Shown here piece by piece: positions 1 to 64,000 of a stretch of 64,000 nucleotides of DNA. The notes below the pieces were generated by a model. It saw only the letters and a list, made by a program, of their open reading frames with translations. It was not told the origin of the DNA and made no database searches. This stretch comes from Myxococcota bacterium (GTDB lineage Bacteria > Myxococcota_A > UBA9160 > UBA4427). The stretch is taken from contig JAYZFK010000034.1 of assembly GCA_036336835.1 (NCBI GenBank), positions 18,432 through 82,431 of the forward strand. Reading direction: 5' to 3'. Made by a program: the position numbers and the translations under genes. The stretch's first letter is position 1; every line of letters starts with the position of its first letter.

Positions 1-1038
1 TACATCAGCGGCGTCGAGCAACGGATGCGCGGCGAGCTGGCGAAGCTGCGCCCGGGGACCTATCGCGGCGAGTACGCCGTCGACGACGACGGCATCGACC
101 TCGCGCACTCTCCGGTCGTCCGAGTGGTGGTGACAGTCGGCGACGGACGGATCGCGGACGGAACGATCCGCCTCGACTTCTCGGAGACCGACGACCAGGC
201 ACTCGGTGCGATCAACGCGGGCTTCTCCCAGGCGCTCACCGGAGCGCTGCACTCGGTGCGTTGCTTCGTCGACCCGACCGTCCCGATGAACGAGGGTTGC
301 TATGGGCCGGTGGAGGTGGTGTTCCGAAGGGGCTCGCTGCTCGATCCCGAGCCGCCGGCCGCCTGCGGCGGACGGGTCGTCGCAGTCACGGCCGCTTGCG
401 AGGCCGCGCTCGCGGCGCTCTCGGAGGCACGACCGGAGCAGGCCACCGCCGCAAGCTCGGTGATCCATCCGTTCACGCTCTCCGGGATGGGCGGCAACCC
501 CTGGATGCTGCTGTCGTACGAGTACGGCGGCATCGGCGCGCGCCGCGGCTCGGACGGCCCGAGCGCAACCGGTGCGTTCTTCCTCGGCGGACGCAACGTC
601 GTCCCCCAGATCGAGCCGCTGGAAGCCCGGTTTCCGATCCGCGTGGAAGCCCAGCGGCTGATCCGCGACTCGGGCGGCGCCGGACGCACGCGCGGCGGGC
701 TCGGAGTCGAGACACGCATCGAGCTGCTCGAGGACGCCGAGCTGTCACTGCGGGCCGAGCGCGTGCGCCACGCGCCGCGCGGGCGCGACGGTGGCCACGA
801 CGGTCGCGCCGGGAGCCAGCGCGTCGAAGCTGCGGACGGCTCGACGCGCGCCATCCCGGCCAAGGTCTCGAACTTCCGGCTGGCCGCGGGCGAGACCTTC
901 GTGCTGACCACCTCGGGCGGTGGCGGCCTCGGCGAGCCGAGCGAGCGCGACCCCAGCGCTCTCGCGCGCGACATCGCCGAACACCACGTGAGCCGCGACG
1001 CGGCGCGCACCGAGTACGACCGGGACGACTCGACATGA
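1..1038 (+). CDS. Hydantoinase B / oxoprolinase family protein, C-terminal part (5' end cut by window edge)
   Basis: Frame-1 ORF is open from nt 1. Segments such as 'PMNEGCYGPVEVVF', 'GGAGRTRGGLG' and 'TTSGGGGLGEP' look like the C-terminal half of hydantoinase_B / N-methylhydantoinase B-type proteins. Stop overlaps the next start (ATGA at 1035-1038). Confidence 0.8.
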   Translation, partial: YISGVEQRMRGELAKLRPGTYRGEYAVDDDGIDLAHSPVVRVVVTVGDGRIADGTIRLDFSETDDQALGAINAGFSQALTGALHSVRCFVDPTVPMNEGCYGPVEVVFRRGSLLDPEPPAACGGRVVAVTAACEAALAALSEARPEQATAASSVIHPFTLSGMGGNPWMLLSYEYGGIGARRGSDGPSATGAFFLGGRNVVPQIEPLEARFPIRVEAQRLIRDSGGAGRTRGGLGVETRIELLEDAELSLRAERVRHAPRGRDGGHDGRAGSQRVEAADGSTRAIPAKVSNFRLAAGETFVLTTSGGGGLGEPSERDPSALARDIAEHHVSRDAARTEYDRDDST

Positions 1039-3116
1039 GCGCGCGGCGCGGCTGGGTGCTCGGCAGCGACATCGGCGGGACCTTCACGGACATCGTGCTC
1101 GCGGGTCCCGGCGGCGCCTGGATCTCGATCAAGCAGCTGACGACGCCCGACGCTCCCGAGCGGAGCGTGCTCGATGGCACGCTCCGCGCACTCGACTCCG
1201 CTGGCATCGGCGCCGGCGACGTAACACGGGTGGTGCACGCGACAACGCTCGCGACCAACGCGGTGATCGAGCGGCGCGGCGCGCGCACCGCGTTCGTCGC
1301 CACAGCCGGCTTCGGCGACCTGCTGCGTATCGGACGCAGCAGCCGTGTCGAGGAAGACCGCTATGACCTTCATTTCGCACAGCCCGAGCCGCCACTGCCC
1401 TACGAGCGGATCTTCGAGGTCGCAGAACGGATGGGGCCGCGGGGCGAGATCGTTCGGCCGCTCGGCGACGCTCACGCGCGCGAGGTCGCAGCGCTGGTCG
1501 CCGAGCAGCAACCCGAGGCGGTCGCCGTCTGCTTCCTGCACGCCTACGCCAACGCGACACACGAAGAGCGGATGCAGAGCCACCTCGCCGCACAGCTTCC
1601 GGACGCGCGCATCGTACTGTCGTCTCGGGTGCATCCGGAGATTCGCGAGTTCGACCGCGCATGCACGACGCTGTACACGGCCGCGGTCGCGCCGCGGATG
1701 GCCCGCTATCTCGAGACGCTGAGCTCTGGACTCCGCGCTCTCGGCATCCGCGCTCCGCTGCAGGTGATGGAGTCGTCGGGCGGCGTGATGGCCGCGGCCG
1801 TTGCCGCCGAGCGCGCGGTGGCGACTCTCGAGTCCGGTGGCGCTGCAGGGGTGATGGCCGCAACTCGCTTCGCCCGCCACCACGGACTCGACCGCGTCAT
1901 CTCCTTCGACATGGGCGGGACGACGGTGAAGGCCGGGGTGGTCCACGATGGCGAGCCGCAGCTCGCCCGCGAGCTTCAGATCGGGGGCAAGGGCAGCTTC
2001 GGCGGCCGTCGAGCCGGCAGCGGGCTGCCGGTCAAGATACCGACCGTCGACATTGCAGAGCTCGGCGCGGGCGGCGGCTCGATCGCCTGGGTCGACGCCG
2101 AGGGCCTGCTGCAGGTCGGGCCGCGCTCGGCCGGCGCCGACCCGGGTCCGGCCTGCTACGGCCGCGGCGGAAGGGCGCCGACGGTGACGGACGCAAACCT
2201 CGTGCTCGGCTACCTCGATGCCGAGCGCTTCGGAAGCGGGTCTCTGAAGCTCGACGCCGATGCCGCGCAACGAGCGCTCGACGAGCAGATCGCCCGCCCC
2301 CTGGCAGTCGAGGTCGAGCAGGCCGCCGCGGCGATCCACGACGCGGTGAACGCCAGTCTCGCCAGCGCGATTCACGTGGTCACCGTACAGCGGGGCCTCG
2401 ATCCGCGAGACCACACGATCGTTGGCTTCGGCGGCGCCGGCCCGATGCACATGGCCGGCGTCGCCGAGCGCTTCGGGATCCGCCGCGGAATCGTGCCACC
2501 GGAGGCGGGCGTCGCGGCCGCCGTCGGAATGCAGAGCAGTGACCTGCGGATCGAGCACGGGCGGAGCCAGCTGCTGCGGCCGGCGGAGCTCTCGCCGGCG
2601 GTGGCACAGGAACGATTCGCCGAGCTCGAGGCGAGCGCTCTCGACCGCATGGGCTACGACTCCAGACCGGCGGACCTCGAAGTCGAACACCTCGTCGACG
2701 CGCGCTTCGAAGGACAGTCTCACGAGCTCTGTGTGCCGCTCCGATCGCTCGACGGCGCTGGCCTCGGCACCGTCGAGGCGGCCTTCCGCGAGCGGTACCG
2801 CGCCGCCTACGGGGTCGAGGCGCGGGGCGTCGTCGAGTACGCAGCGCTGCGGGTCCGGCTGCGCGTTCCGGTCGTTGCCCCTCCCCTGCCGCACGCCGCG
2901 ACGTCCGGCGATGCGGAGCCGCGCTCGCAGCGGCGTGCCCACTTTGGCGATCTCTTCGTCGACACGGCGGTCTACGACCGGGCCGGCCTCGCTGCCGGCG
3001 CCGTGCTCGAGGGCCCCGCCATCCTGGAGGGCCGGGGCGAGACGATCGTGGTGCCTCCTGGATGGAGCGCCCGGGTCGACCCGACCGGCAGCATCGTGCT
3101 CGAGCAGTCGGGCTGA
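1035..3116 (+). CDS. Hydantoinase A / oxoprolinase family protein (HyuA-like)
   Basis: Internal ATG at 1035 of the 261..3116 ORF gives an N-terminus 'MSARRGWVLGSDIGGTFTDIV', typical of the hydantoinase_A family. Length about 693 aa. Translationally coupled to the upstream B subunit. Confidence 0.85.
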   Translation: MSARRGWVLGSDIGGTFTDIVLAGPGGAWISIKQLTTPDAPERSVLDGTLRALDSAGIGAGDVTRVVHATTLATNAVIERRGARTAFVATAGFGDLLRIGRSSRVEEDRYDLHFAQPEPPLPYERIFEVAERMGPRGEIVRPLGDAHAREVAALVAEQQPEAVAVCFLHAYANATHEERMQSHLAAQLPDARIVLSSRVHPEIREFDRACTTLYTAAVAPRMARYLETLSSGLRALGIRAPLQVMESSGGVMAAAVAAERAVATLESGGAAGVMAATRFARHHGLDRVISFDMGGTTVKAGVVHDGEPQLARELQIGGKGSFGGRRAGSGLPVKIPTVDIAELGAGGGSIAWVDAEGLLQVGPRSAGADPGPACYGRGGRAPTVTDANLVLGYLDAERFGSGSLKLDADAAQRALDEQIARPLAVEVEQAAAAIHDAVNASLASAIHVVTVQRGLDPRDHTIVGFGGAGPMHMAGVAERFGIRRGIVPPEAGVAAAVGMQSSDLRIEHGRSQLLRPAELSPAVAQERFAELEASALDRMGYDSRPADLEVEHLVDARFEGQSHELCVPLRSLDGAGLGTVEAAFRERYRAAYGVEARGVVEYAALRVRLRVPVVAPPLPHAATSGDAEPRSQRRAHFGDLFVDTAVYDRAGLAAGAVLEGPAILEGRGETIVVPPGWSARVDPTGSIVLEQSG

Positions 3117-3193
3117 CCCCAGAGCCCGACCTGCGAGCACGACCCGGGCCACCGCGCAAACGGGTCCGGGCCGCGGTGCTCGAGCGGTGAGCC

Positions 3194-3793
3194 CTACCGC
3201 TGCGCTTGCGCTCGCGCTCGCGCAACGCGCAATGCCCCGGCCGCGGTGGGGATCTCCGGGTCGAGCGTCAGCGCGGTCTGCAGCTGCCTCGCCGAGAGCA
3301 TGAAATCGATCGGCGCTCCGTGGAGCTCGCCCCGCTTGAGGTACACGAGCCCCAGCAACAGCCGCGACTGGGCGTTGTCCGGGGCGAGCTTGACCAGGAT
3401 TTCCGCGTTCGCGGTAGCGGATTCGACCAGCGTGCGCAGCTCAGCGCCCTGCCCGCGCGTGCTTCCCAGCTCATCGATCAGCTGCCGCGCGATTGCCCGC
3501 CGCAGGCGAGCATCGCTCTGAACCACGGGGGCAAGCGAGGAGACCGGGGAAATGCGCCCGAGCAACTCGACCGCCTCTTCGTCAAGCAGCGTCGAGGCCT
3601 CGAGCTCGCCGAGCGCCTCGCGCGCTTGCCCGGCCTGCAGCAACGACGCGACGCGCCGGTGATAGCCCGTTTCGAGGAGCCACCGGCCCACTGGCGGGCT
3701 GCCCCACTCGAGGAGCGCCGCCACGAGCAGGCAGCCTGCCCCCACGGCGAGCCCGATCCGTCGTCGCCAGTCTACTTTCGGCGCGTCAGCCAT
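3194..3793 (-). CDS. Hypothetical membrane-anchored helical-repeat (TPR-like) protein
   Basis: 199-aa ORF with an N-terminal hydrophobic helix ('IGLAVGAGCLLVAALL') followed by a helix-rich Leu/Ala/Arg region. Start overlaps the stop of the upstream hydroxylase gene by 8 nt. No specific family recognised. Confidence 0.5.
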   Translation of the reverse strand: MADAPKVDWRRRIGLAVGAGCLLVAALLEWGSPPVGRWLLETGYHRRVASLLQAGQAREALGELEASTLLDEEAVELLGRISPVSSLAPVVQSDARLRRAIARQLIDELGSTRGQGAELRTLVESATANAEILVKLAPDNAQSRLLLGLVYLKRGELHGAPIDFMLSARQLQTALTLDPEIPTAAGALRVARARAQAQR

Positions 3794-4670
3794 TGGGCGC
3801 GAGCAAGGAGCGGAAGGGCGCCATCAGCTGACCGCCGAAGCTGGTGGGATATTCGTCGATGTCGTCGAAGCCGAGCTCGATCTCGTTTCGATCGTCCGGC
3901 AGATAGGCCGTTCCGAACAGATAGTCCCAGAGACACAACGCATCGCCGTAGTTCACGTTGCGCTTGTAGTCCACGGCTGCCGCATGGTGCCACAGGTGGA
4001 TCTGCGGGTTGTTCAGCACATACTTGAGCGGCCCGAGCGGCAGTCGGACGTTGGCGTGCGTGAACGCGGAGAACACCGCAATGAACAGCCCGACCGCGAA
4101 CGTGTCCTGCACCGCAAAGCCAATCATGCCAATGGGGACGTAGAACACGAACGGGTAGAAGAGCTTCTCGACGAAGTGGATCCGGCCGGCGTTCAGCACA
4201 TCGAGCTCCCGCGCCGAATGGTGGACCTTGTGAAACGCCCACAGGAAGTCGACGTGGTGCAGCAACCAGTGCCCGAGCCAGGAGGTCAGATCGAGCGCGA
4301 GGACGAGCAGCAGATAGCGCAGCCAGATGGGCAGGGCCTCGAGCCGGATCGCGACTAGATGCTCGATTCCGAAGTAGTGCGCGAGCGCGTCCCGGAACAC
4401 GACACTCGTGACCTCGACGAGTGCCGTGCCGATCAACATCCAGAAGATCAGGTAATTGAACAGCGTGTAGAAGAGATCGAGACCAACGCCGTTGCGCAGC
4501 TTCTTCTGCCTTGGCCGCCAGGGGAAGAAATACTCCCAGGCGAGGAACGCCGCGATCACGCCGACGTACAGATGCACTGCGAACGTAGGCCGCAGCAGAC
4601 TGTCGAGTCCTGCCCGCAGGGCCGACAGCTCGACGAGCACGAACAGATCCCAGTAGTCCTGCAGCACCAT
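3786..4670 (-). CDS. Fatty acid hydroxylase / sterol desaturase family di-iron membrane enzyme
   Basis: Three histidine boxes ('HWLLHH', 'HKVHH', 'HLWHH') interspersed with hydrophobic helices. 294 aa. Confidence 0.85.
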   Translation of the reverse strand: MVLQDYWDLFVLVELSALRAGLDSLLRPTFAVHLYVGVIAAFLAWEYFFPWRPRQKKLRNGVGLDLFYTLFNYLIFWMLIGTALVEVTSVVFRDALAHYFGIEHLVAIRLEALPIWLRYLLLVLALDLTSWLGHWLLHHVDFLWAFHKVHHSARELDVLNAGRIHFVEKLFYPFVFYVPIGMIGFAVQDTFAVGLFIAVFSAFTHANVRLPLGPLKYVLNNPQIHLWHHAAAVDYKRNVNYGDALCLWDYLFGTAYLPDDRNEIELGFDDIDEYPTSFGGQLMAPFRSLLAPNG

Positions 4671-4790
4671 CGCCAGAGCGCTCCGCCGGCCAAAGATAGA
4701 GCATCCCCGGTCCGAGCCGGAGGCACTCCAGGCAGGTCCCGATCCTCGGCGGAAAGGCGATGCCCGACAGCCGGCGCGGACGCCTCGGCC

Positions 4791-5750
4791 TCAGCCGGAT
4801 CGCAGATCGGCGAAGTAGAAGCGCGCGACCTGGTTGAGCACGTCCGCGCGCTCCCACTGCAGGAAGTGCCCGCACTCGGGCACCACGAGGGGGCCGACGC
4901 GGTTGGGAAAGGCGACCTCACAGCGTTTGGGGAAGTCGCTGGGCACGACCTGGTCCTCGGGTCCGTACAGAATCAGGGTCGGGGTCTCGACCTGCTGCGC
5001 CAACAGCGGAGCCTCCGTCATCGACCGCCCGTACTCGAGCTGATACGGCGCCCAGCCCGCGTACAGGCGGCGCGCATCCTCGAAAGGCTCGACCATGAAG
5101 TCGTAGTCGGCCTCCTCGAACGAGTACTGCGATGCGAGCAGGCGATGCTCGTAGAAATCGCGCACGTAGCGTCGCCGTCTCGCCGGGGTATCGAGCTCCT
5201 CGAGCAGCTCCTTCCAGTCCCTCCCCTGCCGGATGCGATAGTCCCCCGTCGGCCCGTGCTCGAGCGGATTCATGCCCAGCCCGCGCTCCGCGTACCAGTC
5301 GGAGCGCTCGGGCACCATGGGCGCGACAGTGTTGAAGAAGATCATTCGGTCGACGAAGCCGGGGAAACGGTTCGCCATGTCGCAGATCACCACGCCGCCG
5401 ACGTCCCCTCCTATCAGCCCGCAACGCTCGTGGCCGAGCACGTCGTGGACCAGGGCGTAGAGGTCGCGCGAGTAGAGGACCAGGTCGTACTCGTCCCGCT
5501 CGGAGATGTCGGAGTCCCCGTAGCCGCGTAGATCCGGAACGATGACCTCGAAGCCCGCCTCGGCGAGCGGCCGGACGTTGCGCCACCAGATTCGCTTGGT
5601 CTCGGGATAGCCGTGCACGAGCACGAGCGGATAGCCGCCGATGCCCTCGCGCAGATAGGCGAGCTGCATGTCTTCGGCGACGCGCGCCCGGTGGAGATCG
5701 AACGCATCGCGAGCGGGTGTCTCGGGCTGATCCGGACGAATGCTGGGCAC
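4791..5750 (-). CDS. Alpha/beta hydrolase (epoxide hydrolase / haloalkane dehalogenase-like)
   Basis: 'LVLVHGYPET', an Asp-type nucleophile elbow 'LIGGDVGG' and C-terminal 'ECGHFLQWE'. The 543-aa track ORF runs into msrA in another frame. I place the start at GTG 5750, with AGGA 6 nt upstream. ATG 5669 is an alternative start. Confidence 0.8.
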   Translation of the reverse strand: MPSIRPDQPETPARDAFDLHRARVAEDMQLAYLREGIGGYPLVLVHGYPETKRIWWRNVRPLAEAGFEVIVPDLRGYGDSDISERDEYDLVLYSRDLYALVHDVLGHERCGLIGGDVGGVVICDMANRFPGFVDRMIFFNTVAPMVPERSDWYAERGLGMNPLEHGPTGDYRIRQGRDWKELLEELDTPARRRRYVRDFYEHRLLASQYSFEEADYDFMVEPFEDARRLYAGWAPYQLEYGRSMTEAPLLAQQVETPTLILYGPEDQVVPSDFPKRCEVAFPNRVGPLVVPECGHFLQWERADVLNQVARFYFADLRSG

Positions 5751-5767
5751 TGGCAGTCCTCCCCGGC

Positions 5768-6415
5768 TCAGCTCTCGAGCCCGGTCGGGCAGGCGACGCC
5801 CGTCCCGCCGAGCCCGCAGTATCCACCGGGATTCTTGTGCAGGTACTGCTGATGGTAGTCCTCGGCGTAGTAGAACTCGGCCGCGTCGAGGATCTCGCTG
5901 GTGATCCCGGCAAAGCCCGCCTCGGCGAGCCTCGCCTCGTACTTCTCGCGCGACACCTCGGCGACGGCTCGCTGAGCATCGGAGGCGAGATAGATCCCCG
6001 AGCGGTACTGCGTGCCGACGTCGTTGCCCTGCTGCATCCCCTGGGTCGGATCGTGGCTCTCCCAGAACATTCGGAGCATCGCTTCGTACGACGTCCGAGC
6101 GGGATCGAACACTACGAGCACGACCTCGTTGTGGCCGGTCATCCCGCTGCAGACCTCCTCGTACGTCGGGTTGCGCGTGTGGCCTGCCGCGTATCCGACC
6201 GCGGTCGTCCAGACACCGGGCGCCTGCCAAAAGATGCGCTCCGCGCCCCAGAAACAGCCGAGCCCGAACACCGCCGACTCGAAACCTTCGGGGAACGGCG
6301 GCGTCATCGGGTTGCCGAGGACCGCGTGCGCGGCGGCAACCGGCATGCACTCCTCGCGGCCCGGGAGTGCGTCGGCGGGATCGGGTATGCGGGTCTTGTC
6401 GCGAAAGAGTCCCAT
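5768..6415 (-). CDS. msrA: Peptide-methionine (S)-S-oxide reductase
   Basis: '[10 protein letters not shown]' active-site motif and 'YHQQYL'. 215 aa, collinear with MsrA. Confidence 0.95.
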
Positions 6416-6464
6416 GGGTCACCTCCGTGGCCCCCTAGGATAGTGCGACGCTACGCTGCCGCGC

Positions 6465-7244
6465 ATGCGAATCGCCACCTGGAACGTCAACGGGCTGCGC
6501 GCCCGCCTCGACTTCGTGCTGCTGTGGCTCCGCGAGCGCGAGCCCGATCTCGTCGGCCTGCAGGAGCTGAAGCTCACGGACGACCTGTTCCCCCACGCGG
6601 AGCTCGAGCAGGCGGGCTACCAGGCCGTGACGCACGGACAGAAGAGCTGGAACGGCGTCGCCATCCTGTCGCGCGAGCCCGTCGAGCTCACGCACACGGG
6701 CCTCGAAGGCCAGGAAGACTTCGGCGCGCGGCTGCTGACCGCACGGCTGGGCGACCTGTCGTTCGCCACCGTCTACTGCCCGAACGGCAAGACGCTCGAG
6801 CACGCGGACTACCCGAGGAAGCTCGCCTGGTTCGACGCGCTCGCCGCGCACTGGAAGAGCCACCACGACCCTGACCTCCCGGCGGTGCTGTGCGGCGACT
6901 TCAACGTGTGCCCTACGGCGCTCGATTCGTGGGATGGCGATCGCCGCGCCGGACAACTCTTCCACACCGACGCCGAGCGCGAGCGAATCGCCAGCCTGCG
7001 AGCACTCGGCCTGATCGACCTGTTCCGCGACGTCTACCCCGAGGAGCAGGCGTTCTCCTGGTGGGACTACCGGGGCGGAGCCTTTCACCGCAAGCAGGGC
7101 CTGCGCATCGATTTCCTGCTCGCCACCAAGGTCGTGCGCGAGCGCGTGCGCCTCGTCGAGATCGACCGCGAGTACCGCAAGAAGCACGACGGCCTCACCG
7201 CGTCGGATCACGCACCCGTGTTTGCAGACCTGGCGGAGGACTAG
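6465..7244 (+). CDS. xthA: Exodeoxyribonuclease III
   Basis: 'MRIATWNVNGLRAR', 'GLQELK' and C-terminal 'SDHAPV'. 259 aa. Classic ExoIII/AP-endonuclease layout. Confidence 0.95.
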   Translation: MRIATWNVNGLRARLDFVLLWLREREPDLVGLQELKLTDDLFPHAELEQAGYQAVTHGQKSWNGVAILSREPVELTHTGLEGQEDFGARLLTARLGDLSFATVYCPNGKTLEHADYPRKLAWFDALAAHWKSHHDPDLPAVLCGDFNVCPTALDSWDGDRRAGQLFHTDAERERIASLRALGLIDLFRDVYPEEQAFSWWDYRGGAFHRKQGLRIDFLLATKVVRERVRLVEIDREYRKKHDGLTASDHAPVFADLAED

Positions 7245-7246
7245 TC

Positions 7247-7723
7247 ATGGGGATCCTGGGATTCACGCACGTTGGCATCTGCGTCTCGGACCTCGAGCGC
7301 TCGCGGCGCTTCTACCAGGACGTGTTCGGCTTCGCGCCGGTGAGCGAGCTCGCGATCGACGGCGGCCCGACGGAGCAGATGATGGAGCTCGACGACCTCG
7401 AGCTTCGCTGTCTGTTCCTCGAACGCGACGGCGTGCGCATCGAGCTGATGCACCAGCAGACGCCCGGCACGGTCGGAAGCGGCGAAGCAACGCCGATGAA
7501 CCGGCGCGGCCTCACACACTTCGCGTTCCGCGTCGACGACCTCGACGCAACGCTCGGACGGATCGAGGCTGCCGGAGGCCGCCTGCTCGAGCAGACGCGG
7601 ATCGCGAACCCGGCCTTTCAGGCGAAAGTGATCTGCGTGCTCGACCCCGACGGCGTGCGGCTCGAGCTGGTCGAGGCCCCGGGCGACCCGTTCGAGCCGC
7701 TGGGCACACCCGCCGGGGCCTGA
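7247..7723 (+). CDS. VOC (glyoxalase/bleomycin-resistance/dioxygenase) family protein
   Basis: ATG at 7247, 3 nt after the xthA stop. 'FTHVGICVSDLERSRRFYQDVFGF' and 'LTHFAFRVDDLDATL' form the paired beta-alpha-beta-beta-beta VOC modules. Confidence 0.85.
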   Translation: MGILGFTHVGICVSDLERSRRFYQDVFGFAPVSELAIDGGPTEQMMELDDLELRCLFLERDGVRIELMHQQTPGTVGSGEATPMNRRGLTHFAFRVDDLDATLGRIEAAGGRLLEQTRIANPAFQAKVICVLDPDGVRLELVEAPGDPFEPLGTPAGA

Positions 7724-7831
7724 AGCGGCGAAGGCTCGCCAGCTCTGGAGGCGAGCGGGGCTCGGCCGCGTTGCATCCCGGCGCGACGTTGGCGCATGAT
7801 GCGCTCCGCACCCCTGCCCGAGACGACGACC

Positions 7832-8908
7832 ATGCACTTCGGACTCACGCAAGAGCAGACGCTGATGCAACACGCGATCCGCGAGCTCGCCGCGGGCGAG
7901 CTGCCGCCGAACCGGCGGCGCGCGCTGTTCGACGAGGGCACGGGCTTCGACCCCGACCTCTGGCAGCGGGCTGCAGAGACCGGCCTTGCGGGTCTCGTCG
8001 TCCCGGAAGAGCACGGCGGAGCAGGCCTCGATCTCCTCGACCTGGCACTGGCAAGCGAGGTGATCGGTGAGGCCGCGCTCCCGGGTCCCTTCCTGGGGCA
8101 TTCGCTGGCGACGATCGCCCTCGCCTGCGGGGGCAGCGAGGCCCAGAAATCGGAGTGGCTGCCGAAGCTCGCGACCGGCGACACAATCGGCACGGTGGCC
8201 CTCGGTGAACGCGGCGACGTCTGGGACCCGGCGGGCTGGCAGACCAAGGACACCGGCGGGGTGGTCAGCGGAGACAAGCAGTTCGTCGAGCACGGCGATC
8301 GCGCGAATTTGATCGTGGTCGGCACCGCCGGCGGCGGGCTGTCCCTGGTCGAGGGGCAGAGCCTCGGCCGCAGCGAGGTCGTCGACGGACTCGATCGCAC
8401 GCGTCGGCTCGCGCACCTCGGCTTCGACGGCGCGCCCGCCGAGGCACTGGCCGGCGGACCCACCGCGGCGGACGCGGTCTGCGAAGCCGGGCGCATCCTG
8501 CTGGCGGCCGACGCCTTCGGCGCGTCGTGGAAATTGATCCGCATGACGGTCGAGTACACGCTCGAGCGCGAGCAGTTCGGAACCAAGATCGCGCAGTTCC
8601 AGTCCGTGAAGCACCAGCTCGCAAACCTGGCCGCCCGCTGCGAACCGATGCGTGGGCTGTTCTGGAGCGCGGCCTACTCCTTCGACCACCTGCCCGCCGA
8701 GCGCGCACGCGAAGCGGCCGCCGCGAAGGCACACATCACCGAGACAGCCGTCGATATCGGTCGCCACGCGGTCGAGCTGCACGGCGGGATCGGGTTCACC
8801 TGGGAATGCGACGTCCAGTTCTGGCTGAAGCGCACGATGTTCGACCGAACCTGGCTCGGCTCGCCGCGCGCGCATCGAGAACGACTCGCGCAGCTCTCGG
8901 ACTGGTAG
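7832..8908 (+). CDS. Acyl-CoA dehydrogenase family protein (small subunit-like)
   Basis: Start placed at ATG 7832 ('MHFGLTQEQ...', the usual ACAD N-terminus). 'VPEEHGGAG' and 'ELHGGIGFTWE' are present. About 358 aa, shorter than canonical ACADs. Confidence 0.85.
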   Translation: MHFGLTQEQTLMQHAIRELAAGELPPNRRRALFDEGTGFDPDLWQRAAETGLAGLVVPEEHGGAGLDLLDLALASEVIGEAALPGPFLGHSLATIALACGGSEAQKSEWLPKLATGDTIGTVALGERGDVWDPAGWQTKDTGGVVSGDKQFVEHGDRANLIVVGTAGGGLSLVEGQSLGRSEVVDGLDRTRRLAHLGFDGAPAEALAGGPTAADAVCEAGRILLAADAFGASWKLIRMTVEYTLEREQFGTKIAQFQSVKHQLANLAARCEPMRGLFWSAAYSFDHLPAERAREAAAAKAHITETAVDIGRHAVELHGGIGFTWECDVQFWLKRTMFDRTWLGSPRAHRERLAQLSDW

Positions 8909-8942
8909 CCGGACGAATCGCCCGACAGAGGAACAGCGACGC

Positions 8943-10160
8943 ATGGACCTCGAATACGGCCCCGAATACGATGCGCTTCGCGACGAGCTCCGCGCCTTTC
9001 TCGCCGAGGCGTGGCCCGAAAGCCAGCGCGACCACGCGGCGGCGCACGGCATCGACCCCCAGGCCCAGCGCGCCTTCATCGCTGCGGCGCTCGAGCGCAA
9101 ATACCTGTACTGCGCGATCCCGACGAAGTACGGCGGCTCGGAGCAGCCGTTCGATGCGCTGCGCGAATCGATCATCGCCGAGAGCTTCAACGCGGCGGGC
9201 GCTCCGTGGCGGCTCGGGGCGCAGGGCGTGGGGATGATCGTTCCCACCCTGCTCGAGGCCGGGACCGAGTGGCAGAAGGAGAAGTTCATCCCCTCGACGC
9301 TGCGCGGCGAGTTCGTCTGGTGTCAGGGGTACAGCGAGCCCGGCGCGGGCAGCGACCTGGCGTCGCTACGCAGCACGGCTCGTCTGGAGAGCGACGAGTG
9401 GGTGATCAACGGTCACAAGGTCTGGACCAGCGACGCCGCCGACGCCAACTACATGTTCGGCATGTTCCGAACCGAGCCAGACGCGCCGAAGCACGGCGGG
9501 ATCTCGTACTTGTTGATGGAGATGGACCAGCCCGGGATGGACGTTCGGCCACTGCGCCAGATCAACGGAGCCACGCACTTCTACGAGGTCTTCTTCAGCG
9601 ACGTGCGGACGCCGGCGGACTGGATCGTCGGTGCTCGCGGGCAGGGCTGGCAGATCGGCCGCATCAACCTGAAGCACGAACGCAACCTCGGCGGAGGAAG
9701 CCTCACCCGCAACCGCTTCGATTCGCTCGTCGACCTGGCTCGCTCGACCCGGATCGACGGCCGGCCCGCGATCGAACGCGACGACGTGCGCCAGCGGCTG
9801 GCGGCGCTCGACGCCAAGGTTCGCTGCTGCGAAACCCTCACCCTCCGACAGCTGTCCAGCGCCGCAAACGACGAGCAGGCCGACGACGTGCTCGCGACAC
9901 TGGTCAACAAGCTCTACAACACCGATCTCGGTGAGGAGATCGTGCAGACCGGCTACGACCTGATCGGCGATCGCGGGCTCGAGGCGCCGAAGGACAGCAC
10001 CTGGACGACGATCTCGGGTGGCGGCCCGGACGCGGACTGGGTCGACCGGTTTCTCTTCCAGCTGGCCGGCGCCATCGCCGCCGGCAGCTCCAACATCCAG
10101 CGCAACGTGATCGGCGAGCGGGGGCTCGGGCTACCGCGCGATTTGCGCTCCCCTCGCTAG
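8943..10160 (+). CDS. Acyl-CoA dehydrogenase family protein
   Basis: 'CQGYSEPGAGSDLASLRS', 'INGHKVWTS' and C-terminal 'AGSSNIQRNVIGERGLGLP'. 405 aa. Confidence 0.9.
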   Translation: MDLEYGPEYDALRDELRAFLAEAWPESQRDHAAAHGIDPQAQRAFIAAALERKYLYCAIPTKYGGSEQPFDALRESIIAESFNAAGAPWRLGAQGVGMIVPTLLEAGTEWQKEKFIPSTLRGEFVWCQGYSEPGAGSDLASLRSTARLESDEWVINGHKVWTSDAADANYMFGMFRTEPDAPKHGGISYLLMEMDQPGMDVRPLRQINGATHFYEVFFSDVRTPADWIVGARGQGWQIGRINLKHERNLGGGSLTRNRFDSLVDLARSTRIDGRPAIERDDVRQRLAALDAKVRCCETLTLRQLSSAANDEQADDVLATLVNKLYNTDLGEEIVQTGYDLIGDRGLEAPKDSTWTTISGGGPDADWVDRFLFQLAGAIAAGSSNIQRNVIGERGLGLPRDLRSPR

Positions 10161-10163
10161 GCG

Positions 10164-11870
10164 CTATTCGGCGCCCGGCGAATCCGGCGAATCCGGCGTC
10201 GCACGCAGCAGCGCTCCCCAGACGTCGTAGTCGTCGGGCATCGGAACCACCCCGTAGTCGCGCTCGTACGCTTCGTACAAGAGCCGCATCTGGGCAAGCC
10301 GTTCGGGCTCCGTGGCCGCGAGATCGTTCGTCTCCGACGGATCGCGTCTCAGATCGAACAGCCTCCATTGGCTGTGATCTGCAGGCGGCCCGACCTTCAC
10401 GAGCTTGTGATCGCCGAGGAACAGCGCGCTGTTCTTCATCAGCTCGTAGCCGACGGGCTCGCCGGCCGGGTGGATCCGCTCGGCGGTACCGCGCAGCACC
10501 CCGAGCGCGCTGCGTCCGGACGGAGCGTAGAGCTCGTTCCCGGGCCGTCGCGCCGGGTGCTCGACCCCGACCGCGTCGAGCAGCGTGGGGACGAGATCCG
10601 TCGCGAACGCGAAGGCGTCGCTCCGACGCCCACCCGCAAAGCCGCTCGGATGGCTCAGCAGCAGCGGCACGCGCATCCCGCCCTCGTAGGCGGTGCCCTT
10701 GAAATCGCGCAGGTGGATCGCCCCGAGCTGCGCCCACTGCGGGCCGTAGCTCGGATACGTGCCACGCGCGCCGATCGGCGGAACACCGAGCCGCGGATAG
10801 CGCTGCTCGTACCACGAGCGCGAACGCGGATCGAGATCCGGCTCGGAGGCATCGGGCCCGTTGTCGGAGACGAAGGCCACCAGCGTGTCGCGGTAGCGGC
10901 CCGAGGCGTCGAGCGCCTCGAGCACTCGCCCGATCTCGTGGTCCATCTGCGCCAGCATCGCCGCGTACGCCGCCATTCGCGCGGCCTCGTGCTCGCGCGC
11001 CTCGGGCGCCAGCGTCTCCCATGCCACCACCCGGTCGCTGCGCGCGCGGGCGGGGGCACCGGGCGGCAGGATGCCGAGCTCGATCAGTCGCTGGTGCCGA
11101 CGCAGCCGCGCAACATCCCACCCCTCGCGATAGCCACCGGCGAAGCGAGCGAGCCAGGCGTCCGGCGCGTGATGCGGCCAGTGAACGGCCTGGAACGACA
11201 ACACGGCCAGGAACGGGCGATCTCCACCGGCGGTCCGCTCGAGGAAACCCAGGATCTCGTCGGTGTAGAGCGTGCTCGAGAAGCGAGCGTCCGGTCTCGG
11301 GACGATCTCGCCGCCGCGGGTGAAGTCGGCCCGGGGTTCGATCGGCGCCGGACCGAGCTCGCTCCAGTTGTCCGCGGAGCCCTGTACCAGGGCCAGGGTG
11401 TGCTCGAAACCGCGGTCGCCGGGCAGCCGCCCCGGAACGCGACCGAGGTGCCACTTGCCGGCAAAGGCGGTCGCATAGCCCGCCGCGCGCAGGATCTCGC
11501 CGATCGTCGCGACGCGGTCGTTCAGATACCCCTCGTAGCCCGGCTGACCGCGCTGCGCGTCCGTCAGGAACTCGCCCATGCTGCCGAGTCCGGTGCGGTG
11601 GTGGTCGACGCCGGTCAGCAGCATCGCACGGCTCGGCGAGCAGGTCGCGGCAGTGTGGAAGTTGCTGAACAGCACGCCGTCGCGGGCGAGGCGATCGAGT
11701 GCGGGCGTCGGCAGCTCGGCGCCCGTCGCACCGATGTCGCCGAAGCCGAGGTCGTCGGCGATCACTAGCAGGACGTTCGGGCGCGGCTCGGCGAGCACCG
11801 GACCTGCGGCGGTCAGAAGGCCGACCCAGAGCGCGAGAGCGGTGTCCCGGCGCGACATGGCGGGCAGCAT
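10164..11870 (-). CDS. Secreted Cys-type arylsulfatase
   Basis: Signal peptide ('ALALWVGLLTAAGPVLA'), 'NVLLVIADDLGFGD' and the formylglycine motif 'CSPSRAMLLTG'. Confidence 0.9.
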   Translation of the reverse strand: MLPAMSRRDTALALWVGLLTAAGPVLAEPRPNVLLVIADDLGFGDIGATGAELPTPALDRLARDGVLFSNFHTAATCSPSRAMLLTGVDHHRTGLGSMGEFLTDAQRGQPGYEGYLNDRVATIGEILRAAGYATAFAGKWHLGRVPGRLPGDRGFEHTLALVQGSADNWSELGPAPIEPRADFTRGGEIVPRPDARFSSTLYTDEILGFLERTAGGDRPFLAVLSFQAVHWPHHAPDAWLARFAGGYREGWDVARLRRHQRLIELGILPPGAPARARSDRVVAWETLAPEAREHEAARMAAYAAMLAQMDHEIGRVLEALDASGRYRDTLVAFVSDNGPDASEPDLDPRSRSWYEQRYPRLGVPPIGARGTYPSYGPQWAQLGAIHLRDFKGTAYEGGMRVPLLLSHPSGFAGGRRSDAFAFATDLVPTLLDAVGVEHPARRPGNELYAPSGRSALGVLRGTAERIHPAGEPVGYELMKNSALFLGDHKLVKVGPPADHSQWRLFDLRRDPSETNDLAATEPERLAQMRLLYEAYERDYGVVPMPDDYDVWGALLRATPDSPDSPGAE

Positions 11871-11980
11871 ACCCGCTGACGGTCCCGCGCGGCCCCCTGC
11901 GTCGCGCGCCTCGGTGTGGGCGGCGCCCCCGAGTGACGTAGCATGGGCTGCCCCCGGATCGATCCGCGAGGTCCAGCCCC

Positions 11981-14539
11981 GTGTCCGAGAACAGCGACCG
12001 CAGCTTCATCACGCGGCTGAACGAGCGCTTCGCTGCGATCGCCGGCTGGTCGTACGACTACCGCTGGATCGTGGTCGTACTCGCGCTGGGCATCCTCTGG
12101 GGGTCGCTGAAGCTCGCCGGACAGGCGCCGATCGACAACAGCTACGAGTCCTACTTCGACACCGAAGATCCGGCCTACCTCGCCTACGAGCAGTACCGCG
12201 ACGACTTCGGATCGGACGAGGTCTCGTACATCCTGTACGACGCACCCGGCTTCGAGCACGGTGCCTGGAATCTCGAGGTGATGCGCAGGATCGAATCGCT
12301 CACCTCGGCGCTCGAGGACGAGGTGCCCTTCATCTACTCGGTGAAGTCGCTCGTCAACGTCGAGCTGATCGAGGGCGTTCCGGACGGAATCGAGATCGCG
12401 GACCTGGCCGACGAGTTCCCCGAGACGCAAGCGGATCTGCTCGCGGTGCGCGAGCGGGTGCTGGGCAAGCCGCAGATCGTCGGCGGCCTGGCGAGCGCCG
12501 ACGGCACCCACGGTGCGCTGACGATCAAGATGGATCGCTCGAGTACCGACCCGCCGGAGGAGATCCAGCTCGACCCCGAGAAGGGCAACGACCTCGAGAA
12601 CCTGTATCCCCAGGCCACCGATGCGAAGATCGAAGAGGTCCTGGCGCGACCGGAGTACCAGGGGATCCGCTTCTTTCACGCTGGCGACGTCCCGCTGAAC
12701 TCCGTCTACAACCGCCTGATCTTCATCGAGGGGGCGTACCTCGACCAACTCACCACGCTGGTGATCGGGCTAGTGCTGCTGCTCGCATTTCGCTCGATCA
12801 CGGGTGCCCTCGCGCCGATCGCGGTGGTGCAGCTGTGCGTGCTGATGTGCATGGGCTTCATCGGGCTGGTCGGCTGGAAGCTCGACATGAGCTTCGGAAG
12901 CATGCCGACGCTGCTGACGGCAATCGGCGTCGCTCACTCCGTTCACATCCTGTCCGAGTTCCGCGGCCGCTACGCCGAGCTCGGAAACCGGCGCGAAGCG
13001 CTCGTGAAGACCGTGTATCTGGTCGGCGTGCCGTGCCTGATGACGAGCCTGACGACGGCTGTCGGCTTCGCATCGCTCAGCGTCGCGCCGATCAAGAGCA
13101 TCTCACACCAGGGTGTCTATGCAGCGTTCGGCGTCATGGCTGCCTTCTTCATGTCGTTCACGCTGTTGATGGCGCTGCTCTCGATGGGTCGCCGCGAGAT
13201 GGCGGGCATCAGCGGCGTGCTCGCGTTCGGCGTCGCCTATCAGCTCCTCGCGGTACACGGCACGACGACCTCGGTCGTGGGCGGAGCGGCGATCGGGGCC
13301 GCCATCGCGGGGCTGACCCTCTTCTTTTTCGAACGCGGCGGACGCACCACGATCGGCAAGGGCGGCCAGGTCACCCAGCGCGCGTTACTCGCGATCGCCG
13401 ACTTCGACCTGCGCCACCGCAAGGCGATCCTCGCGTCGTTCGCGGCCCTCTTCGTGCTGTGCGGGGTCGGGATGAGCCGGATCGTCGTCGATTCGAACTG
13501 GCTCGACGACTTCTCGTCCGATATCCCGCTCAAGGCGATCACCGAGCGCGTCGATCGCGTGATGGGAGGCAGCACCAACGTCATCTACCTGTTCGACTCG
13601 GGCGAGCCCGACGGCATCAAGGATCCCGCTGTACTGCGCGAAATGGAGCGCATCCACGAAATCGCCGCCAAGCACGAGCCGTTCGTGCGCAAGACCTACT
13701 CGCTCGTCGACATCCTGAAGGACCTGAACCAGGCCTTCCACGGCGGCGACCCGGCCTACTACGAGCTGCCGGACTCGCGGGCGCTGGTCGCCCAGTATCT
13801 GCTGCTCTACGAGATGTCGGGTGGCGAGGACGCGGAGGAGTTCGTCTCCTCCGACTACCAGCGGGCCAGCGTCGAGCTGCGACTCGCGCTGGAGCCGACC
13901 AGCAAGACAGCCGACCTGGTGCACGCAATCGACGAAGAACTCGCCGCCAATCCTCTCGAGACGTCCGCGGTCAGCCTGACGGGCATCGGCGCACTCTGGA
14001 TCATCCTGCTCGACTACATCGTATCGAGCCAGATCCAGGGCTTCCTGCTGGCTTTCGTGGTGATCGCGGTGATGATGGTCGCGATCTTCCGCTCGCTCGG
14101 AACCGGACTGATCTCGATGATCCCGAACATCGCGCCTTCGGCCCTGGCGCTCGGCGTGATGGGCTGGGCCGGCGTGTGGCTCGACTACAGCAAGATCTCG
14201 ATCGCGGCCGTAGCGATCGGCATCGCTGTCGACGATACGATCCACCTGGTGTCGCGTTGCCGCTACGAGTTCTCGCTGTGCGGCGACTACGCCGAGGCCG
14301 TGCGCCGGGCAATGCAGGACGTCGGCCGCGCGCTGTTGATCACCTCGGTCGTGCTCGTCGCGGGCTTCCTGGTCTTGACGGCGTCGGCGCTCGACAGCCA
14401 GGCCACCTACGGCATCCTCCTGGCCACGACGATCGTGACGGCGCTGAGCGCCGACTTCCTGTTGATGCCGGCCCTGCTGCTGACATTCCAGCCGTTCGGC
14501 CCCGAGAAGAGCCAGCACGAGCTGCGTGAGAACGAATGA
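11981..14539 (+). CDS. MMPL / RND-superfamily exporter
   Basis: 852 aa. Two blocks of hydrophobic helices, each preceded by a large soluble loop (MMPL/HpnN-like topology). GTG start. Stop overlaps the next start (ATGA 14536-14539). Confidence 0.85.
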   Translation: MSENSDRSFITRLNERFAAIAGWSYDYRWIVVVLALGILWGSLKLAGQAPIDNSYESYFDTEDPAYLAYEQYRDDFGSDEVSYILYDAPGFEHGAWNLEVMRRIESLTSALEDEVPFIYSVKSLVNVELIEGVPDGIEIADLADEFPETQADLLAVRERVLGKPQIVGGLASADGTHGALTIKMDRSSTDPPEEIQLDPEKGNDLENLYPQATDAKIEEVLARPEYQGIRFFHAGDVPLNSVYNRLIFIEGAYLDQLTTLVIGLVLLLAFRSITGALAPIAVVQLCVLMCMGFIGLVGWKLDMSFGSMPTLLTAIGVAHSVHILSEFRGRYAELGNRREALVKTVYLVGVPCLMTSLTTAVGFASLSVAPIKSISHQGVYAAFGVMAAFFMSFTLLMALLSMGRREMAGISGVLAFGVAYQLLAVHGTTTSVVGGAAIGAAIAGLTLFFFERGGRTTIGKGGQVTQRALLAIADFDLRHRKAILASFAALFVLCGVGMSRIVVDSNWLDDFSSDIPLKAITERVDRVMGGSTNVIYLFDSGEPDGIKDPAVLREMERIHEIAAKHEPFVRKTYSLVDILKDLNQAFHGGDPAYYELPDSRALVAQYLLLYEMSGGEDAEEFVSSDYQRASVELRLALEPTSKTADLVHAIDEELAANPLETSAVSLTGIGALWIILLDYIVSSQIQGFLLAFVVIAVMMVAIFRSLGTGLISMIPNIAPSALALGVMGWAGVWLDYSKISIAAVAIGIAVDDTIHLVSRCRYEFSLCGDYAEAVRRAMQDVGRALLITSVVLVAGFLVLTASALDSQATYGILLATTIVTALSADFLLMPALLLTFQPFGPEKSQHELRENE

Positions 14540-15345
14540 GGATGCAGAAGATGCGAATACTCGGCTCCCTGGCTGTCGTCCTCGTGCTGCTTGCGGGCCC
14601 GCTGCCGGCCGAAGAGCTCACCGCCCGCGAGATCATGCAGCGCGTCGATGCGCGCGACGATGGCGACTACTCGACCCAGGACATGGAGATGATCCTGATC
14701 GACAAGCGCGGCAACCAGCGCGTGCGCAAGCTGCGTTCGTTCGGGCGCGATGTGGGCGAGGACGAGCAGAGCATCATCTTCTTCGTGACTCCGGCGGACG
14801 TCGAGGACACGGGCTTCCTGACCTACGACTACGACGATCCCGAACGCGACGACGACCAGTGGCTGTACCTGCCCGCGCTATCGCGCACCAAGCGCATCGC
14901 ATCCTCGGACAAGAGCGGCAGCTTCATGGGCTCTGATTTCAGCTACGCCGACATGAGCGATCGCCCGCTCGATCACTACGAGTACGAGCTGATGGGCGAG
15001 GACGAGATCGACGGCCAGGCGGTGTGGCAGATTCAATCGATCCCGATCACGGACCGCGAGAAGCGTGAGACGGGCTACACCAAGCAGATCTCGTTCGTGC
15101 GTCAGGACAACTACGTCGTGGTGCGCAGTGTCTCCTGGGTCAAGAAGGGCAAACGGCTCAAGTACTTCGATGTCGACTCGCTCGAGCAGATCGACGGGAT
15201 CTGGGTCGCGACCCAGATGCACATGACGACGCGCAAGGGCAAGCAGACGCTCCACAAGACCGTCCTGTATGCAAGGAACGTGAAGTTCGGCCAGGACCTG
15301 CCGGACGACCTGTTCAGCGTGCGCCAGCTCGAGAAGGGGCCGTAG
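14536..15345 (+). CDS. LolA-like outer-membrane lipoprotein-sorting family protein
   Basis: Signal peptide ('ILGSLAVVLVLLAGPLPA'). About 240 aa soluble domain with 'DQWLYLPALSRTKRIASSDKSGSFMGSDFSYADM', which I recognise from LolA-like proteins encoded next to MMPL/RND genes. Confidence 0.75.
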   Translation: MRMQKMRILGSLAVVLVLLAGPLPAEELTAREIMQRVDARDDGDYSTQDMEMILIDKRGNQRVRKLRSFGRDVGEDEQSIIFFVTPADVEDTGFLTYDYDDPERDDDQWLYLPALSRTKRIASSDKSGSFMGSDFSYADMSDRPLDHYEYELMGEDEIDGQAVWQIQSIPITDREKRETGYTKQISFVRQDNYVVVRSVSWVKKGKRLKYFDVDSLEQIDGIWVATQMHMTTRKGKQTLHKTVLYARNVKFGQDLPDDLFSVRQLEKGP

Positions 15346-15352
15346 CGGGGCC

Positions 15353-16750
15353 GTGCAATCCCTCTGCCTGCGGCGATCGGGTCGCATCGGGCTCGCAGCC
15401 ATCGTCGGTGCTGCGCTCGCGGCCACCGCGACGGCCCAGGACGACCTCGACGACATCCTCGGCGGCTTCGAGGACGAAGACCCCGGCTTCGAGGTCCAGG
15501 CTCCTACGGACGGCGACACGACCGAGCCGCCAACCTGGTGGGATCTCTCCGGCAGCTTCGAGCTGAGCGGCAGTGTCAACTACCTGCGCCACGACTCCGC
15601 CACGGGAACGAACTACGTCGGACTCCAGCGTCTGCGCAGTCGCCTCAACCTCCAGCTCGATCTCGACCTCGCAGAGGACTGGCAGGCCCGGATCGAGAGC
15701 TGGGGCTTCTACGACTCGGCCTACGCGATCAATGGCCGACGCCACTACACCGGGGCGGTGCTCAGCGACTACGAGCTCGACGCCGAGATCGGCGAGGCGT
15801 GGATCCACGGCAAGCTGCACGACGCGCTCGACGTCAAGCTGGGGCGCCAGATCGTGATCTGGGGGCGCTCGGAATCCCTGCGGGTGCTCGACGTATTGAA
15901 TCCGCTGGACAACCGCGAGCCGGGCCGTGTCGACATCGAGGACATCCGCCGCCCACTCGGCATGCTCCGCGTCGACGCCTATCGATGGCTCTGGGACGGC
16001 GAGTGGAACCTCTCCGCGATCGCGATCCCCGAGATCCGCTTCTCCCGCAACCCCGTCGTCGGCAGCGACTTCTCCCCGCTGTTGATGAGCTTGCCCAAGG
16101 ACGAGCCGAAGGATTTCAAGGACACCGAGGCCGCGGCGGCGCTCACCGCGATCTTCAGCGGCTGGGACTTCTCGCTGCACGGCGCCTGGTTCTGGAACGA
16201 CACACCGCGTTTCCACTTCGATCCCACCAAGCCCGATCCCAGCCGCCTGGTCTACGATCGCCTGTGGATGGTAGGTGCTGGCGGCAACTACACGAAGGGA
16301 AGCTGGCTGTTCAAGGGTGAGATCGCCTACCTCGACGGATTCGGCTTCGACGGCAGCGACGACAAGGCGCGCGTGGACGTGCTGATCGGCTTCGAGTACT
16401 ACGGGCTCACCAATGTCACGATCTCGGTCGAGGGCACGAACCGCCACCTGTTCGACTACGAGGACGCGCTCCTTGGCTCTCCCTACTTCGTGCGCCAGGA
16501 CTCGCAGGAAATCGCGCTGCGCTACACGCAGAGCTTCTTCAACGAGAAGCTCGCGGTGACGGGCCTCGTTGTGCTGGTCGGCTGGAACGGGGGCGATGGA
16601 TCGATCGTGCGCCTGTCCGCCGACTACGAACTGCGCGACGCGCTCGGGATCGGCGCCGGAATCGTGCTGTACCAGAAGGGCGACCTGCCGCCGCTCAATT
16701 CCTGGGGCCGAAATGATCGACTGATCTTCAATCTGAAGTGGAGCTTCTGA
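15353..16750 (+). CDS. Outer-membrane beta-barrel-type protein (DUF1302-like)
   Basis: Signal peptide ending 'ATATAQ', an acidic N-terminal linker, alternating-polarity strands throughout, and a C-terminal '...NLKWSF' with terminal Phe typical of OMPs. Confidence 0.65.
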   Translation: MQSLCLRRSGRIGLAAIVGAALAATATAQDDLDDILGGFEDEDPGFEVQAPTDGDTTEPPTWWDLSGSFELSGSVNYLRHDSATGTNYVGLQRLRSRLNLQLDLDLAEDWQARIESWGFYDSAYAINGRRHYTGAVLSDYELDAEIGEAWIHGKLHDALDVKLGRQIVIWGRSESLRVLDVLNPLDNREPGRVDIEDIRRPLGMLRVDAYRWLWDGEWNLSAIAIPEIRFSRNPVVGSDFSPLLMSLPKDEPKDFKDTEAAAALTAIFSGWDFSLHGAWFWNDTPRFHFDPTKPDPSRLVYDRLWMVGAGGNYTKGSWLFKGEIAYLDGFGFDGSDDKARVDVLIGFEYYGLTNVTISVEGTNRHLFDYEDALLGSPYFVRQDSQEIALRYTQSFFNEKLAVTGLVVLVGWNGGDGSIVRLSADYELRDALGIGAGIVLYQKGDLPPLNSWGRNDRLIFNLKWSF

Positions 16751-16753
16751 GGA

Positions 16754-17506
16754 ATGCGCCGCGTACTCGTGTTCCAACACGTCGCCGTCGAGCCGCTCGG
16801 CACCCTGCTGCCATTGCTGCGCAGCTACGGCCTGCGCATCCGGTACGTGAACTTCGAGCGCGACCCGGAGGCGCGACCCTCGGTGCAGGGTTACGACGGG
16901 CTGATCGTTCTCGGCGGCCCGATGTCGGCCTGGGACGATGCGAGCCATCCCCACCTGGGCCGCGAGGTGGCTGCGATCGAAGCGGCGCTCGAAGGCGGGA
17001 CGCCGGTGCTCGGCATCTGCCTCGGCGCCCAGCTGCTGGCGCGCGGCCTCGGGGCCGAGGTCCGGCGGGCGGAGCAGCCAGAGATTGGCTGGCATGAGGT
17101 CTGCCCCACAGAGGCCGGTCGTGGAGACCCTGTGCTCGGTGGCTTCTCCGAGTGTGAATCCGTCTTCCAGTGGCACCGCGACACGTTCGAGTTGCCGAAC
17201 GGCGCCGTCCACCTGGCGCGCGGGAACCGCGACGGCTGCGCGCAACAGGCATTCCGCTACGGCGAGAGCGCCTACGGCCTGCAGTTCCACCTCGAAGCCA
17301 ATGCCGCTCTGATCGACCGCTGGCTGGACACGCCCGCGCACCAGACCGAACTCGAATCGCTAGGCAACGCGCGCGCTGGGCAAACGATCGAGCGGGAAAC
17401 CCGCGAGCGAATCGCGCGCTCTCTGCAGCTGTCGGACGAGACATTCGGCCGATTCTTCGACCGCTGGACCGAGCGTCCGCGGCGAGTTCCCTACCCTCAT
17501 CGCTGA
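16754..17506 (+). CDS. Class I glutamine amidotransferase-like protein
   Basis: 'VLGICLGAQLL' (Cys nucleophile) and 'GLQFHLE' (His/Glu). 250 aa, with no fused synthase domain. Confidence 0.85.
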   Translation: MRRVLVFQHVAVEPLGTLLPLLRSYGLRIRYVNFERDPEARPSVQGYDGLIVLGGPMSAWDDASHPHLGREVAAIEAALEGGTPVLGICLGAQLLARGLGAEVRRAEQPEIGWHEVCPTEAGRGDPVLGGFSECESVFQWHRDTFELPNGAVHLARGNRDGCAQQAFRYGESAYGLQFHLEANAALIDRWLDTPAHQTELESLGNARAGQTIERETRERIARSLQLSDETFGRFFDRWTERPRRVPYPHR

Positions 17507-17569
17507 GCAACCGTGCGATGATCGCGCGGGTCCCGATGATCCCGAGGACGCCACTGCGAGGTGCCCCGA

Positions 17570-17704
17570 ATGGCGAAGGTCGTGAAGGCCGGAATGGTGA
17601 TCCATCCAGTCGAGGATCTCTCCTCGGCCCTCGAGTTCTATCAGGGCGCGATGGGACTCGAGCTGCAATTTCGGGATGGCGACCGCTTCGCGGCGCTCGC
17701 GTGA
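17570..17704 (+). pseudogene. Truncated VOC/glyoxalase-family gene remnant (44 codons)
   Basis: The ORF 'MAKVVKAGMVIHPVEDLSSALEFYQGAMGLELQFRDGDRFAALA*' is too short for the ORF track. It matches only the first beta-alpha-beta of a VOC domain and then stops 45 nt before the next gene. Confidence 0.35.
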
Positions 17705-17749
17705 CGCTGGCTACCCTCCCCGCCCCTCGCAGAGAACTGGAGCCCCCAG

Positions 17750-18733
17750 ATGCAGACCAGGACCCTCGGAAGCCTCGAAGTCTCTGCGATCGGACTCGGC
17801 TGCATGAGCATGTCGCAGGCATACGGAAAGCCCGATCTGGCCGAGTCCGAGCGCACCCTGCATGGCGCGCTCGACGCTGGCTACAGGCTGCTGGACACCG
17901 CGTGCATCTACGGTCTCGGCCACAACGAGAAGCTGATCGGCCGCGTCCTGAAGCAGCGCCGCGACGAATTCGTCCTCGCGAGCAAATGCGGAATCGTCGT
18001 CGATGAGCAGGGACGCCGCGGCGTCGACTGCCGGCCCGAGGCGGTAACGCGGACCTGCGAGGAAAGCCTCGAGCGCCTGCAGACCGACGTGATCGATCTC
18101 TACTACCTGCACCGACGCGACCCGAAGGTCCCGATCGAGGAGAGCGTCGGTGCCCTCGCCGACCTCGAGAAGGCGGGAAAGATCCGCCACATCGGGCTCT
18201 CCGAGGTCTCCTCGAGCACCCTGCGTCGCGCTCATGCCGTCCACCCGGTCGCGGCCGTGCAGTCCGAGTACTCGCTCTGGACGCGCGATCCCGAGAACAA
18301 GCTGCTCGCTACGTGCACAGAGCTCGGCGTCGGCTTCGTGCCATTCAGCCCGCTCGGCCGGGCGTTCCTGGCGGGCGGGGTCGAAGATCCCGAAGCGCTG
18401 GAAGACACTGACATGCGGCGCCGCATGCCTCGCTTCCAGCCCGAGAATTTCGCGAGGAACCTCGCCCTGCTCAAGGAGCTCGAGGTCCTGGCCGCAGACA
18501 ATCAGTGCACGCTCGCCCAGCTCGCGCTGGCGTGGGTGCTCGGACAGGGCGACACGCTCGTGCCGATCCCGGGCACGAAACACCTCCGCTTCGTCCAGGA
18601 GAACGCGCTGGCCGCGGATCTGAAGGTCTCGGCGGACGATCTGGCGCGCGCCGGAGAGATCGTGAACACCAGCACCGTGGCGGGCGACCGCTATGCGAAG
18701 GCACAGATGATCTCGCTCGACCCCGAGGAGTAG
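17750..18733 (+). CDS. Aldo/keto reductase
   Basis: 'GLGCMSMS', 'LDTACIYG', 'LASKCG' and 'IGLSEV'. 327 aa. Confidence 0.9.
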   Translation: MQTRTLGSLEVSAIGLGCMSMSQAYGKPDLAESERTLHGALDAGYRLLDTACIYGLGHNEKLIGRVLKQRRDEFVLASKCGIVVDEQGRRGVDCRPEAVTRTCEESLERLQTDVIDLYYLHRRDPKVPIEESVGALADLEKAGKIRHIGLSEVSSSTLRRAHAVHPVAAVQSEYSLWTRDPENKLLATCTELGVGFVPFSPLGRAFLAGGVEDPEALEDTDMRRRMPRFQPENFARNLALLKELEVLAADNQCTLAQLALAWVLGQGDTLVPIPGTKHLRFVQENALAADLKVSADDLARAGEIVNTSTVAGDRYAKAQMISLDPEE

Positions 18734-18771
18734 GCAGCCAGCGGACGCTCGCGGGCTACGAGAGGGAAGAC

Positions 18772-19269
18772 ATGTCGCTGCAAGAGACACCGGCTCCCGA
18801 CGTATCGGACGTCGCAGCGAACATGCGCTGGCTGCGCGACCGCGAGCAACTGAGGATGCTGTACCAGCGCTACGCCTTCGGCGTCGACTCCGGCAACTTC
18901 GACATCGTTCGATCGGTCTTCCACCCCGACTGCACCGTGAGCGGCACGCTCGAGAACGGGGCGCTCGAGCCCTACCTCGAGGGCATCGAACAGGCGCTCC
19001 AGCAGTGGGACGCCACGATGCACCTGATGGGCAACCAGTACGTCCAGATCGACGGCGACGAGGGCCACGTCGAGACCTGGGTGGTCGGCTATCACATGGA
19101 AGCCCCGGGCAGCCCACTCGATCACCTCGTGCTCGGACTGCGCTATCAGGACGACGTGGTGCGCGTCGAAGACGACTGGAAGATCATTCGGCGCAACACG
19201 GTCAAGCAGTGGCACACGGGCCCTTTCCCCAGACCGTCGCTGGGTCCTCCCTCGTATCCACGTTCCTGA
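18772..19269 (+). CDS. SnoaL-like / NTF2-fold protein
   Basis: ATG 18772 preceded by 'gagggaag'. 165 aa. Pattern 'LRDREQLRMLYQRYAFGVDSGNFD...H...G' is typical of SnoaL_4-type NTF2 proteins. Stop abuts the next start. Confidence 0.7.
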   Translation: MSLQETPAPDVSDVAANMRWLRDREQLRMLYQRYAFGVDSGNFDIVRSVFHPDCTVSGTLENGALEPYLEGIEQALQQWDATMHLMGNQYVQIDGDEGHVETWVVGYHMEAPGSPLDHLVLGLRYQDDVVRVEDDWKIIRRNTVKQWHTGPFPRPSLGPPSYPRS

Positions 19270-20811
19270 GTGGTGAGTGCAAGCATGACGCGGTCAATCG
19301 ACCAGCCGTCGTCGCATCCGCCGGATCACGAGGTCGTAATCGTCGGCTCCGGCTTCTCAGGCATCGGCGCAGCCATCAAGCTCGAGAGCATGGGGATCCG
19401 CGACTATCTGATTCTGGAGAAGGCCGACGACCTCGGCGGCACATGGAGAGACAACGACTACCCCGGCCTGGCGGTCGACATGCCGTCGTTCATCTACTGC
19501 TACCCGCTCGCGATGAGCGCGCACTGGAGCCGCGTCTACCCGCCGGCCCACGAGATCAAGGCATACGCCGATCACTGCGCGGACAAGTACGGCGTGCGAC
19601 CACACATCCGGTTCGGCAAGACAGTCGTCGAGACCGTGTACGACAGCGCCCGGAACGCCTGGCTCACGCGACTCGACGACGGCGAGGCCATCGCGTCGAG
19701 GTTCTTCGTGAGCGCCTCCGGCTTGCTGATCGAGCCGGAGCTGCCCGATATCGCGGGGATCGACGAATTTCGGGGGAAGCTCCTCCACAGCGCCCGCTGG
19801 GATCACGACTACGACCTGACGGGCAAGCGCGTCGCGGTGATCGGAACGGGAGCGACGGCTGTCCAGCTGATCCCGACGATTGCCGCCGAGGTGGCGCGCC
19901 TCGACGTGTACCAGCGGACCGCCATCTGGCTGATGGGCAAACCGGATGCGGCGATCAGTGCCGGGTGGGAGCGGGCCTTTCGCGCCGCACCCTTGCTGCA
20001 AGACATCGTGAGGTGGACGATCAACGTGATCGTCGAGCTGTCGATGGGGCCCGCCTTCGTTCGCTACAAGCAGTTCCCCTGGATGTTCCGCTGGCTCGAA
20101 CGGAAGTTGATCGACTCGATCCGGAGCCAGGTCGACGACCCGGAAACCCAGGAAAAGCTGATCCCGAAGTACAGCTTCTTCTGCAAGCGGCCCAGCTTCT
20201 CGAACGTGTACTACCCGGTCTTCAACCGCGAACACGTCGAGCTGATCACGGACCCGATCGAGCGAATCACCGAGAACGCGATCACGACGCGCGACGGCGC
20301 AGAGCGCGAGATCGACGCGCTGATCTGCGCCACGGGGTACAGCGTCTTCCGTCGGGACTGCGCGCCAAACTTCGAAGTCTTCGGAACAGACGGGAAGAAC
20401 CTCGGCGATTTTTGGCAAGCCAATCGCTTCCAGGCCTATCAAGGCGCGAGCGTACCCGGCTTTCCGAACTTCTTCCTGATGATGGGGCCGTACTCGGCAG
20501 CGGGTGCGTCCTACTTCAGCATGATCGACACCCAGACTCGACACCTCGCGCGCTGCCTGCGCGAAGCCCGCCGACGCAACGCGAATTACGTCGAGGTGAA
20601 GCAGGCCGCACACGATCGTGACTTCCGGAAGGTCGAGCGCCGCAGGGAGAACACGGTGCTGTTCGCGGGCAACTGCGCGTCCTCGAACAGCTACTACTTC
20701 GACCACCGCGGCGACACGCCGGGCCTGCGCCCCGTCACAGGACTCGAGCACTGGCTGAACAGCCTGCTCTTCAGCATGCGGGACTACGACTTCGAGCAAC
20801 GGCCCGAATGA
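19270..20811 (+). CDS. Baeyer-Villiger-type flavin monooxygenase
   Basis: Two Rossmann motifs ('VGSGFSGIG', 'IGTGATAVQ') and the BVMO fingerprint FxGxxxHxxxW ('FRGKLLHSARW'). GTG 19270 or ATG 19285 as start. Confidence 0.9.
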   Translation: MVSASMTRSIDQPSSHPPDHEVVIVGSGFSGIGAAIKLESMGIRDYLILEKADDLGGTWRDNDYPGLAVDMPSFIYCYPLAMSAHWSRVYPPAHEIKAYADHCADKYGVRPHIRFGKTVVETVYDSARNAWLTRLDDGEAIASRFFVSASGLLIEPELPDIAGIDEFRGKLLHSARWDHDYDLTGKRVAVIGTGATAVQLIPTIAAEVARLDVYQRTAIWLMGKPDAAISAGWERAFRAAPLLQDIVRWTINVIVELSMGPAFVRYKQFPWMFRWLERKLIDSIRSQVDDPETQEKLIPKYSFFCKRPSFSNVYYPVFNREHVELITDPIERITENAITTRDGAEREIDALICATGYSVFRRDCAPNFEVFGTDGKNLGDFWQANRFQAYQGASVPGFPNFFLMMGPYSAAGASYFSMIDTQTRHLARCLREARRRNANYVEVKQAAHDRDFRKVERRRENTVLFAGNCASSNSYYFDHRGDTPGLRPVTGLEHWLNSLLFSMRDYDFEQRPE

Positions 20812-20953
20812 GAAGCGCCCGAGCGCGACCGGCACAGCGGGTGAACCGCCCTGTCGGACCCTCAGCCTGTGGATCGCTCCCCGGCAGGAGAGGGGCGGAG
20901 AGCCATCGCGGGCCGCCTTGGGGTGCCGCAGCGCGGCGAGGTAGAGTTCCGCC

Positions 20954-21682
20954 GTGAGCACTGAGCGCGACGAGACGATCCCGCTCGACGATGGCGCGTC
21001 GATGCGAGCGCTGCTCACCCTCCCGGACGACGAGAAGCCCGCCGGGGGCTGGCCGCTCATTATCGCGATCCACGACGCCTTCGGCTTCTCGGACGACATC
21101 CGACGCATCGCGAGACGGTTTGCGGACAACGGCTACGCGGCGCTGGCCCCTGCGGTCTACGACGGGGCGGGGGCGCCCTTCCTCTGTGTCGTGCGCACAT
21201 TCCGGGATCTGCAGGCCCGCAAGGGGCCGGCCTTCGACCGCATCGAGGCGGCTCGCGCTCACGCGGCCGCGCTGCCCGAGATCGACAGCGATCGCCTGGG
21301 CATCACCGGCTTCTGCATGGGCGGCGGCTTTGCGATCTTCTTCGCGGCACGCGGCGGACTCAAGGTGTGCGCGCCGTACTACGGGGACACACCGGGCCGC
21401 GCCGACGAGCTGCGCGACGTCTGCCCGGTGGTCGCCGGCTTCGGCGCGCTCGACGAGCAGTTCGCGGTGCAGGGAGAGCGCCTCGAGAAGCACCTGACCG
21501 AGCTCGGCGTGGAGCACGATGTCAAGATCTATCCCGACGTCGGCCACTCCTACATGAACGACTTCGGCGATGGCGTGATGGCTGCGGTGATGCGCCGTAC
21601 CCCGCTGCACGCCGGGCACGACGAAGCCGCGTCCGAGGACTCGTGGCGGCGGATGCTCGGCTTCTTCTCCCAGCACCTCTAG
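20954..21682 (+). CDS. Dienelactone hydrolase family protein
   Basis: 'ITGFCMGGG' Cys nucleophile elbow and 'YPDVGHSY'. 242 aa. GTG start. Confidence 0.85.
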   Translation: MSTERDETIPLDDGASMRALLTLPDDEKPAGGWPLIIAIHDAFGFSDDIRRIARRFADNGYAALAPAVYDGAGAPFLCVVRTFRDLQARKGPAFDRIEAARAHAAALPEIDSDRLGITGFCMGGGFAIFFAARGGLKVCAPYYGDTPGRADELRDVCPVVAGFGALDEQFAVQGERLEKHLTELGVEHDVKIYPDVGHSYMNDFGDGVMAAVMRRTPLHAGHDEAASEDSWRRMLGFFSQHL

Positions 21683-21719
21683 GCCATCCGAGTCGCTCTC
21701 GATCCGACCCGTTCCGGAG

Positions 21720-22748
21720 CTACCCGCCGATCTGGTACATCTCGATTCGCTCGCGTTCGCCCGTCGCCGTGAGCGCGGAGCGCTGCTCGGAGTAGCGATC
21801 GTCGCGTCCAGTCCACACGCGCTCGAGCAGCGCCGTCAGCTGTTCGTCGCTCGCGCCACTGCGCAGCGGTCCCCGCAGATCGGTTCCCCGGGATGCGAAG
21901 AGACAGGTGACGAGCTGACCGTCCGTGGTGAGCCGCGCTCGGGTGCAGCCGCCGCAGAAGGGCTGTGTGACCGAGGCGATGATGCCGATCTCTCCTGAGC
22001 CATCGGTATAGCGCCAGCGCTGTGCGACCTCGCCCGGGTAGTTGGGGTCGATCGGCTCGATGCCGAAAGCCTCGTCGAGCAGGCGAACCATCTCGTGTGC
22101 GGGCACGACGTGCTCGAGCTCCCAGCCGTTGCGGGTTCCGACGTCCATGTACTCGATGAAGCGCACGATGTGGCCGCTGCCCTTGAAGTGGCCGGCCAGG
22201 TCCACCAGCGTGTGGTCGTTTACTCCCCGTTGGACGACGCAGTTGAGCTTGACCGGGGTGAACCCGGCCTGCTCGGCGGCGTCGACCCCCTCGAGCACCC
22301 GGGCCACACCCAGCTTGCCGCCGTTCATGGCCAGGAAGACCTCTTCGTCCAGGCTGTCGAGACTCACGGCCACCCGCCGGAGCCCGGCGTCACGCAGCGG
22401 CGCGGCCAGCTTCGGCAGCAGGGTCGCGTTGGTGGTCAGCGCCAGGTCCTCGACACCGGGCACACCGGCCAGACGCGTGATCAGGTCCGGCAGCCCGTGG
22501 CGGAGCAGCGGCTCGCCGCCCGTGATGCGAAGCTTGTGGACGCCCAGCGGTGCCAGCAGGCGCACCAGGCGCTCGATCTCCTCGAAGCGCAGGATCTCGG
22601 CGCGCGGCAGGAACTCGTAGCGCTCGCCGAAGATCTCGCCCGGCATGCAGTAGCTGCAGCGAAAGTTGCAACGGTCGGTGACCGAGATCCGCAGGTCGCG
22701 AACGGGCCGGCCGAGTTGGTCGCGGAGGTCGGGGCGAACGATGTCCAT
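21720..22748 (-). CDS. moaA: GTP 3',8-cyclase (molybdenum cofactor biosynthesis, radical SAM)
   Basis: Internal ATG at 22748 gives 'MDIVRPDL...LRISVTDRCNFRCSYCMP'. C-terminal cluster 'CGGCTRARLTTDGQLVTCLF'. 342 aa. Confidence 0.95.
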   Translation of the reverse strand: MDIVRPDLRDQLGRPVRDLRISVTDRCNFRCSYCMPGEIFGERYEFLPRAEILRFEEIERLVRLLAPLGVHKLRITGGEPLLRHGLPDLITRLAGVPGVEDLALTTNATLLPKLAAPLRDAGLRRVAVSLDSLDEEVFLAMNGGKLGVARVLEGVDAAEQAGFTPVKLNCVVQRGVNDHTLVDLAGHFKGSGHIVRFIEYMDVGTRNGWELEHVVPAHEMVRLLDEAFGIEPIDPNYPGEVAQRWRYTDGSGEIGIIASVTQPFCGGCTRARLTTDGQLVTCLFASRGTDLRGPLRSGASDEQLTALLERVWTGRDDRYSEQRSALTATGERERIEMYQIGG

Positions 22749-22870
22749 CGGGGCTTCCCTGGGGCGGAGGGACAGGATAGCGCCCCGCGGGCTCCCGCGG
22801 CGAGACAGCAGGCCACGGCAGGGGCTATTGACCCCGCGAGATCCGCGCGTAGCTTCCCCGGTGACGCCCT
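22749..22870 (-). promoter_or_regulatory. Structured moaA leader, candidate Moco-type riboswitch
   Basis: The minus-strand leader contains 'GGGGUCAAUAGCCCCUGCCGUGGCC' and, next to the start codon, 'CCCUCCGCCCCAGGGAAGCCCCG-AUG'. From memory these resemble the E. coli moaA Moco element ('UGGGUCAACUGA...GGCCGUGAC' and 'GCCUCCCGUAUCUGGAAAGG'). No covariance-model search was possible. Confidence 0.35.
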
Positions 22871-22914
22871 GGGGGCGCCCCGAGCCGGGCGCCACCAGCG
22901 TCGAGAGGAGCGAA

Positions 22915-23247
22915 ATGCCCATCGTCGAGGTTACGCAGACGGCCGCCGACAAGGCGAAGCAGCTGCTCGCTCGCGACGGCCGAGCCGGCGACGCCCTTCG
23001 CGTCCGAACCGTGGATGGCGGCTGCAGCGGCATGCGCTACGAGCTGGTCTTCGACGACGCACCCGCCTCCGACGACGAGGAGAGCGAGCAGTTTGGCCTT
23101 CGTGTGCTGGTCGACGCCGAGAGCGCGCCCTACCTCGAGGGCAGCTCCGTCGACTTCGTGGACGACCTCAACGAGAGCGGCTTCAAGATCCACAACCCCC
23201 GAGCGGGAACGACCTGCGGCTGTGGCGAGAGCTTCAACGTCGTCTGA
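22915..23247 (+). CDS. erpA: Iron-sulfur cluster insertion protein (HesB/IscA/ErpA family)
   Basis: ATG 22915 preceded by 'gagaggag'. 110 aa. 'GGCSGMRY' and C-terminal 'CGCGESFNV'. Confidence 0.9.
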   Translation: MPIVEVTQTAADKAKQLLARDGRAGDALRVRTVDGGCSGMRYELVFDDAPASDDEESEQFGLRVLVDAESAPYLEGSSVDFVDDLNESGFKIHNPRAGTTCGCGESFNVV

Positions 23248-23316
23248 CCGCCACGATCGAACCGACCGACCCGGCGCGCTGTCCCAAGCAGCCCGGCACC
23301 CCGCCAGGAGAGAGCC

Positions 23317-24192
23317 ATGAAGCGAGTCTTCCTGTTCATCGTCACGAACATCGCGGTGCTCGTCGTCTTGAGCATCGTCCTCCGACTGCTCGGCGTCGAA
23401 TCGCTGCTTCAGGACAACGGCGTCGACCTCAACTACGAGTCGCTGCTCGTCTTCTCGGCTGTCTTCGGCTTTGGCGGTGCGTTCATCTCGCTGCTGATCT
23501 CGAAGTGGATGGCGAAGCGCGCCACCGGCGCGGTCGTCATCACCGAGCCGAGCAACGACGCCGAGCAGTGGCTGCTGAACAAGGTCAGCCAGCACGCGCA
23601 GGCCGCCGGGATCAAGATGCCGGAGGTTGCGATCTTCGACTCCCCCTCGCCCAATGCGTTTGCGACGGGCGCCCGCCGCGATGCCGCGCTCGTCGCCGTC
23701 AGCACCGGCCTGCTGCGCGGCATGCGCGCGAACGAGGTCGACGCGGTGCTGGCGCACGAGATCGGCCACGTCGCTAACGGTGACATGATCACGCTGACCC
23801 TCGTCCAGGGTGTGGTGAACACGTTCGTGATCTTCCTGTCGCGGGTGGTCGGTCACCTCGTCGACCGGGTCGTGCTCAAGAATCAACGCGGCTACGGGAT
23901 TGGCTACTTCGTCGCGGTGATCGCCTCGCAGATCCTGTTCGGCATCCTGGCGAGCTTCGTCGTGAGCTGGTTCTCCCGCCAGCGCGAGTTCCGAGCCGAC
24001 GCCGAGGGCGCGCGCCTCGCAGGTCGCGACAACATGATCGCCGCGCTCGAGCGACTGAAGACTGCGGGCGACGGCACCCCGCTCCCCGACGCACTCCAGG
24101 CCTTCGGGATCTCCGGCAGCGGTGGACTGATGGCGCTGATGCGCAGCCACCCCCCGCTGGACGTGCGCATCGATGCGCTCCGCCGAGCCTGA
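23317..24192 (+). CDS. htpX: Membrane zinc protease HtpX (M48)
   Basis: '[17 protein letters not shown]...', '[12 protein letters not shown]' and C-terminal '[12 protein letters not shown]'. 291 aa. Confidence 0.95.
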
Positions 24193-24250
24193 GCCGAGCC
24201 TGAGCCTGACCGGGCCGGCCGGGCGGCCCGACCTCCCCGGGCTGGGTTGC

Positions 24251-24272
24251 ATTAATCGAACGATTGATTAAT
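24251..24272. promoter_or_regulatory. AT-rich imperfect palindrome, probable TetR operator
   Basis: 'ATTAATCGAACGATTGATTAAT': 9 of 11 positions pair, with perfect outer arms ATTAATC/GATTAAT. It lies 9 nt upstream of the GTG start of the TetR gene and is one of very few AT-rich spots in the window. Confidence 0.5.
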
Positions 24273-24280
24273 TTCTACCC

Positions 24281-24967
24281 GTGGCTCCTCCCCCCTCCCA
24301 GGAAGCCGAACGGCTGGAACGCAAACGCGCCGGGCGACCCGCTCGCGAAGGCGGCGCGGAGGTCCGCGAGCGCCTGCTCAACGCTGCGACCGAGCTCACG
24401 ATCGAGCGCGGCTTCGACGCCGCTGGGATCCGCGAGATCGCAGAACGTGCCGGCGTCAGCTCGGGGATGATCGCGTACTACTTCGGCAGCCGTCGCGGGC
24501 TGTACGAGGCGATGTTCGAGCGCGCGATCGACAGTCTCAGCTCGAATCTCGCGACGGAGCTGGACGCTCTGCTGCCCGGCGCGGACCCGATCGAGACGCT
24601 GATCCGCACGCACACGACGGCGATCGCCACCGAGCCCTGGATCCCGCAGCTGATCGCTCGCGAGGTGCTCGCCAGAGAGGGCAGCCTGCGCGAGCATTTC
24701 AAGAAGCACGTCGGTACCGAGCCGCTGGGGCTGGTGCGCCGCGCCATCACCGATGCGATGAGCCGCGGCGCCCTGCGGAGCGACCTCGATCCGACATTGA
24801 CCTTGTTTACGCTACTCGGTCTGACGGCGTTCCCGTATCTGATCGGGCCGGTGCTGGGCGACCAGCTCGACATCGAGCTCGACAACACGTTCCGCGAACG
24901 CCTGGTCGAACACAACCTCGCTCTGATTGACCGAGGTCTTCGCGCCCGCGAAGAGGAACTGACATGA
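24281..24967 (+). CDS. TetR/AcrR family transcriptional regulator
   Basis: N-terminal HTH 'AGIREIAERAGVSSGMIAYYFGSRRGLY'. 228 aa. ATGA overlap with the downstream MFP gene. Confidence 0.9.
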   Translation: MAPPPSQEAERLERKRAGRPAREGGAEVRERLLNAATELTIERGFDAAGIREIAERAGVSSGMIAYYFGSRRGLYEAMFERAIDSLSSNLATELDALLPGADPIETLIRTHTTAIATEPWIPQLIAREVLAREGSLREHFKKHVGTEPLGLVRRAITDAMSRGALRSDLDPTLTLFTLLGLTAFPYLIGPVLGDQLDIELDNTFRERLVEHNLALIDRGLRAREEELT

Positions 24968-26097
24968 TCACGATCCGTGGAGCGCTGCCCTTGCCGCTGC
25001 TGGCAGCCCTGGCACTCGCCGCCCTGCCCGGCTGCGAGAATTCCGCCGCTGAGGGCGCCGTCGCCCCGGCCGAACCCGCCCCGATCACGACGCAGCAGCG
25101 CGTGCGCACGGTGGTGATCCACAGCGCCCCGCTCGACTCGATGCAGCGCGCGTCCGGGCTGGTGCGCGCGTTCCACAAGGCCACTGTGATGGCGGAGACC
25201 CAGGCGCGCGTGGTCTCGCGCCTCGTGGAACGGGGGCAGTCCGTCGCATCGGGCGACACGCTGATCGAGCTCGACGCCTCGCGGCTCGAACTCGAGCTGC
25301 GACGGGCCGAGGCCACCTTGAAGGCTCGCTGGAACGATCTCGCCCACGCGGAGCGCGAATTCGATCGCGGCGAACGCCTGGCCGAGCGCAATGCGATCAG
25401 CGCGCAACAGCGCGACGACTTGCGCCACGGACTCGACCGGGCGCGCGATGACCACGCGCTCGCCGAGGTCGCGCGCGACAGCGCAGACCGCAACCTCGCC
25501 GACACCCGCATCACCGCGCCGTTCGCCGGTCGGGTCGACGAGCTCGAGGTCGATGTCGGGGACTACGTCGCGCCCGGCACCCCGGTCGCCACACTGGTCG
25601 AACTGAGCCGCGCGCGGGTGTTCGCGGGGGTCACCGCGCAGGCTGCCGCCCGGCTCGAGCCGGGGAGCCACGCCACGATCAGACTCGCCGCACTCGGCGG
25701 GGTCGAGGTCCCCGCGACGCTGCGCAGCGTTGCGAGCGTGGCGAGCGAGCGCGACGGCACCTACCCCGTCGAGCTGTGGATCGATGCGCCGCCGGCGGGG
25801 ATCCGCGACGGCATGGTCGCCTCGGTGGAGCTCGCCTCGTCGGCGCTCGACGCCGTGCCCCTGGCTCCGCGCGCGGGCCTGCTGCGACGCGCGGGCAAGC
25901 CGGAGATTTTCGTCGTGGAGCGCGACGGCGAGCGCGAGGTCGCGCGCCTCCGGCGCCTGCGGACGCGGCGCAGCGCTGGCGAGTGGATCGAGGTGCTCGA
26001 AGGCCTCGAGGACGGAGACCGGGTCGTCGTAGATGGGCAGTTCGCCTTGCGCGATGGGGCCCCGGTGATCCGCGACGACGCTACTGCGGCGAACTGA
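24964..26097 (+). CDS. Efflux RND periplasmic adaptor (MFP) lipoprotein
   Basis: Lipobox 'LAALPGC', coiled-coil hairpin region and 'ITAPFAGRVDELEVDVGDYV'. 377 aa. Confidence 0.9.
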   Translation: MITIRGALPLPLLAALALAALPGCENSAAEGAVAPAEPAPITTQQRVRTVVIHSAPLDSMQRASGLVRAFHKATVMAETQARVVSRLVERGQSVASGDTLIELDASRLELELRRAEATLKARWNDLAHAEREFDRGERLAERNAISAQQRDDLRHGLDRARDDHALAEVARDSADRNLADTRITAPFAGRVDELEVDVGDYVAPGTPVATLVELSRARVFAGVTAQAAARLEPGSHATIRLAALGGVEVPATLRSVASVASERDGTYPVELWIDAPPAGIRDGMVASVELASSALDAVPLAPRAGLLRRAGKPEIFVVERDGEREVARLRRLRTRRSAGEWIEVLEGLEDGDRVVVDGQFALRDGAPVIRDDATAAN

Positions 26098-26106
26098 GTC
26101 TCTTCG

Positions 26107-29100
26107 GTGGAACGCCTAATTCGCTTCTTCGTCGAGCGGCACCTGCTCGTCAACATGATCACGCTCGGCGTGATCGGTCTAGGCGTAATCAGCGCGCTGC
26201 GCATCGACGTCGAGGGCATCCCGGCGATCGACTTTCCGAGCTTCATCATCACTGCGAACCTCCCCGGTGCCTCGGCGCGCGACATCGAGGCGAAGATCAC
26301 GATCCCGCTCGAGGAGGCTCTCGAGGAAGTCGACGGCCTCGATCACTACACCAGCGAGATCACCAAGAACCGCAGCGTGACCACGGTCGAACTGGACGAC
26401 GACACGCCGCGAGACGACATCCTCGAGAAGGAGCGCGAGATCCGCGCGGCGATCGACGGGGTCGCCAACTTCCCGCCCGAGATGGTCGACGATCCTCTGA
26501 TCATCCGGATAGATCCCTCGAAGCAACCGGTCTTCGAATACGCCCTGGCCGGCCCGGCGGAGCTGCTCCCCGAGGTTGCCGATCGGATCGAGCGGCGCAT
26601 GCGCCGCGTTCCCGAGATCGGAGACGTCGGCGTCGTCGGCCTGCCGGATCCCGAGATGCGCGTGCTCGTCGATCCCGATCTCGCGCGCGCTCATGGTGTC
26701 GCACTGCTCGACGTGGTGCAGGCACTCGAGCAGCGCAACGTGTCGGCGACCGGCGGGTCACTGGAGACGGCGAGCGCGCGGCGTCAGGTCGTGCTCTGGG
26801 GCCGCTTCGGAACGGTCGACCAGGTGGGAGATGTGATCCTGCGCTTCGACCCGCGCGAGGGGGTCGTCCGCGTGCGCGACGTCGCCCGCGTCGAGCTCGG
26901 GCGCGAGGACACCGGCTTGATCGCGAGCACCAACGGTCGCGCCGGCGTCTCGTTGATTCCCCAGAAGAAGCGCCGCGCCGATCTGATCCGATCCCACGCT
27001 GGTCTGGTCGCGGCGGTCGAGAACGAACCACTGCCCGAGGGCGTCACGGCCACGATCGTCAACGACAGCTCGTTCGACATCCGCAACCGACTCGAGATCA
27101 TCGCAAACAACGGCTTGATGGGCATCGCCCTCGTCGCGCTCATTGTCTTCATCTTTCTGGCTCCGTCCGCTGCAACCTGGGTCTGCATGGGCGTTCCACT
27201 CGTCATCCTGGGCGTCATCGCACTGATGCCTTGGTTCGGCATGACTGCCAACTTCATGTCGACTACGGCCTTCGTCGTGATCCTCGGGCTACTGGTCGAC
27301 GATGCCGTCGTGGTTGCGGAGAAGATCCTGCTCAAGCGCCAGGATGGCCTGTCTGCCAGCGAGGCAGCGATCCAAGGCACGACCGAGGTGGCACGACCGG
27401 TGATCACAGCGGCGATCACCACCCTGCTCGCCTTCGCTCCGCTGATCGCGATCGGCGGCTTCCCCGGGAAGATCATCTGGCAGCTCCCGGCGGTCGTCGT
27501 CATCGCCCTGGCGCTCTCGCTGCTGGAGTCGTTCCTGATCCTGCCGCCACACATGTCGATGGTGCGCAGCGACACGAGGCCGCGTCCGAAGCGGCAATTC
27601 ATCCTACGACTCGAGGCGGGCTACCGCAGCCTGCTCGAGCGCTGGCTCCCGAAGCGCGGGCGAATCATCGCGATCTTTGCAGCCGGATTCCTGGCGATCA
27701 TGCTCGGCATCGCGCCGCGCATGCAGTTCCAGTTCTTCCCGCAAGAGGATTCGCGGGCCGTCTACCTGAAGGTCAAGACCCCGATCGGGACGCCGATCGA
27801 GCGCACCGAGGCGGTGCTCGACGCGATCGGGCAGCAGATCCTACGGCTGATGGGAGACGCACTCGAGGGGCTGACGGCGCGGGTCGGACACCAGGATCCG
27901 CTGGGCCTGGGCCGGGACTACGGCAGTGCGGAGAACGAAGGCCTGGTGTCGGCATACATCGACCCCACGAACAAGCAGCGTTCGGCAGCCGAGTGGATCG
28001 TGTACCTGAAGCAGCACGTGGGGATCCCCGACGACGCCGAGGTCCTCTTCGAGGCTGCGGTCGACGGTCCACCGGGGCTCGAGCCGATCAATGTGTTCGT
28101 ACTCGCGAACGACGATGCGACGCGGCGCCAGGTCTCCCGCGAGGTGCACGACTACCTGTCCGGCGTGCCCGGCGTCGTCGACCTCGACATCGACGAGCGA
28201 CCCGGCATGCGCGAGCTCGACCTGAACCTCGACTACGAGAAGCTCGCGCTACTCGGTCTCGACGCCAGCTCCGTGGGACGCACATTGCAGGCGGCATTCT
28301 ACGGGCTGATCGCCACAGAGATCCGCGACATCGACGACACGATCGACGTGCGCGTACTGTTCGAACCCGCGGCACGCGGCTCGCTCGACGCACTGCTCGA
28401 CACCTCCGTGCGCAACGACCACGGCGAGCTGGTGCGTCTGCGGGATGTGGTCCGACCGGTCGAGACCCCTTCGCTGTCGGCCATTCACCACCGCGACGGC
28501 TTGCGCGCCGCAAACGTGACGGGTGGCTTCGGACCGGACAGCCCCGTCACCGCCAGCTCGCTCGCCGCGCTGATGGAACGCGACCTGCTGCCCCGCTACG
28601 CCGGGCGATCGGATGTCGAGATCGAGCTTTCGGGCGAGGTCGTGCAGTCGCGCCGCGCGATGGGAGACCTGGGCCTCGTGTTCGCATTGTCGGTGATGGG
28701 GATCGGCGCGGTGATCGCGATCATGCTCGGTTCGTTCCTCGAGGCGTTCTTCGTGCTTGCGGTCGTACCGTTCTCGGTGGCTGCGGTGACTCTCGCGATG
28801 TTCGCGCACGGCAAGCACTTCTCATTACTCGCGGTAATCGGGGCGATCGGGCTTTCCGGCGTGGTGGTGAACTCGTCGATCGTGATGATCGACGCGGTTC
28901 ACCGGGCGCAGCTGAGGGCGGGAGCCGACGAGCAGAGGCGAACGCGGGCGATGATCGATGCACTCGTCGGCCGCCTCCGCCCCATCCTGGTGACCAGTCT
29001 TTCGACGCTCTGCGGCGTCATGCCCACTGCCTACGGCTTCGGCGGCTACGACCAGATCATGTCGCCGCTGTCGCTCGCGATCGGCTGGGGCCTCGCCCTG

Positions 29101-29223
29101 TCGACCGGAGTCACGCTCTTCCTGGTGCCCGCGCTCTACGTCACTGCCAACGACTGGACCCGGCGCTTCGCGATCTGGCGCGCGCGGCGGCGAGGCGAAG
29201 CCGCGATCGAGGCCGCCGCCTGA
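26107..29223 (+). CDS. Efflux RND transporter permease (AcrB/HAE family)
   Basis: 1038 aa. 'FFVERHLLVNMITLGVIGLG' N-terminus, duplicated 6-TM halves with large periplasmic loops, and 'LVDDAVVVAE'. Confidence 0.95.
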   Translation: MERLIRFFVERHLLVNMITLGVIGLGVISALRIDVEGIPAIDFPSFIITANLPGASARDIEAKITIPLEEALEEVDGLDHYTSEITKNRSVTTVELDDDTPRDDILEKEREIRAAIDGVANFPPEMVDDPLIIRIDPSKQPVFEYALAGPAELLPEVADRIERRMRRVPEIGDVGVVGLPDPEMRVLVDPDLARAHGVALLDVVQALEQRNVSATGGSLETASARRQVVLWGRFGTVDQVGDVILRFDPREGVVRVRDVARVELGREDTGLIASTNGRAGVSLIPQKKRRADLIRSHAGLVAAVENEPLPEGVTATIVNDSSFDIRNRLEIIANNGLMGIALVALIVFIFLAPSAATWVCMGVPLVILGVIALMPWFGMTANFMSTTAFVVILGLLVDDAVVVAEKILLKRQDGLSASEAAIQGTTEVARPVITAAITTLLAFAPLIAIGGFPGKIIWQLPAVVVIALALSLLESFLILPPHMSMVRSDTRPRPKRQFILRLEAGYRSLLERWLPKRGRIIAIFAAGFLAIMLGIAPRMQFQFFPQEDSRAVYLKVKTPIGTPIERTEAVLDAIGQQILRLMGDALEGLTARVGHQDPLGLGRDYGSAENEGLVSAYIDPTNKQRSAAEWIVYLKQHVGIPDDAEVLFEAAVDGPPGLEPINVFVLANDDATRRQVSREVHDYLSGVPGVVDLDIDERPGMRELDLNLDYEKLALLGLDASSVGRTLQAAFYGLIATEIRDIDDTIDVRVLFEPAARGSLDALLDTSVRNDHGELVRLRDVVRPVETPSLSAIHHRDGLRAANVTGGFGPDSPVTASSLAALMERDLLPRYAGRSDVEIELSGEVVQSRRAMGDLGLVFALSVMGIGAVIAIMLGSFLEAFFVLAVVPFSVAAVTLAMFAHGKHFSLLAVIGAIGLSGVVVNSSIVMIDAVHRAQLRAGADEQRRTRAMIDALVGRLRPILVTSLSTLCGVMPTAYGFGGYDQIMSPLSLAIGWGLALSTGVTLFLVPALYVTANDWTRRFAIWRARRRGEAAIEAAA

Positions 29224-29240
29224 CGCCCGCGCCCAACCGG

Positions 29241-30017
29241 CTAGATATCGCCGAAGTCTCCGTGTCGGCCGCGGCCACTCGCAAAGCGCGCCGCGCCCTC
29301 GGCCGTCTCGCCGGACTCGATCACCTCGATGCCGCGCCGCGTCTCGGCCCGCAACGCGTCGTCGAGCCCGAGCGACCATTGCTCGTACGATGACAGTCGG
29401 TCGCTGCGCAGACAAAGCTGGGGGAACGCGGCAAGCGAACGCCCCAGATCGCAAGCCGCTTCGAGTGCCGTCCCCGACTCGACCAGCCGGTTCGCAAGCC
29501 CCATCCGAAGCGCCTCCTCGCCCGACACGCCGCGTCCGGTCAGGATCAGGTCGAGCGCATGGCTGTGGCCCAGCATGCGCGATAGCCGGATCGTCCCACC
29601 GTCCACCAGGGGCACGCCCCAGCGCCGGCAGTAGACACCGAAGACCGCGTCGCGGGCCGCCACCCGCAGGTCGCACCAGACCGCGAGCTCGAGCCCGCCG
29701 GCCACGGCGTGGCCCTCGACGGCCGCGATGACCGGCTTGGTGAGCAGCATGCGCGTCGGCCCCATCGGGCCGTCGCCGTCCTCGCCCACTCGGTTCGCGG
29801 TGCGCCCCTCGCTCAGCGCCTTCAAATCGGCCCCTGCACAGAAGCAGCCGCCCGCTCCGGACAGGACCGCGACCGCGAGATCACCGTCGTCCTCGAACTG
29901 GCGAAACGCGTCCGCCAGCTCCTCGGCCGTCGCGCGGTCGACGCAGTTGCGAACCTTGGGACGATCGATGGTGACGAGCGCGAGCGGCCCGTCGGTCTCG
30001 AAGCGAATGTTGGCCAC
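29241..30017 (-). CDS. Enoyl-CoA hydratase/isomerase (crotonase) family
   Basis: 'GAGGCFCAGADLK' and 'AAVEGHAVAGGLELA'. Start placed at GTG 30017 ('VANIRFETDGPLALVTIDRP') with a GGAGGGG-type RBS upstream. The extra 44 aa of the track ORF look non-coding. Confidence 0.9.
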   Translation of the reverse strand: MANIRFETDGPLALVTIDRPKVRNCVDRATAEELADAFRQFEDDGDLAVAVLSGAGGCFCAGADLKALSEGRTANRVGEDGDGPMGPTRMLLTKPVIAAVEGHAVAGGLELAVWCDLRVAARDAVFGVYCRRWGVPLVDGGTIRLSRMLGHSHALDLILTGRGVSGEEALRMGLANRLVESGTALEAACDLGRSLAAFPQLCLRSDRLSSYEQWSLGLDDALRAETRRGIEVIESGETAEGAARFASGRGRHGDFGDI

Positions 30018-30078
30018 GCTGGCCCCTCCCCGGTGTGAGGCTTTGATAATGTAGGCCTTCCCTTCCAGGAGAACTGCG

Positions 30079-31656
30079 ATGCAGGTACCCCTGCTGGTAA
30101 CCGACTTCCTCCGCCGCGCCGCCGCACTGTATCCCGACAAGCTCGCCATCGTCGACGGAACGAATCGCTACACGTACACCGACTTCGAGCGCCGCACCAA
30201 CCAGCTTTCGCACGCCCTGCTGGATCTGGGTCTCGGCCGGGGCGACCGCGTCTGCATGCTGAGCCCCAACTCGCACTTCTTCCTCGAGAGCTTCTATGCC
30301 ACCAGTCAGCTCGGAATCATCCTGGTCCCGCTGAACTACCGGCTGGCGGCGAGCGAGCACGAGTACATCCTGAACCACGCGGGCGTGCGCGCCGTACTCG
30401 TCGACTGGGAGTACACCGACATGATCGACACCATCCGGCCAAAGCTCGACACGGTCGAGCATTGGGTCGTGGCCAAGGACCGCGGCGACACACCTGCCGG
30501 CTGGACCGACTGGGAGGAGTGGATCGGAGTGGCCCCCGCGACCCGGCCGGCACGCGTCGAGCTCGACGAGAACGAGCTCGTCTCGCTCAACTACACGTCC
30601 GGGACGACCGCGCGACCCAAGGGCGTGATGCTCACGCACCGCAACGCCTACATCAACGCGTACAGCATGATCGCTCACCTCGGGGTGCGTCACGAGGACG
30701 TCGAGCTGTGGACGCTGCCGATGTTCCACTGCAACGGCTGGGGCGGCGTGTACGCGCTCACGGGGGTCGGCGGTACGCACGTGGTCCTGCGCGCCGTCGA
30801 TGGCAAGGCGATCTTCGACCTGATCGAGCGGGAGCGGGTGACGTTCGCGTGCATGGCCCCCGCCGTATTGCGAACGATCCTCGACTATCCGGACCGCGAA
30901 CGACACGAGATCACCACGCGCCCGCGCTTCACCGTCGCCGGCGCCCCGCCGCCTGCGGCCTTCATCGAGCGGCTGGAGGGGGAGCTCGGCTGGGAGTTCT
31001 TGCAGATCTACGGTCTGACGGAGACTGCGCCGCTGCTCACCATCTCGGCACCCGATCACCAGACCGAGGCCTCGGACTGGTCTCGGCGCTCCCGCGCTGG
31101 TGTGCCCTGCATCGGTGTCGAGATCCGCGTGGTAGACGACGCTGGCAACGACGTGCCGAAGGACGGCGCCACGATCGGCGAGGTGTGCGCGCGCAGCAAC
31201 GTGGTATTCACGGGCTACTGGGAACAGCCCGAGCAGACCAACGCGGCGATCGTCGATGGCTGGTTCCACACGGGCGATCTCGGCGTCTGGGACGAGTTCG
31301 AGAACGTGAACATCGTCGATCGCAAGAAGGACGTGATCATCTCGGGCGGCGAGAACATCAGCTCCCCCGAGGTCGAGGACGCGCTCTACCAGCACGAGGC
31401 AGTGCTCGAGTGCGCGGTCATCGGCGTCCCGCACGAGAAGTGGGGCGAGACCCCGAAGGCCCTGGTGGTGTTGCGCGAAGGACACCGCGCCGGTGAGAGC
31501 GAGCTGATCGCATTCTGCCGTGAGCTCCTCGCGCACTTCAAGTGTCCGACGTCCGTCGAGTTCGTCGACGAGCTGCCGCGCACCGCCACGGGCAAGCTCA
31601 AGAAATTCAAGCTGCGCGAGCAGTACTGGACTCACACCGAGCGACACGTCAACTGA
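30079..31656 (+). CDS. Acyl-CoA synthetase (AMP-forming adenylating enzyme)
   Basis: 'YTSGTTARPKGV', 'GLTE', 'FHTGDLG' and 'TATGKLKK'. 525 aa. Confidence 0.9.
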   Translation: MQVPLLVTDFLRRAAALYPDKLAIVDGTNRYTYTDFERRTNQLSHALLDLGLGRGDRVCMLSPNSHFFLESFYATSQLGIILVPLNYRLAASEHEYILNHAGVRAVLVDWEYTDMIDTIRPKLDTVEHWVVAKDRGDTPAGWTDWEEWIGVAPATRPARVELDENELVSLNYTSGTTARPKGVMLTHRNAYINAYSMIAHLGVRHEDVELWTLPMFHCNGWGGVYALTGVGGTHVVLRAVDGKAIFDLIERERVTFACMAPAVLRTILDYPDRERHEITTRPRFTVAGAPPPAAFIERLEGELGWEFLQIYGLTETAPLLTISAPDHQTEASDWSRRSRAGVPCIGVEIRVVDDAGNDVPKDGATIGEVCARSNVVFTGYWEQPEQTNAAIVDGWFHTGDLGVWDEFENVNIVDRKKDVIISGGENISSPEVEDALYQHEAVLECAVIGVPHEKWGETPKALVVLREGHRAGESELIAFCRELLAHFKCPTSVEFVDELPRTATGKLKKFKLREQYWTHTERHVN

Positions 31657-31816
31657 CAGCCGCCGGACCACCGGCCGGGCCAGCCCGCACTCGGCTGCAG
31701 GGCCTCTCCTCCTGGAGTGGTCGAGAGAGAGCCGCCCATTGCCGGGGGACGGTGTAGGATCGCGTTCGGCCGCACCAGAACCTGGGCGGCACCAGCTTCC
31801 GGCGATCGGAGACCTC

Positions 31817-34234
31817 GTGGACGACACCAGACCCCGGGCTGAAATCCTGGCCGAGCTCGAGGCCTTGCGCGCGGAGATCGACGCACTCGCCCGTTGGCAA
31901 CACCACACTAGCGACCCCGCCAGCACACTGGGGTTCTCGGAAACCGTCGCCCGATTCCGGGAGCTGATCCGATCACTCGGCATCTGGCTGCTCGACATCG
32001 ACTCGCAGGGCTGCATCGTCGGGTGCGGTACGACGTCCCGCGAGCTGATCGGCAAGCCAGCCGCCCCGCTGGTCGGCATGCCCGGCAGCGAGCTGGTCCA
32101 CCCCGACGAGAAGATCGCGCTGGAGTCATTCGTCGCCGGGCACCAGACCCGAGCATCGCAGCGCTTCCGAATCCGCCATGACAACGGCGAGTGGCGCCAC
32201 TTCGAGTTGCAGATGTCCTCGGGCGTCCGCGCAGACGGGAGCGGCCCCCGGCTGATCTTTGCCCGCAATGTGACCGCTGAGCACGACGTCGTCCGTGAGC
32301 TGCGGAGCAGCCAGGACCGCTATCGAACGCTGGCCGAGAACATGACCGATCTGATCGTCGAGATCGATTCCGCGGGTCGCTTCCTGTACGTGAGCCCCAG
32401 CTGCGAGGAGTTGATCGGCTACACGCCGGAGCAGCTGCTGGGCAGCGACGTCGAATCGATCCTCAGAGAAAATCAGATCCAGACCGACGAGCGTGACCAG
32501 CTGCTCGACGGCTTCCGGAACCAGGTTCAGGCCCGTGGAGAGGGCGGACGACGCATCTATCGCGTCCGGCACACGGACGGACGCCAGCTCTGGCTCGACA
32601 GCCGCGCGCGTACCTACCGCACTGCGAACGGTGCGATTCACGCGGTCGTGATCTCGCGTGACGTCACGGAACTGGTCGCCGCACAGGGCGATCTCGCGGA
32701 TCTCGAGAAACGCTATGCGATGCTGGGCGAGACGAGCCGAGACCTGATTACAGAGATTGGCCCCGAGGGCACCTTCGTCTACTTGAGTCCCAACGCGCGC
32801 GCTCTGCTGGGCTACGAGCCCGAGGAGCTGATCGGCACCCCTCCCATGGACCTGGCCCACCCCGCGGATCGCGACCGGGTACTCAATGATTTCGCACCCG
32901 CTCCCGAAACCCCCCAGGTCGCGTTCACACCACCCTACCGCTGCCGCCTGAAGGACGGCAGCTATCGCTGGTTCGAGGGCAGCGGGACGAGCTACACGCG
33001 TCCCGACAGCGGCGAAACCTATACGATCGGCCTGCTTCGAGACGTGCACGAGCGTGTCAACAAACGCGAAGCAGAGCGGGCCCTCGAGGAGCGAGTCCAG
33101 CGCGCGCAGCGCCTCGAGGGGCTCGGTGTGATGGCCGGCGGGATCGCCCACGACTTCAACAACCTGCTCACGCCGATTCTCGGCCAGTCGAGCCTCGCGC
33201 TGATGGATCTGCCGGAGAACACGGAACTCCACGAGCGGATCGAGAAGGTCCGCAACGCGGCGCGTCGCGCCGCGAAGCTCACCAACCAGATGCTGGCCTA
33301 CGCCGGCGCTGGCCCGCTGCTGTTCGAGGCCACGGATCTCAGCGAGCTCGTGCGCGAGATGGGCCAGCTACTCGAGAGTACGGTGTCCGGCAAGGCCGTA
33401 ATCCACTTCGAGCTGGCTGACGAACTCGCGCCGATCGAAGCGGACGGCGCACAGATCAGCCAGGTGGTGATGAACCTGATCGCGAATGCCGCCGAGGCGG
33501 TGGGGGACGGCAACGGGACGATTTCGGTTCGAACGCGGAGGCTGCCTGGCAGCGCGATCAACAAGGGCGATCTGGTGCTCGGAGAGGCCGATCCCGCCCT
33601 CTCCTACGTCTGCTTCGAGGTCGAGGACACCGGAGTCGGCATGGATTCCGCGACGCGGTCGCGCATCTTCGATCCGTTCTTCACCACCAAGTTCACCGGC
33701 CGCGGCCTTGGACTCGCCGCGGTGCTCGGCATCGTGCGCGGTCACGATGGCGCGATCGAGCTCGACACGGAGCAAGGACGCGGCACAAGGTTCCGTGTCC
33801 TGCTGCCGCCCTATACGCTCGGCGAGCCCGCGCTGGCCGAGAGCAGCACCGCCAGTACCTGGAGCAGCTCGGGATTCATCCTGTTGGCGGACGACGACGC
33901 CGGCGTGCGCGATCTCTCCGTGGAAACGCTCGAGCGCTGTGGCTTCACTGTCCTGATTGCGCGCAACGGGCGCGAAGCACTCGAGCAGTTCGATCAGTAC
34001 GGGGACCAGATCCGCGCCGTACTCCTCGACCGCACGATGCCCATCGTGAGCGGCGAGGAAACATTCGCAACACTGCGACGGAAGCGTCCGTATCTTCCGG
34101 TCATCATCGTGAGCGGCTATTCCGAGGAGAGCGCCACACTGGCGATTGCCGAAAACCGACCCGACGGCTTCCTCAAGAAGCCGTTCCAGCCCGAGGTCCT
34201 GATCGAGACGATCCGCAAGGTGCTCGACGACTAG
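31817..34234 (+). CDS. Hybrid sensor histidine kinase with three PAS-like modules and a C-terminal receiver
   Basis: GTG 31817 with GGAGA upstream. Repeated PAS-like blocks, H-box 'GGIAHDFNNLL', N/G boxes 'VMNLIANAAEA', 'DTGVGM', 'GRGLGLA', and a receiver domain ('LLADDD', 'VLLDRTMP', 'KKPF'). Confidence 0.85.
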   Translation: MDDTRPRAEILAELEALRAEIDALARWQHHTSDPASTLGFSETVARFRELIRSLGIWLLDIDSQGCIVGCGTTSRELIGKPAAPLVGMPGSELVHPDEKIALESFVAGHQTRASQRFRIRHDNGEWRHFELQMSSGVRADGSGPRLIFARNVTAEHDVVRELRSSQDRYRTLAENMTDLIVEIDSAGRFLYVSPSCEELIGYTPEQLLGSDVESILRENQIQTDERDQLLDGFRNQVQARGEGGRRIYRVRHTDGRQLWLDSRARTYRTANGAIHAVVISRDVTELVAAQGDLADLEKRYAMLGETSRDLITEIGPEGTFVYLSPNARALLGYEPEELIGTPPMDLAHPADRDRVLNDFAPAPETPQVAFTPPYRCRLKDGSYRWFEGSGTSYTRPDSGETYTIGLLRDVHERVNKREAERALEERVQRAQRLEGLGVMAGGIAHDFNNLLTPILGQSSLALMDLPENTELHERIEKVRNAARRAAKLTNQMLAYAGAGPLLFEATDLSELVREMGQLLESTVSGKAVIHFELADELAPIEADGAQISQVVMNLIANAAEAVGDGNGTISVRTRRLPGSAINKGDLVLGEADPALSYVCFEVEDTGVGMDSATRSRIFDPFFTTKFTGRGLGLAAVLGIVRGHDGAIELDTEQGRGTRFRVLLPPYTLGEPALAESSTASTWSSSGFILLADDDAGVRDLSVETLERCGFTVLIARNGREALEQFDQYGDQIRAVLLDRTMPIVSGEETFATLRRKRPYLPVIIVSGYSEESATLAIAENRPDGFLKKPFQPEVLIETIRKVLDD

Positions 34235-34431
34235 CCGGCCCCGGAATCGAGAGCAGCGCAAAGGCCTAGCGATCGCGACCGGCGAGCTACCGACCGACCG
34301 ACCGGAGATGCCGAGTCCGCGCCCTCGCTCGCGAACGCTTGCGGAGCGACCGCGCGGCGATCTCGAGCTCCTGGTCGAGGACGCCATGCGGGTGGAGGAC
34401 GACCCCAGGGCGATCGTTCGGCTCGCGCTGT

Positions 34432-35526
34432 TCAGCCGGCGTCGACCGTGCGCTGTCCGAGCAGGTTGAGCTTGAACTTGCGAATGACCGCGGGCTCGAT
34501 CCGCACGCCCTTCTCGTCCTCGAAGAACAGCGCGTCCTTCGGACATTGCACGACACAGGCGCCGCAACGGACACAACGGTCGTCGTGGGCCAGCTCGACC
34601 TTGCGCTCTCCTTCCCGCTTCTCGAAGCAGGCTTCGGGACACACCTCCCAGCAGCGGTACACGCCCTCGCAGCGCTCGGGGTCGAGCGTGATGCTCCACT
34701 CCCGCTGCTCGAAGTGGCTGCTGCCTTCGAGCGGGGTGCTGCCCGCGTAGTCGAACGTCAGGAGGAAGCCGATCACGCCGGGCAGCAGCGCAGCAGCCAC
34801 CAGCGCCGGCGCTCCCCCGCCTGCAAGAAACGTCCCGAGCACGGCCAGCGCCGAGCTCACCAGGACGAGAACCGGGCGGCGCGCGCTGCCGAGGCGGTCG
34901 TACAGGGTGAAGACCGCGACCGACATCGCGGCGATCAGAGCGATGACCGGCAGCGCCCAACCAGGTTGCAGCCAGAGTGCGATGCCTCCCGCGATGAGGG
35001 CCGCTGGGACGCCCCACATCGCGGCCATCTCGAGCCGCTCCGAGAGTGAGAAGCGGACGCGGCGCATCGCGTCGGTCTTCTCGCTCGTGGCGAGATACTC
35101 CGGCAGATCGCTCGCGCTCACCGGACCGAAGGCGACCTTCCAGCGGCAGCGGCGGAACACCTCGAGCGCCGTCACGCCCGTGGCGGCCAGCTGCGGGAGG
35201 ATCACCCGGCGATGCTTCACCCGCTCAGCGATTCCCGAGGTCTTGAGCACGGTCACGACCTGGTGCGTCGAGAGATGGCCGCCGGCCGCCGCGCACCACA
35301 CGTTGATTCCGCCCGAGGGCGCCACCAACAGCCACGCGTCGTGCCCTTCGAGCGCTCGAGCCAGCCGCCTCACTGTCAGGTCGTAGTTCCCGGTCAGCAG
35401 CACCGGGCTCGTCTCGTCGGGCTCGCCCAGGCGTCGTAGGCCGGGCTGGGTGGGCCACGGCGCGAAGCGAAACGCAGTCTGCAGCAGCTCGAGGCACCCG
35501 TCGCGGCATCGCGCGCCGATCGTCAT
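34432..35526 (-). CDS. Fused HgcA/HgcB-like protein: corrinoid-binding (CdhD/CFeSP-like) domain + 4 TM helices + ferredoxin-like domain
   Basis: The N-terminal domain is collinear with HgcA ('SPVLLTGNYDLT', 'DAWLLVAPSGGINVWCAAAGG', 'HRRVILPQLAATGV', 'MRRVRFSLSERLE'). Hydrophobic helices span about aa 166-260. C-terminal 'CEGVYRCWEVCPEAC' plus canonical 'CVRCGACVVQCP'. SD-like AAGGGAG lies upstream of ATG 35526. Confidence 0.8.
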   Translation of the reverse strand: MTIGARCRDGCLELLQTAFRFAPWPTQPGLRRLGEPDETSPVLLTGNYDLTVRRLARALEGHDAWLLVAPSGGINVWCAAAGGHLSTHQVVTVLKTSGIAERVKHRRVILPQLAATGVTALEVFRRCRWKVAFGPVSASDLPEYLATSEKTDAMRRVRFSLSERLEMAAMWGVPAALIAGGIALWLQPGWALPVIALIAAMSVAVFTLYDRLGSARRPVLVLVSSALAVLGTFLAGGGAPALVAAALLPGVIGFLLTFDYAGSTPLEGSSHFEQREWSITLDPERCEGVYRCWEVCPEACFEKREGERKVELAHDDRCVRCGACVVQCPKDALFFEDEKGVRIEPAVIRKFKLNLLGQRTVDAG

Positions 35527-35530
35527 GCCC

Positions 35531-36187
35531 TCACGCTCCCTTGTGTGCGACCGCCAGGCTCAGCGTTCCCATCAGCCAGCTGCGTGGCTCTGCGAGCGAC
35601 AAGCCTGTCGCGCGAAGTTCGCTTTGCAGGTCCGGGATGGGACGCGACACGGAGCCCACCAGGAGCCAGCCAGCGGCCGCCTGCGGAACGCGCATCACTC
35701 CCTGCAACACGCGCCTCCAGCCCGAGGGAGCTCGGACCTCGTCGGCGACGACCAGGCGTCCGCCCGGCGCCAGGCAGCGGGCCGCCTGGGCGAGGACGAA
35801 GGCTCGCTCGCTCGGCGACATGTCCGAGAGGCACAGGCTCAGCACGACGGCCTGGTAGCTCCCGGCAGCGAAACGATCGATCTCCGCAGCGGTCTGCTCG
35901 ATCCACTCGACCTCCACCGCCGGGGCGCCGAGTCGCGACCTGGACTGCTCGAGCATCTCCGGGGCCTGGTCGATCGCGGTCACGCGCGCACCCCGCTCGA
36001 GCATCAGCGCCGTGACCGTTCCCGTTCCGCAGCCGACCTCGAGAACGCGGTCACCCAGCGAGACGACCGCAGCCCCTGCGACCGCCGCGTGGAGTCGGCC
36101 GACCCGCCCGAAGGTGAGCGCCTGCATGCCGGCGTCGTAGCGCCCGGGTGAGCCCTCGAGCCAGCGCATGAGCGCGAGCGAGCTCAC
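35531..36187 (-). CDS. Class I SAM-dependent methyltransferase
   Basis: Motif I 'VLEVGCGTGTVT', post-I 'VTAIDQAPEM' and 'LAPGGRLVVAD'. 218 aa. GTGA overlap with the upstream TetR gene. Stop lies 4 nt before the HgcAB-like start. Confidence 0.85.
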   Translation of the reverse strand: MSSLALMRWLEGSPGRYDAGMQALTFGRVGRLHAAVAGAAVVSLGDRVLEVGCGTGTVTALMLERGARVTAIDQAPEMLEQSRSRLGAPAVEVEWIEQTAAEIDRFAAGSYQAVVLSLCLSDMSPSERAFVLAQAARCLAPGGRLVVADEVRAPSGWRRVLQGVMRVPQAAAGWLLVGSVSRPIPDLQSELRATGLSLAEPRSWLMGTLSLAVAHKGA

Positions 36188-36765
36188 GCTCGAACCATCC
36201 GGTGCATCGCGTCGACCAGGGCATCAGCGAGCACGTCTGGCTCGGGGAACCCGCGCGAATCGACGAAGTACTGCAGCAGCAGCCCGTCGATCGCACCGAT
36301 CACGATCGACGACAACACCCCTGCATCGGGCTGTGCCACAACGCTGCCGTCGCGCTGACCCTCGGCGATGACGGCTGCCAGCTCGCGGCGGAGCCCGCGG
36401 AAGTACGAGCGGAGCCGGCTCGCACCCTCCATCCGCAGATCGAGAATCATGCGGCCAAACTCGGCCCACTCCGGAAAGAGCGCAGCGCAGGCGCGCGAGA
36501 GCGACTCGAGGCGCGCGAGCGGGGCTCCCTCGCTGCGCAGACAGACGCGAAACAGCTCCCGCTCCTGCCCGAGCAGCTCGTTCAGCATGTCGCTCAGCAG
36601 CGCTTCCTTGTCGGCGTAGTAGTGGTAGAGGCTGGATCGGCCCATCCGCGCCTCCTGCGCAACGTGCGCGAGGCCGGTGCCGCGAACACCCCGCCGCGCG
36701 AAGACGCGCCGCGCCGCAGCGCGGATCTCCACTCGCTGGCTGGCGGCATCTACGATCTTCGGCAC
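36184..36765 (-). CDS. TetR/AcrR family transcriptional regulator
   Basis: HTH 'TGLAHVAQEARMGRSSLYHYYADKEAL'. 193 aa. GTG start at 36765. Confidence 0.9.
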   Translation of the reverse strand: MPKIVDAASQRVEIRAAARRVFARRGVRGTGLAHVAQEARMGRSSLYHYYADKEALLSDMLNELLGQERELFRVCLRSEGAPLARLESLSRACAALFPEWAEFGRMILDLRMEGASRLRSYFRGLRRELAAVIAEGQRDGSVVAQPDAGVLSSIVIGAIDGLLLQYFVDSRGFPEPDVLADALVDAMHRMVRA

Positions 36766-36778
36766 GCCGCGAGTCTAG

Positions 36779-44572: not shown

Positions 44573-45540
44573 TCGCGCTCGTCACCGGCGGGGCCGGCTT
44601 CATCGGCTCCCACCTGACCGACCGCCTGCTCGACGAAGGCCACGAGGTCTGGGCACTCGACGACCTCTCGACCGGTGCAATGAGCAATATCGACCACTTG
44701 TCCGGGAACTCTCGATTTCACTTTCAACTTGGATCGGTCGCGGACCAGGCGATCGTGGGCGAGCTGACGGATCGAGCCGACGTCGTGTTCCACCTGGCGG
44801 CCGCAGTCGGCGTGAAGCTCATCGTCAGCAATCCCGTCCGCACGATCGAGACCAACGTGCACGGTACCGAGGTCGTGCTGAAGGCGGCCGCCAAGAAGGC
44901 CAAGCTCGTCGTGCTGGCGTCGAGCTCCGAGGTGTACGGCAAGAGCACGCAGATCCCGTTCTCCGAAGGGGGAGACCTGCTGCTCGGTCCGACCACGCAC
45001 AGCCGCTGGGGCTACGCCTGCTCGAAAGCGATGGACGAGTACCTCGCCCTGGCCTACCGCCGCGAGTTCGATCTGCCCGTCATCATCACGCGCCTGTTCA
45101 ACACGGTGGGCCCCCGCCAGACCGGACGCTACGGAATGGTGCTGCCGACCTTCGTGCAACAGGGACTGAGCTCGGAGGACATCACCGTCTACGGGTCCGG
45201 GGACCAGCGGCGCTGCTTCGGCGACGTCTACGCGGTCGTCGAATCGCTGGTGCGGCTGGTCGGCTTCGCGGAAGCCCGCGGCGAGGTGTTCAACGTCGGC
45301 TGCGACCGCGAGCTGAGCATCCGCGAGCTGGCCGAGCTCGTCCGATCGATGACTGGCGGCTCGTCCCGGATCGTCACCGTCCCCTACGACGAGGCCTACG
45401 AGGAAGGCTTCGAGGACCTCGGACGGCGCGTGCCCGATGTCTCGAAGCTGCACGCCGCGATCGGCTTTCACCCGGACACGCCGATCGAGCGGATCGTCCA
45501 GAACGTGATCGACTTCGCGCGCCGCAGCGGTGAGGCTTGA
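44569..45540 (+). CDS. NAD-dependent sugar-nucleotide epimerase/dehydratase (SDR)
   Basis: 'VTGGAGFIGSH', catalytic 'YACSK' and 'NTVGPRQ'. 323 aa. ATGA overlap with the upstream gene. Confidence 0.9.
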   Translation: MIALVTGGAGFIGSHLTDRLLDEGHEVWALDDLSTGAMSNIDHLSGNSRFHFQLGSVADQAIVGELTDRADVVFHLAAAVGVKLIVSNPVRTIETNVHGTEVVLKAAAKKAKLVVLASSSEVYGKSTQIPFSEGGDLLLGPTTHSRWGYACSKAMDEYLALAYRREFDLPVIITRLFNTVGPRQTGRYGMVLPTFVQQGLSSEDITVYGSGDQRRCFGDVYAVVESLVRLVGFAEARGEVFNVGCDRELSIRELAELVRSMTGGSSRIVTVPYDEAYEEGFEDLGRRVPDVSKLHAAIGFHPDTPIERIVQNVIDFARRSGEA

Positions 45541-46336
45541 ACGCGCCGTGTGGGTGCTCACCTATCACTCGATCTCGCAGGGCCCGCGGCCACTGTGCAT
45601 CGCTCGCGACCGCTTCGCAGCCCAGCTCGACGGGCTGCTCGACGCGGGCTGGCAGCCGGTGCCGGTGGGCGAGATCTTCTCCCGGGCCGCTCCCGACCGC
45701 CCCGCCCGCCCGCGCTTTGCCGTGAGCTTCGACGACGGCTACCGGGACTTTGCGCACACTGCGTTTCCCGTGCTCGAGCAGCGGGGCATTCCGGCGACCC
45801 TGTTCGTGCCCGCGGCCGTCGAGCGCACGCAGCTCCCGGGCGGGCTCGAGGGCCGCGCGCTGCTCGATCCGAGCGAGCTGCGAGATCTGGCCGCGCGAGG
45901 GGTCGAGATCGGAGCGCACGGGATCGACCACCAGGATCTCACTCGCCTCGACGACGGAGCGCTCGCCCGCGAGCTCCGTGTGGGCCGCGAACGACTCTGC
46001 GAGTGGATCGGCCGCCCGGTGCGCTATCTCGCTTATCCGTTCGGGGCCTTCGACGCTCGCGTCCTCGCGACCGCCGGCAGCGCCTATGCGGGCGCCTTCA
46101 CGACGCAGCTCGGCGCGGTGCCGCCCGTACCTCACCCCCACGCCGTCCCGCGTATCGACGCCTACTACCTCGACGATCCGAGGCTGGTGCGCGCGGCTCG
46201 GCGCGGGAACGCCGCTCGATACCTGATGGCCCGCCGCTGGCTCCGACGACTTCGCGGCAGCGAGCCGCGCCGCCCGATCCCGACAGCACCGGCCGCGCAT
46301 CGGCGGGCTGTCGGCAGAGCGCCCGCATGGCGCTGA
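45530..46336 (+). CDS. Polysaccharide deacetylase (CE4/NodB-like)
   Basis: '[11 protein letters not shown]', 'GAHGIDH' and 'LAYPFG'. GTG 45530 overlaps the upstream gene by 11 nt. Confidence 0.8.
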
Positions 46337-47487
46337 ATCTGGCACAGCGCGCCGCGCGCCACGCGCGCTTGTCGGCCCGCGCAGCCGGCCTGACCGATGT
46401 CGGCACGCCGCCGTTCCTGATCTTCTTCATCAACTCGATCTGCAACTTGAAGTGCGAGCACTGCTTCGTCTGGGACCGGCTCAATCAACGCGACGATCTG
46501 AGCTTCGACGAGATCGTGGCGCTGTCCGAAGACCTGGGACCGGTCGAGAACCTCAACCTCTCCGGCGGCGAGCCCTTCATGCGCGAGGACTTTGCGCAGG
46601 TGTGCGAGCAGTTCATCACGTGCAACGGCGTCAAGCAGATCTACGTGCCGACCAACGGCTACTACACCGAGAGCACGGTCGCGGCCGTCGAGGCAGTGCT
46701 CGCAAACCCGACGCTCGACCTGTTGGTGCTCGAGTTCTCGCTCGACGGCATGCCCGAGTTCCACGACCGATTCCGCGGGAATCCCCGCTCGTTCGCGAAG
46801 GCGATGGAGACGATCGACGCCGTCTCGACGCTGCAACGGCGCGACCCCCGCCTGCGCATCCATTCGATCGCCACCGCGACCGCGGACAATCTGGAGGAAA
46901 TCCGCCAGCTCACGACATACCTGTTCGAACGACACCCGGCCATGGACCACCAGAACATCGCCATCATCCGGGGGGACCGGAAGAACCCCTCGCTCCAGGG
47001 CCCCGCGCTCGACGCATACCTGGATCTCGACCGCTATGCGAAGCGGCTGTGGGCCGGTCGAGAGCAGGCTCGCTTCGGCGCGGTCGTCGACCCGATGCTC
47101 ACCTGGGCCAAGGTGCGCACCGCGCGGGAGCGACGCCAGGTGATTCCGTGCAAGGCGGGCATCCTGTCGGCCGTCGTCTACGCCAATGGCGACGTGGGCG
47201 TGTGCGAGACGCTGGCCAGCCACCCGGTCCTCGGCAACCTGCGCGAGCGCAGCTTCCGCGAGATCTGGTACTCGCCCGAGGCGGTGGAGGCACGCCGCAA
47301 GATCGCGTGCAAGGAGTGCCACTGCACGAACGAGGTCTTCCTGTGGCCGAGTGTCGTCTTCCAGCCGTTCCAGCTGGCGCGTGCGCTGGCGGGAGCCCGC
47401 ACCTGGCAGACCCTGGAGCCGCTGCGAGAAGACGAGCGCGCCGCCGTCGCGATCGGCGAGGATGGACTGCCCGAGCCGCCCACGTGA
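46327..47487 (+). CDS. Radical SAM enzyme with a partial SPASM/twitch-like C-terminal Cys domain
   Basis: ATG 46327. '[14 protein letters not shown]' (CX3CX2C) and 'LSGGEPF'. C-terminal '[19 protein letters not shown]' (CX12GX4C), then 'CKECHC'. Confidence 0.85.
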
Positions 47488-48923
47488 GCCCTTCCTTCCG
47501 CGTCGAACGGATCGTCCGCAGCTACGCCTGGATCGCCGGCGCCGAGATCCTCTCCAAGGGGATGGGCTTCGTCGCCTTCGCGGTGCTCGCGCGCGTCCTC
47601 GCCCCGCCGGCCTACGGCGTGCTGGAACTCGCAGTCGCCGTGTCGATGGTCGCTTTGCTGTTCGTCGATTTCGGACTGGGCCCGACTGCTGCGCGCACGA
47701 TGACGACCGATCCCGAACGCGCAGACTCGATGACTGGAAGCGTCCCAGCGATTCGTCTCGGCCTCGCACTAGTGTCCCTGCTGCTCGCGATCGGACTCGG
47801 ACCCCTGCTCGCAACGACGCCGGATGGGCGCACGCTGATCGTGCTCTACACGGCGGCTCTGCTGTTTGCGCCCTGGATCCTGGACTGGGTGTTCCAGGGC
47901 CTCGATCGCACGGCCTGGGTGGCGCCAGCACAGCTGCTGCGAATGAGCGTGTTCCTCGCTGGCGTCGTGCTCTGGATCGACGGTCCGCAACAGCTGGTGC
48001 GCGTCGGCGCAATCGAGATCGCGAGCTTCGCGACACTCGCTATCTACTATGTGCTGGCCTCGCGATCCCATGGACAGCGGCCGGCGCTGCGGCCCGACGC
48101 CGCGAGCGTCCGCGAGCTGATACGAGAATCGGCGCCGGTCGGCGCGGGCCAGCTGCTGTGGGTGCTCAATCAGTACCTCCCGACCTTCGTCGTCGCCGGC
48201 TGGCTCGCCGGCCCGGAGCTCGCCTATTACGGGGCCGCGCACCGGATCGTGTTCGGGCTGGGCAGCTTCGTCTTCCTCTACTTCTTCACGCTCTACCCCG
48301 CGCTGGTCCGCGCGACCCACGAACGACGCGACGAGTTCGTTCCGCTGGTCACGCTGTCGATGCGCGCGACGGCGTGGCTCGGCGGACTGGGCGCGATCGC
48401 GGGGACGCTGCTGGCCGCGCCGGTCAGCGCACTCGCGTTCGGCGCCGAGTTCGGGCCTACCGGCCCGCTGCTGGCGGTACTGGTCTGGGCACTGCCGATC
48501 CACCTGATCTCCGGGCACGCGCGTTTCGCGCTGATCGCCGCCGGAGAGGCCCGAGCCCAGATGCAGGCGCAGGCCTTCGGCGTCGCCGTCACCGCCGTCG
48601 GATGTGCAACGCTGGTCCCCCGGCTCGGTGCACTGGGCGCTGCCATCGCATTGCTCGCCGCCGCAACGGGGGTCTGGGCCTGGGCCCACATCGCGACCCG
48701 CCGCCGGGTGGGACCGCTCCCCGGGCTCGCGCCCCTCGGGCGACCCGCCGCCGCCGTCGCCGTCAGCCTGCTCGCCGCGACCAGCCTGCCAACCGAGTCG
48801 ACCTGGCTGCGCGCAGCCGTCGGCACCGGATCGTTCGCGGCGGTCGGGCTGTGGAGCGAACGGCACGCGCTCACGGCGCTCGCGGCGTTGCTTCGCGGTG
48901 AGCCGCGCGAGCAGGCGCCGTGA
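47484..48923 (+). CDS. Wzx-like polysaccharide flippase (MOP superfamily)
   Basis: GTG 47484 in a GTGA overlap. 479 aa and about 12-14 TM helices. N-terminus '[29 protein letters not shown]' is typical of polysaccharide-biosynthesis (Wzx) proteins. Confidence 0.75.
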
Positions 48924-50434
48924 GATCGCGCGCACCGCGCCTCGGAACGGGCGCGCGCCTGCTGCTGACGGGGTGGGTCGTCTACACCCTGCACTTCGCG
49001 ACCGATATCGCGCGCGAGCACTATCCCGCGTTCTCGCTCGCTGAACGCGCGACGTTGCGCGTCGACCCGTACCTCGGACTTCACCCCGACCTGTTCGCGG
49101 TCCCCGGACGCGGCGCTTTCATCAACAACAACCCGGGGGCCTCGCTGCTCGGTGCGCTGCCCTACGCGGTAGCGCGGCCACTGGTCGATGTAGTGGCGGC
49201 ACGAGCCATTGCAGACCGCTCCGACGGACCGCCGCCCGAATTCGCCGACCCGAGGCCGGATCGGCGCGAGTTCTTCGCCAGAGCCTACGCCCGGGGCCTC
49301 GACATCCGATTCGGACTCGCGGCCGGCGTGATCCAGGCCTTCGGCACCGCGCCGCTGTCCGCGGCGATGCTCCTCGTCATGTACGCAGTGCTGTGCCGCT
49401 TCGGCTTCAGCGCGCGCGAGTCCATGTGGCTGGCTCTGATATACGGCTTCGCCACGCCGATCTTCTTTCGCGCGGCCTTCCTGAACCACAACCTGTTCGT
49501 GGCGCACGCGACGCTCGGCGGATTCGCCCTGTTGCAGCGTGCCGATGGCATCGCGCGCGACCCGCGTCGTCTTGCCGCGGCCGGCGCGGTGACCGGCACC
49601 GGCCTGCTGTGCGACTACGCCGGCGCCGTACCGCTCGTCGCGCTGGGCATCTATGCGCTCGCCCGGCTGTGGAAGGCGCTGCCGGCTGGCCAGGCGATCT
49701 CGCGCTTCGGGGCAATGGTCGCCGGCGCGTGCGTCCCCGTCGGTGCTCTGCTCGCCTATCAAGCCTGGGCCTTCGGTCACCCGCTGCTCCCGGCGCAGCA
49801 CTACATGCCGGCTACGCAGTACTCGGGTCAGGGCTGGAACGGGTTCGCCTGGCCCGCGCTGGACCTGCTGGCGCAGAACCTGCTCGACCCTCGCTTCGGG
49901 CTGCTCGCCTTCGGCCCGCTGCTCGGACTCGCCTTTGCGCAGCCGCTGCTCGGGAACCGCGACCGCTCGCGAATCCGCCCGCCCGAGCGCGCACTCGCGC
50001 TCGGGCTGTTCTTCGCGCTGCTCGTGTTCGCGAGCGCGAATCAGTACGCCCGGCTGCAGTGGAACACGGGTTTCCGCATGCTGGCGCCGGCCGTACCGCT
50101 GCTCTTTGTGCTGTGTGCAGACGTGCTCACGCAGCTGCCGCGCCGGATCGCGATCGCCCTGGTCGGCCTTGCAGCCGCGCATTCGTGGTGTCTGGCGATG
50201 GTGCGCGCCGACGCGATCGCATCGATCGCGACCGTGCTGACGAGCGGACCGCGACTGCCCTGGCTCACCTCGGTCTGGCGCGCGGGCGGCAGCTACCTGC
50301 CGCTCGCGCCCGGACAGCTGTCCCCGAGCCTGCTCGCCGCACCCTTCCTCGCGCTCGGGGCCGCGCTGCTGGTCTGGATCTGGACTCGCGGATGGCCCGA
50401 GGGGCAACGACGAATCGAACGGGCGCAGGGATGA
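48920..50434 (+). CDS. Polytopic membrane protein (possible Wzy-like polymerase or GT-C enzyme)
   Basis: 504-aa ORF with a GTGA overlap to the upstream gene. More than 10 hydrophobic helices with a large early loop. No signature motif recognised. Confidence 0.6.
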   Translation: MRSRAPRLGTGARLLLTGWVVYTLHFATDIAREHYPAFSLAERATLRVDPYLGLHPDLFAVPGRGAFINNNPGASLLGALPYAVARPLVDVVAARAIADRSDGPPPEFADPRPDRREFFARAYARGLDIRFGLAAGVIQAFGTAPLSAAMLLVMYAVLCRFGFSARESMWLALIYGFATPIFFRAAFLNHNLFVAHATLGGFALLQRADGIARDPRRLAAAGAVTGTGLLCDYAGAVPLVALGIYALARLWKALPAGQAISRFGAMVAGACVPVGALLAYQAWAFGHPLLPAQHYMPATQYSGQGWNGFAWPALDLLAQNLLDPRFGLLAFGPLLGLAFAQPLLGNRDRSRIRPPERALALGLFFALLVFASANQYARLQWNTGFRMLAPAVPLLFVLCADVLTQLPRRIAIALVGLAAAHSWCLAMVRADAIASIATVLTSGPRLPWLTSVWRAGGSYLPLAPGQLSPSLLAAPFLALGAALLVWIWTRGWPEGQRRIERAQG

Positions 50435-50465
50435 GCTGCGATCTAGCGCCGCAGCGGGCAACACG

Positions 50466-51389
50466 ATGAACCATAATGCGGGCCGAGACCACGGGAGAGC
50501 CATGCCGAGTGGAGCCGCGACCCGGGAAGGCGTCTGTATCGTCGTCCCGGCCTACGATGAAGAAGAGGCGATCGAGGCCTGCCTGCGCGAGCTGCGCGCA
50601 GTGATGGGTGAGCTCGATCGCGAGTCCGAGCTGATCGTCATCAACGATGGCTCGACCGACCGCACGGCGGAACTCGCGCGAGCGGCCGGGGTGCGGGTGA
50701 TCGATCTGCCCGAGAACCGCGGCTACGGCGCCGCGCTCAAGACGGGGATCGAAGCCGCCCGGTTCGAGACCATCGTCATCACCGACGCCGACGGCACCTA
50801 TCCGGCCAAGGAGATCCCGGCCCTGCTCGAACGGGCCGAGCAGTACGACATGGTGGTCGGAGCGCGAACGGGCGCGAACGTGGCGATTCCGTTCGCGCGG
50901 CGGCCGGCCAAGTGGTTCCTGACGAAGCTCGCGAGCTACCTCGCCGGCAGGCCGATTCCCGACCTCAACTCGGGGATGCGCGTACTGAAGCGCCGGCACG
51001 TACAGCGTTTCGAGCACGTGCTGCCCTCCGGCTTCTCGTTCACCGCGTCGATCACGCTCGCGTCACTGTGCAGCGACCTGCTCGTCGCCTATCACCCGAT
51101 CGACTACCTGGAGCGCACCGGGCAGAGCAAGATCCGGGCGGCGCATGCGCTCGAGTTCACGATCCTGGTCCTGCGTACGATCGTCTACTTCAACCCGCTG
51201 AAGGTCTTCCTTCCGCTCGGGGCCGTGTTCTTCGCCGGCGGCACGGCAAAGTTCATCTACGACCTGTTCATCGGGAATCTGTCGGAGACCGCCGTGCTCG
51301 GCTTCCTCGGCGGGACGCTGCTCTGGGCGGTCGGCCTGCTATCGGACCAGATCGCGCGCGCCGGCCTCGGTGGGGGACGCCGGAGTTGA
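50466..51389 (+). CDS. GT2 polyprenol-phosphate glycosyltransferase (DPM1/ArnC/GtrB-like)
   Basis: 'CIVVPAYDEEEAI', 'VINDGSTDRT', 'ITDADGTYP' and two C-terminal TM helices. ATG 50502 is an alternative start. Confidence 0.85.
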   Translation: MNHNAGRDHGRAMPSGAATREGVCIVVPAYDEEEAIEACLRELRAVMGELDRESELIVINDGSTDRTAELARAAGVRVIDLPENRGYGAALKTGIEAARFETIVITDADGTYPAKEIPALLERAEQYDMVVGARTGANVAIPFARRPAKWFLTKLASYLAGRPIPDLNSGMRVLKRRHVQRFEHVLPSGFSFTASITLASLCSDLLVAYHPIDYLERTGQSKIRAAHALEFTILVLRTIVYFNPLKVFLPLGAVFFAGGTAKFIYDLFIGNLSETAVLGFLGGTLLWAVGLLSDQIARAGLGGGRRS

Positions 51390-52381
51390 CCCCGGCCTCC
51401 CCGCTTCGCCAGGCGCTCGCCCGGCCGAAGCCCTGGCGAGCGTTCGCACTGCGCAGCGCCATGACCCTCGGCGCGCTCGCGGTCGTGGTCGCGATTGCGT
51501 CGCCGAGCGCCCTGCTCGACGCGCTCGGACGCGCCCCCCTCACCGTGTGGCTCGCCACCGCGGGCGGCCTGGCAGCAGGACACGCCGTCGCAGCGATGAA
51601 ATGGCGGCAGCTGCTGGGCGCCGTGGGCGCGCACTGCACACCGCTGCAGGCGCTGCGAGCGCATGGCGCCGGATTGTTCGCGAACCTGCTGCTGCCCTCG
51701 CTCGTCGGGGGCGACATCGTCCGCGCCGCCGCGCTCACGCGCGGCGGTCACGCAGCCGCCGTGGCGACTGGCAGCATCGCCGACCGTCTGATCGATACGC
51801 TGGCCCTCGCGCTGCTGGCAGCGCTGGGCGCGATCGTCATCCAGCCGGTTCGGACCTGGCACTGGCTGGCGATCGCAGGGGTCGCGGCGAGCGTCCTGGT
51901 GGGACCGGCGATCGCCTTGCGTCTGCTGCGCGGTGCACCCCTCGCTCGGCTGCCACCGCGACTGGCCGAGCTGGCGATACGCCTGCGCGACGCGGCGCTG
52001 CGACTGGCCGAAGCACCCGGCACCGCGGCCGCGGCGCTCGGCCTCTCGCTCGCCGTCCAGCTCGCGTTCGTGTGGCTGAACGCGCGGCTGGGCAGCGCGC
52101 TCGGCATTCAGGCTTCGTTCGGCGTGTGGCTGCTGTGCTGGCCGCTCGCAAAACTCGTCGCGCTGCTCCCGATCAGCCTGGGCGGTCTGGGCGTGCGCGA
52201 GGCAGCGCTGGCTGGGCTGCTCGGCGGCTTCGGCGTCCCGGCGGCGCTGGCCGTCGGACAATCGCTGCTCTGGCAGGTGGCGCTGATCGCGGTCGGAAGT
52301 CTCGCGGGTGCGCTCGCGCTCGTCACCGCCACGGGCGATCGTACTGCCGCCTCGCCTGGCAACGGAGACACGACGCATTGA
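51386..52381 (+). CDS. Flippase-like (lysyl-PG synthase TM region / UPF0104) membrane protein
   Basis: TTG 51386 in a TTGA overlap. 'AMKWRQLLGAVG...FANLLLPSLVGGDIVRAA' matches the family hallmark. About 8 TM helices. Confidence 0.75.
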   Translation: MTPASPLRQALARPKPWRAFALRSAMTLGALAVVVAIASPSALLDALGRAPLTVWLATAGGLAAGHAVAAMKWRQLLGAVGAHCTPLQALRAHGAGLFANLLLPSLVGGDIVRAAALTRGGHAAAVATGSIADRLIDTLALALLAALGAIVIQPVRTWHWLAIAGVAASVLVGPAIALRLLRGAPLARLPPRLAELAIRLRDAALRLAEAPGTAAAALGLSLAVQLAFVWLNARLGSALGIQASFGVWLLCWPLAKLVALLPISLGGLGVREAALAGLLGGFGVPAALAVGQSLLWQVALIAVGSLAGALALVTATGDRTAASPGNGDTTH

Positions 52382-53781
52382 GTCGACGGGTCGCCATCCT
52401 CGGGGCGGGCCCCGCCGGACTCGCAGCAGCGCTGGGACTCGCGCGGCGCGGTTTCTCGGTCGATCTGGTCGAGAGTGGGACCCGTGTCGGCGGCAACGCG
52501 GGAAGCTTCGAGCTCGCAGGGCTGCGCGTCGACTATGGCAGCCATCGACTGCACCCCGCCACCGACCCGGCGATCTTCGCCGAGATCCGCGAGCTGCTCG
52601 GAGACGATCTACTCGAGCGACCGCGGCACGGCCGCATCCATCTGCTCGGCCGTTTCCTCCACTTCCCGCTGCGACCGCTCGATCTGTTGCTACGCACGCC
52701 GCCCCGCTTCGCGTTCGGCGTAGCGAGCGACCTCGCGCGCAAGTGGGCGGCGCCCGCGGCCACGACGAGCGAGACTTTCGCGGGCGTGCTCGAACGCGGG
52801 CTCGGGCGAACCATCTGCCGCGACTTCTACTTCCCCTATGCCCGCAAGATCTGGGGACTCGAGCCCGACCAGATCTCGGCGACCCAGGCCCACAAACGCG
52901 TCGCCGCCGGCTCGATCGCAAAGCTCTTGCGGCGCCTGCTGCCGGGAGCCGGTCCAGGCGCCGCGACCGCAAAGGGCACCTTCTTCTATCCACGGGCGGG
53001 CTACGGACAGATCTCCGAAGCCTACGAGCGCGCCGCGCGCGAGGCCGGCGCGCGACTCCAGCTCGACAGCCGCGCGGTCCGCGTGGAGCGGCGAGCTGCT
53101 GGTGACTTTCGGATCGAGACCTCGTCCGCTTCGCTCGAGGCCGACCGGGTCTGGTCGACGATCCCGAATGCCGTGCTCGTGCGCATCCTCGATCCCGCCG
53201 CGCCCGCCGAAGTCATCGCCGCTGCGAACGCGCTCGAGCTGCGGGCGATGCTGCTGGTCTATCTCGTGCTCGAGACCAGTCGCTTCAGTCAGTACGACGC
53301 CCACTACTTCCCGGCAGCCGAACTCCCGTTCACACGGGTGTCCGAGCCCAAGAACTACGCCGCGGCAAACCAGCCGAGCGGGCGAACCGTGCTGTGCGCC
53401 GAGATTCCTTGCGCAACCACCGATCCCGTCTGGACACTCGACGACGCTGCGCTCGGCGAGCTGGTGAGCGAGGGCCTGGCGAGGGCAGGCCTGCCTGTCC
53501 GAGCGCCGATCGCAGAGGTCGCGACCCGCCGTCTGCCCGCCGCCTATCCGGTCTATCGCAGCGGGTACGAACGGGCGCTCGGCGCGGTCGACGACCACAT
53601 CACATCGCGCGAAGGCATTTTGAGCTTCGGGCGCCAGGGCCTGTTCGCGCACGACAACACCCACCACGCCCTGGCGATGGCGCGGGCCGCGGTCGAATGC
53701 CTGCGAGACGACGGGAGCTTCGACGCGAGCCGCTGGCGCGAGCACCGCGCCGTCTTCGAGACACACGTGGTCGAGGACTGA
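52378..53781 (+). CDS. FAD-dependent oxidoreductase, UDP-galactopyranose-mutase-like (copy 1)
   Basis: TTG 52378 in a TTGA overlap. 'VAILGAGPAGLAAALGLARRG', 'FYFPYARKIWGLE', 'FFYPRAGYGQISEAY' and 'GRQGLFAHDNTHHAL'. Paralog of 55302-56768. Confidence 0.8.
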   Translation: MSRRVAILGAGPAGLAAALGLARRGFSVDLVESGTRVGGNAGSFELAGLRVDYGSHRLHPATDPAIFAEIRELLGDDLLERPRHGRIHLLGRFLHFPLRPLDLLLRTPPRFAFGVASDLARKWAAPAATTSETFAGVLERGLGRTICRDFYFPYARKIWGLEPDQISATQAHKRVAAGSIAKLLRRLLPGAGPGAATAKGTFFYPRAGYGQISEAYERAAREAGARLQLDSRAVRVERRAAGDFRIETSSASLEADRVWSTIPNAVLVRILDPAAPAEVIAAANALELRAMLLVYLVLETSRFSQYDAHYFPAAELPFTRVSEPKNYAAANQPSGRTVLCAEIPCATTDPVWTLDDAALGELVSEGLARAGLPVRAPIAEVATRRLPAAYPVYRSGYERALGAVDDHITSREGILSFGRQGLFAHDNTHHALAMARAAVECLRDDGSFDASRWREHRAVFETHVVED

Positions 53782-53870
53782 CTCCTCACGAAGCTCGGGG
53801 CACCGCGCTAGACTGCGCCGCCCTCACTGCCCGGCGTGCGGCCCTGCACTCGCGCCACGGAGGACACCCG

Positions 53871-54170
53871 ATGCCCGCCTACCTGATCGTCAACTACACG
53901 GTCGACGACCCCGAGCTGTACAACGAGTATTCCGCGGCCGCCGGCCCCGCGATGAAGATCGGCGAGGCCTGTGAGTTGCTCGCCTTCGATCCCGCGAGCG
54001 ACCGGCTCGAGGGCGATACGGTGGGGCATCAGACGATCGTCTTGCAGTTCGAATCGAAGGAGCAGGCCAGGCAGGTCTACGAATCGGGTGCGTATCAGGC
54101 CGTGGTCGGCAAGCGTCTCGAGGCCACGTCGAACCATTTCGCGGTCCTGGCCAACGGCATCCCCGGCTAG
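53871..54170 (+). CDS. DUF1330 domain protein
   Basis: ATG 53871 with GGAGGA upstream. 99 aa. 'MPAYLIVNYTVDDPELYNEY...AYQAV' fits the DUF1330 dimeric alpha-beta-barrel family. Confidence 0.8.
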   Translation: MPAYLIVNYTVDDPELYNEYSAAAGPAMKIGEACELLAFDPASDRLEGDTVGHQTIVLQFESKEQARQVYESGAYQAVVGKRLEATSNHFAVLANGIPG

Positions 54171-54210
54171 CAGACTGCCCCTGGACTCCGCGCGCCTCGC
54201 GGCCCGAGCT

Positions 54211-54256
54211 TCTCGAGGGAGTCTCGAGTCGGGCTCCCGACTCTCGGGAACGAGAG
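54211..54256. terminator. GC-rich hairpin between convergent genes
   Basis: Core stem GAGTCGGG/CCCGACTC (54226-54243), flanked by partially complementary TTCTCG...CGAGAG. It sits between the DUF1330 stop and the stop of the minus-strand operon. No clear U-tract. Confidence 0.3.
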
Positions 54257-54257
54257 T

Positions 54258-54911
54258 TCAGCGTCGCGCCGCTGACTCGCGCAGCCGAGCGACCCGACCG
54301 TAGATCACGGCCACTCCGAACGCCGCGATGAAGCCGTAGCCGAATAGCGAGATCGCCCCGACGAGCGCGCCGAGCGGATCGGTCGCATAGCCTGGCAGGT
54401 AGTGCGCCAGCAGGGCGAGGTGCGGACTCGGATGGCCGCCGTAGCGCCACCACAGCCAGATCGTCGCCAGCACGAGTGCGATCGCAAACAGCGAAGCGCT
54501 GACTGCAGCAAAGGGCAGCGGGCGCAGCGAGACGACGCGGTGGACCTCGCCCAGCTCGCCGCTCGCGCGTCGCTCGAGCATGCGAGCCGCACCGGTCAGG
54601 AACCACGGCCCGTACGCCCGACCGATACAGAAGCCGATCGCGTAGCCGCTGCAGGCGGCCCACAGGGCCCCGACGACCGCGCCCCAGAACGAAACTGCAT
54701 AGCCCGGGAAGAAGTGGGCCAGCAGGCCGAGCATCTGCCCCGTCATCGGACCGCCCTGCCAGTGCAGTACCAGGGTGGCCAGGAACAGCCCCGAGCCCGC
54801 GAGCAGCGCCAGCACGCCGCCCAACACGTGCGCGTTCAGCCGAACCAGCGCAGCGGCCACCGCGTCGGCCCCGCGCGACGCCTTCGACGGATCCGACGGC
54901 GAAGCACCCAT
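54258..54911 (-). CDS. Membrane protein with two copies of a 2-TM 'LLAH(F/Y)xPGY' module
   Basis: ATG 54911 shares one nucleotide with the upstream stop (TGATG). Repeats 'MLGLLAHFFPGYAVSFWGAVVGAL' and 'HLALLAHYLPGYATDPLGALVGAI'. Confidence 0.6.
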   Translation of the reverse strand: MGASPSDPSKASRGADAVAAALVRLNAHVLGGVLALLAGSGLFLATLVLHWQGGPMTGQMLGLLAHFFPGYAVSFWGAVVGALWAACSGYAIGFCIGRAYGPWFLTGAARMLERRASGELGEVHRVVSLRPLPFAAVSASLFAIALVLATIWLWWRYGGHPSPHLALLAHYLPGYATDPLGALVGAISLFGYGFIAAFGVAVIYGRVARLRESAARR

Positions 54912-55321
54912 CACAGCTCCTGCAGCTCGCGCCGGATCTCGCGAGCGCGCTCGCGCCCGATCACCACGGCGACGAAGAGGCGGTGGTAGGAGTTCCACAG
55001 CCAGGCCAGCAAAGCGCCGACCACGAATCCGGCGATCGCGGCGTCGATCAGGCCGATCCCGACACCCGGCCAGCTCACGGTGTAGCTGGGCAGGAAGTGG
55101 CCGAGACGCTTCAAGTGGAATCCGACGAGCGAGCCGCCCTGCAGCAGCAGCGCTGCCGTCGCCAGCGCCAACCCGATGCCGGCGACGGCACCGGTAGCAA
55201 TGCCGAGCGCCACCGAGTCGAGCTGCCCGAGGGAGCGCGCCATCAGCTCTCGCTCGCTCGGCGTCACCGAGTCGCGCCGCGAAACGGTCTCCTTACGCGT
55301 CTCACGCTCCGTCGCGGTCAA
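54911..55321 (-). CDS. Membrane protein with one copy of the same 2-TM module
   Basis: 136 aa. 'HLKRLGHFLPSYTVSWPGVGIGLIDAAIAG'. Start overlaps the upstream FAD-enzyme gene by 20 nt. Confidence 0.55.
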   Translation of the reverse strand: MTATERETRKETVSRRDSVTPSERELMARSLGQLDSVALGIATGAVAGIGLALATAALLLQGGSLVGFHLKRLGHFLPSYTVSWPGVGIGLIDAAIAGFVVGALLAWLWNSYHRLFVAVVIGRERAREIRRELQEL

Positions 55322-56768
55322 CCGCCTTCTCCTCGTGGTAGTCGAGCTCAGCGTTCACCAGGCCGACGTCGTGTGCATCGCCCAGCAGGTTCTGCGCCAC
55401 CAGCAGCCCGGTCTCGATCGAGTGATCGGCATTGTTGTAGCGAAAGGTACCGCCGCGCCCGGCGATCGAGATATTGGGCTCGTACCGGCTCAGGTACGTC
55501 TTGAGCCGCCCGACCCGCTCGGCGTAGTCGAGCGAGTAAACGGGATAGGCCTGGTGTGCGCGCAGCGCGAATCCCCCGAGCACCTCGTCGCGATCGATGA
55601 AGCCGAGGTCGTCGGCCAGGTGCCCGATCGTGCGCCCGACGATCTCGTCGTCCGACAGCGACCAGGTCGCATCGCCGCGGGTACAGAACCACTCGGCACA
55701 GATCGAGGTCCTGCCAGCCGGACACATGGCCTCGCTCCAGTTGCGGGGCTCGTGGATGCGAGCGAAGCCGACATTTTCATCGTGGACGTAGAGCCAGGTG
55801 TCGGTCGTCACGCACGGCTTGCGCAGCATGATGTTCGCAGTGATCACGCTGCGGAACTCGAGTCCCCTCGCCGCCTCGATCACATCGTGCGGAGCGCCGG
55901 GTTCGACGATCTCCACCAGCCTTCCGAGTGGAATCGTGGAGACGGCGTGGCGCCCGGAGACCTCGCGCTCGACGTTGGCCTCGCGATCGAGGTAGCGAAC
56001 GGTCACGTCGTCCGAGCGAAGTGAGAGCGCGGTCACGTCCGAGTTCAGCAGCACTTGCCCGCCAGCCGCTTCGACGTCCTCCCTCATGCGCTCCGAGATG
56101 CGTTGATACCCCAGGCGCGGATACAGGAACGAGTCGACGAGAGACTCGACCTTCGGACCTGTCCGCCTGACTTCTTGCGGCACGAGCGCGTTCTTGAGCG
56201 TCTCGTAGATCGACAGCCCCCGGGTCCGCTGCGTCACCCAGTCCGCTGACAGGAGCGAGCAGTCGCGGCCCCACACCTTCTCGGTATAGCGGCGAAAGAA
56301 CATCTCGTAGAGCTTCGGTCCGAACTGCGCGATGTAGGCCTGCTCGATGTTCTCGGCCGACTCCCGTCGGAAACGTCGCCTCACCTGCTCCAGGCCGTAG
56401 CTCGCGACCGCGTGCGAGCTCGCGGTGATGCCCGCGGTGCGCAACACGTTCATGATCGACACGGGGTAGTCGAAGTAGCGGCCCTCGAAGTAGATGCGGC
56501 TGGTGCGCTGGACCTCTACCAGCTCGCCGCGCATGAGATCGCGAAACCACCGATCGAGCCAATCCTTCTTGGTGAACCAGCGGTGACCACCCAGGTCGAA
56601 GCGGAAGCCCTCGTGCTCCCAGGTCAGCGACAGCCCGCCCACCCAGGGCGCGCGTTCGAGCACACGGACTGCGACGCCGCGGGTTGCGAGCTCGTGCGCG
56701 GCGGCGAGACCGGCCGGACCACCCCCCAGTACCACGACCGAGTCGCGTCCCGGTCGAACGCGGCTCAC
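55302..56768 (-). CDS. FAD-dependent oxidoreductase, UDP-galactopyranose-mutase-like (copy 2)
   Basis: 'VVVLGGGPAGLAAAHELATRG', 'FFRRYTEKVWGRD', 'FLYPRLGYQRISERM' and 'GRGGTFRYNNADHSI'. 488 aa. Confidence 0.85.
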   Translation of the reverse strand: MSRVRPGRDSVVVLGGGPAGLAAAHELATRGVAVRVLERAPWVGGLSLTWEHEGFRFDLGGHRWFTKKDWLDRWFRDLMRGELVEVQRTSRIYFEGRYFDYPVSIMNVLRTAGITASSHAVASYGLEQVRRRFRRESAENIEQAYIAQFGPKLYEMFFRRYTEKVWGRDCSLLSADWVTQRTRGLSIYETLKNALVPQEVRRTGPKVESLVDSFLYPRLGYQRISERMREDVEAAGGQVLLNSDVTALSLRSDDVTVRYLDREANVEREVSGRHAVSTIPLGRLVEIVEPGAPHDVIEAARGLEFRSVITANIMLRKPCVTTDTWLYVHDENVGFARIHEPRNWSEAMCPAGRTSICAEWFCTRGDATWSLSDDEIVGRTIGHLADDLGFIDRDEVLGGFALRAHQAYPVYSLDYAERVGRLKTYLSRYEPNISIAGRGGTFRYNNADHSIETGLLVAQNLLGDAHDVGLVNAELDYHEEKAVDRDGA

Positions 56769-57781
56769 GCCGAGCTCTTCGAGCGGCGCGCGGTGCGCAG
56801 CCGATGACGCAGCCAGCAGGCGGCGAACGTGAAGCCGCTGTAGCTGAGATGCACCTGGTGGAAGGCCCAGGCGCGCGCCGCGAAGCCGGGACCCCGCAAG
56901 CGCGCGAGCTGCGCGACGAAGTCACGCTGTAGACCGAGTGACGCCCCGAGCACGAGCAGTGCCGCGAGCGTCATCGCGCCGCGGGCGGTGAGCAGGGCCA
57001 CGACCAGCGCAGGAATCGACAGAAGCGCGACCGGCGCAAGCCCCGCCGCGATGCGCTGCGAGGTGCCCAGGCCCAGGTCGTTCGGCACCTCGCCCTGCTC
57101 GAGCATGAGCTCGCTCCAGGGAACCCCGCGCTCGACGATGTCGGTGTAGACGGCGCCGCGCAGCGTCCAGCGCTTGAGGTGCTGGACCTGGAGCTCGGGG
57201 TCCAGACGAGCGCGCCCGACGCGGCGAAGCCGATAGCCGAGCTCGATGTCCTCGATCTGCGGGCGCGGGAAGCGCTGGGCATCGAAGCCACCGACGGCGA
57301 GAAAGGCGTCACGCCGCACCGCGCCGCAGCCGGCCCAGAAGGTCGCGTCCTCGCGCTGGGCGCGATGGTGGGTGTAGTGGTGTCGCAGGTTCATGTACTG
57401 CGAGAAGAAGCCGGGATCGCGCGGCGAATCGTCGTACGAGCCAGACAGGCAGACGAGCTCCGGAGCGGCGGCGAAGGCCGCACGCACGCGCTCGACCACA
57501 TCCGCGCGCGGCACGCAATCGGCATCCAGGAAGAGGACGACGTTCTCTTCGACGTGAGCGACGCCGATGTTGCGCGCCCGCGCCGGGCCAGCCGGATGCG
57601 GCAGCCTCACCACGCGGGCACCGAGCTGCTCGGCAGTCTGTGCGGTGCCATCGCTCGAGCCCGGATCGACCACCAGCACGGTTGCGCCACCGGCTGCGCG
57701 CAGCACCGCCGGCAACACCTCGGGGAGGAGGAGCGCCGCGTTGAACGCGGGCATCACGATCGCAACGCTGCACTCGCCCAC
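56765..57781 (-). CDS. GT2 glycosyltransferase with C-terminal TM helices
   Basis: 'VAIVMPAFNAA', 'VVDPGSSDGT', 'FLDADCV' and 'LKRWTLRG'. GTG start 57781. 4-nt overlap with the downstream gene. Confidence 0.85.
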   Translation of the reverse strand: MGECSVAIVMPAFNAALLLPEVLPAVLRAAGGATVLVVDPGSSDGTAQTAEQLGARVVRLPHPAGPARARNIGVAHVEENVVLFLDADCVPRADVVERVRAAFAAAPELVCLSGSYDDSPRDPGFFSQYMNLRHHYTHHRAQREDATFWAGCGAVRRDAFLAVGGFDAQRFPRPQIEDIELGYRLRRVGRARLDPELQVQHLKRWTLRGAVYTDIVERGVPWSELMLEQGEVPNDLGLGTSQRIAAGLAPVALLSIPALVVALLTARGAMTLAALLVLGASLGLQRDFVAQLARLRGPGFAARAWAFHQVHLSYSGFTFAACWLRHRLRTARRSKSSA

Positions 57782-58026
57782 TCGTTCTGCTCCCGTGCGT
57801 CCAACCGAGCCGTTTCCATGGTAGGACGCGCGATCAACCTGCGGGCCTCGCCCCGCTCACTCGACTCGGCCCGGGACGCTTCCAGGTACTCCGATCCGTG
57901 AGTTCACTCCGGGCCGGCCCGAAGTCCCCGTGGGGAGGCAGTGCCGCGGGGCGGACGGGCGGCGGGGGACTCCCTACCCTGCGACGCCGGCTCCTCGCAC
58001 GGCGCGGGCCGAGCGCGACGGGAGCA

Positions 58027-59802
58027 ATGCCGATGAGCCTGCGCGAGCCGCGCAGCGTGACGATCACCGTATTGCCAGGCGTGCTCGGCGCGGCCGCGCT
58101 GCTCGGTCTGCTCGACGTCGGGATCCACGGCCGCGGGCTCGACGCCTCGACCTCGGCACCCAGCGTGGTGCTGGGGATCGCATTGGCCGGCCTGCCCGCA
58201 CTCGTCCTGGCCGCGGTCCTCGCCCTCGCGCCGCGCGGCCTGAGCGCAGCCTTGCAGCACCGCCGGGCGCGGCTCGCAGCAGGCCTCGGCGCCGGCTGCA
58301 TGGTGCTCGCGCCCCTGGCGGCCGCGGCGCTCGGCGCGGCACGGTACGAGACACCGGCTCTGCCTGCGCGCGCGCCTGGAGGCTCTCCTGCACAGGGGAT
58401 CCCCGCCCGGGACCCGCCCCACGTCGTGTTGATCGTCCTGGACACGCTGCGCGCGGATCATCTGGGAGCGTACGGGGGCCCCCGAGATGCATCTCCGTCG
58501 TTCGACGCCCTGGCCGCGCAGGCGACGCTGTTCGAGCGCTGCTTCGCCCAGGCCGCGTGGACGGTGCCGTCGCACGCCTCGCTGTTCACGGGCCTCTACC
58601 CGGTGAGTCACGGCGCGTCGTTCGAGCACGCGCGCCGACTCGACGACCGCTTCCAGACGCTCGCCGAGTGGCTGCACGAGAGCGGTTACCGGACGGCGGC
58701 GTTCGTCGCCAACCCGCACCTCGCCGTCGCGAATCTCCATCAGGGCTTCGAGCTCTACCGCGAGCTGGCGGCGCCGTTCTCGACGCTGCTGCTGCGCAGG
58801 CCGCTCAGCGTGCTCGGCGGTCCCGCACGCTGGACCGACGAGGGCGCAGCACAGGCCGTCCGCGAGCTCGGAACCTTCCTCACGGACTACGGCGAGCAAG
58901 GCGACGCTGCGCCGTTGTTCTTGTTCGTGAACCTGCTCGAGCCGCACTGGCGGCACCTGCCGCCCTACGCCGAACGCCGCGAGGCACTGGCCGCAACTGG
59001 CGGCTACCTCGCGGGAACCCTGGCCTCGACGCGCTTCTACGGACCGCTGGCGATGGCGCGAGGCGGCCTCGACGAGCCCGCCGAGCTGGCCGCCCTGCGA
59101 GCACTCTACGGCGCGGAGGTGCGCTATCAGGACCGCTTGCTGGGCCAGCTCGTAGAGCTGCTCGAAACCCATCTCGGCCTGGACGGAACGCTCCTACTCG
59201 TGACGGCCGACCACGGCGAGAACCTCGGCGAGGGGGGGCGCTTCGATCACGTGTTCGCACTGAACGACCATCTGATCCGCGTCCCGATGCTGATCCGCTA
59301 TCCCCCGCGCTTCGACGCCGGAGCTCGCCGGCGCGAGCTGTGCCAGCTGGTGGACGTACCCGCCACGCTCCGCGATGTCCTCGGCCACGCGGTGTCGGCC
59401 CGCGATGCCGGCAGGAGCCTCGCTGCCGGAGCGCCGGCCGCGAGCCGCTTTGCCTATGCAGAGGGCGACCCGTATCTCGAGCATCTCGACCGCATGTCGC
59501 GCGCCGCGGGCCCGAAGCGCGACCTGTCGGATCTCGCGGCGCCGCTGCGCAGCGTGCGCGATGCGCGCTACAAGCTGGTCTGGTCGGCACGGCGCGGCAG
59601 CGTGCTGTTCGACCTGTCCGAGGACGCGGACGAGCTGCACGATGTCGCCGCCGAGCATCCCGAGCGGCGCGACGCGCTCGAGCGCGAGCTGCGACGCTGG
59701 TACGAGAGCCAGCCTCACTACGAGCCGGACGCGCGCGCGCCCGCAACCGCGCTGGACGACGCGGTGCGCGCGCGGCTCGAAGCACTCGGGTACGCGCCTT
59801 GA
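58027..59802 (+). CDS. Membrane-anchored sulfatase-like hydrolase/transferase (Thr-type, alkaline-phosphatase superfamily)
   Basis: Three N-terminal hydrophobic helices, then 'VVLIVLDTLRADHLG' and 'AAWTVPSHASLFTG' (Thr where Cys/Ser-type sulfatases carry the formylglycine precursor). ATG 58027 or 58033 is preferred over the track start at 57898. Confidence 0.8.
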   Translation: MPMSLREPRSVTITVLPGVLGAAALLGLLDVGIHGRGLDASTSAPSVVLGIALAGLPALVLAAVLALAPRGLSAALQHRRARLAAGLGAGCMVLAPLAAAALGAARYETPALPARAPGGSPAQGIPARDPPHVVLIVLDTLRADHLGAYGGPRDASPSFDALAAQATLFERCFAQAAWTVPSHASLFTGLYPVSHGASFEHARRLDDRFQTLAEWLHESGYRTAAFVANPHLAVANLHQGFELYRELAAPFSTLLLRRPLSVLGGPARWTDEGAAQAVRELGTFLTDYGEQGDAAPLFLFVNLLEPHWRHLPPYAERREALAATGGYLAGTLASTRFYGPLAMARGGLDEPAELAALRALYGAEVRYQDRLLGQLVELLETHLGLDGTLLLVTADHGENLGEGGRFDHVFALNDHLIRVPMLIRYPPRFDAGARRRELCQLVDVPATLRDVLGHAVSARDAGRSLAAGAPAASRFAYAEGDPYLEHLDRMSRAAGPKRDLSDLAAPLRSVRDARYKLVWSARRGSVLFDLSEDADELHDVAAEHPERRDALERELRRWYESQPHYEPDARAPATALDDAVRARLEALGYAP

Positions 59803-60758
59803 CCACCACCGCGCCCTCCCCGCCCGAGCTGTCCGTGGTGGTTGCGGTGACGAGTGGCGGGCTCCACGTGGACCAGTGCCTCGAGGCGCTCGCCGCCCAA
59901 CGCGACGCGCCTTCGCTCGAAATCATCGTGCCCATCGATGCCTGGCTCCCCGAGGTCGACGCGGCGCGCTGGCACGAGCGCTTCCCAGAGGTCCGGCTCT
60001 CCCCGATGGCGACAGCGGGCGGCTCTGCGCGCGGCGACGCCGGGCCGTGCCACCTGCGCACCGACCTGCGGCGCGCAGCCGGACTCGCGGCAGCGAGCGC
60101 GCCGATCGTCGCACTCACCGAGGACCACGCGCGTCCGGCGCCGGACTGGTGCCGCAACATCGTCCGCGCGCACGCCGCTCTGCCGCATGCCGCGATCGGC
60201 GGCGCGATCGACAACGCGAGCCCCGAGCTGCTCGCGCGGGCAGTTCATCTGTGCGACTTCGGTCGCTATCAGCGCCCGCTGCCCAGCGGCCCCGCGGACT
60301 TCGTGAGCGACGTCAACGTCTCGTACAAGCGCAGCGCGCTCGAGGCGGTGAGCGCTCATTGGCGCGATGGCTACCACGAGCCGGCGGTCCACCAGGCACT
60401 CTGCGCACGGGGAGGCGTGCTCTGGCTCGATCCATCGATCGTCGTCGAGCAACAGCGCGGTCCGCTCGAGCTACTGCCCTGCCTACACGAACGCTATGCG
60501 TGGGCCCGGCTGTACGCGGGCAAGCGCTGCGACGAGCTGAGCCGGGGCCAGCGAGCGGCCCGGGCACTGCTCGCCCCGCTCCTACCGGCGGTGCTCTTCG
60601 CGCGCCAGCTGCGCGGCGCGTGGACCCGGCGACGCGGAGAGAACGCGTGCGCCCTTCCCCTGGTCGCCATCCTGCTGTGCGCCTGGAGCATCGGCGAAGC
60701 CGTCGGCTACTGGACCGGCCGACCGGCGGCGCGGGACACGCAGGGGACCGCTGCATGA
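59799..60758 (+). CDS. GT2-like glycosyltransferase (variant acidic motif)
   Basis: TTG 59799 in a TTGA overlap. 'LSVVVAVTSGGLHVDQCLEALAAQ' and 'LEIIVPID'. 'ALTEDH' stands in place of DxD. Confidence 0.65.
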   Translation: MTTTAPSPPELSVVVAVTSGGLHVDQCLEALAAQRDAPSLEIIVPIDAWLPEVDAARWHERFPEVRLSPMATAGGSARGDAGPCHLRTDLRRAAGLAAASAPIVALTEDHARPAPDWCRNIVRAHAALPHAAIGGAIDNASPELLARAVHLCDFGRYQRPLPSGPADFVSDVNVSYKRSALEAVSAHWRDGYHEPAVHQALCARGGVLWLDPSIVVEQQRGPLELLPCLHERYAWARLYAGKRCDELSRGQRAARALLAPLLPAVLFARQLRGAWTRRRGENACALPLVAILLCAWSIGEAVGYWTGRPAARDTQGTAA

Positions 60759-62599
60759 GGCCGCGCCGCTACGGACTCGCACTTCCGCTGGTCGGCGCGC
60801 TGCTCGGCCTCGCCTGCACGGAGACGGAGACTCCCACAAGCCCGCCGTCCCGGGGCGAGCCACCGAACATCGTGCTGATCCTGCTCGATGACGCCGATGT
60901 CCGGGACTTCGCGTTCTATGAGCCGGAGGGTCCGATCGCGCTCCCCACGATCGAGGCACTCGCGCGCGACGGCGTCGTCTTCGACCAGTTCTACGCCAGC
61001 TCGCCGGTCTGCTCACCCACCCGCGCGGCGATCCTCACCGGCCAGTACCCGGCTCGCTACGGACTCAACGAAATCGTCGCGAGGGAATCGAGCCGCGGCC
61101 TGCCGAGCCGAGCACCGATGCTCGCGGCCTACCTGCGCGAGCGCGGTTACGCGACCGCCCACGTCGGCAAGTGGCACCTCGGCAGCCGGGCAGCCGCTCT
61201 GCTGCCGAGTGCCAAGGGCTTCGCACACACCGTGACGACCGGCCCCTGGCGCGGCTACCAGCACACGACCGTCCTGGTGGACGGTGTCGAGCTGCCCGCG
61301 GACCCCGACCGCCACCTCAGCGCGCGCCTCACCGACCACGCGCTGCGCTTCGTACGCGAGCACCGCGATGAACGCTTCTTCCTGAACCTCTGGTACTTCG
61401 CGCCACACATCCCGCTGCAGCCACCGGCCGAGTGGGCCGCGAAGCATCCGGCCGATCGAGTCGGACGCTACGCAGCGCTGATGGGTCACCTCGATCACCA
61501 GATCGGCCGCATCGTGTCCGAGCTCGACGCACTCGGGCTGCGCGATCGGACGGCGATCCTGCTCCTGAGCGACAACGGCGGCACCGGCCCGATCCATAAC
61601 CGCCACTCGCTGCCCCTGCGCGGTGCCAAGAAAGCCGTCTTCGAGGGAGGGATCCGCAGCCCGTTGGTGTTGCTCTGGCCAGGGCGCACGGAGGCGGGTC
61701 GCCGCAACGCGAGCGTCACGACGACCATGGATCTGTTCCCGACGGTCGTCGAACTGCTAGGCGACGATCCCCATGGCCTCGACCTCGATGGCGACAGCTT
61801 TGCCGCCGCGCTCGCAGGGCGACACCTCGAGCGGCGCGGTCCTCTCTTCTGGCAGTCGAGGGCCAGCAGCGTGGACCTCGTTCGAGCCCGCTCCGCTCCG
61901 GGCTACCTCAGCTTGTTCGCTGTCCGGGATGGCGAGTGGAAGCTCGTGATGAACGGACAGACGCTCTCGCTGTTCGATCTGTCGACAGATCCGGCGGAGG
62001 CAACCGATCTCGCCGCCGAGCAGCCTGAGATCACCCGCCGTCTGCTCGACGAATACGACGCCTGGCGGCTGCGAACCAGCAAGCTTCCGATGATCGCCGC
62101 ATCCCAGAGCGGTGCGACGCGCACGAGCCGGGACGTCTACGAGTTTTCGGGACCGGGCCGCGTCGTCTTCGAAGCCGACCTGCTGCACGATGCGACCGAT
62201 GGCGAACTGTCGTGCCGACTGCGCCTGCGAGCTGACAGCTCTGGCCGTGTGCAGAGGATCCTCGGCAAGGGCGAGGCCTGGAAGCTCGTTCTCGACGAGA
62301 CCGACCACCTCGAACTCCGATTCACCGACCAGACCGGCGCGACCCACGCGTGGCGCAGCACTCGAGCTCTCGCGATCGGAAAGTGGCACGATCTGGCCGT
62401 GTCGTTCTCGGCACTTCGCTCATCTCGTCTGTCTCGGGTGTTCGTCGAAGGAGCGGTGGCGATTCAGGCCCGACACGAGCACCCGATCGCAAGCTCGAAC
62501 TCGCCGATCGCGCTCGGCGCGGACGACGCGCAGTCCTTTTCCGGGACCATCGAGGGCATCGCTTGCTATGCGCTCGGGCTGACGCGCAACGATCTCTGA
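60755..62599 (+). CDS. Cys-type sulfatase lipoprotein with a C-terminal LamG/concanavalin-like domain
   Basis: ATGA overlap with the upstream gene. Lipobox 'LLGLAC', 'NIVLILLDDAD', 'CSPTRAAILTG' and 'GKWHLG'. The C-terminal ~170 aa ('KWHDLAVSF...FSGTIEGI') look like a LamG-type jelly roll. Confidence 0.85.
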   Translation: MRPRRYGLALPLVGALLGLACTETETPTSPPSRGEPPNIVLILLDDADVRDFAFYEPEGPIALPTIEALARDGVVFDQFYASSPVCSPTRAAILTGQYPARYGLNEIVARESSRGLPSRAPMLAAYLRERGYATAHVGKWHLGSRAAALLPSAKGFAHTVTTGPWRGYQHTTVLVDGVELPADPDRHLSARLTDHALRFVREHRDERFFLNLWYFAPHIPLQPPAEWAAKHPADRVGRYAALMGHLDHQIGRIVSELDALGLRDRTAILLLSDNGGTGPIHNRHSLPLRGAKKAVFEGGIRSPLVLLWPGRTEAGRRNASVTTTMDLFPTVVELLGDDPHGLDLDGDSFAAALAGRHLERRGPLFWQSRASSVDLVRARSAPGYLSLFAVRDGEWKLVMNGQTLSLFDLSTDPAEATDLAAEQPEITRRLLDEYDAWRLRTSKLPMIAASQSGATRTSRDVYEFSGPGRVVFEADLLHDATDGELSCRLRLRADSSGRVQRILGKGEAWKLVLDETDHLELRFTDQTGATHAWRSTRALAIGKWHDLAVSFSALRSSRLSRVFVEGAVAIQARHEHPIASSNSPIALGADDAQSFSGTIEGIACYALGLTRNDL

Positions 62600-64000
62600 T
62601 CAGTCCGCGCCGCGGCGCCACAGCAGGTCGTACTCGCCGAAGCGGGCGATGCGCTCGAAACGTTCGTCCAGATGGCGATCGAGCAGGAGCGCCCCGATGT
62701 CCGGCCGGACAAGGCGGCGCTCGGCCAGGATCGCGTCGAGCTTCGCGTCGGTCCAGCCGAAGTTCCAGACCACGATGGCGCGCACGCCCCGTCGCTCGAG
62801 CGACTCGACGATCTCCTGCTGCACGAGGCTGCGATCCACCACACCCGGATGCAGCTCGTGATAGCGGGTCGCCACCGGGCGATCGGCCAGGAAGTAGAAG
62901 GTCGGATCGCCGATGACGATCGCATCGTGACGGCCGAGGCCGACATGGATCGGCTCCTCCGCGGGAACGCGCTCACGCAACAATCCCACGATCGGCACGA
63001 TCACGGCCGCCTGGCGGGCGGGGAGCCGAATCCCGCTCGTCCCCGGGAGTCCGAGCTCGCGCGCTCCCGGCTGCTCGAGCGACATCCGCGCGAAGCGCAG
63101 CCCGGCAGCCGCCAGGAACGAGGCCACCAGCAGCGCCAAAAACGCCGCGAATGCCGCGCGAGGCGCTGCGGCCCGCTCGCGTCCCCAGAGCTCGACAACC
63201 AGGACACAGCACAGCACACCCATGCTGAACAGGTGCGTGTTCTGCTGCACGTGCGCTGCGGCCCAGAACAGCGGGAGACACGCAATGGCAAGCCAGCCCT
63301 GGGCGGAGACGCTGCGACGCACCAGAGCGTGGACGAGCCACAGACACATCAGCGCCTGCGGCGCGATCGCCTGTCCCCACTCGGCGAGCGCGCTCGCGAC
63401 TCGATAGGCCTGGCGAAGATCACCCGGCTCGACCAGCACCGACGCCACCTGCTCGACGGGCGGGAGCCAGCCCGGGTAGGCCTCGCCGCGCACGGCTGCG
63501 AACTCGCGGAGCGGGAATACAACCAGATCACGCCAGGCGTCCGTGCCCGCGACGACGGCGAGCGCGACCAGCGCTGGCGCGACGAAGCACGCACTGCCCG
63601 CCGCCAGCCGCGCTACGGCCGCACCGCGCGCCGGCCTCCCCGCGAGCAGGATCGCGAGCCCACTTCCGAGCGCCGCGTAGGCGGCAACATCGTGCTTGAA
63701 CAACGCAGCTGCCCCGAAAGCCAGCCCGGCACCGAGCAGCGGCCCTCCATCTGCGTCGCGCAGCGCTCGCAGCACCCGCTCCCAGCCGACGATCAGCAGC
63801 AGCCGGGGGATCGCATACGAATCCAGCGAGGGCGACGGCGTCCAGACGGCGAGTGCAAACAGCACACAGGCAGCGATCGCCGGCCACTGTCGGAGACCGG
63901 CGGTTCGCATCAGCCCGAAGAAGGCGGAACAGGCCGCTGCGGCGACCACGGCAGCAACCGCGTGCACCGCGATCAGCTCGCGCCCAAAGATCGCGAAGGT
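62600..64000 (-). CDS. Polytopic membrane protein with C-terminal soluble domain (possible GT-C glycosyltransferase), 5' end beyond window
   Basis: The frame stays open to nt 64000. Many hydrophobic helices are followed by a soluble tail of about 120 aa, an architecture like the two GT-C genes at 38.7-42.1 kb. The N-terminal acidic loop motif is not in the window. Confidence 0.55.
   Translation of the reverse strand, partial: TFAIFGRELIAVHAVAAVVAAAACSAFFGLMRTAGLRQWPAIAACVLFALAVWTPSPSLDSYAIPRLLLIVGWERVLRALRDADGGPLLGAGLAFGAAALFKHDVAAYAALGSGLAILLAGRPARGAAVARLAAGSACFVAPALVALAVVAGTDAWRDLVVFPLREFAAVRGEAYPGWLPPVEQVASVLVEPGDLRQAYRVASALAEWGQAIAPQALMCLWLVHALVRRSVSAQGWLAIACLPLFWAAAHVQQNTHLFSMGVLCCVLVVELWGRERAAAPRAAFAAFLALLVASFLAAAGLRFARMSLEQPGARELGLPGTSGIRLPARQAAVIVPIVGLLRERVPAEEPIHVGLGRHDAIVIGDPTFYFLADRPVATRYHELHPGVVDRSLVQQEIVESLERRGVRAIVVWNFGWTDAKLDAILAERRLVRPDIGALLLDRHLDERFERIARFGEYDLLWRRGAD

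What the first reader, a model, noticed from the sequence alone, without database searches (positions are those of the whole stretch)
34432..35526. Divergent cap helix and ferredoxin motifs argue this is not a canonical mercury methylase
Seen in sequence:
- The cap-helix region reads 'GINVWCAAAGGHLSTHQ' (Cys78 codon at 35295-35293). 'NVWCAA' and the Cys are kept.
- The following residues of the HgcA consensus 'NVWCAAGKGTFGT' are replaced: G->A, K->G, T->H, F->L.
- The first Fe-S motif is stretched (C-x5-C-x3-CP-x2-C) rather than CX2CX2CX3CP.
- The protein ends '...LLGQRTVDAG', without the C-terminal vicinal Cys pair I recall as conserved in HgcB.

Established knowledge: mutagenesis of HgcA/HgcB showed the cap-helix Cys and the HgcB C-terminal cysteines matter for Hg methylation.

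Inference: the cobalt-thiolate chemistry, which favours unusual methyl transfer, may be retained. Acceptor delivery, proposed for the HgcB Cys pair, is probably different. That points to a different substrate.
Basis: partly seen in the sequence, partly recalled or inferred. Interest (0 to 1): 0.6.

Follow-up and report, generated by a model that had tools for sequence, protein, structure and literature searches.

The report
Known HgcAB-like fusion, not mercury methylase
This gene encodes a member of the already-curated "HgcAB-like fusion" family, a cobalamin and iron-sulfur membrane protein that is a sister of the mercury-methylating enzyme. It is almost always paired with its own SAM methyltransferase (CpaM), and its real substrate is still unknown.

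Summary
ORF 34432-35526(-) encodes 364 aa. Cys78 (codon 35295-35293) sits in 'GINVWCAAAGGHLSTHQ'. The first Fe-S motif is C-x5-C-x3-CP-x2-C, and there is no Cys after the second cluster motif.

These are family hallmarks, not local decay:
- **Family assignment.** The protein passes NCBIfam NF043039 'HgcAB-like fusion protein' (399.7 bits, cutoff 285). It fails HgcA (174.6 < 275) and HgcB (53.5 < 99). Canonical HgcAs show the reverse pattern.
- **Conservation.** Cys78, the 'NVWC..GG' variant and the Fe-S cysteines are conserved from Myxococcota to OP8 bacteria and Asgard archaea.
- **The 'stretched' motif.** It is not an insertion. The second cluster Cys is replaced by Val, and a Cys appears after CP. 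The two positions are anticorrelated across the family.
- **Gene partner.** The upstream gene is CpaM, a class I SAM methyltransferase. A CpaM gene sits immediately upstream in 77 of 80 related loci, and 13 representative clusters are natural CpaM fusions.
- **Regulation.** In the Myxococcota clade, a TetR gene and a conserved palindromic operator complete the operon.

Published work shows that two cultured carriers of fused HgcAB do not make methylmercury.

The best mechanism is SAM, then CpaM, then Cys-ligated corrinoid, then an unknown non-mercury acceptor. That mechanism is inferred, not shown.

The parts
34432..35526 (-). hgcAB-like fusion gene (364 aa plus stop). It encodes a corrinoid-binding domain, a transmembrane region and a ferredoxin domain.
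   Evidence: NF043039 scores 399.7 bits against a cutoff of 285. PF03599 CdhD covers residues 23-142 and Fer4 families cover 279-334. The AF2 model has pLDDT 93.5 and pTM 0.90.
35080..35460 (-). Corrinoid-binding (CdhD/CFeSP-like Rossmann) domain, residues 23-149.
   Evidence: PF03599 E=7.8e-16. phmmer matches CFeSP 2h9a_A and 4c1n_A. Foldseek gives rmsd 1.6-1.7 A over about 129 columns to 2ycl, 2h9a and 4c1n.
35260..35310 (-). Cap-helix region GINVWCAAAGGHLSTHQ (residues 73-89). Cys78 codon is at 35293-35295.
   Evidence: G73, N75, W77 and C78 are invariant in 87 of 87 sequences; G82 is present in 80 of 87 and G83 in 79 of 87. The model places a helix at 76-81.
34753..35046 (-). Transmembrane region, residues 161-258. 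Hydropathy shows four hydrophobic segments.
   Evidence: Hydropathy and charge distribution. AF2 helices are 161-186, 188-234 and 239-257. The TM2/TM3 boundary is unresolved.
34711..34752 (-). Conserved linker FDYxGSTPxEGxSHF, residues 259-272, between the membrane region and the ferredoxin domain.
   Evidence: D259, G262, S263, T264, P265, H271 and F272 are invariant in the close clade. D259 and G262 are at least 90% conserved family-wide.
34627..34671 (-). First Fe-S motif: C286-x2-V289-x2-C292-x3-C296-P-x2-C300.
   Evidence: Val occupies the canonical second-ligand position, and C289 and C300 are anticorrelated across the family.
34540..34575 (-). Second Fe-S motif C318-x2-C321-x2-C324-x3-C328-P (canonical).
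   Evidence: All four Cys are invariant.
34435..34512 (-). Cys-free C-terminal tail (residues 339-364) with the conserved (R/K)FKLNLLGxR segment.
35531..36187 (-). cpaM, a class I SAM-dependent methyltransferase (218 aa). Its stop lies 4 nt before the fusion gene's ATG.
   Evidence: NF043040 scores 248.7 bits against a cutoff of 180. Methyltransf_25 E=4.6e-20. A homologue lies immediately upstream on the same strand in 77 of 80 loci. Natural fusions exist.
36184..36765 (-). TetR-family regulator (193 aa). Its stop overlaps the cpaM GTG start (GTGA).
   Evidence: PF00440 E=2.9e-13. The junction was read directly. A homologue sits upstream of cpaM in 31 Myxococcota-clade loci.
36779..36806 (.). 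Candidate TetR operator: perfect inverted repeat TTTATTTCGACA-tcat-TGTCGAAATAAA.
   Evidence: It is unique in the window, with 0 expected by chance. The core TTCGACA-N4-TGTCGAA is exact in 17 related loci, in the stretch just upstream of tetR.
36772..36800 (-). Sigma-70-like promoter match (TCGACA-17-TAGACT) overlapping the operator, just upstream of tetR.
   Evidence: This is a consensus match only.

Best explanation
Identity (high confidence): this gene is a member of the curated 'HgcAB-like fusion protein' family, NF043039, the 'fused HgcAB' of the mercury literature. It is a sister lineage of the mercury methylase HgcA, joined in one chain to an HgcB-like ferredoxin. It is the last gene of a translationally coupled operon, tetR-cpaM-hgcAB-like, in what is probably a Myxococcota genome.

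Mechanism (inferred, about 0.45):
1. CpaM, a class I SAM methyltransferase, supplies a methyl group from SAM to the Co(I) corrinoid.
2. The corrinoid is held base-off in the N-terminal domain, with Cys78 as the lower axial thiolate ligand.
3. The C-terminal ferredoxin domain lies on the same, cytoplasmic side of about four transmembrane helices. It delivers low-potential electrons that make or restore Co(I).
4. The methyl-Co(III) intermediate then methylates an acceptor other than Hg(II).

The Hg-handling cysteines of HgcB are absent, and the only recurrent regulator is of the TetR type. The acceptor is therefore more likely a small organic or lipophilic molecule, or a metalloid species, met at the membrane. 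TetR represses the operon through the palindrome at 36779-36806 until a ligand arrives.
For: Family membership:
- The curated scores are reciprocal. The window protein scores 399.7 on HgcAB_like (cutoff 285), 174.6 on HgcA (cutoff 275) and 53.5 on HgcB (cutoff 99).
- Canonical HgcA representatives score 296-360 on HgcA and 193-229 on HgcAB_like.

Corrinoid site:
- Cys78 is invariant.
- It is in register with the HgcA Cys and with the CFeSP cap-helix Thr.
- The AF2 model has pLDDT 93.5 and pTM 0.90, with helix 76-81.
- The corrinoid domain superposes on CFeSP at 1.6-1.7 A, and the best overall match is the published HgcAB model 9a0b.

Coupling to CpaM:
- A CpaM gene lies immediately upstream on the same strand in 77 of 80 loci, across Myxococcota, Acidobacteriota, Chloroflexota, Aminicenantes, Heimdallarchaeota and Hydrothermarchaeota.
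- The three exceptions are two contig edges and one 5'-truncated copy.
- Thirteen representative clusters are natural CpaM::HgcA(B)-like fusions. P0169, for example, passes both models.
- No other gene is conserved around the pair.

Precedent: purified HgcAB uses SAM to form methyl-Co(III) with Co-S(Cys) ligation (PMC11588087).

Not mercury:
- There is no Cys after C328, and HgcB C73, C94 and C95 are needed for Hg methylation.
- Fused-HgcAB organisms made no MeHg.

Regulation:
- The genes are joined by a GTGA overlap and a 4-nt gap.
- The operator core is conserved in 17 loci.
- A promoter-like site overlaps the operator.
Against: - No biochemical data exist for any member of this family. The library search found no paper holding 'CpaM' together with 'corrinoid'.
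- Canonical HgcAB takes the methyl group from SAM without a separate methyltransferase. CpaM may therefore act on the substrate rather than on cobalt. A class I Rossmann methyltransferase loading a corrinoid would itself be unusual (my knowledge).
- Conserved pairing and fusion show that the two proteins work together, but not which one acts on what.
- The AF2 model draws residues 188-234 as one continuous helix. That conflicts with the four-helix topology from hydropathy and charge which places both soluble domains on one side.
- Podar et al. warn that a lack of MeHg in P. furiosus does not prove the fused enzyme cannot methylate Hg.
- I could not retrieve the P. furiosus or M. methylutens proteins to score them against NF043039.
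Confidence: 0.7

Rival explanations
1. CpaM and the fusion protein act one after the other on the same small-molecule substrate. For example, they could add two different methyl groups, or perform one methylation plus one reductive step. CpaM would not load the cobalt, and the corrinoid would take its methyl directly from SAM, as canonical HgcAB does.
For: Purified HgcAB forms methyl-Co(III) from SAM with no helper methyltransferase. Conserved adjacency and fusion are equally expected for two enzymes of one pathway. CpaM resembles small-molecule methyltransferases of the UbiE/ArsM type.
Against: No third gene of any pathway is conserved nearby. CpaM is a minimal 218-aa methyltransferase core with no recognisable extra substrate domain. 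The domain order in the fusions is always methyltransferase then corrinoid domain.
Confidence: 0.2
2. CpaM with SAM, together with the ferredoxin domain, serves only for reductive reactivation of oxidised Co(II), as SAM does in methionine synthase. The routine methyl donor would be something else.
For: Corrinoid methyltransferases need reductive reactivation (discussion; established knowledge of MetH and of the CFeSP activator 4c1n). A built-in ferredoxin fits a repair role.
Against: No gene for an alternative methyl donor system, such as a methyl-H4folate or methylamine methyltransferase, is conserved nearby.
Confidence: 0.1
3. It is a reductive dehalogenase-like enzyme. The Co(I) corrinoid attacks halomethanes or other organohalides, and methyl transfer is secondary.
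For: A 2026 preprint reports CCl4 dechlorination by heterologously expressed canonical HgcAB (10.64898/2026.04.26.720869). The membrane-bound corrinoid plus Fe-S architecture and TetR control would suit an organic xenobiotic.
Against: Dehalogenation needs neither SAM nor a methyltransferase, yet CpaM is present in 77 of 80 loci and is fused in 13 clusters. The preprint did not test fused proteins.
Confidence: 0.08
4. It is a genuine mercury methylase, a fused variant of HgcAB.
For: It is homologous to HgcA and HgcB, has an invariant cap-helix Cys, a membrane domain and a ferredoxin domain. Podar et al. note that the negative whole-cell assays are not conclusive.
Against: It falls below both curated cut-offs. 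Its motif is outside the set seen in verified methylators. It has no equivalents of HgcB C73, C94 or C95. Two cultured carriers of fused forms were negative.
Confidence: 0.05
5. It is a decaying, non-functional relic of hgcAB.
For: Motifs differ from the canonical ones.
Against: The ORF is intact, and GC3 is 0.87, like neighbouring genes. The 'divergent' residues are invariant or nearly so across phyla. The gene pair is conserved in at least 77 species genomes.
Confidence: 0.01

Closest known systems
HgcAB-like fusion protein (NCBIfam NF043039), the 'fused HgcAB' of Podar et al. 2015
   Same: Full-length match above the curated cut-off. Same architecture, same cap-helix variant (NVWC..GG), same C-x5-C-x3-CP-x2-C motif and same KLNL(L/M)GxR tail as the OP8 (Ca. 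Aminicenans sakinawicola) and archaeal members. Same CpaM partner.
   Different: Nothing essential. The Myxococcota clade adds a TetR regulator and a palindromic operator.
HgcA, the mercury methylation corrinoid protein (NF040863)
   Same: CdhD-type corrinoid domain, cap-helix 'GINVWC' with the Cys in register, and a C-terminal membrane region. About 34% identity to the published HgcA model 9a0b_A.
   Different: Scores 174.6 bits against a cutoff of 275. 'AAGKGTFGT' is replaced by 'AAAGGHLST'. The flanks differ: VAPS versus VLDT, and PQLAA versus PQLGA. Hydropathy suggests about four TM segments rather than the five described for HgcA. It is fused to its ferredoxin and paired with CpaM. Function is not Hg methylation in the tested carriers.
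HgcB, the mercury methylation ferredoxin (NF040864)
   Same: Two-cluster ferredoxin fold. The second motif is canonical. 36% identity over 61 columns to 9a0b_B.
   Different: Scores 53.5 bits against a cutoff of 99, and only profile positions 8-75 of 93 are matched. The first motif lacks its second Cys. It has CVRCGA instead of C(M/I)ECGA. It has no C-terminal Cys pair and no other extra Cys.
Corrinoid iron-sulfur protein large subunit (CFeSP, AcsC/CdhE; PDB 2h9a, 2ycl, 4c1n, 4djd)
   Same: The corrinoid-binding Rossmann domain superposes at 1.6-1.7 A. The segment after the cap, 'AAGGHL', resembles CFeSP 'AAGKF'.
   Different: Cys replaces the cap-helix Thr. There is no TIM-barrel or N-terminal [4Fe-4S] domain. 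NF003195 scores 82 bits against a cutoff of 306. It is membrane-anchored.
7Fe ferredoxins (Azotobacter vinelandii FdI type; PDB 1axq, 1b0t, 1bc6, 1h98)
   Same: phmmer aligns query residues 290-339 to FdI residues 14-60. From my memory of the FdI sequence, this puts C292-WEV-C296-P-EA-C300-F on C16-VEV-C20-P-VD-C24-F. As in FdI, the canonical second ligand of cluster I is unavailable.
   Different: Here C286-x5-C292 replaces FdI C8-x7-C16. Cluster type ([3Fe-4S] or [4Fe-4S] with a relocated ligand) was not determined here.

Membership tests
HgcAB-like fusion protein (NF043039) | Whole-protein score at or above the curated cut-off (285 bits) | tested here: met
   399.7 bits, E=1.5e-119, residues 13-333 on profile positions 3-349 of 350.
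HgcAB-like fusion protein (NF043039) | Single chain: corrinoid domain, then membrane region, then two-cluster ferredoxin domain | tested here: met
   Pfam domains, hydropathy and the AF2 model.
HgcAB-like fusion protein (NF043039) | Adjacent CpaM methyltransferase gene | tested here: met
   The gene at 35531-36187 scores 248.7 bits on NF043040 against a cutoff of 180. Same arrangement in 77 of 80 loci.
HgcAB-like fusion protein (NF043039) | Same family as the experimentally tested fused HgcAB of P. furiosus and M. methylutens | not tested
   Those sequences could not be retrieved. The link rests on the OP8 member L060, which comes from the group Podar et al. placed with P. furiosus.
HgcA (NF040863) | Whole-protein score at or above 275 bits | tested here: not met
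   174.6 bits. Canonical representatives score 296-360.
HgcA (NF040863) | Cap-helix motif N[VI]WC[AS][AGS]GK of verified methylators | tested here: not met
   The window has NVWCAAAG. The motif list comes from PMC10087281.
HgcA (NF040863) | Cap-helix Cys in the cobalt-ligating position | tested here: met
   In register with canonical HgcA and with the CFeSP cap-helix Thr. Invariant in 87 of 87. Actual Co-S ligation cannot be tested here.
HgcA (NF040863) | Hg(II) methylation activity | not testable with these tools
   Literature only: fused forms were negative in two organisms.
HgcB (NF040864) | Whole-protein score at or above 99 bits | tested here: not met
   53.5 bits, profile positions 8-75 of 93.
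HgcB (NF040864) | Two CX2CX2CX3CP motifs | tested here: not met
   The second motif is present. The first has Val at the second Cys position.
HgcB (NF040864) | C(M/I)ECGA motif and the extra cysteines C73, C94 and C95, including the C-terminal pair | tested here: not met
   CVRCGA, and no Cys after C328. The requirement comes from PMC10087281 and PMC11588087.
CpaM (NF043040), for the upstream gene | Score at or above 180 bits, and next to a corrinoid protein gene | tested here: met
   248.7 bits, full length 1-216 of 216, and 4 nt upstream of the fusion gene.
CFeSP large subunit (NF003195) | Score at or above 306 bits, with N-terminal [4Fe-4S] and TIM-barrel domains | tested here: not met
   82.4 bits, and only the C-terminal corrinoid domain matches.
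7Fe ([3Fe-4S] plus [4Fe-4S]) ferredoxin | Cluster I bound by only three Cys | tested here: inconclusive
   The sequence pattern fits, but Cys300 could act as a relocated fourth ligand. This needs EPR or a structure.

The most novel reading that the evidence does not exclude
The cpaM-hgcAB-like pair is a self-contained, widely distributed enzyme system, found in at least 589 species genomes from Myxococcota to Asgard archaea. It would move a methyl group from SAM through a Cys-ligated corrinoid to a non-mercury acceptor at the membrane, under TetR-type control by a small molecule. If so, it would show the native chemistry of the HgcA lineage, for which mercury methylation may be only a side reaction. 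The Val289/Cys300 swap may mark a subclade that runs with a [3Fe-4S] cluster.
Probability: 0.4. Interest if true: 0.6.

Novelty: new member of a known kind. Interest (0 to 1): 0.3.

Why it matters
**Practical.** Metagenomic surveys that count hgcA-like genes as mercury-methylation potential must exclude this family. The features flagged here are reliable discriminators:
- NVWC..GG instead of GK
- the fused ferredoxin without the Cys tail
- the upstream cpaM

**Scientific.** Why HgcAB exists at all is an open question. This sister family has an obligate SAM methyltransferase partner. In one clade it also has a TetR repressor with a defined operator. That makes it a tractable route to the lineage's native substrate, because the TetR ligand may be the substrate or a relative of it.

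None of this is new at the level of family recognition.

Tried and rejected
- **Function papers.** Searching 'CpaM' with 'corrinoid' returned nothing. 'HgcAB-like' returned only survey papers. One broad search was wasted.
- **Haft & Gwadz 2023** (J Bacteriol, cited) may describe these NCBIfam models, but it is not held in the library.
- **P. furiosus fusion protein.** I tried to reach it with an archaeal family member as query. It was not among the 120 proteins listed.
- **afdb50 fold library** was unavailable.
- **Other conserved neighbours.**
  - All-against-all ORF clustering of the 80 loci plus the window found only the fusion gene, cpaM, tetR and antisense shadow ORFs.
  - Pfam scans of 20 flanking ORFs in non-Myxococcota loci gave unrelated functions and no ArsR, MerR or metal-resistance genes.
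- **CMD/AhpD-like gene at 36919-37476.** It is divergently transcribed from the operon, but it has no counterpart in any of the 80 loci, so I do not count it as part of the system.
- **Pseudogene reading.** Rejected on conservation grounds.
- **Cluster type of the first Fe-S site.** It cannot be decided from sequence, and the structure tool returns no coordinates.
Full report
**1. Observation**

The minus-strand ORF 34432-35526 is intact. It starts with ATG, encodes 364 aa, and the end coordinate includes the stop.
- 'GINVWCAAAGGHLSTHQ' starts at residue 73, and Cys78 is TGC at 35295-35293.
- The cysteines of the C-terminal domain are C286, C292, C296(P), C300 and C318, C321, C324, C328(P).
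- Nothing after C328 is a Cys, and the protein ends LLGQRTVDAG.

One detail needs correcting. The first Fe-S motif is not lengthened. The C286-C292 spacing is five residues in 86 of 87 relatives, including those with the canonical CxxCxxC. Alignments to ordinary ferredoxins put Val289 exactly under the second ligand Cys. So it is a Cys-to-Val replacement, with an additional Cys (C300) three residues after the CP.

**2. What it is**

Pfam finds a CdhD-type corrinoid domain (residues 23-142) and 4Fe-4S ferredoxin domains (279-334). NCBIfam decides the family:

| Model | Score (bits) | Cut-off (bits) |
|---|---|---|
| NF043039 HgcAB-like fusion protein | 399.7 | 285 |
| NF040863 HgcA | 174.6 | 275 |
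| NF040864 HgcB (profile positions 8-75 of 93 only) | 53.5 | 99 |

The discrimination is reciprocal.
- Four representatives with the canonical NVWCAAGKG(T/S)F motif score 296-360 on HgcA and 193-229 on the fusion model.
- Six diverse fused proteins score 318-419 on the fusion model and 149-172 on HgcA.

The family is large.
- 1576 proteins matched at 90% clustering among the scored candidates.
- 1551 clusters matched at 50% identity.
- At least 589 species genomes carry a relative.

The nearest relatives (60-75% identity) are Myxococcota or 'Deltaproteobacteria' MAGs, so the window is probably from a Myxococcota genome (69% G+C).

**3. The flagged features are family hallmarks**

- In 18 close relatives, GINVWCA(A/S)(A/S)GGH..THQ and all eight cluster cysteines are invariant.
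- In 87 sequences down to 25% identity, G73, N75, W77, C78 and seven cluster cysteines are invariant. G82 is present in 80 of 87, G83 in 79 and H84 in 61.
- Members from OP8 (Ca. Aminicenans sakinawicola, L060), Heimdallarchaeota, Hydrothermarchaeota and other archaea share three features:
  - GINVWCA(A/S)(T/S)GGH(F/L)
  - C-x5-C-x3-CP-x2-C
  - a KLN(L/I/M)(L/M)GKR tail

Aligned with canonical HgcAs, Cys78 is in register with the cobalt-ligating Cys. The two families also differ consistently in flanking residues: VAPS versus VLDT, and PQLAA versus PQLGA. Against CFeSP, Cys78 falls on the Thr of 'SVLTAWAAGKF'.

The Cys-free tail is the rule. 71 of 87 relatives have no Cys after the last CP. Only two distant members (P0156, P0159) carry Cys-rich tails that recall HgcB.

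**4. The first Fe-S site**

Across the family, Cys at position 289 and Cys at position 300 are anticorrelated.

| | All 87 sequences | 47 representatives (50% identity) |
|---|---|---|
| C300 only | 53 | 13 |
| C289 only | 26 | 26 |
| Both | 3 | 3 |
| Neither | 5 | 5 |
| Fisher p | 5e-14 | 2e-5 |

The sequences are related, so these p-values overstate independence.

The local sequence C292-WEV-CP-EA-C300-F matches the C16-VEV-C20-P-VD-C24-F segment of Azotobacter-type 7Fe ferredoxins. The FdI sequence and its ligand assignment are from my own knowledge.

There are two readings. Either cluster I is a three-Cys site of the [3Fe-4S] type, or Cys300 is a relocated fourth ligand. I cannot decide between them here.

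**5. Structure**

With an 87-sequence alignment, AlphaFold2 gives mean pLDDT 93.5 and pTM 0.90.
- It shows a Rossmann-like alpha/beta domain with a short helix at 76-81 (the cap helix, carrying Cys78).
- It shows long helices at 161-186, 188-234 and 239-257, and a ferredoxin-like domain at 278-336.

Foldseek's best hit is the published computational HgcAB model 9a0b: chain A 34% identity, chain B 36%. CFeSP large subunits follow, superposing on the corrinoid domain at 1.6-1.7 A over about 129 columns. No experimental HgcAB structure was found by sequence.

Hydropathy and charge suggest four transmembrane segments. The basic loops at 150-166 and 209-218 would lie inside, which puts both soluble domains in the cytoplasm. 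The model's single continuous helix at 188-234 does not fit this, and the conflict is unresolved.

**6. Surroundings**

Three genes are translationally coupled on the minus strand.
- tetR (36765-36184) overlaps cpaM (36187-35531) by GTGA.
- cpaM stops 4 nt before the fusion gene's ATG.

cpaM passes NF043040, 'corrinoid protein-associated methyltransferase CpaM', at 248.7 bits against a cutoff of 180. It is a class I SAM methyltransferase.

Upstream of tetR lies a perfect 12-bp inverted repeat, TTTATTTCGACA-N4-TGTCGAAATAAA, at 36779-36806.
- It is AT-rich in a 69% G+C genome.
- It is unique in the window, with none expected by chance.
- It overlaps a promoter-like match.

**7. Comparative evidence**

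In 80 loci from named genomes, a CpaM gene lies immediately upstream on the same strand in 77. Two exceptions start at a contig edge. The third (L019) is a copy lacking its first 46 codons.

A TetR homologue precedes cpaM in 31 Myxococcota-clade loci. The operator core TTCGACA-N4-TGTCGAA is exact in 17 of them, in the stretch just upstream of tetR. Other TetR genes flank the pair in some Chloroflexota loci.

Nothing else is conserved.
- ORF clustering recovers only these three genes and their antisense shadows.
- Twenty flanking ORFs from other phyla have unrelated functions, with no ArsR, MerR or metal-resistance genes.

Thirteen of the 150 best representative clusters are natural fusions of a CpaM domain to the N-terminus of the HgcA(B)-like protein.
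- Eight keep the ferredoxin domain and five lack it.
- P0169 passes both curated models.

**8. Literature**

- Fused HgcAB was described in 2015. P. furiosus, which carries one, made no methylmercury (PMC4646819).
- M. methylutens, a second carrier, also made none (PMC5893877).
- The consensus protocol for hgc gene recovery advises treating fused sequences with caution. It lists the cap-helix motifs of verified methylators, all ending in GK (PMC10087281).
- Phylogeny places the fused proteins as a separate clade from HgcA (10.1101/2022.11.21.517362).
- Purified HgcAB uses SAM to form methyl-Co(III) with Co-S(Cys) ligation. HgcA C93 and HgcB C73, C94 and C95 are required (PMC11588087).
- A 2026 preprint reports CCl4 dechlorination by HgcAB.
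- I found no paper on CpaM or on the function of the fused family.

**9. Mechanism**

*Shown here:* family membership, retention of the Cys-bearing cap helix and of both cluster sites, the obligate CpaM partnership, and the TetR operon in one clade.

*Inferred:*
- CpaM passes a methyl group from SAM to the Co(I) corrinoid.
- The ferredoxin domain supplies the electrons for Co(I).
- Methyl-Co(III), tuned by the Cys78 thiolate, methylates an acceptor that is not Hg(II).

The absence of all the HgcB accessory cysteines argues against a soft-metal delivery path. The TetR-type control, where P. mercurii hgcAB has an ArsR-like regulator, weakly favours an organic or lipophilic ligand.

The main rivals are:
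- CpaM and the corrinoid protein act in sequence on one substrate.
- SAM serves only for reactivation.
- The enzyme is a dehalogenase.

**10. Verdict**

The object is an ordinary member of a family that NCBI already curates and that the mercury field already excludes from true HgcAB.

What this analysis adds:
- the strength of the CpaM link (77 of 80 loci, 13 fusion clusters)
- the TetR operator
- the Cys289/Cys300 swap

The substrate remains unknown.

Noticed in passing
window 36779-36806: A perfect 12-bp inverted repeat (TTTATTTCGACA-N4-TGTCGAAATAAA) lies upstream of tetR and overlaps a promoter-like site. Its core is exact in 17 related loci, in the stretch just upstream of tetR. It is a likely TetR operator.
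   Followed up: yes
window 34627-34671 (residues 286-300); alignment A3: The second Cys of the first cluster motif (position 289) and a Cys after CP (position 300) are anticorrelated family-wide: 53 sequences have C300 only, 26 have C289 only, 3 have both and 5 have neither. The local sequence resembles 7Fe ferredoxins, so this may be a [3Fe-4S] site or a relocated ligand.
   Followed up: partly
P0140, P0146, P0169, P0179, P0186, P0190, P0206, P0227 (with ferredoxin); P0183, P0203, P0217, P0229, P0247 (without): These are natural fusions of a CpaM methyltransferase domain to the N-terminus of HgcA(B)-like proteins.
   Followed up: yes
P0187, P0188, P0191, P0197, P0201, P0207, P0211 and others (about 470-500 aa): A subclass of the fusion family has an extra hydrophobic N-terminal extension of about 150 aa with no Pfam match. 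Its cap helix is distinct: N(I/V)WCSSLA(G/N)HF.
   Followed up: partly
P0156, P0159: These rare, distant fusion-family members keep Cys-rich C-terminal tails. P0156 ends ...CSCLCRPICCSIDNIQG and has the cap helix NVWCAAGGKHF. They may be intermediates between HgcB-like and Cys-free tails.
   Followed up: no
window residues 188-234 (34825-34965): AlphaFold2 draws one continuous 47-residue helix where hydropathy and the basic loop YDRLGSARRP (209-218) predict two transmembrane segments. The membrane topology is therefore uncertain.
   Followed up: partly
(source names): Family members are commonly mis-named in public records. Examples are 'NAD-dependent dihydropyrimidine dehydrogenase PreA subunit' (JGI), 'copper oxidase' (Kosmotoga pacifica, P0297), 'ferredoxin-3' and 'corrinoid/iron-sulfur protein large subunit'. 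K. pacifica is a cultured carrier that could be used for experiments.
   Followed up: no
window 36919-37476 (+): A CMD/AhpD-like (carboxymuconolactone decarboxylase family) gene is divergently transcribed from the tetR promoter region. It has no counterpart in any of the 80 related loci, so it is probably unrelated.
   Followed up: yes
window 24281-29223 (+): A separate TetR gene is followed by HlyD-type and AcrB-type genes, forming an RND efflux operon.
   Followed up: partly
window 29241-34234: Also nearby are an enoyl-CoA hydratase (29241-30149, minus strand), an acyl-CoA synthetase (30079-31656) and a PAS-rich hybrid histidine kinase/response regulator (31520-34234). The kinase gene converges on the fusion gene.
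   Followed up: partly
L019 6001-6957: One Myxococcales MAG carries a copy of the fusion gene that lacks its first 46 codons and has no cpaM upstream. It is either a rearranged remnant or an assembly chimera.
   Followed up: partly
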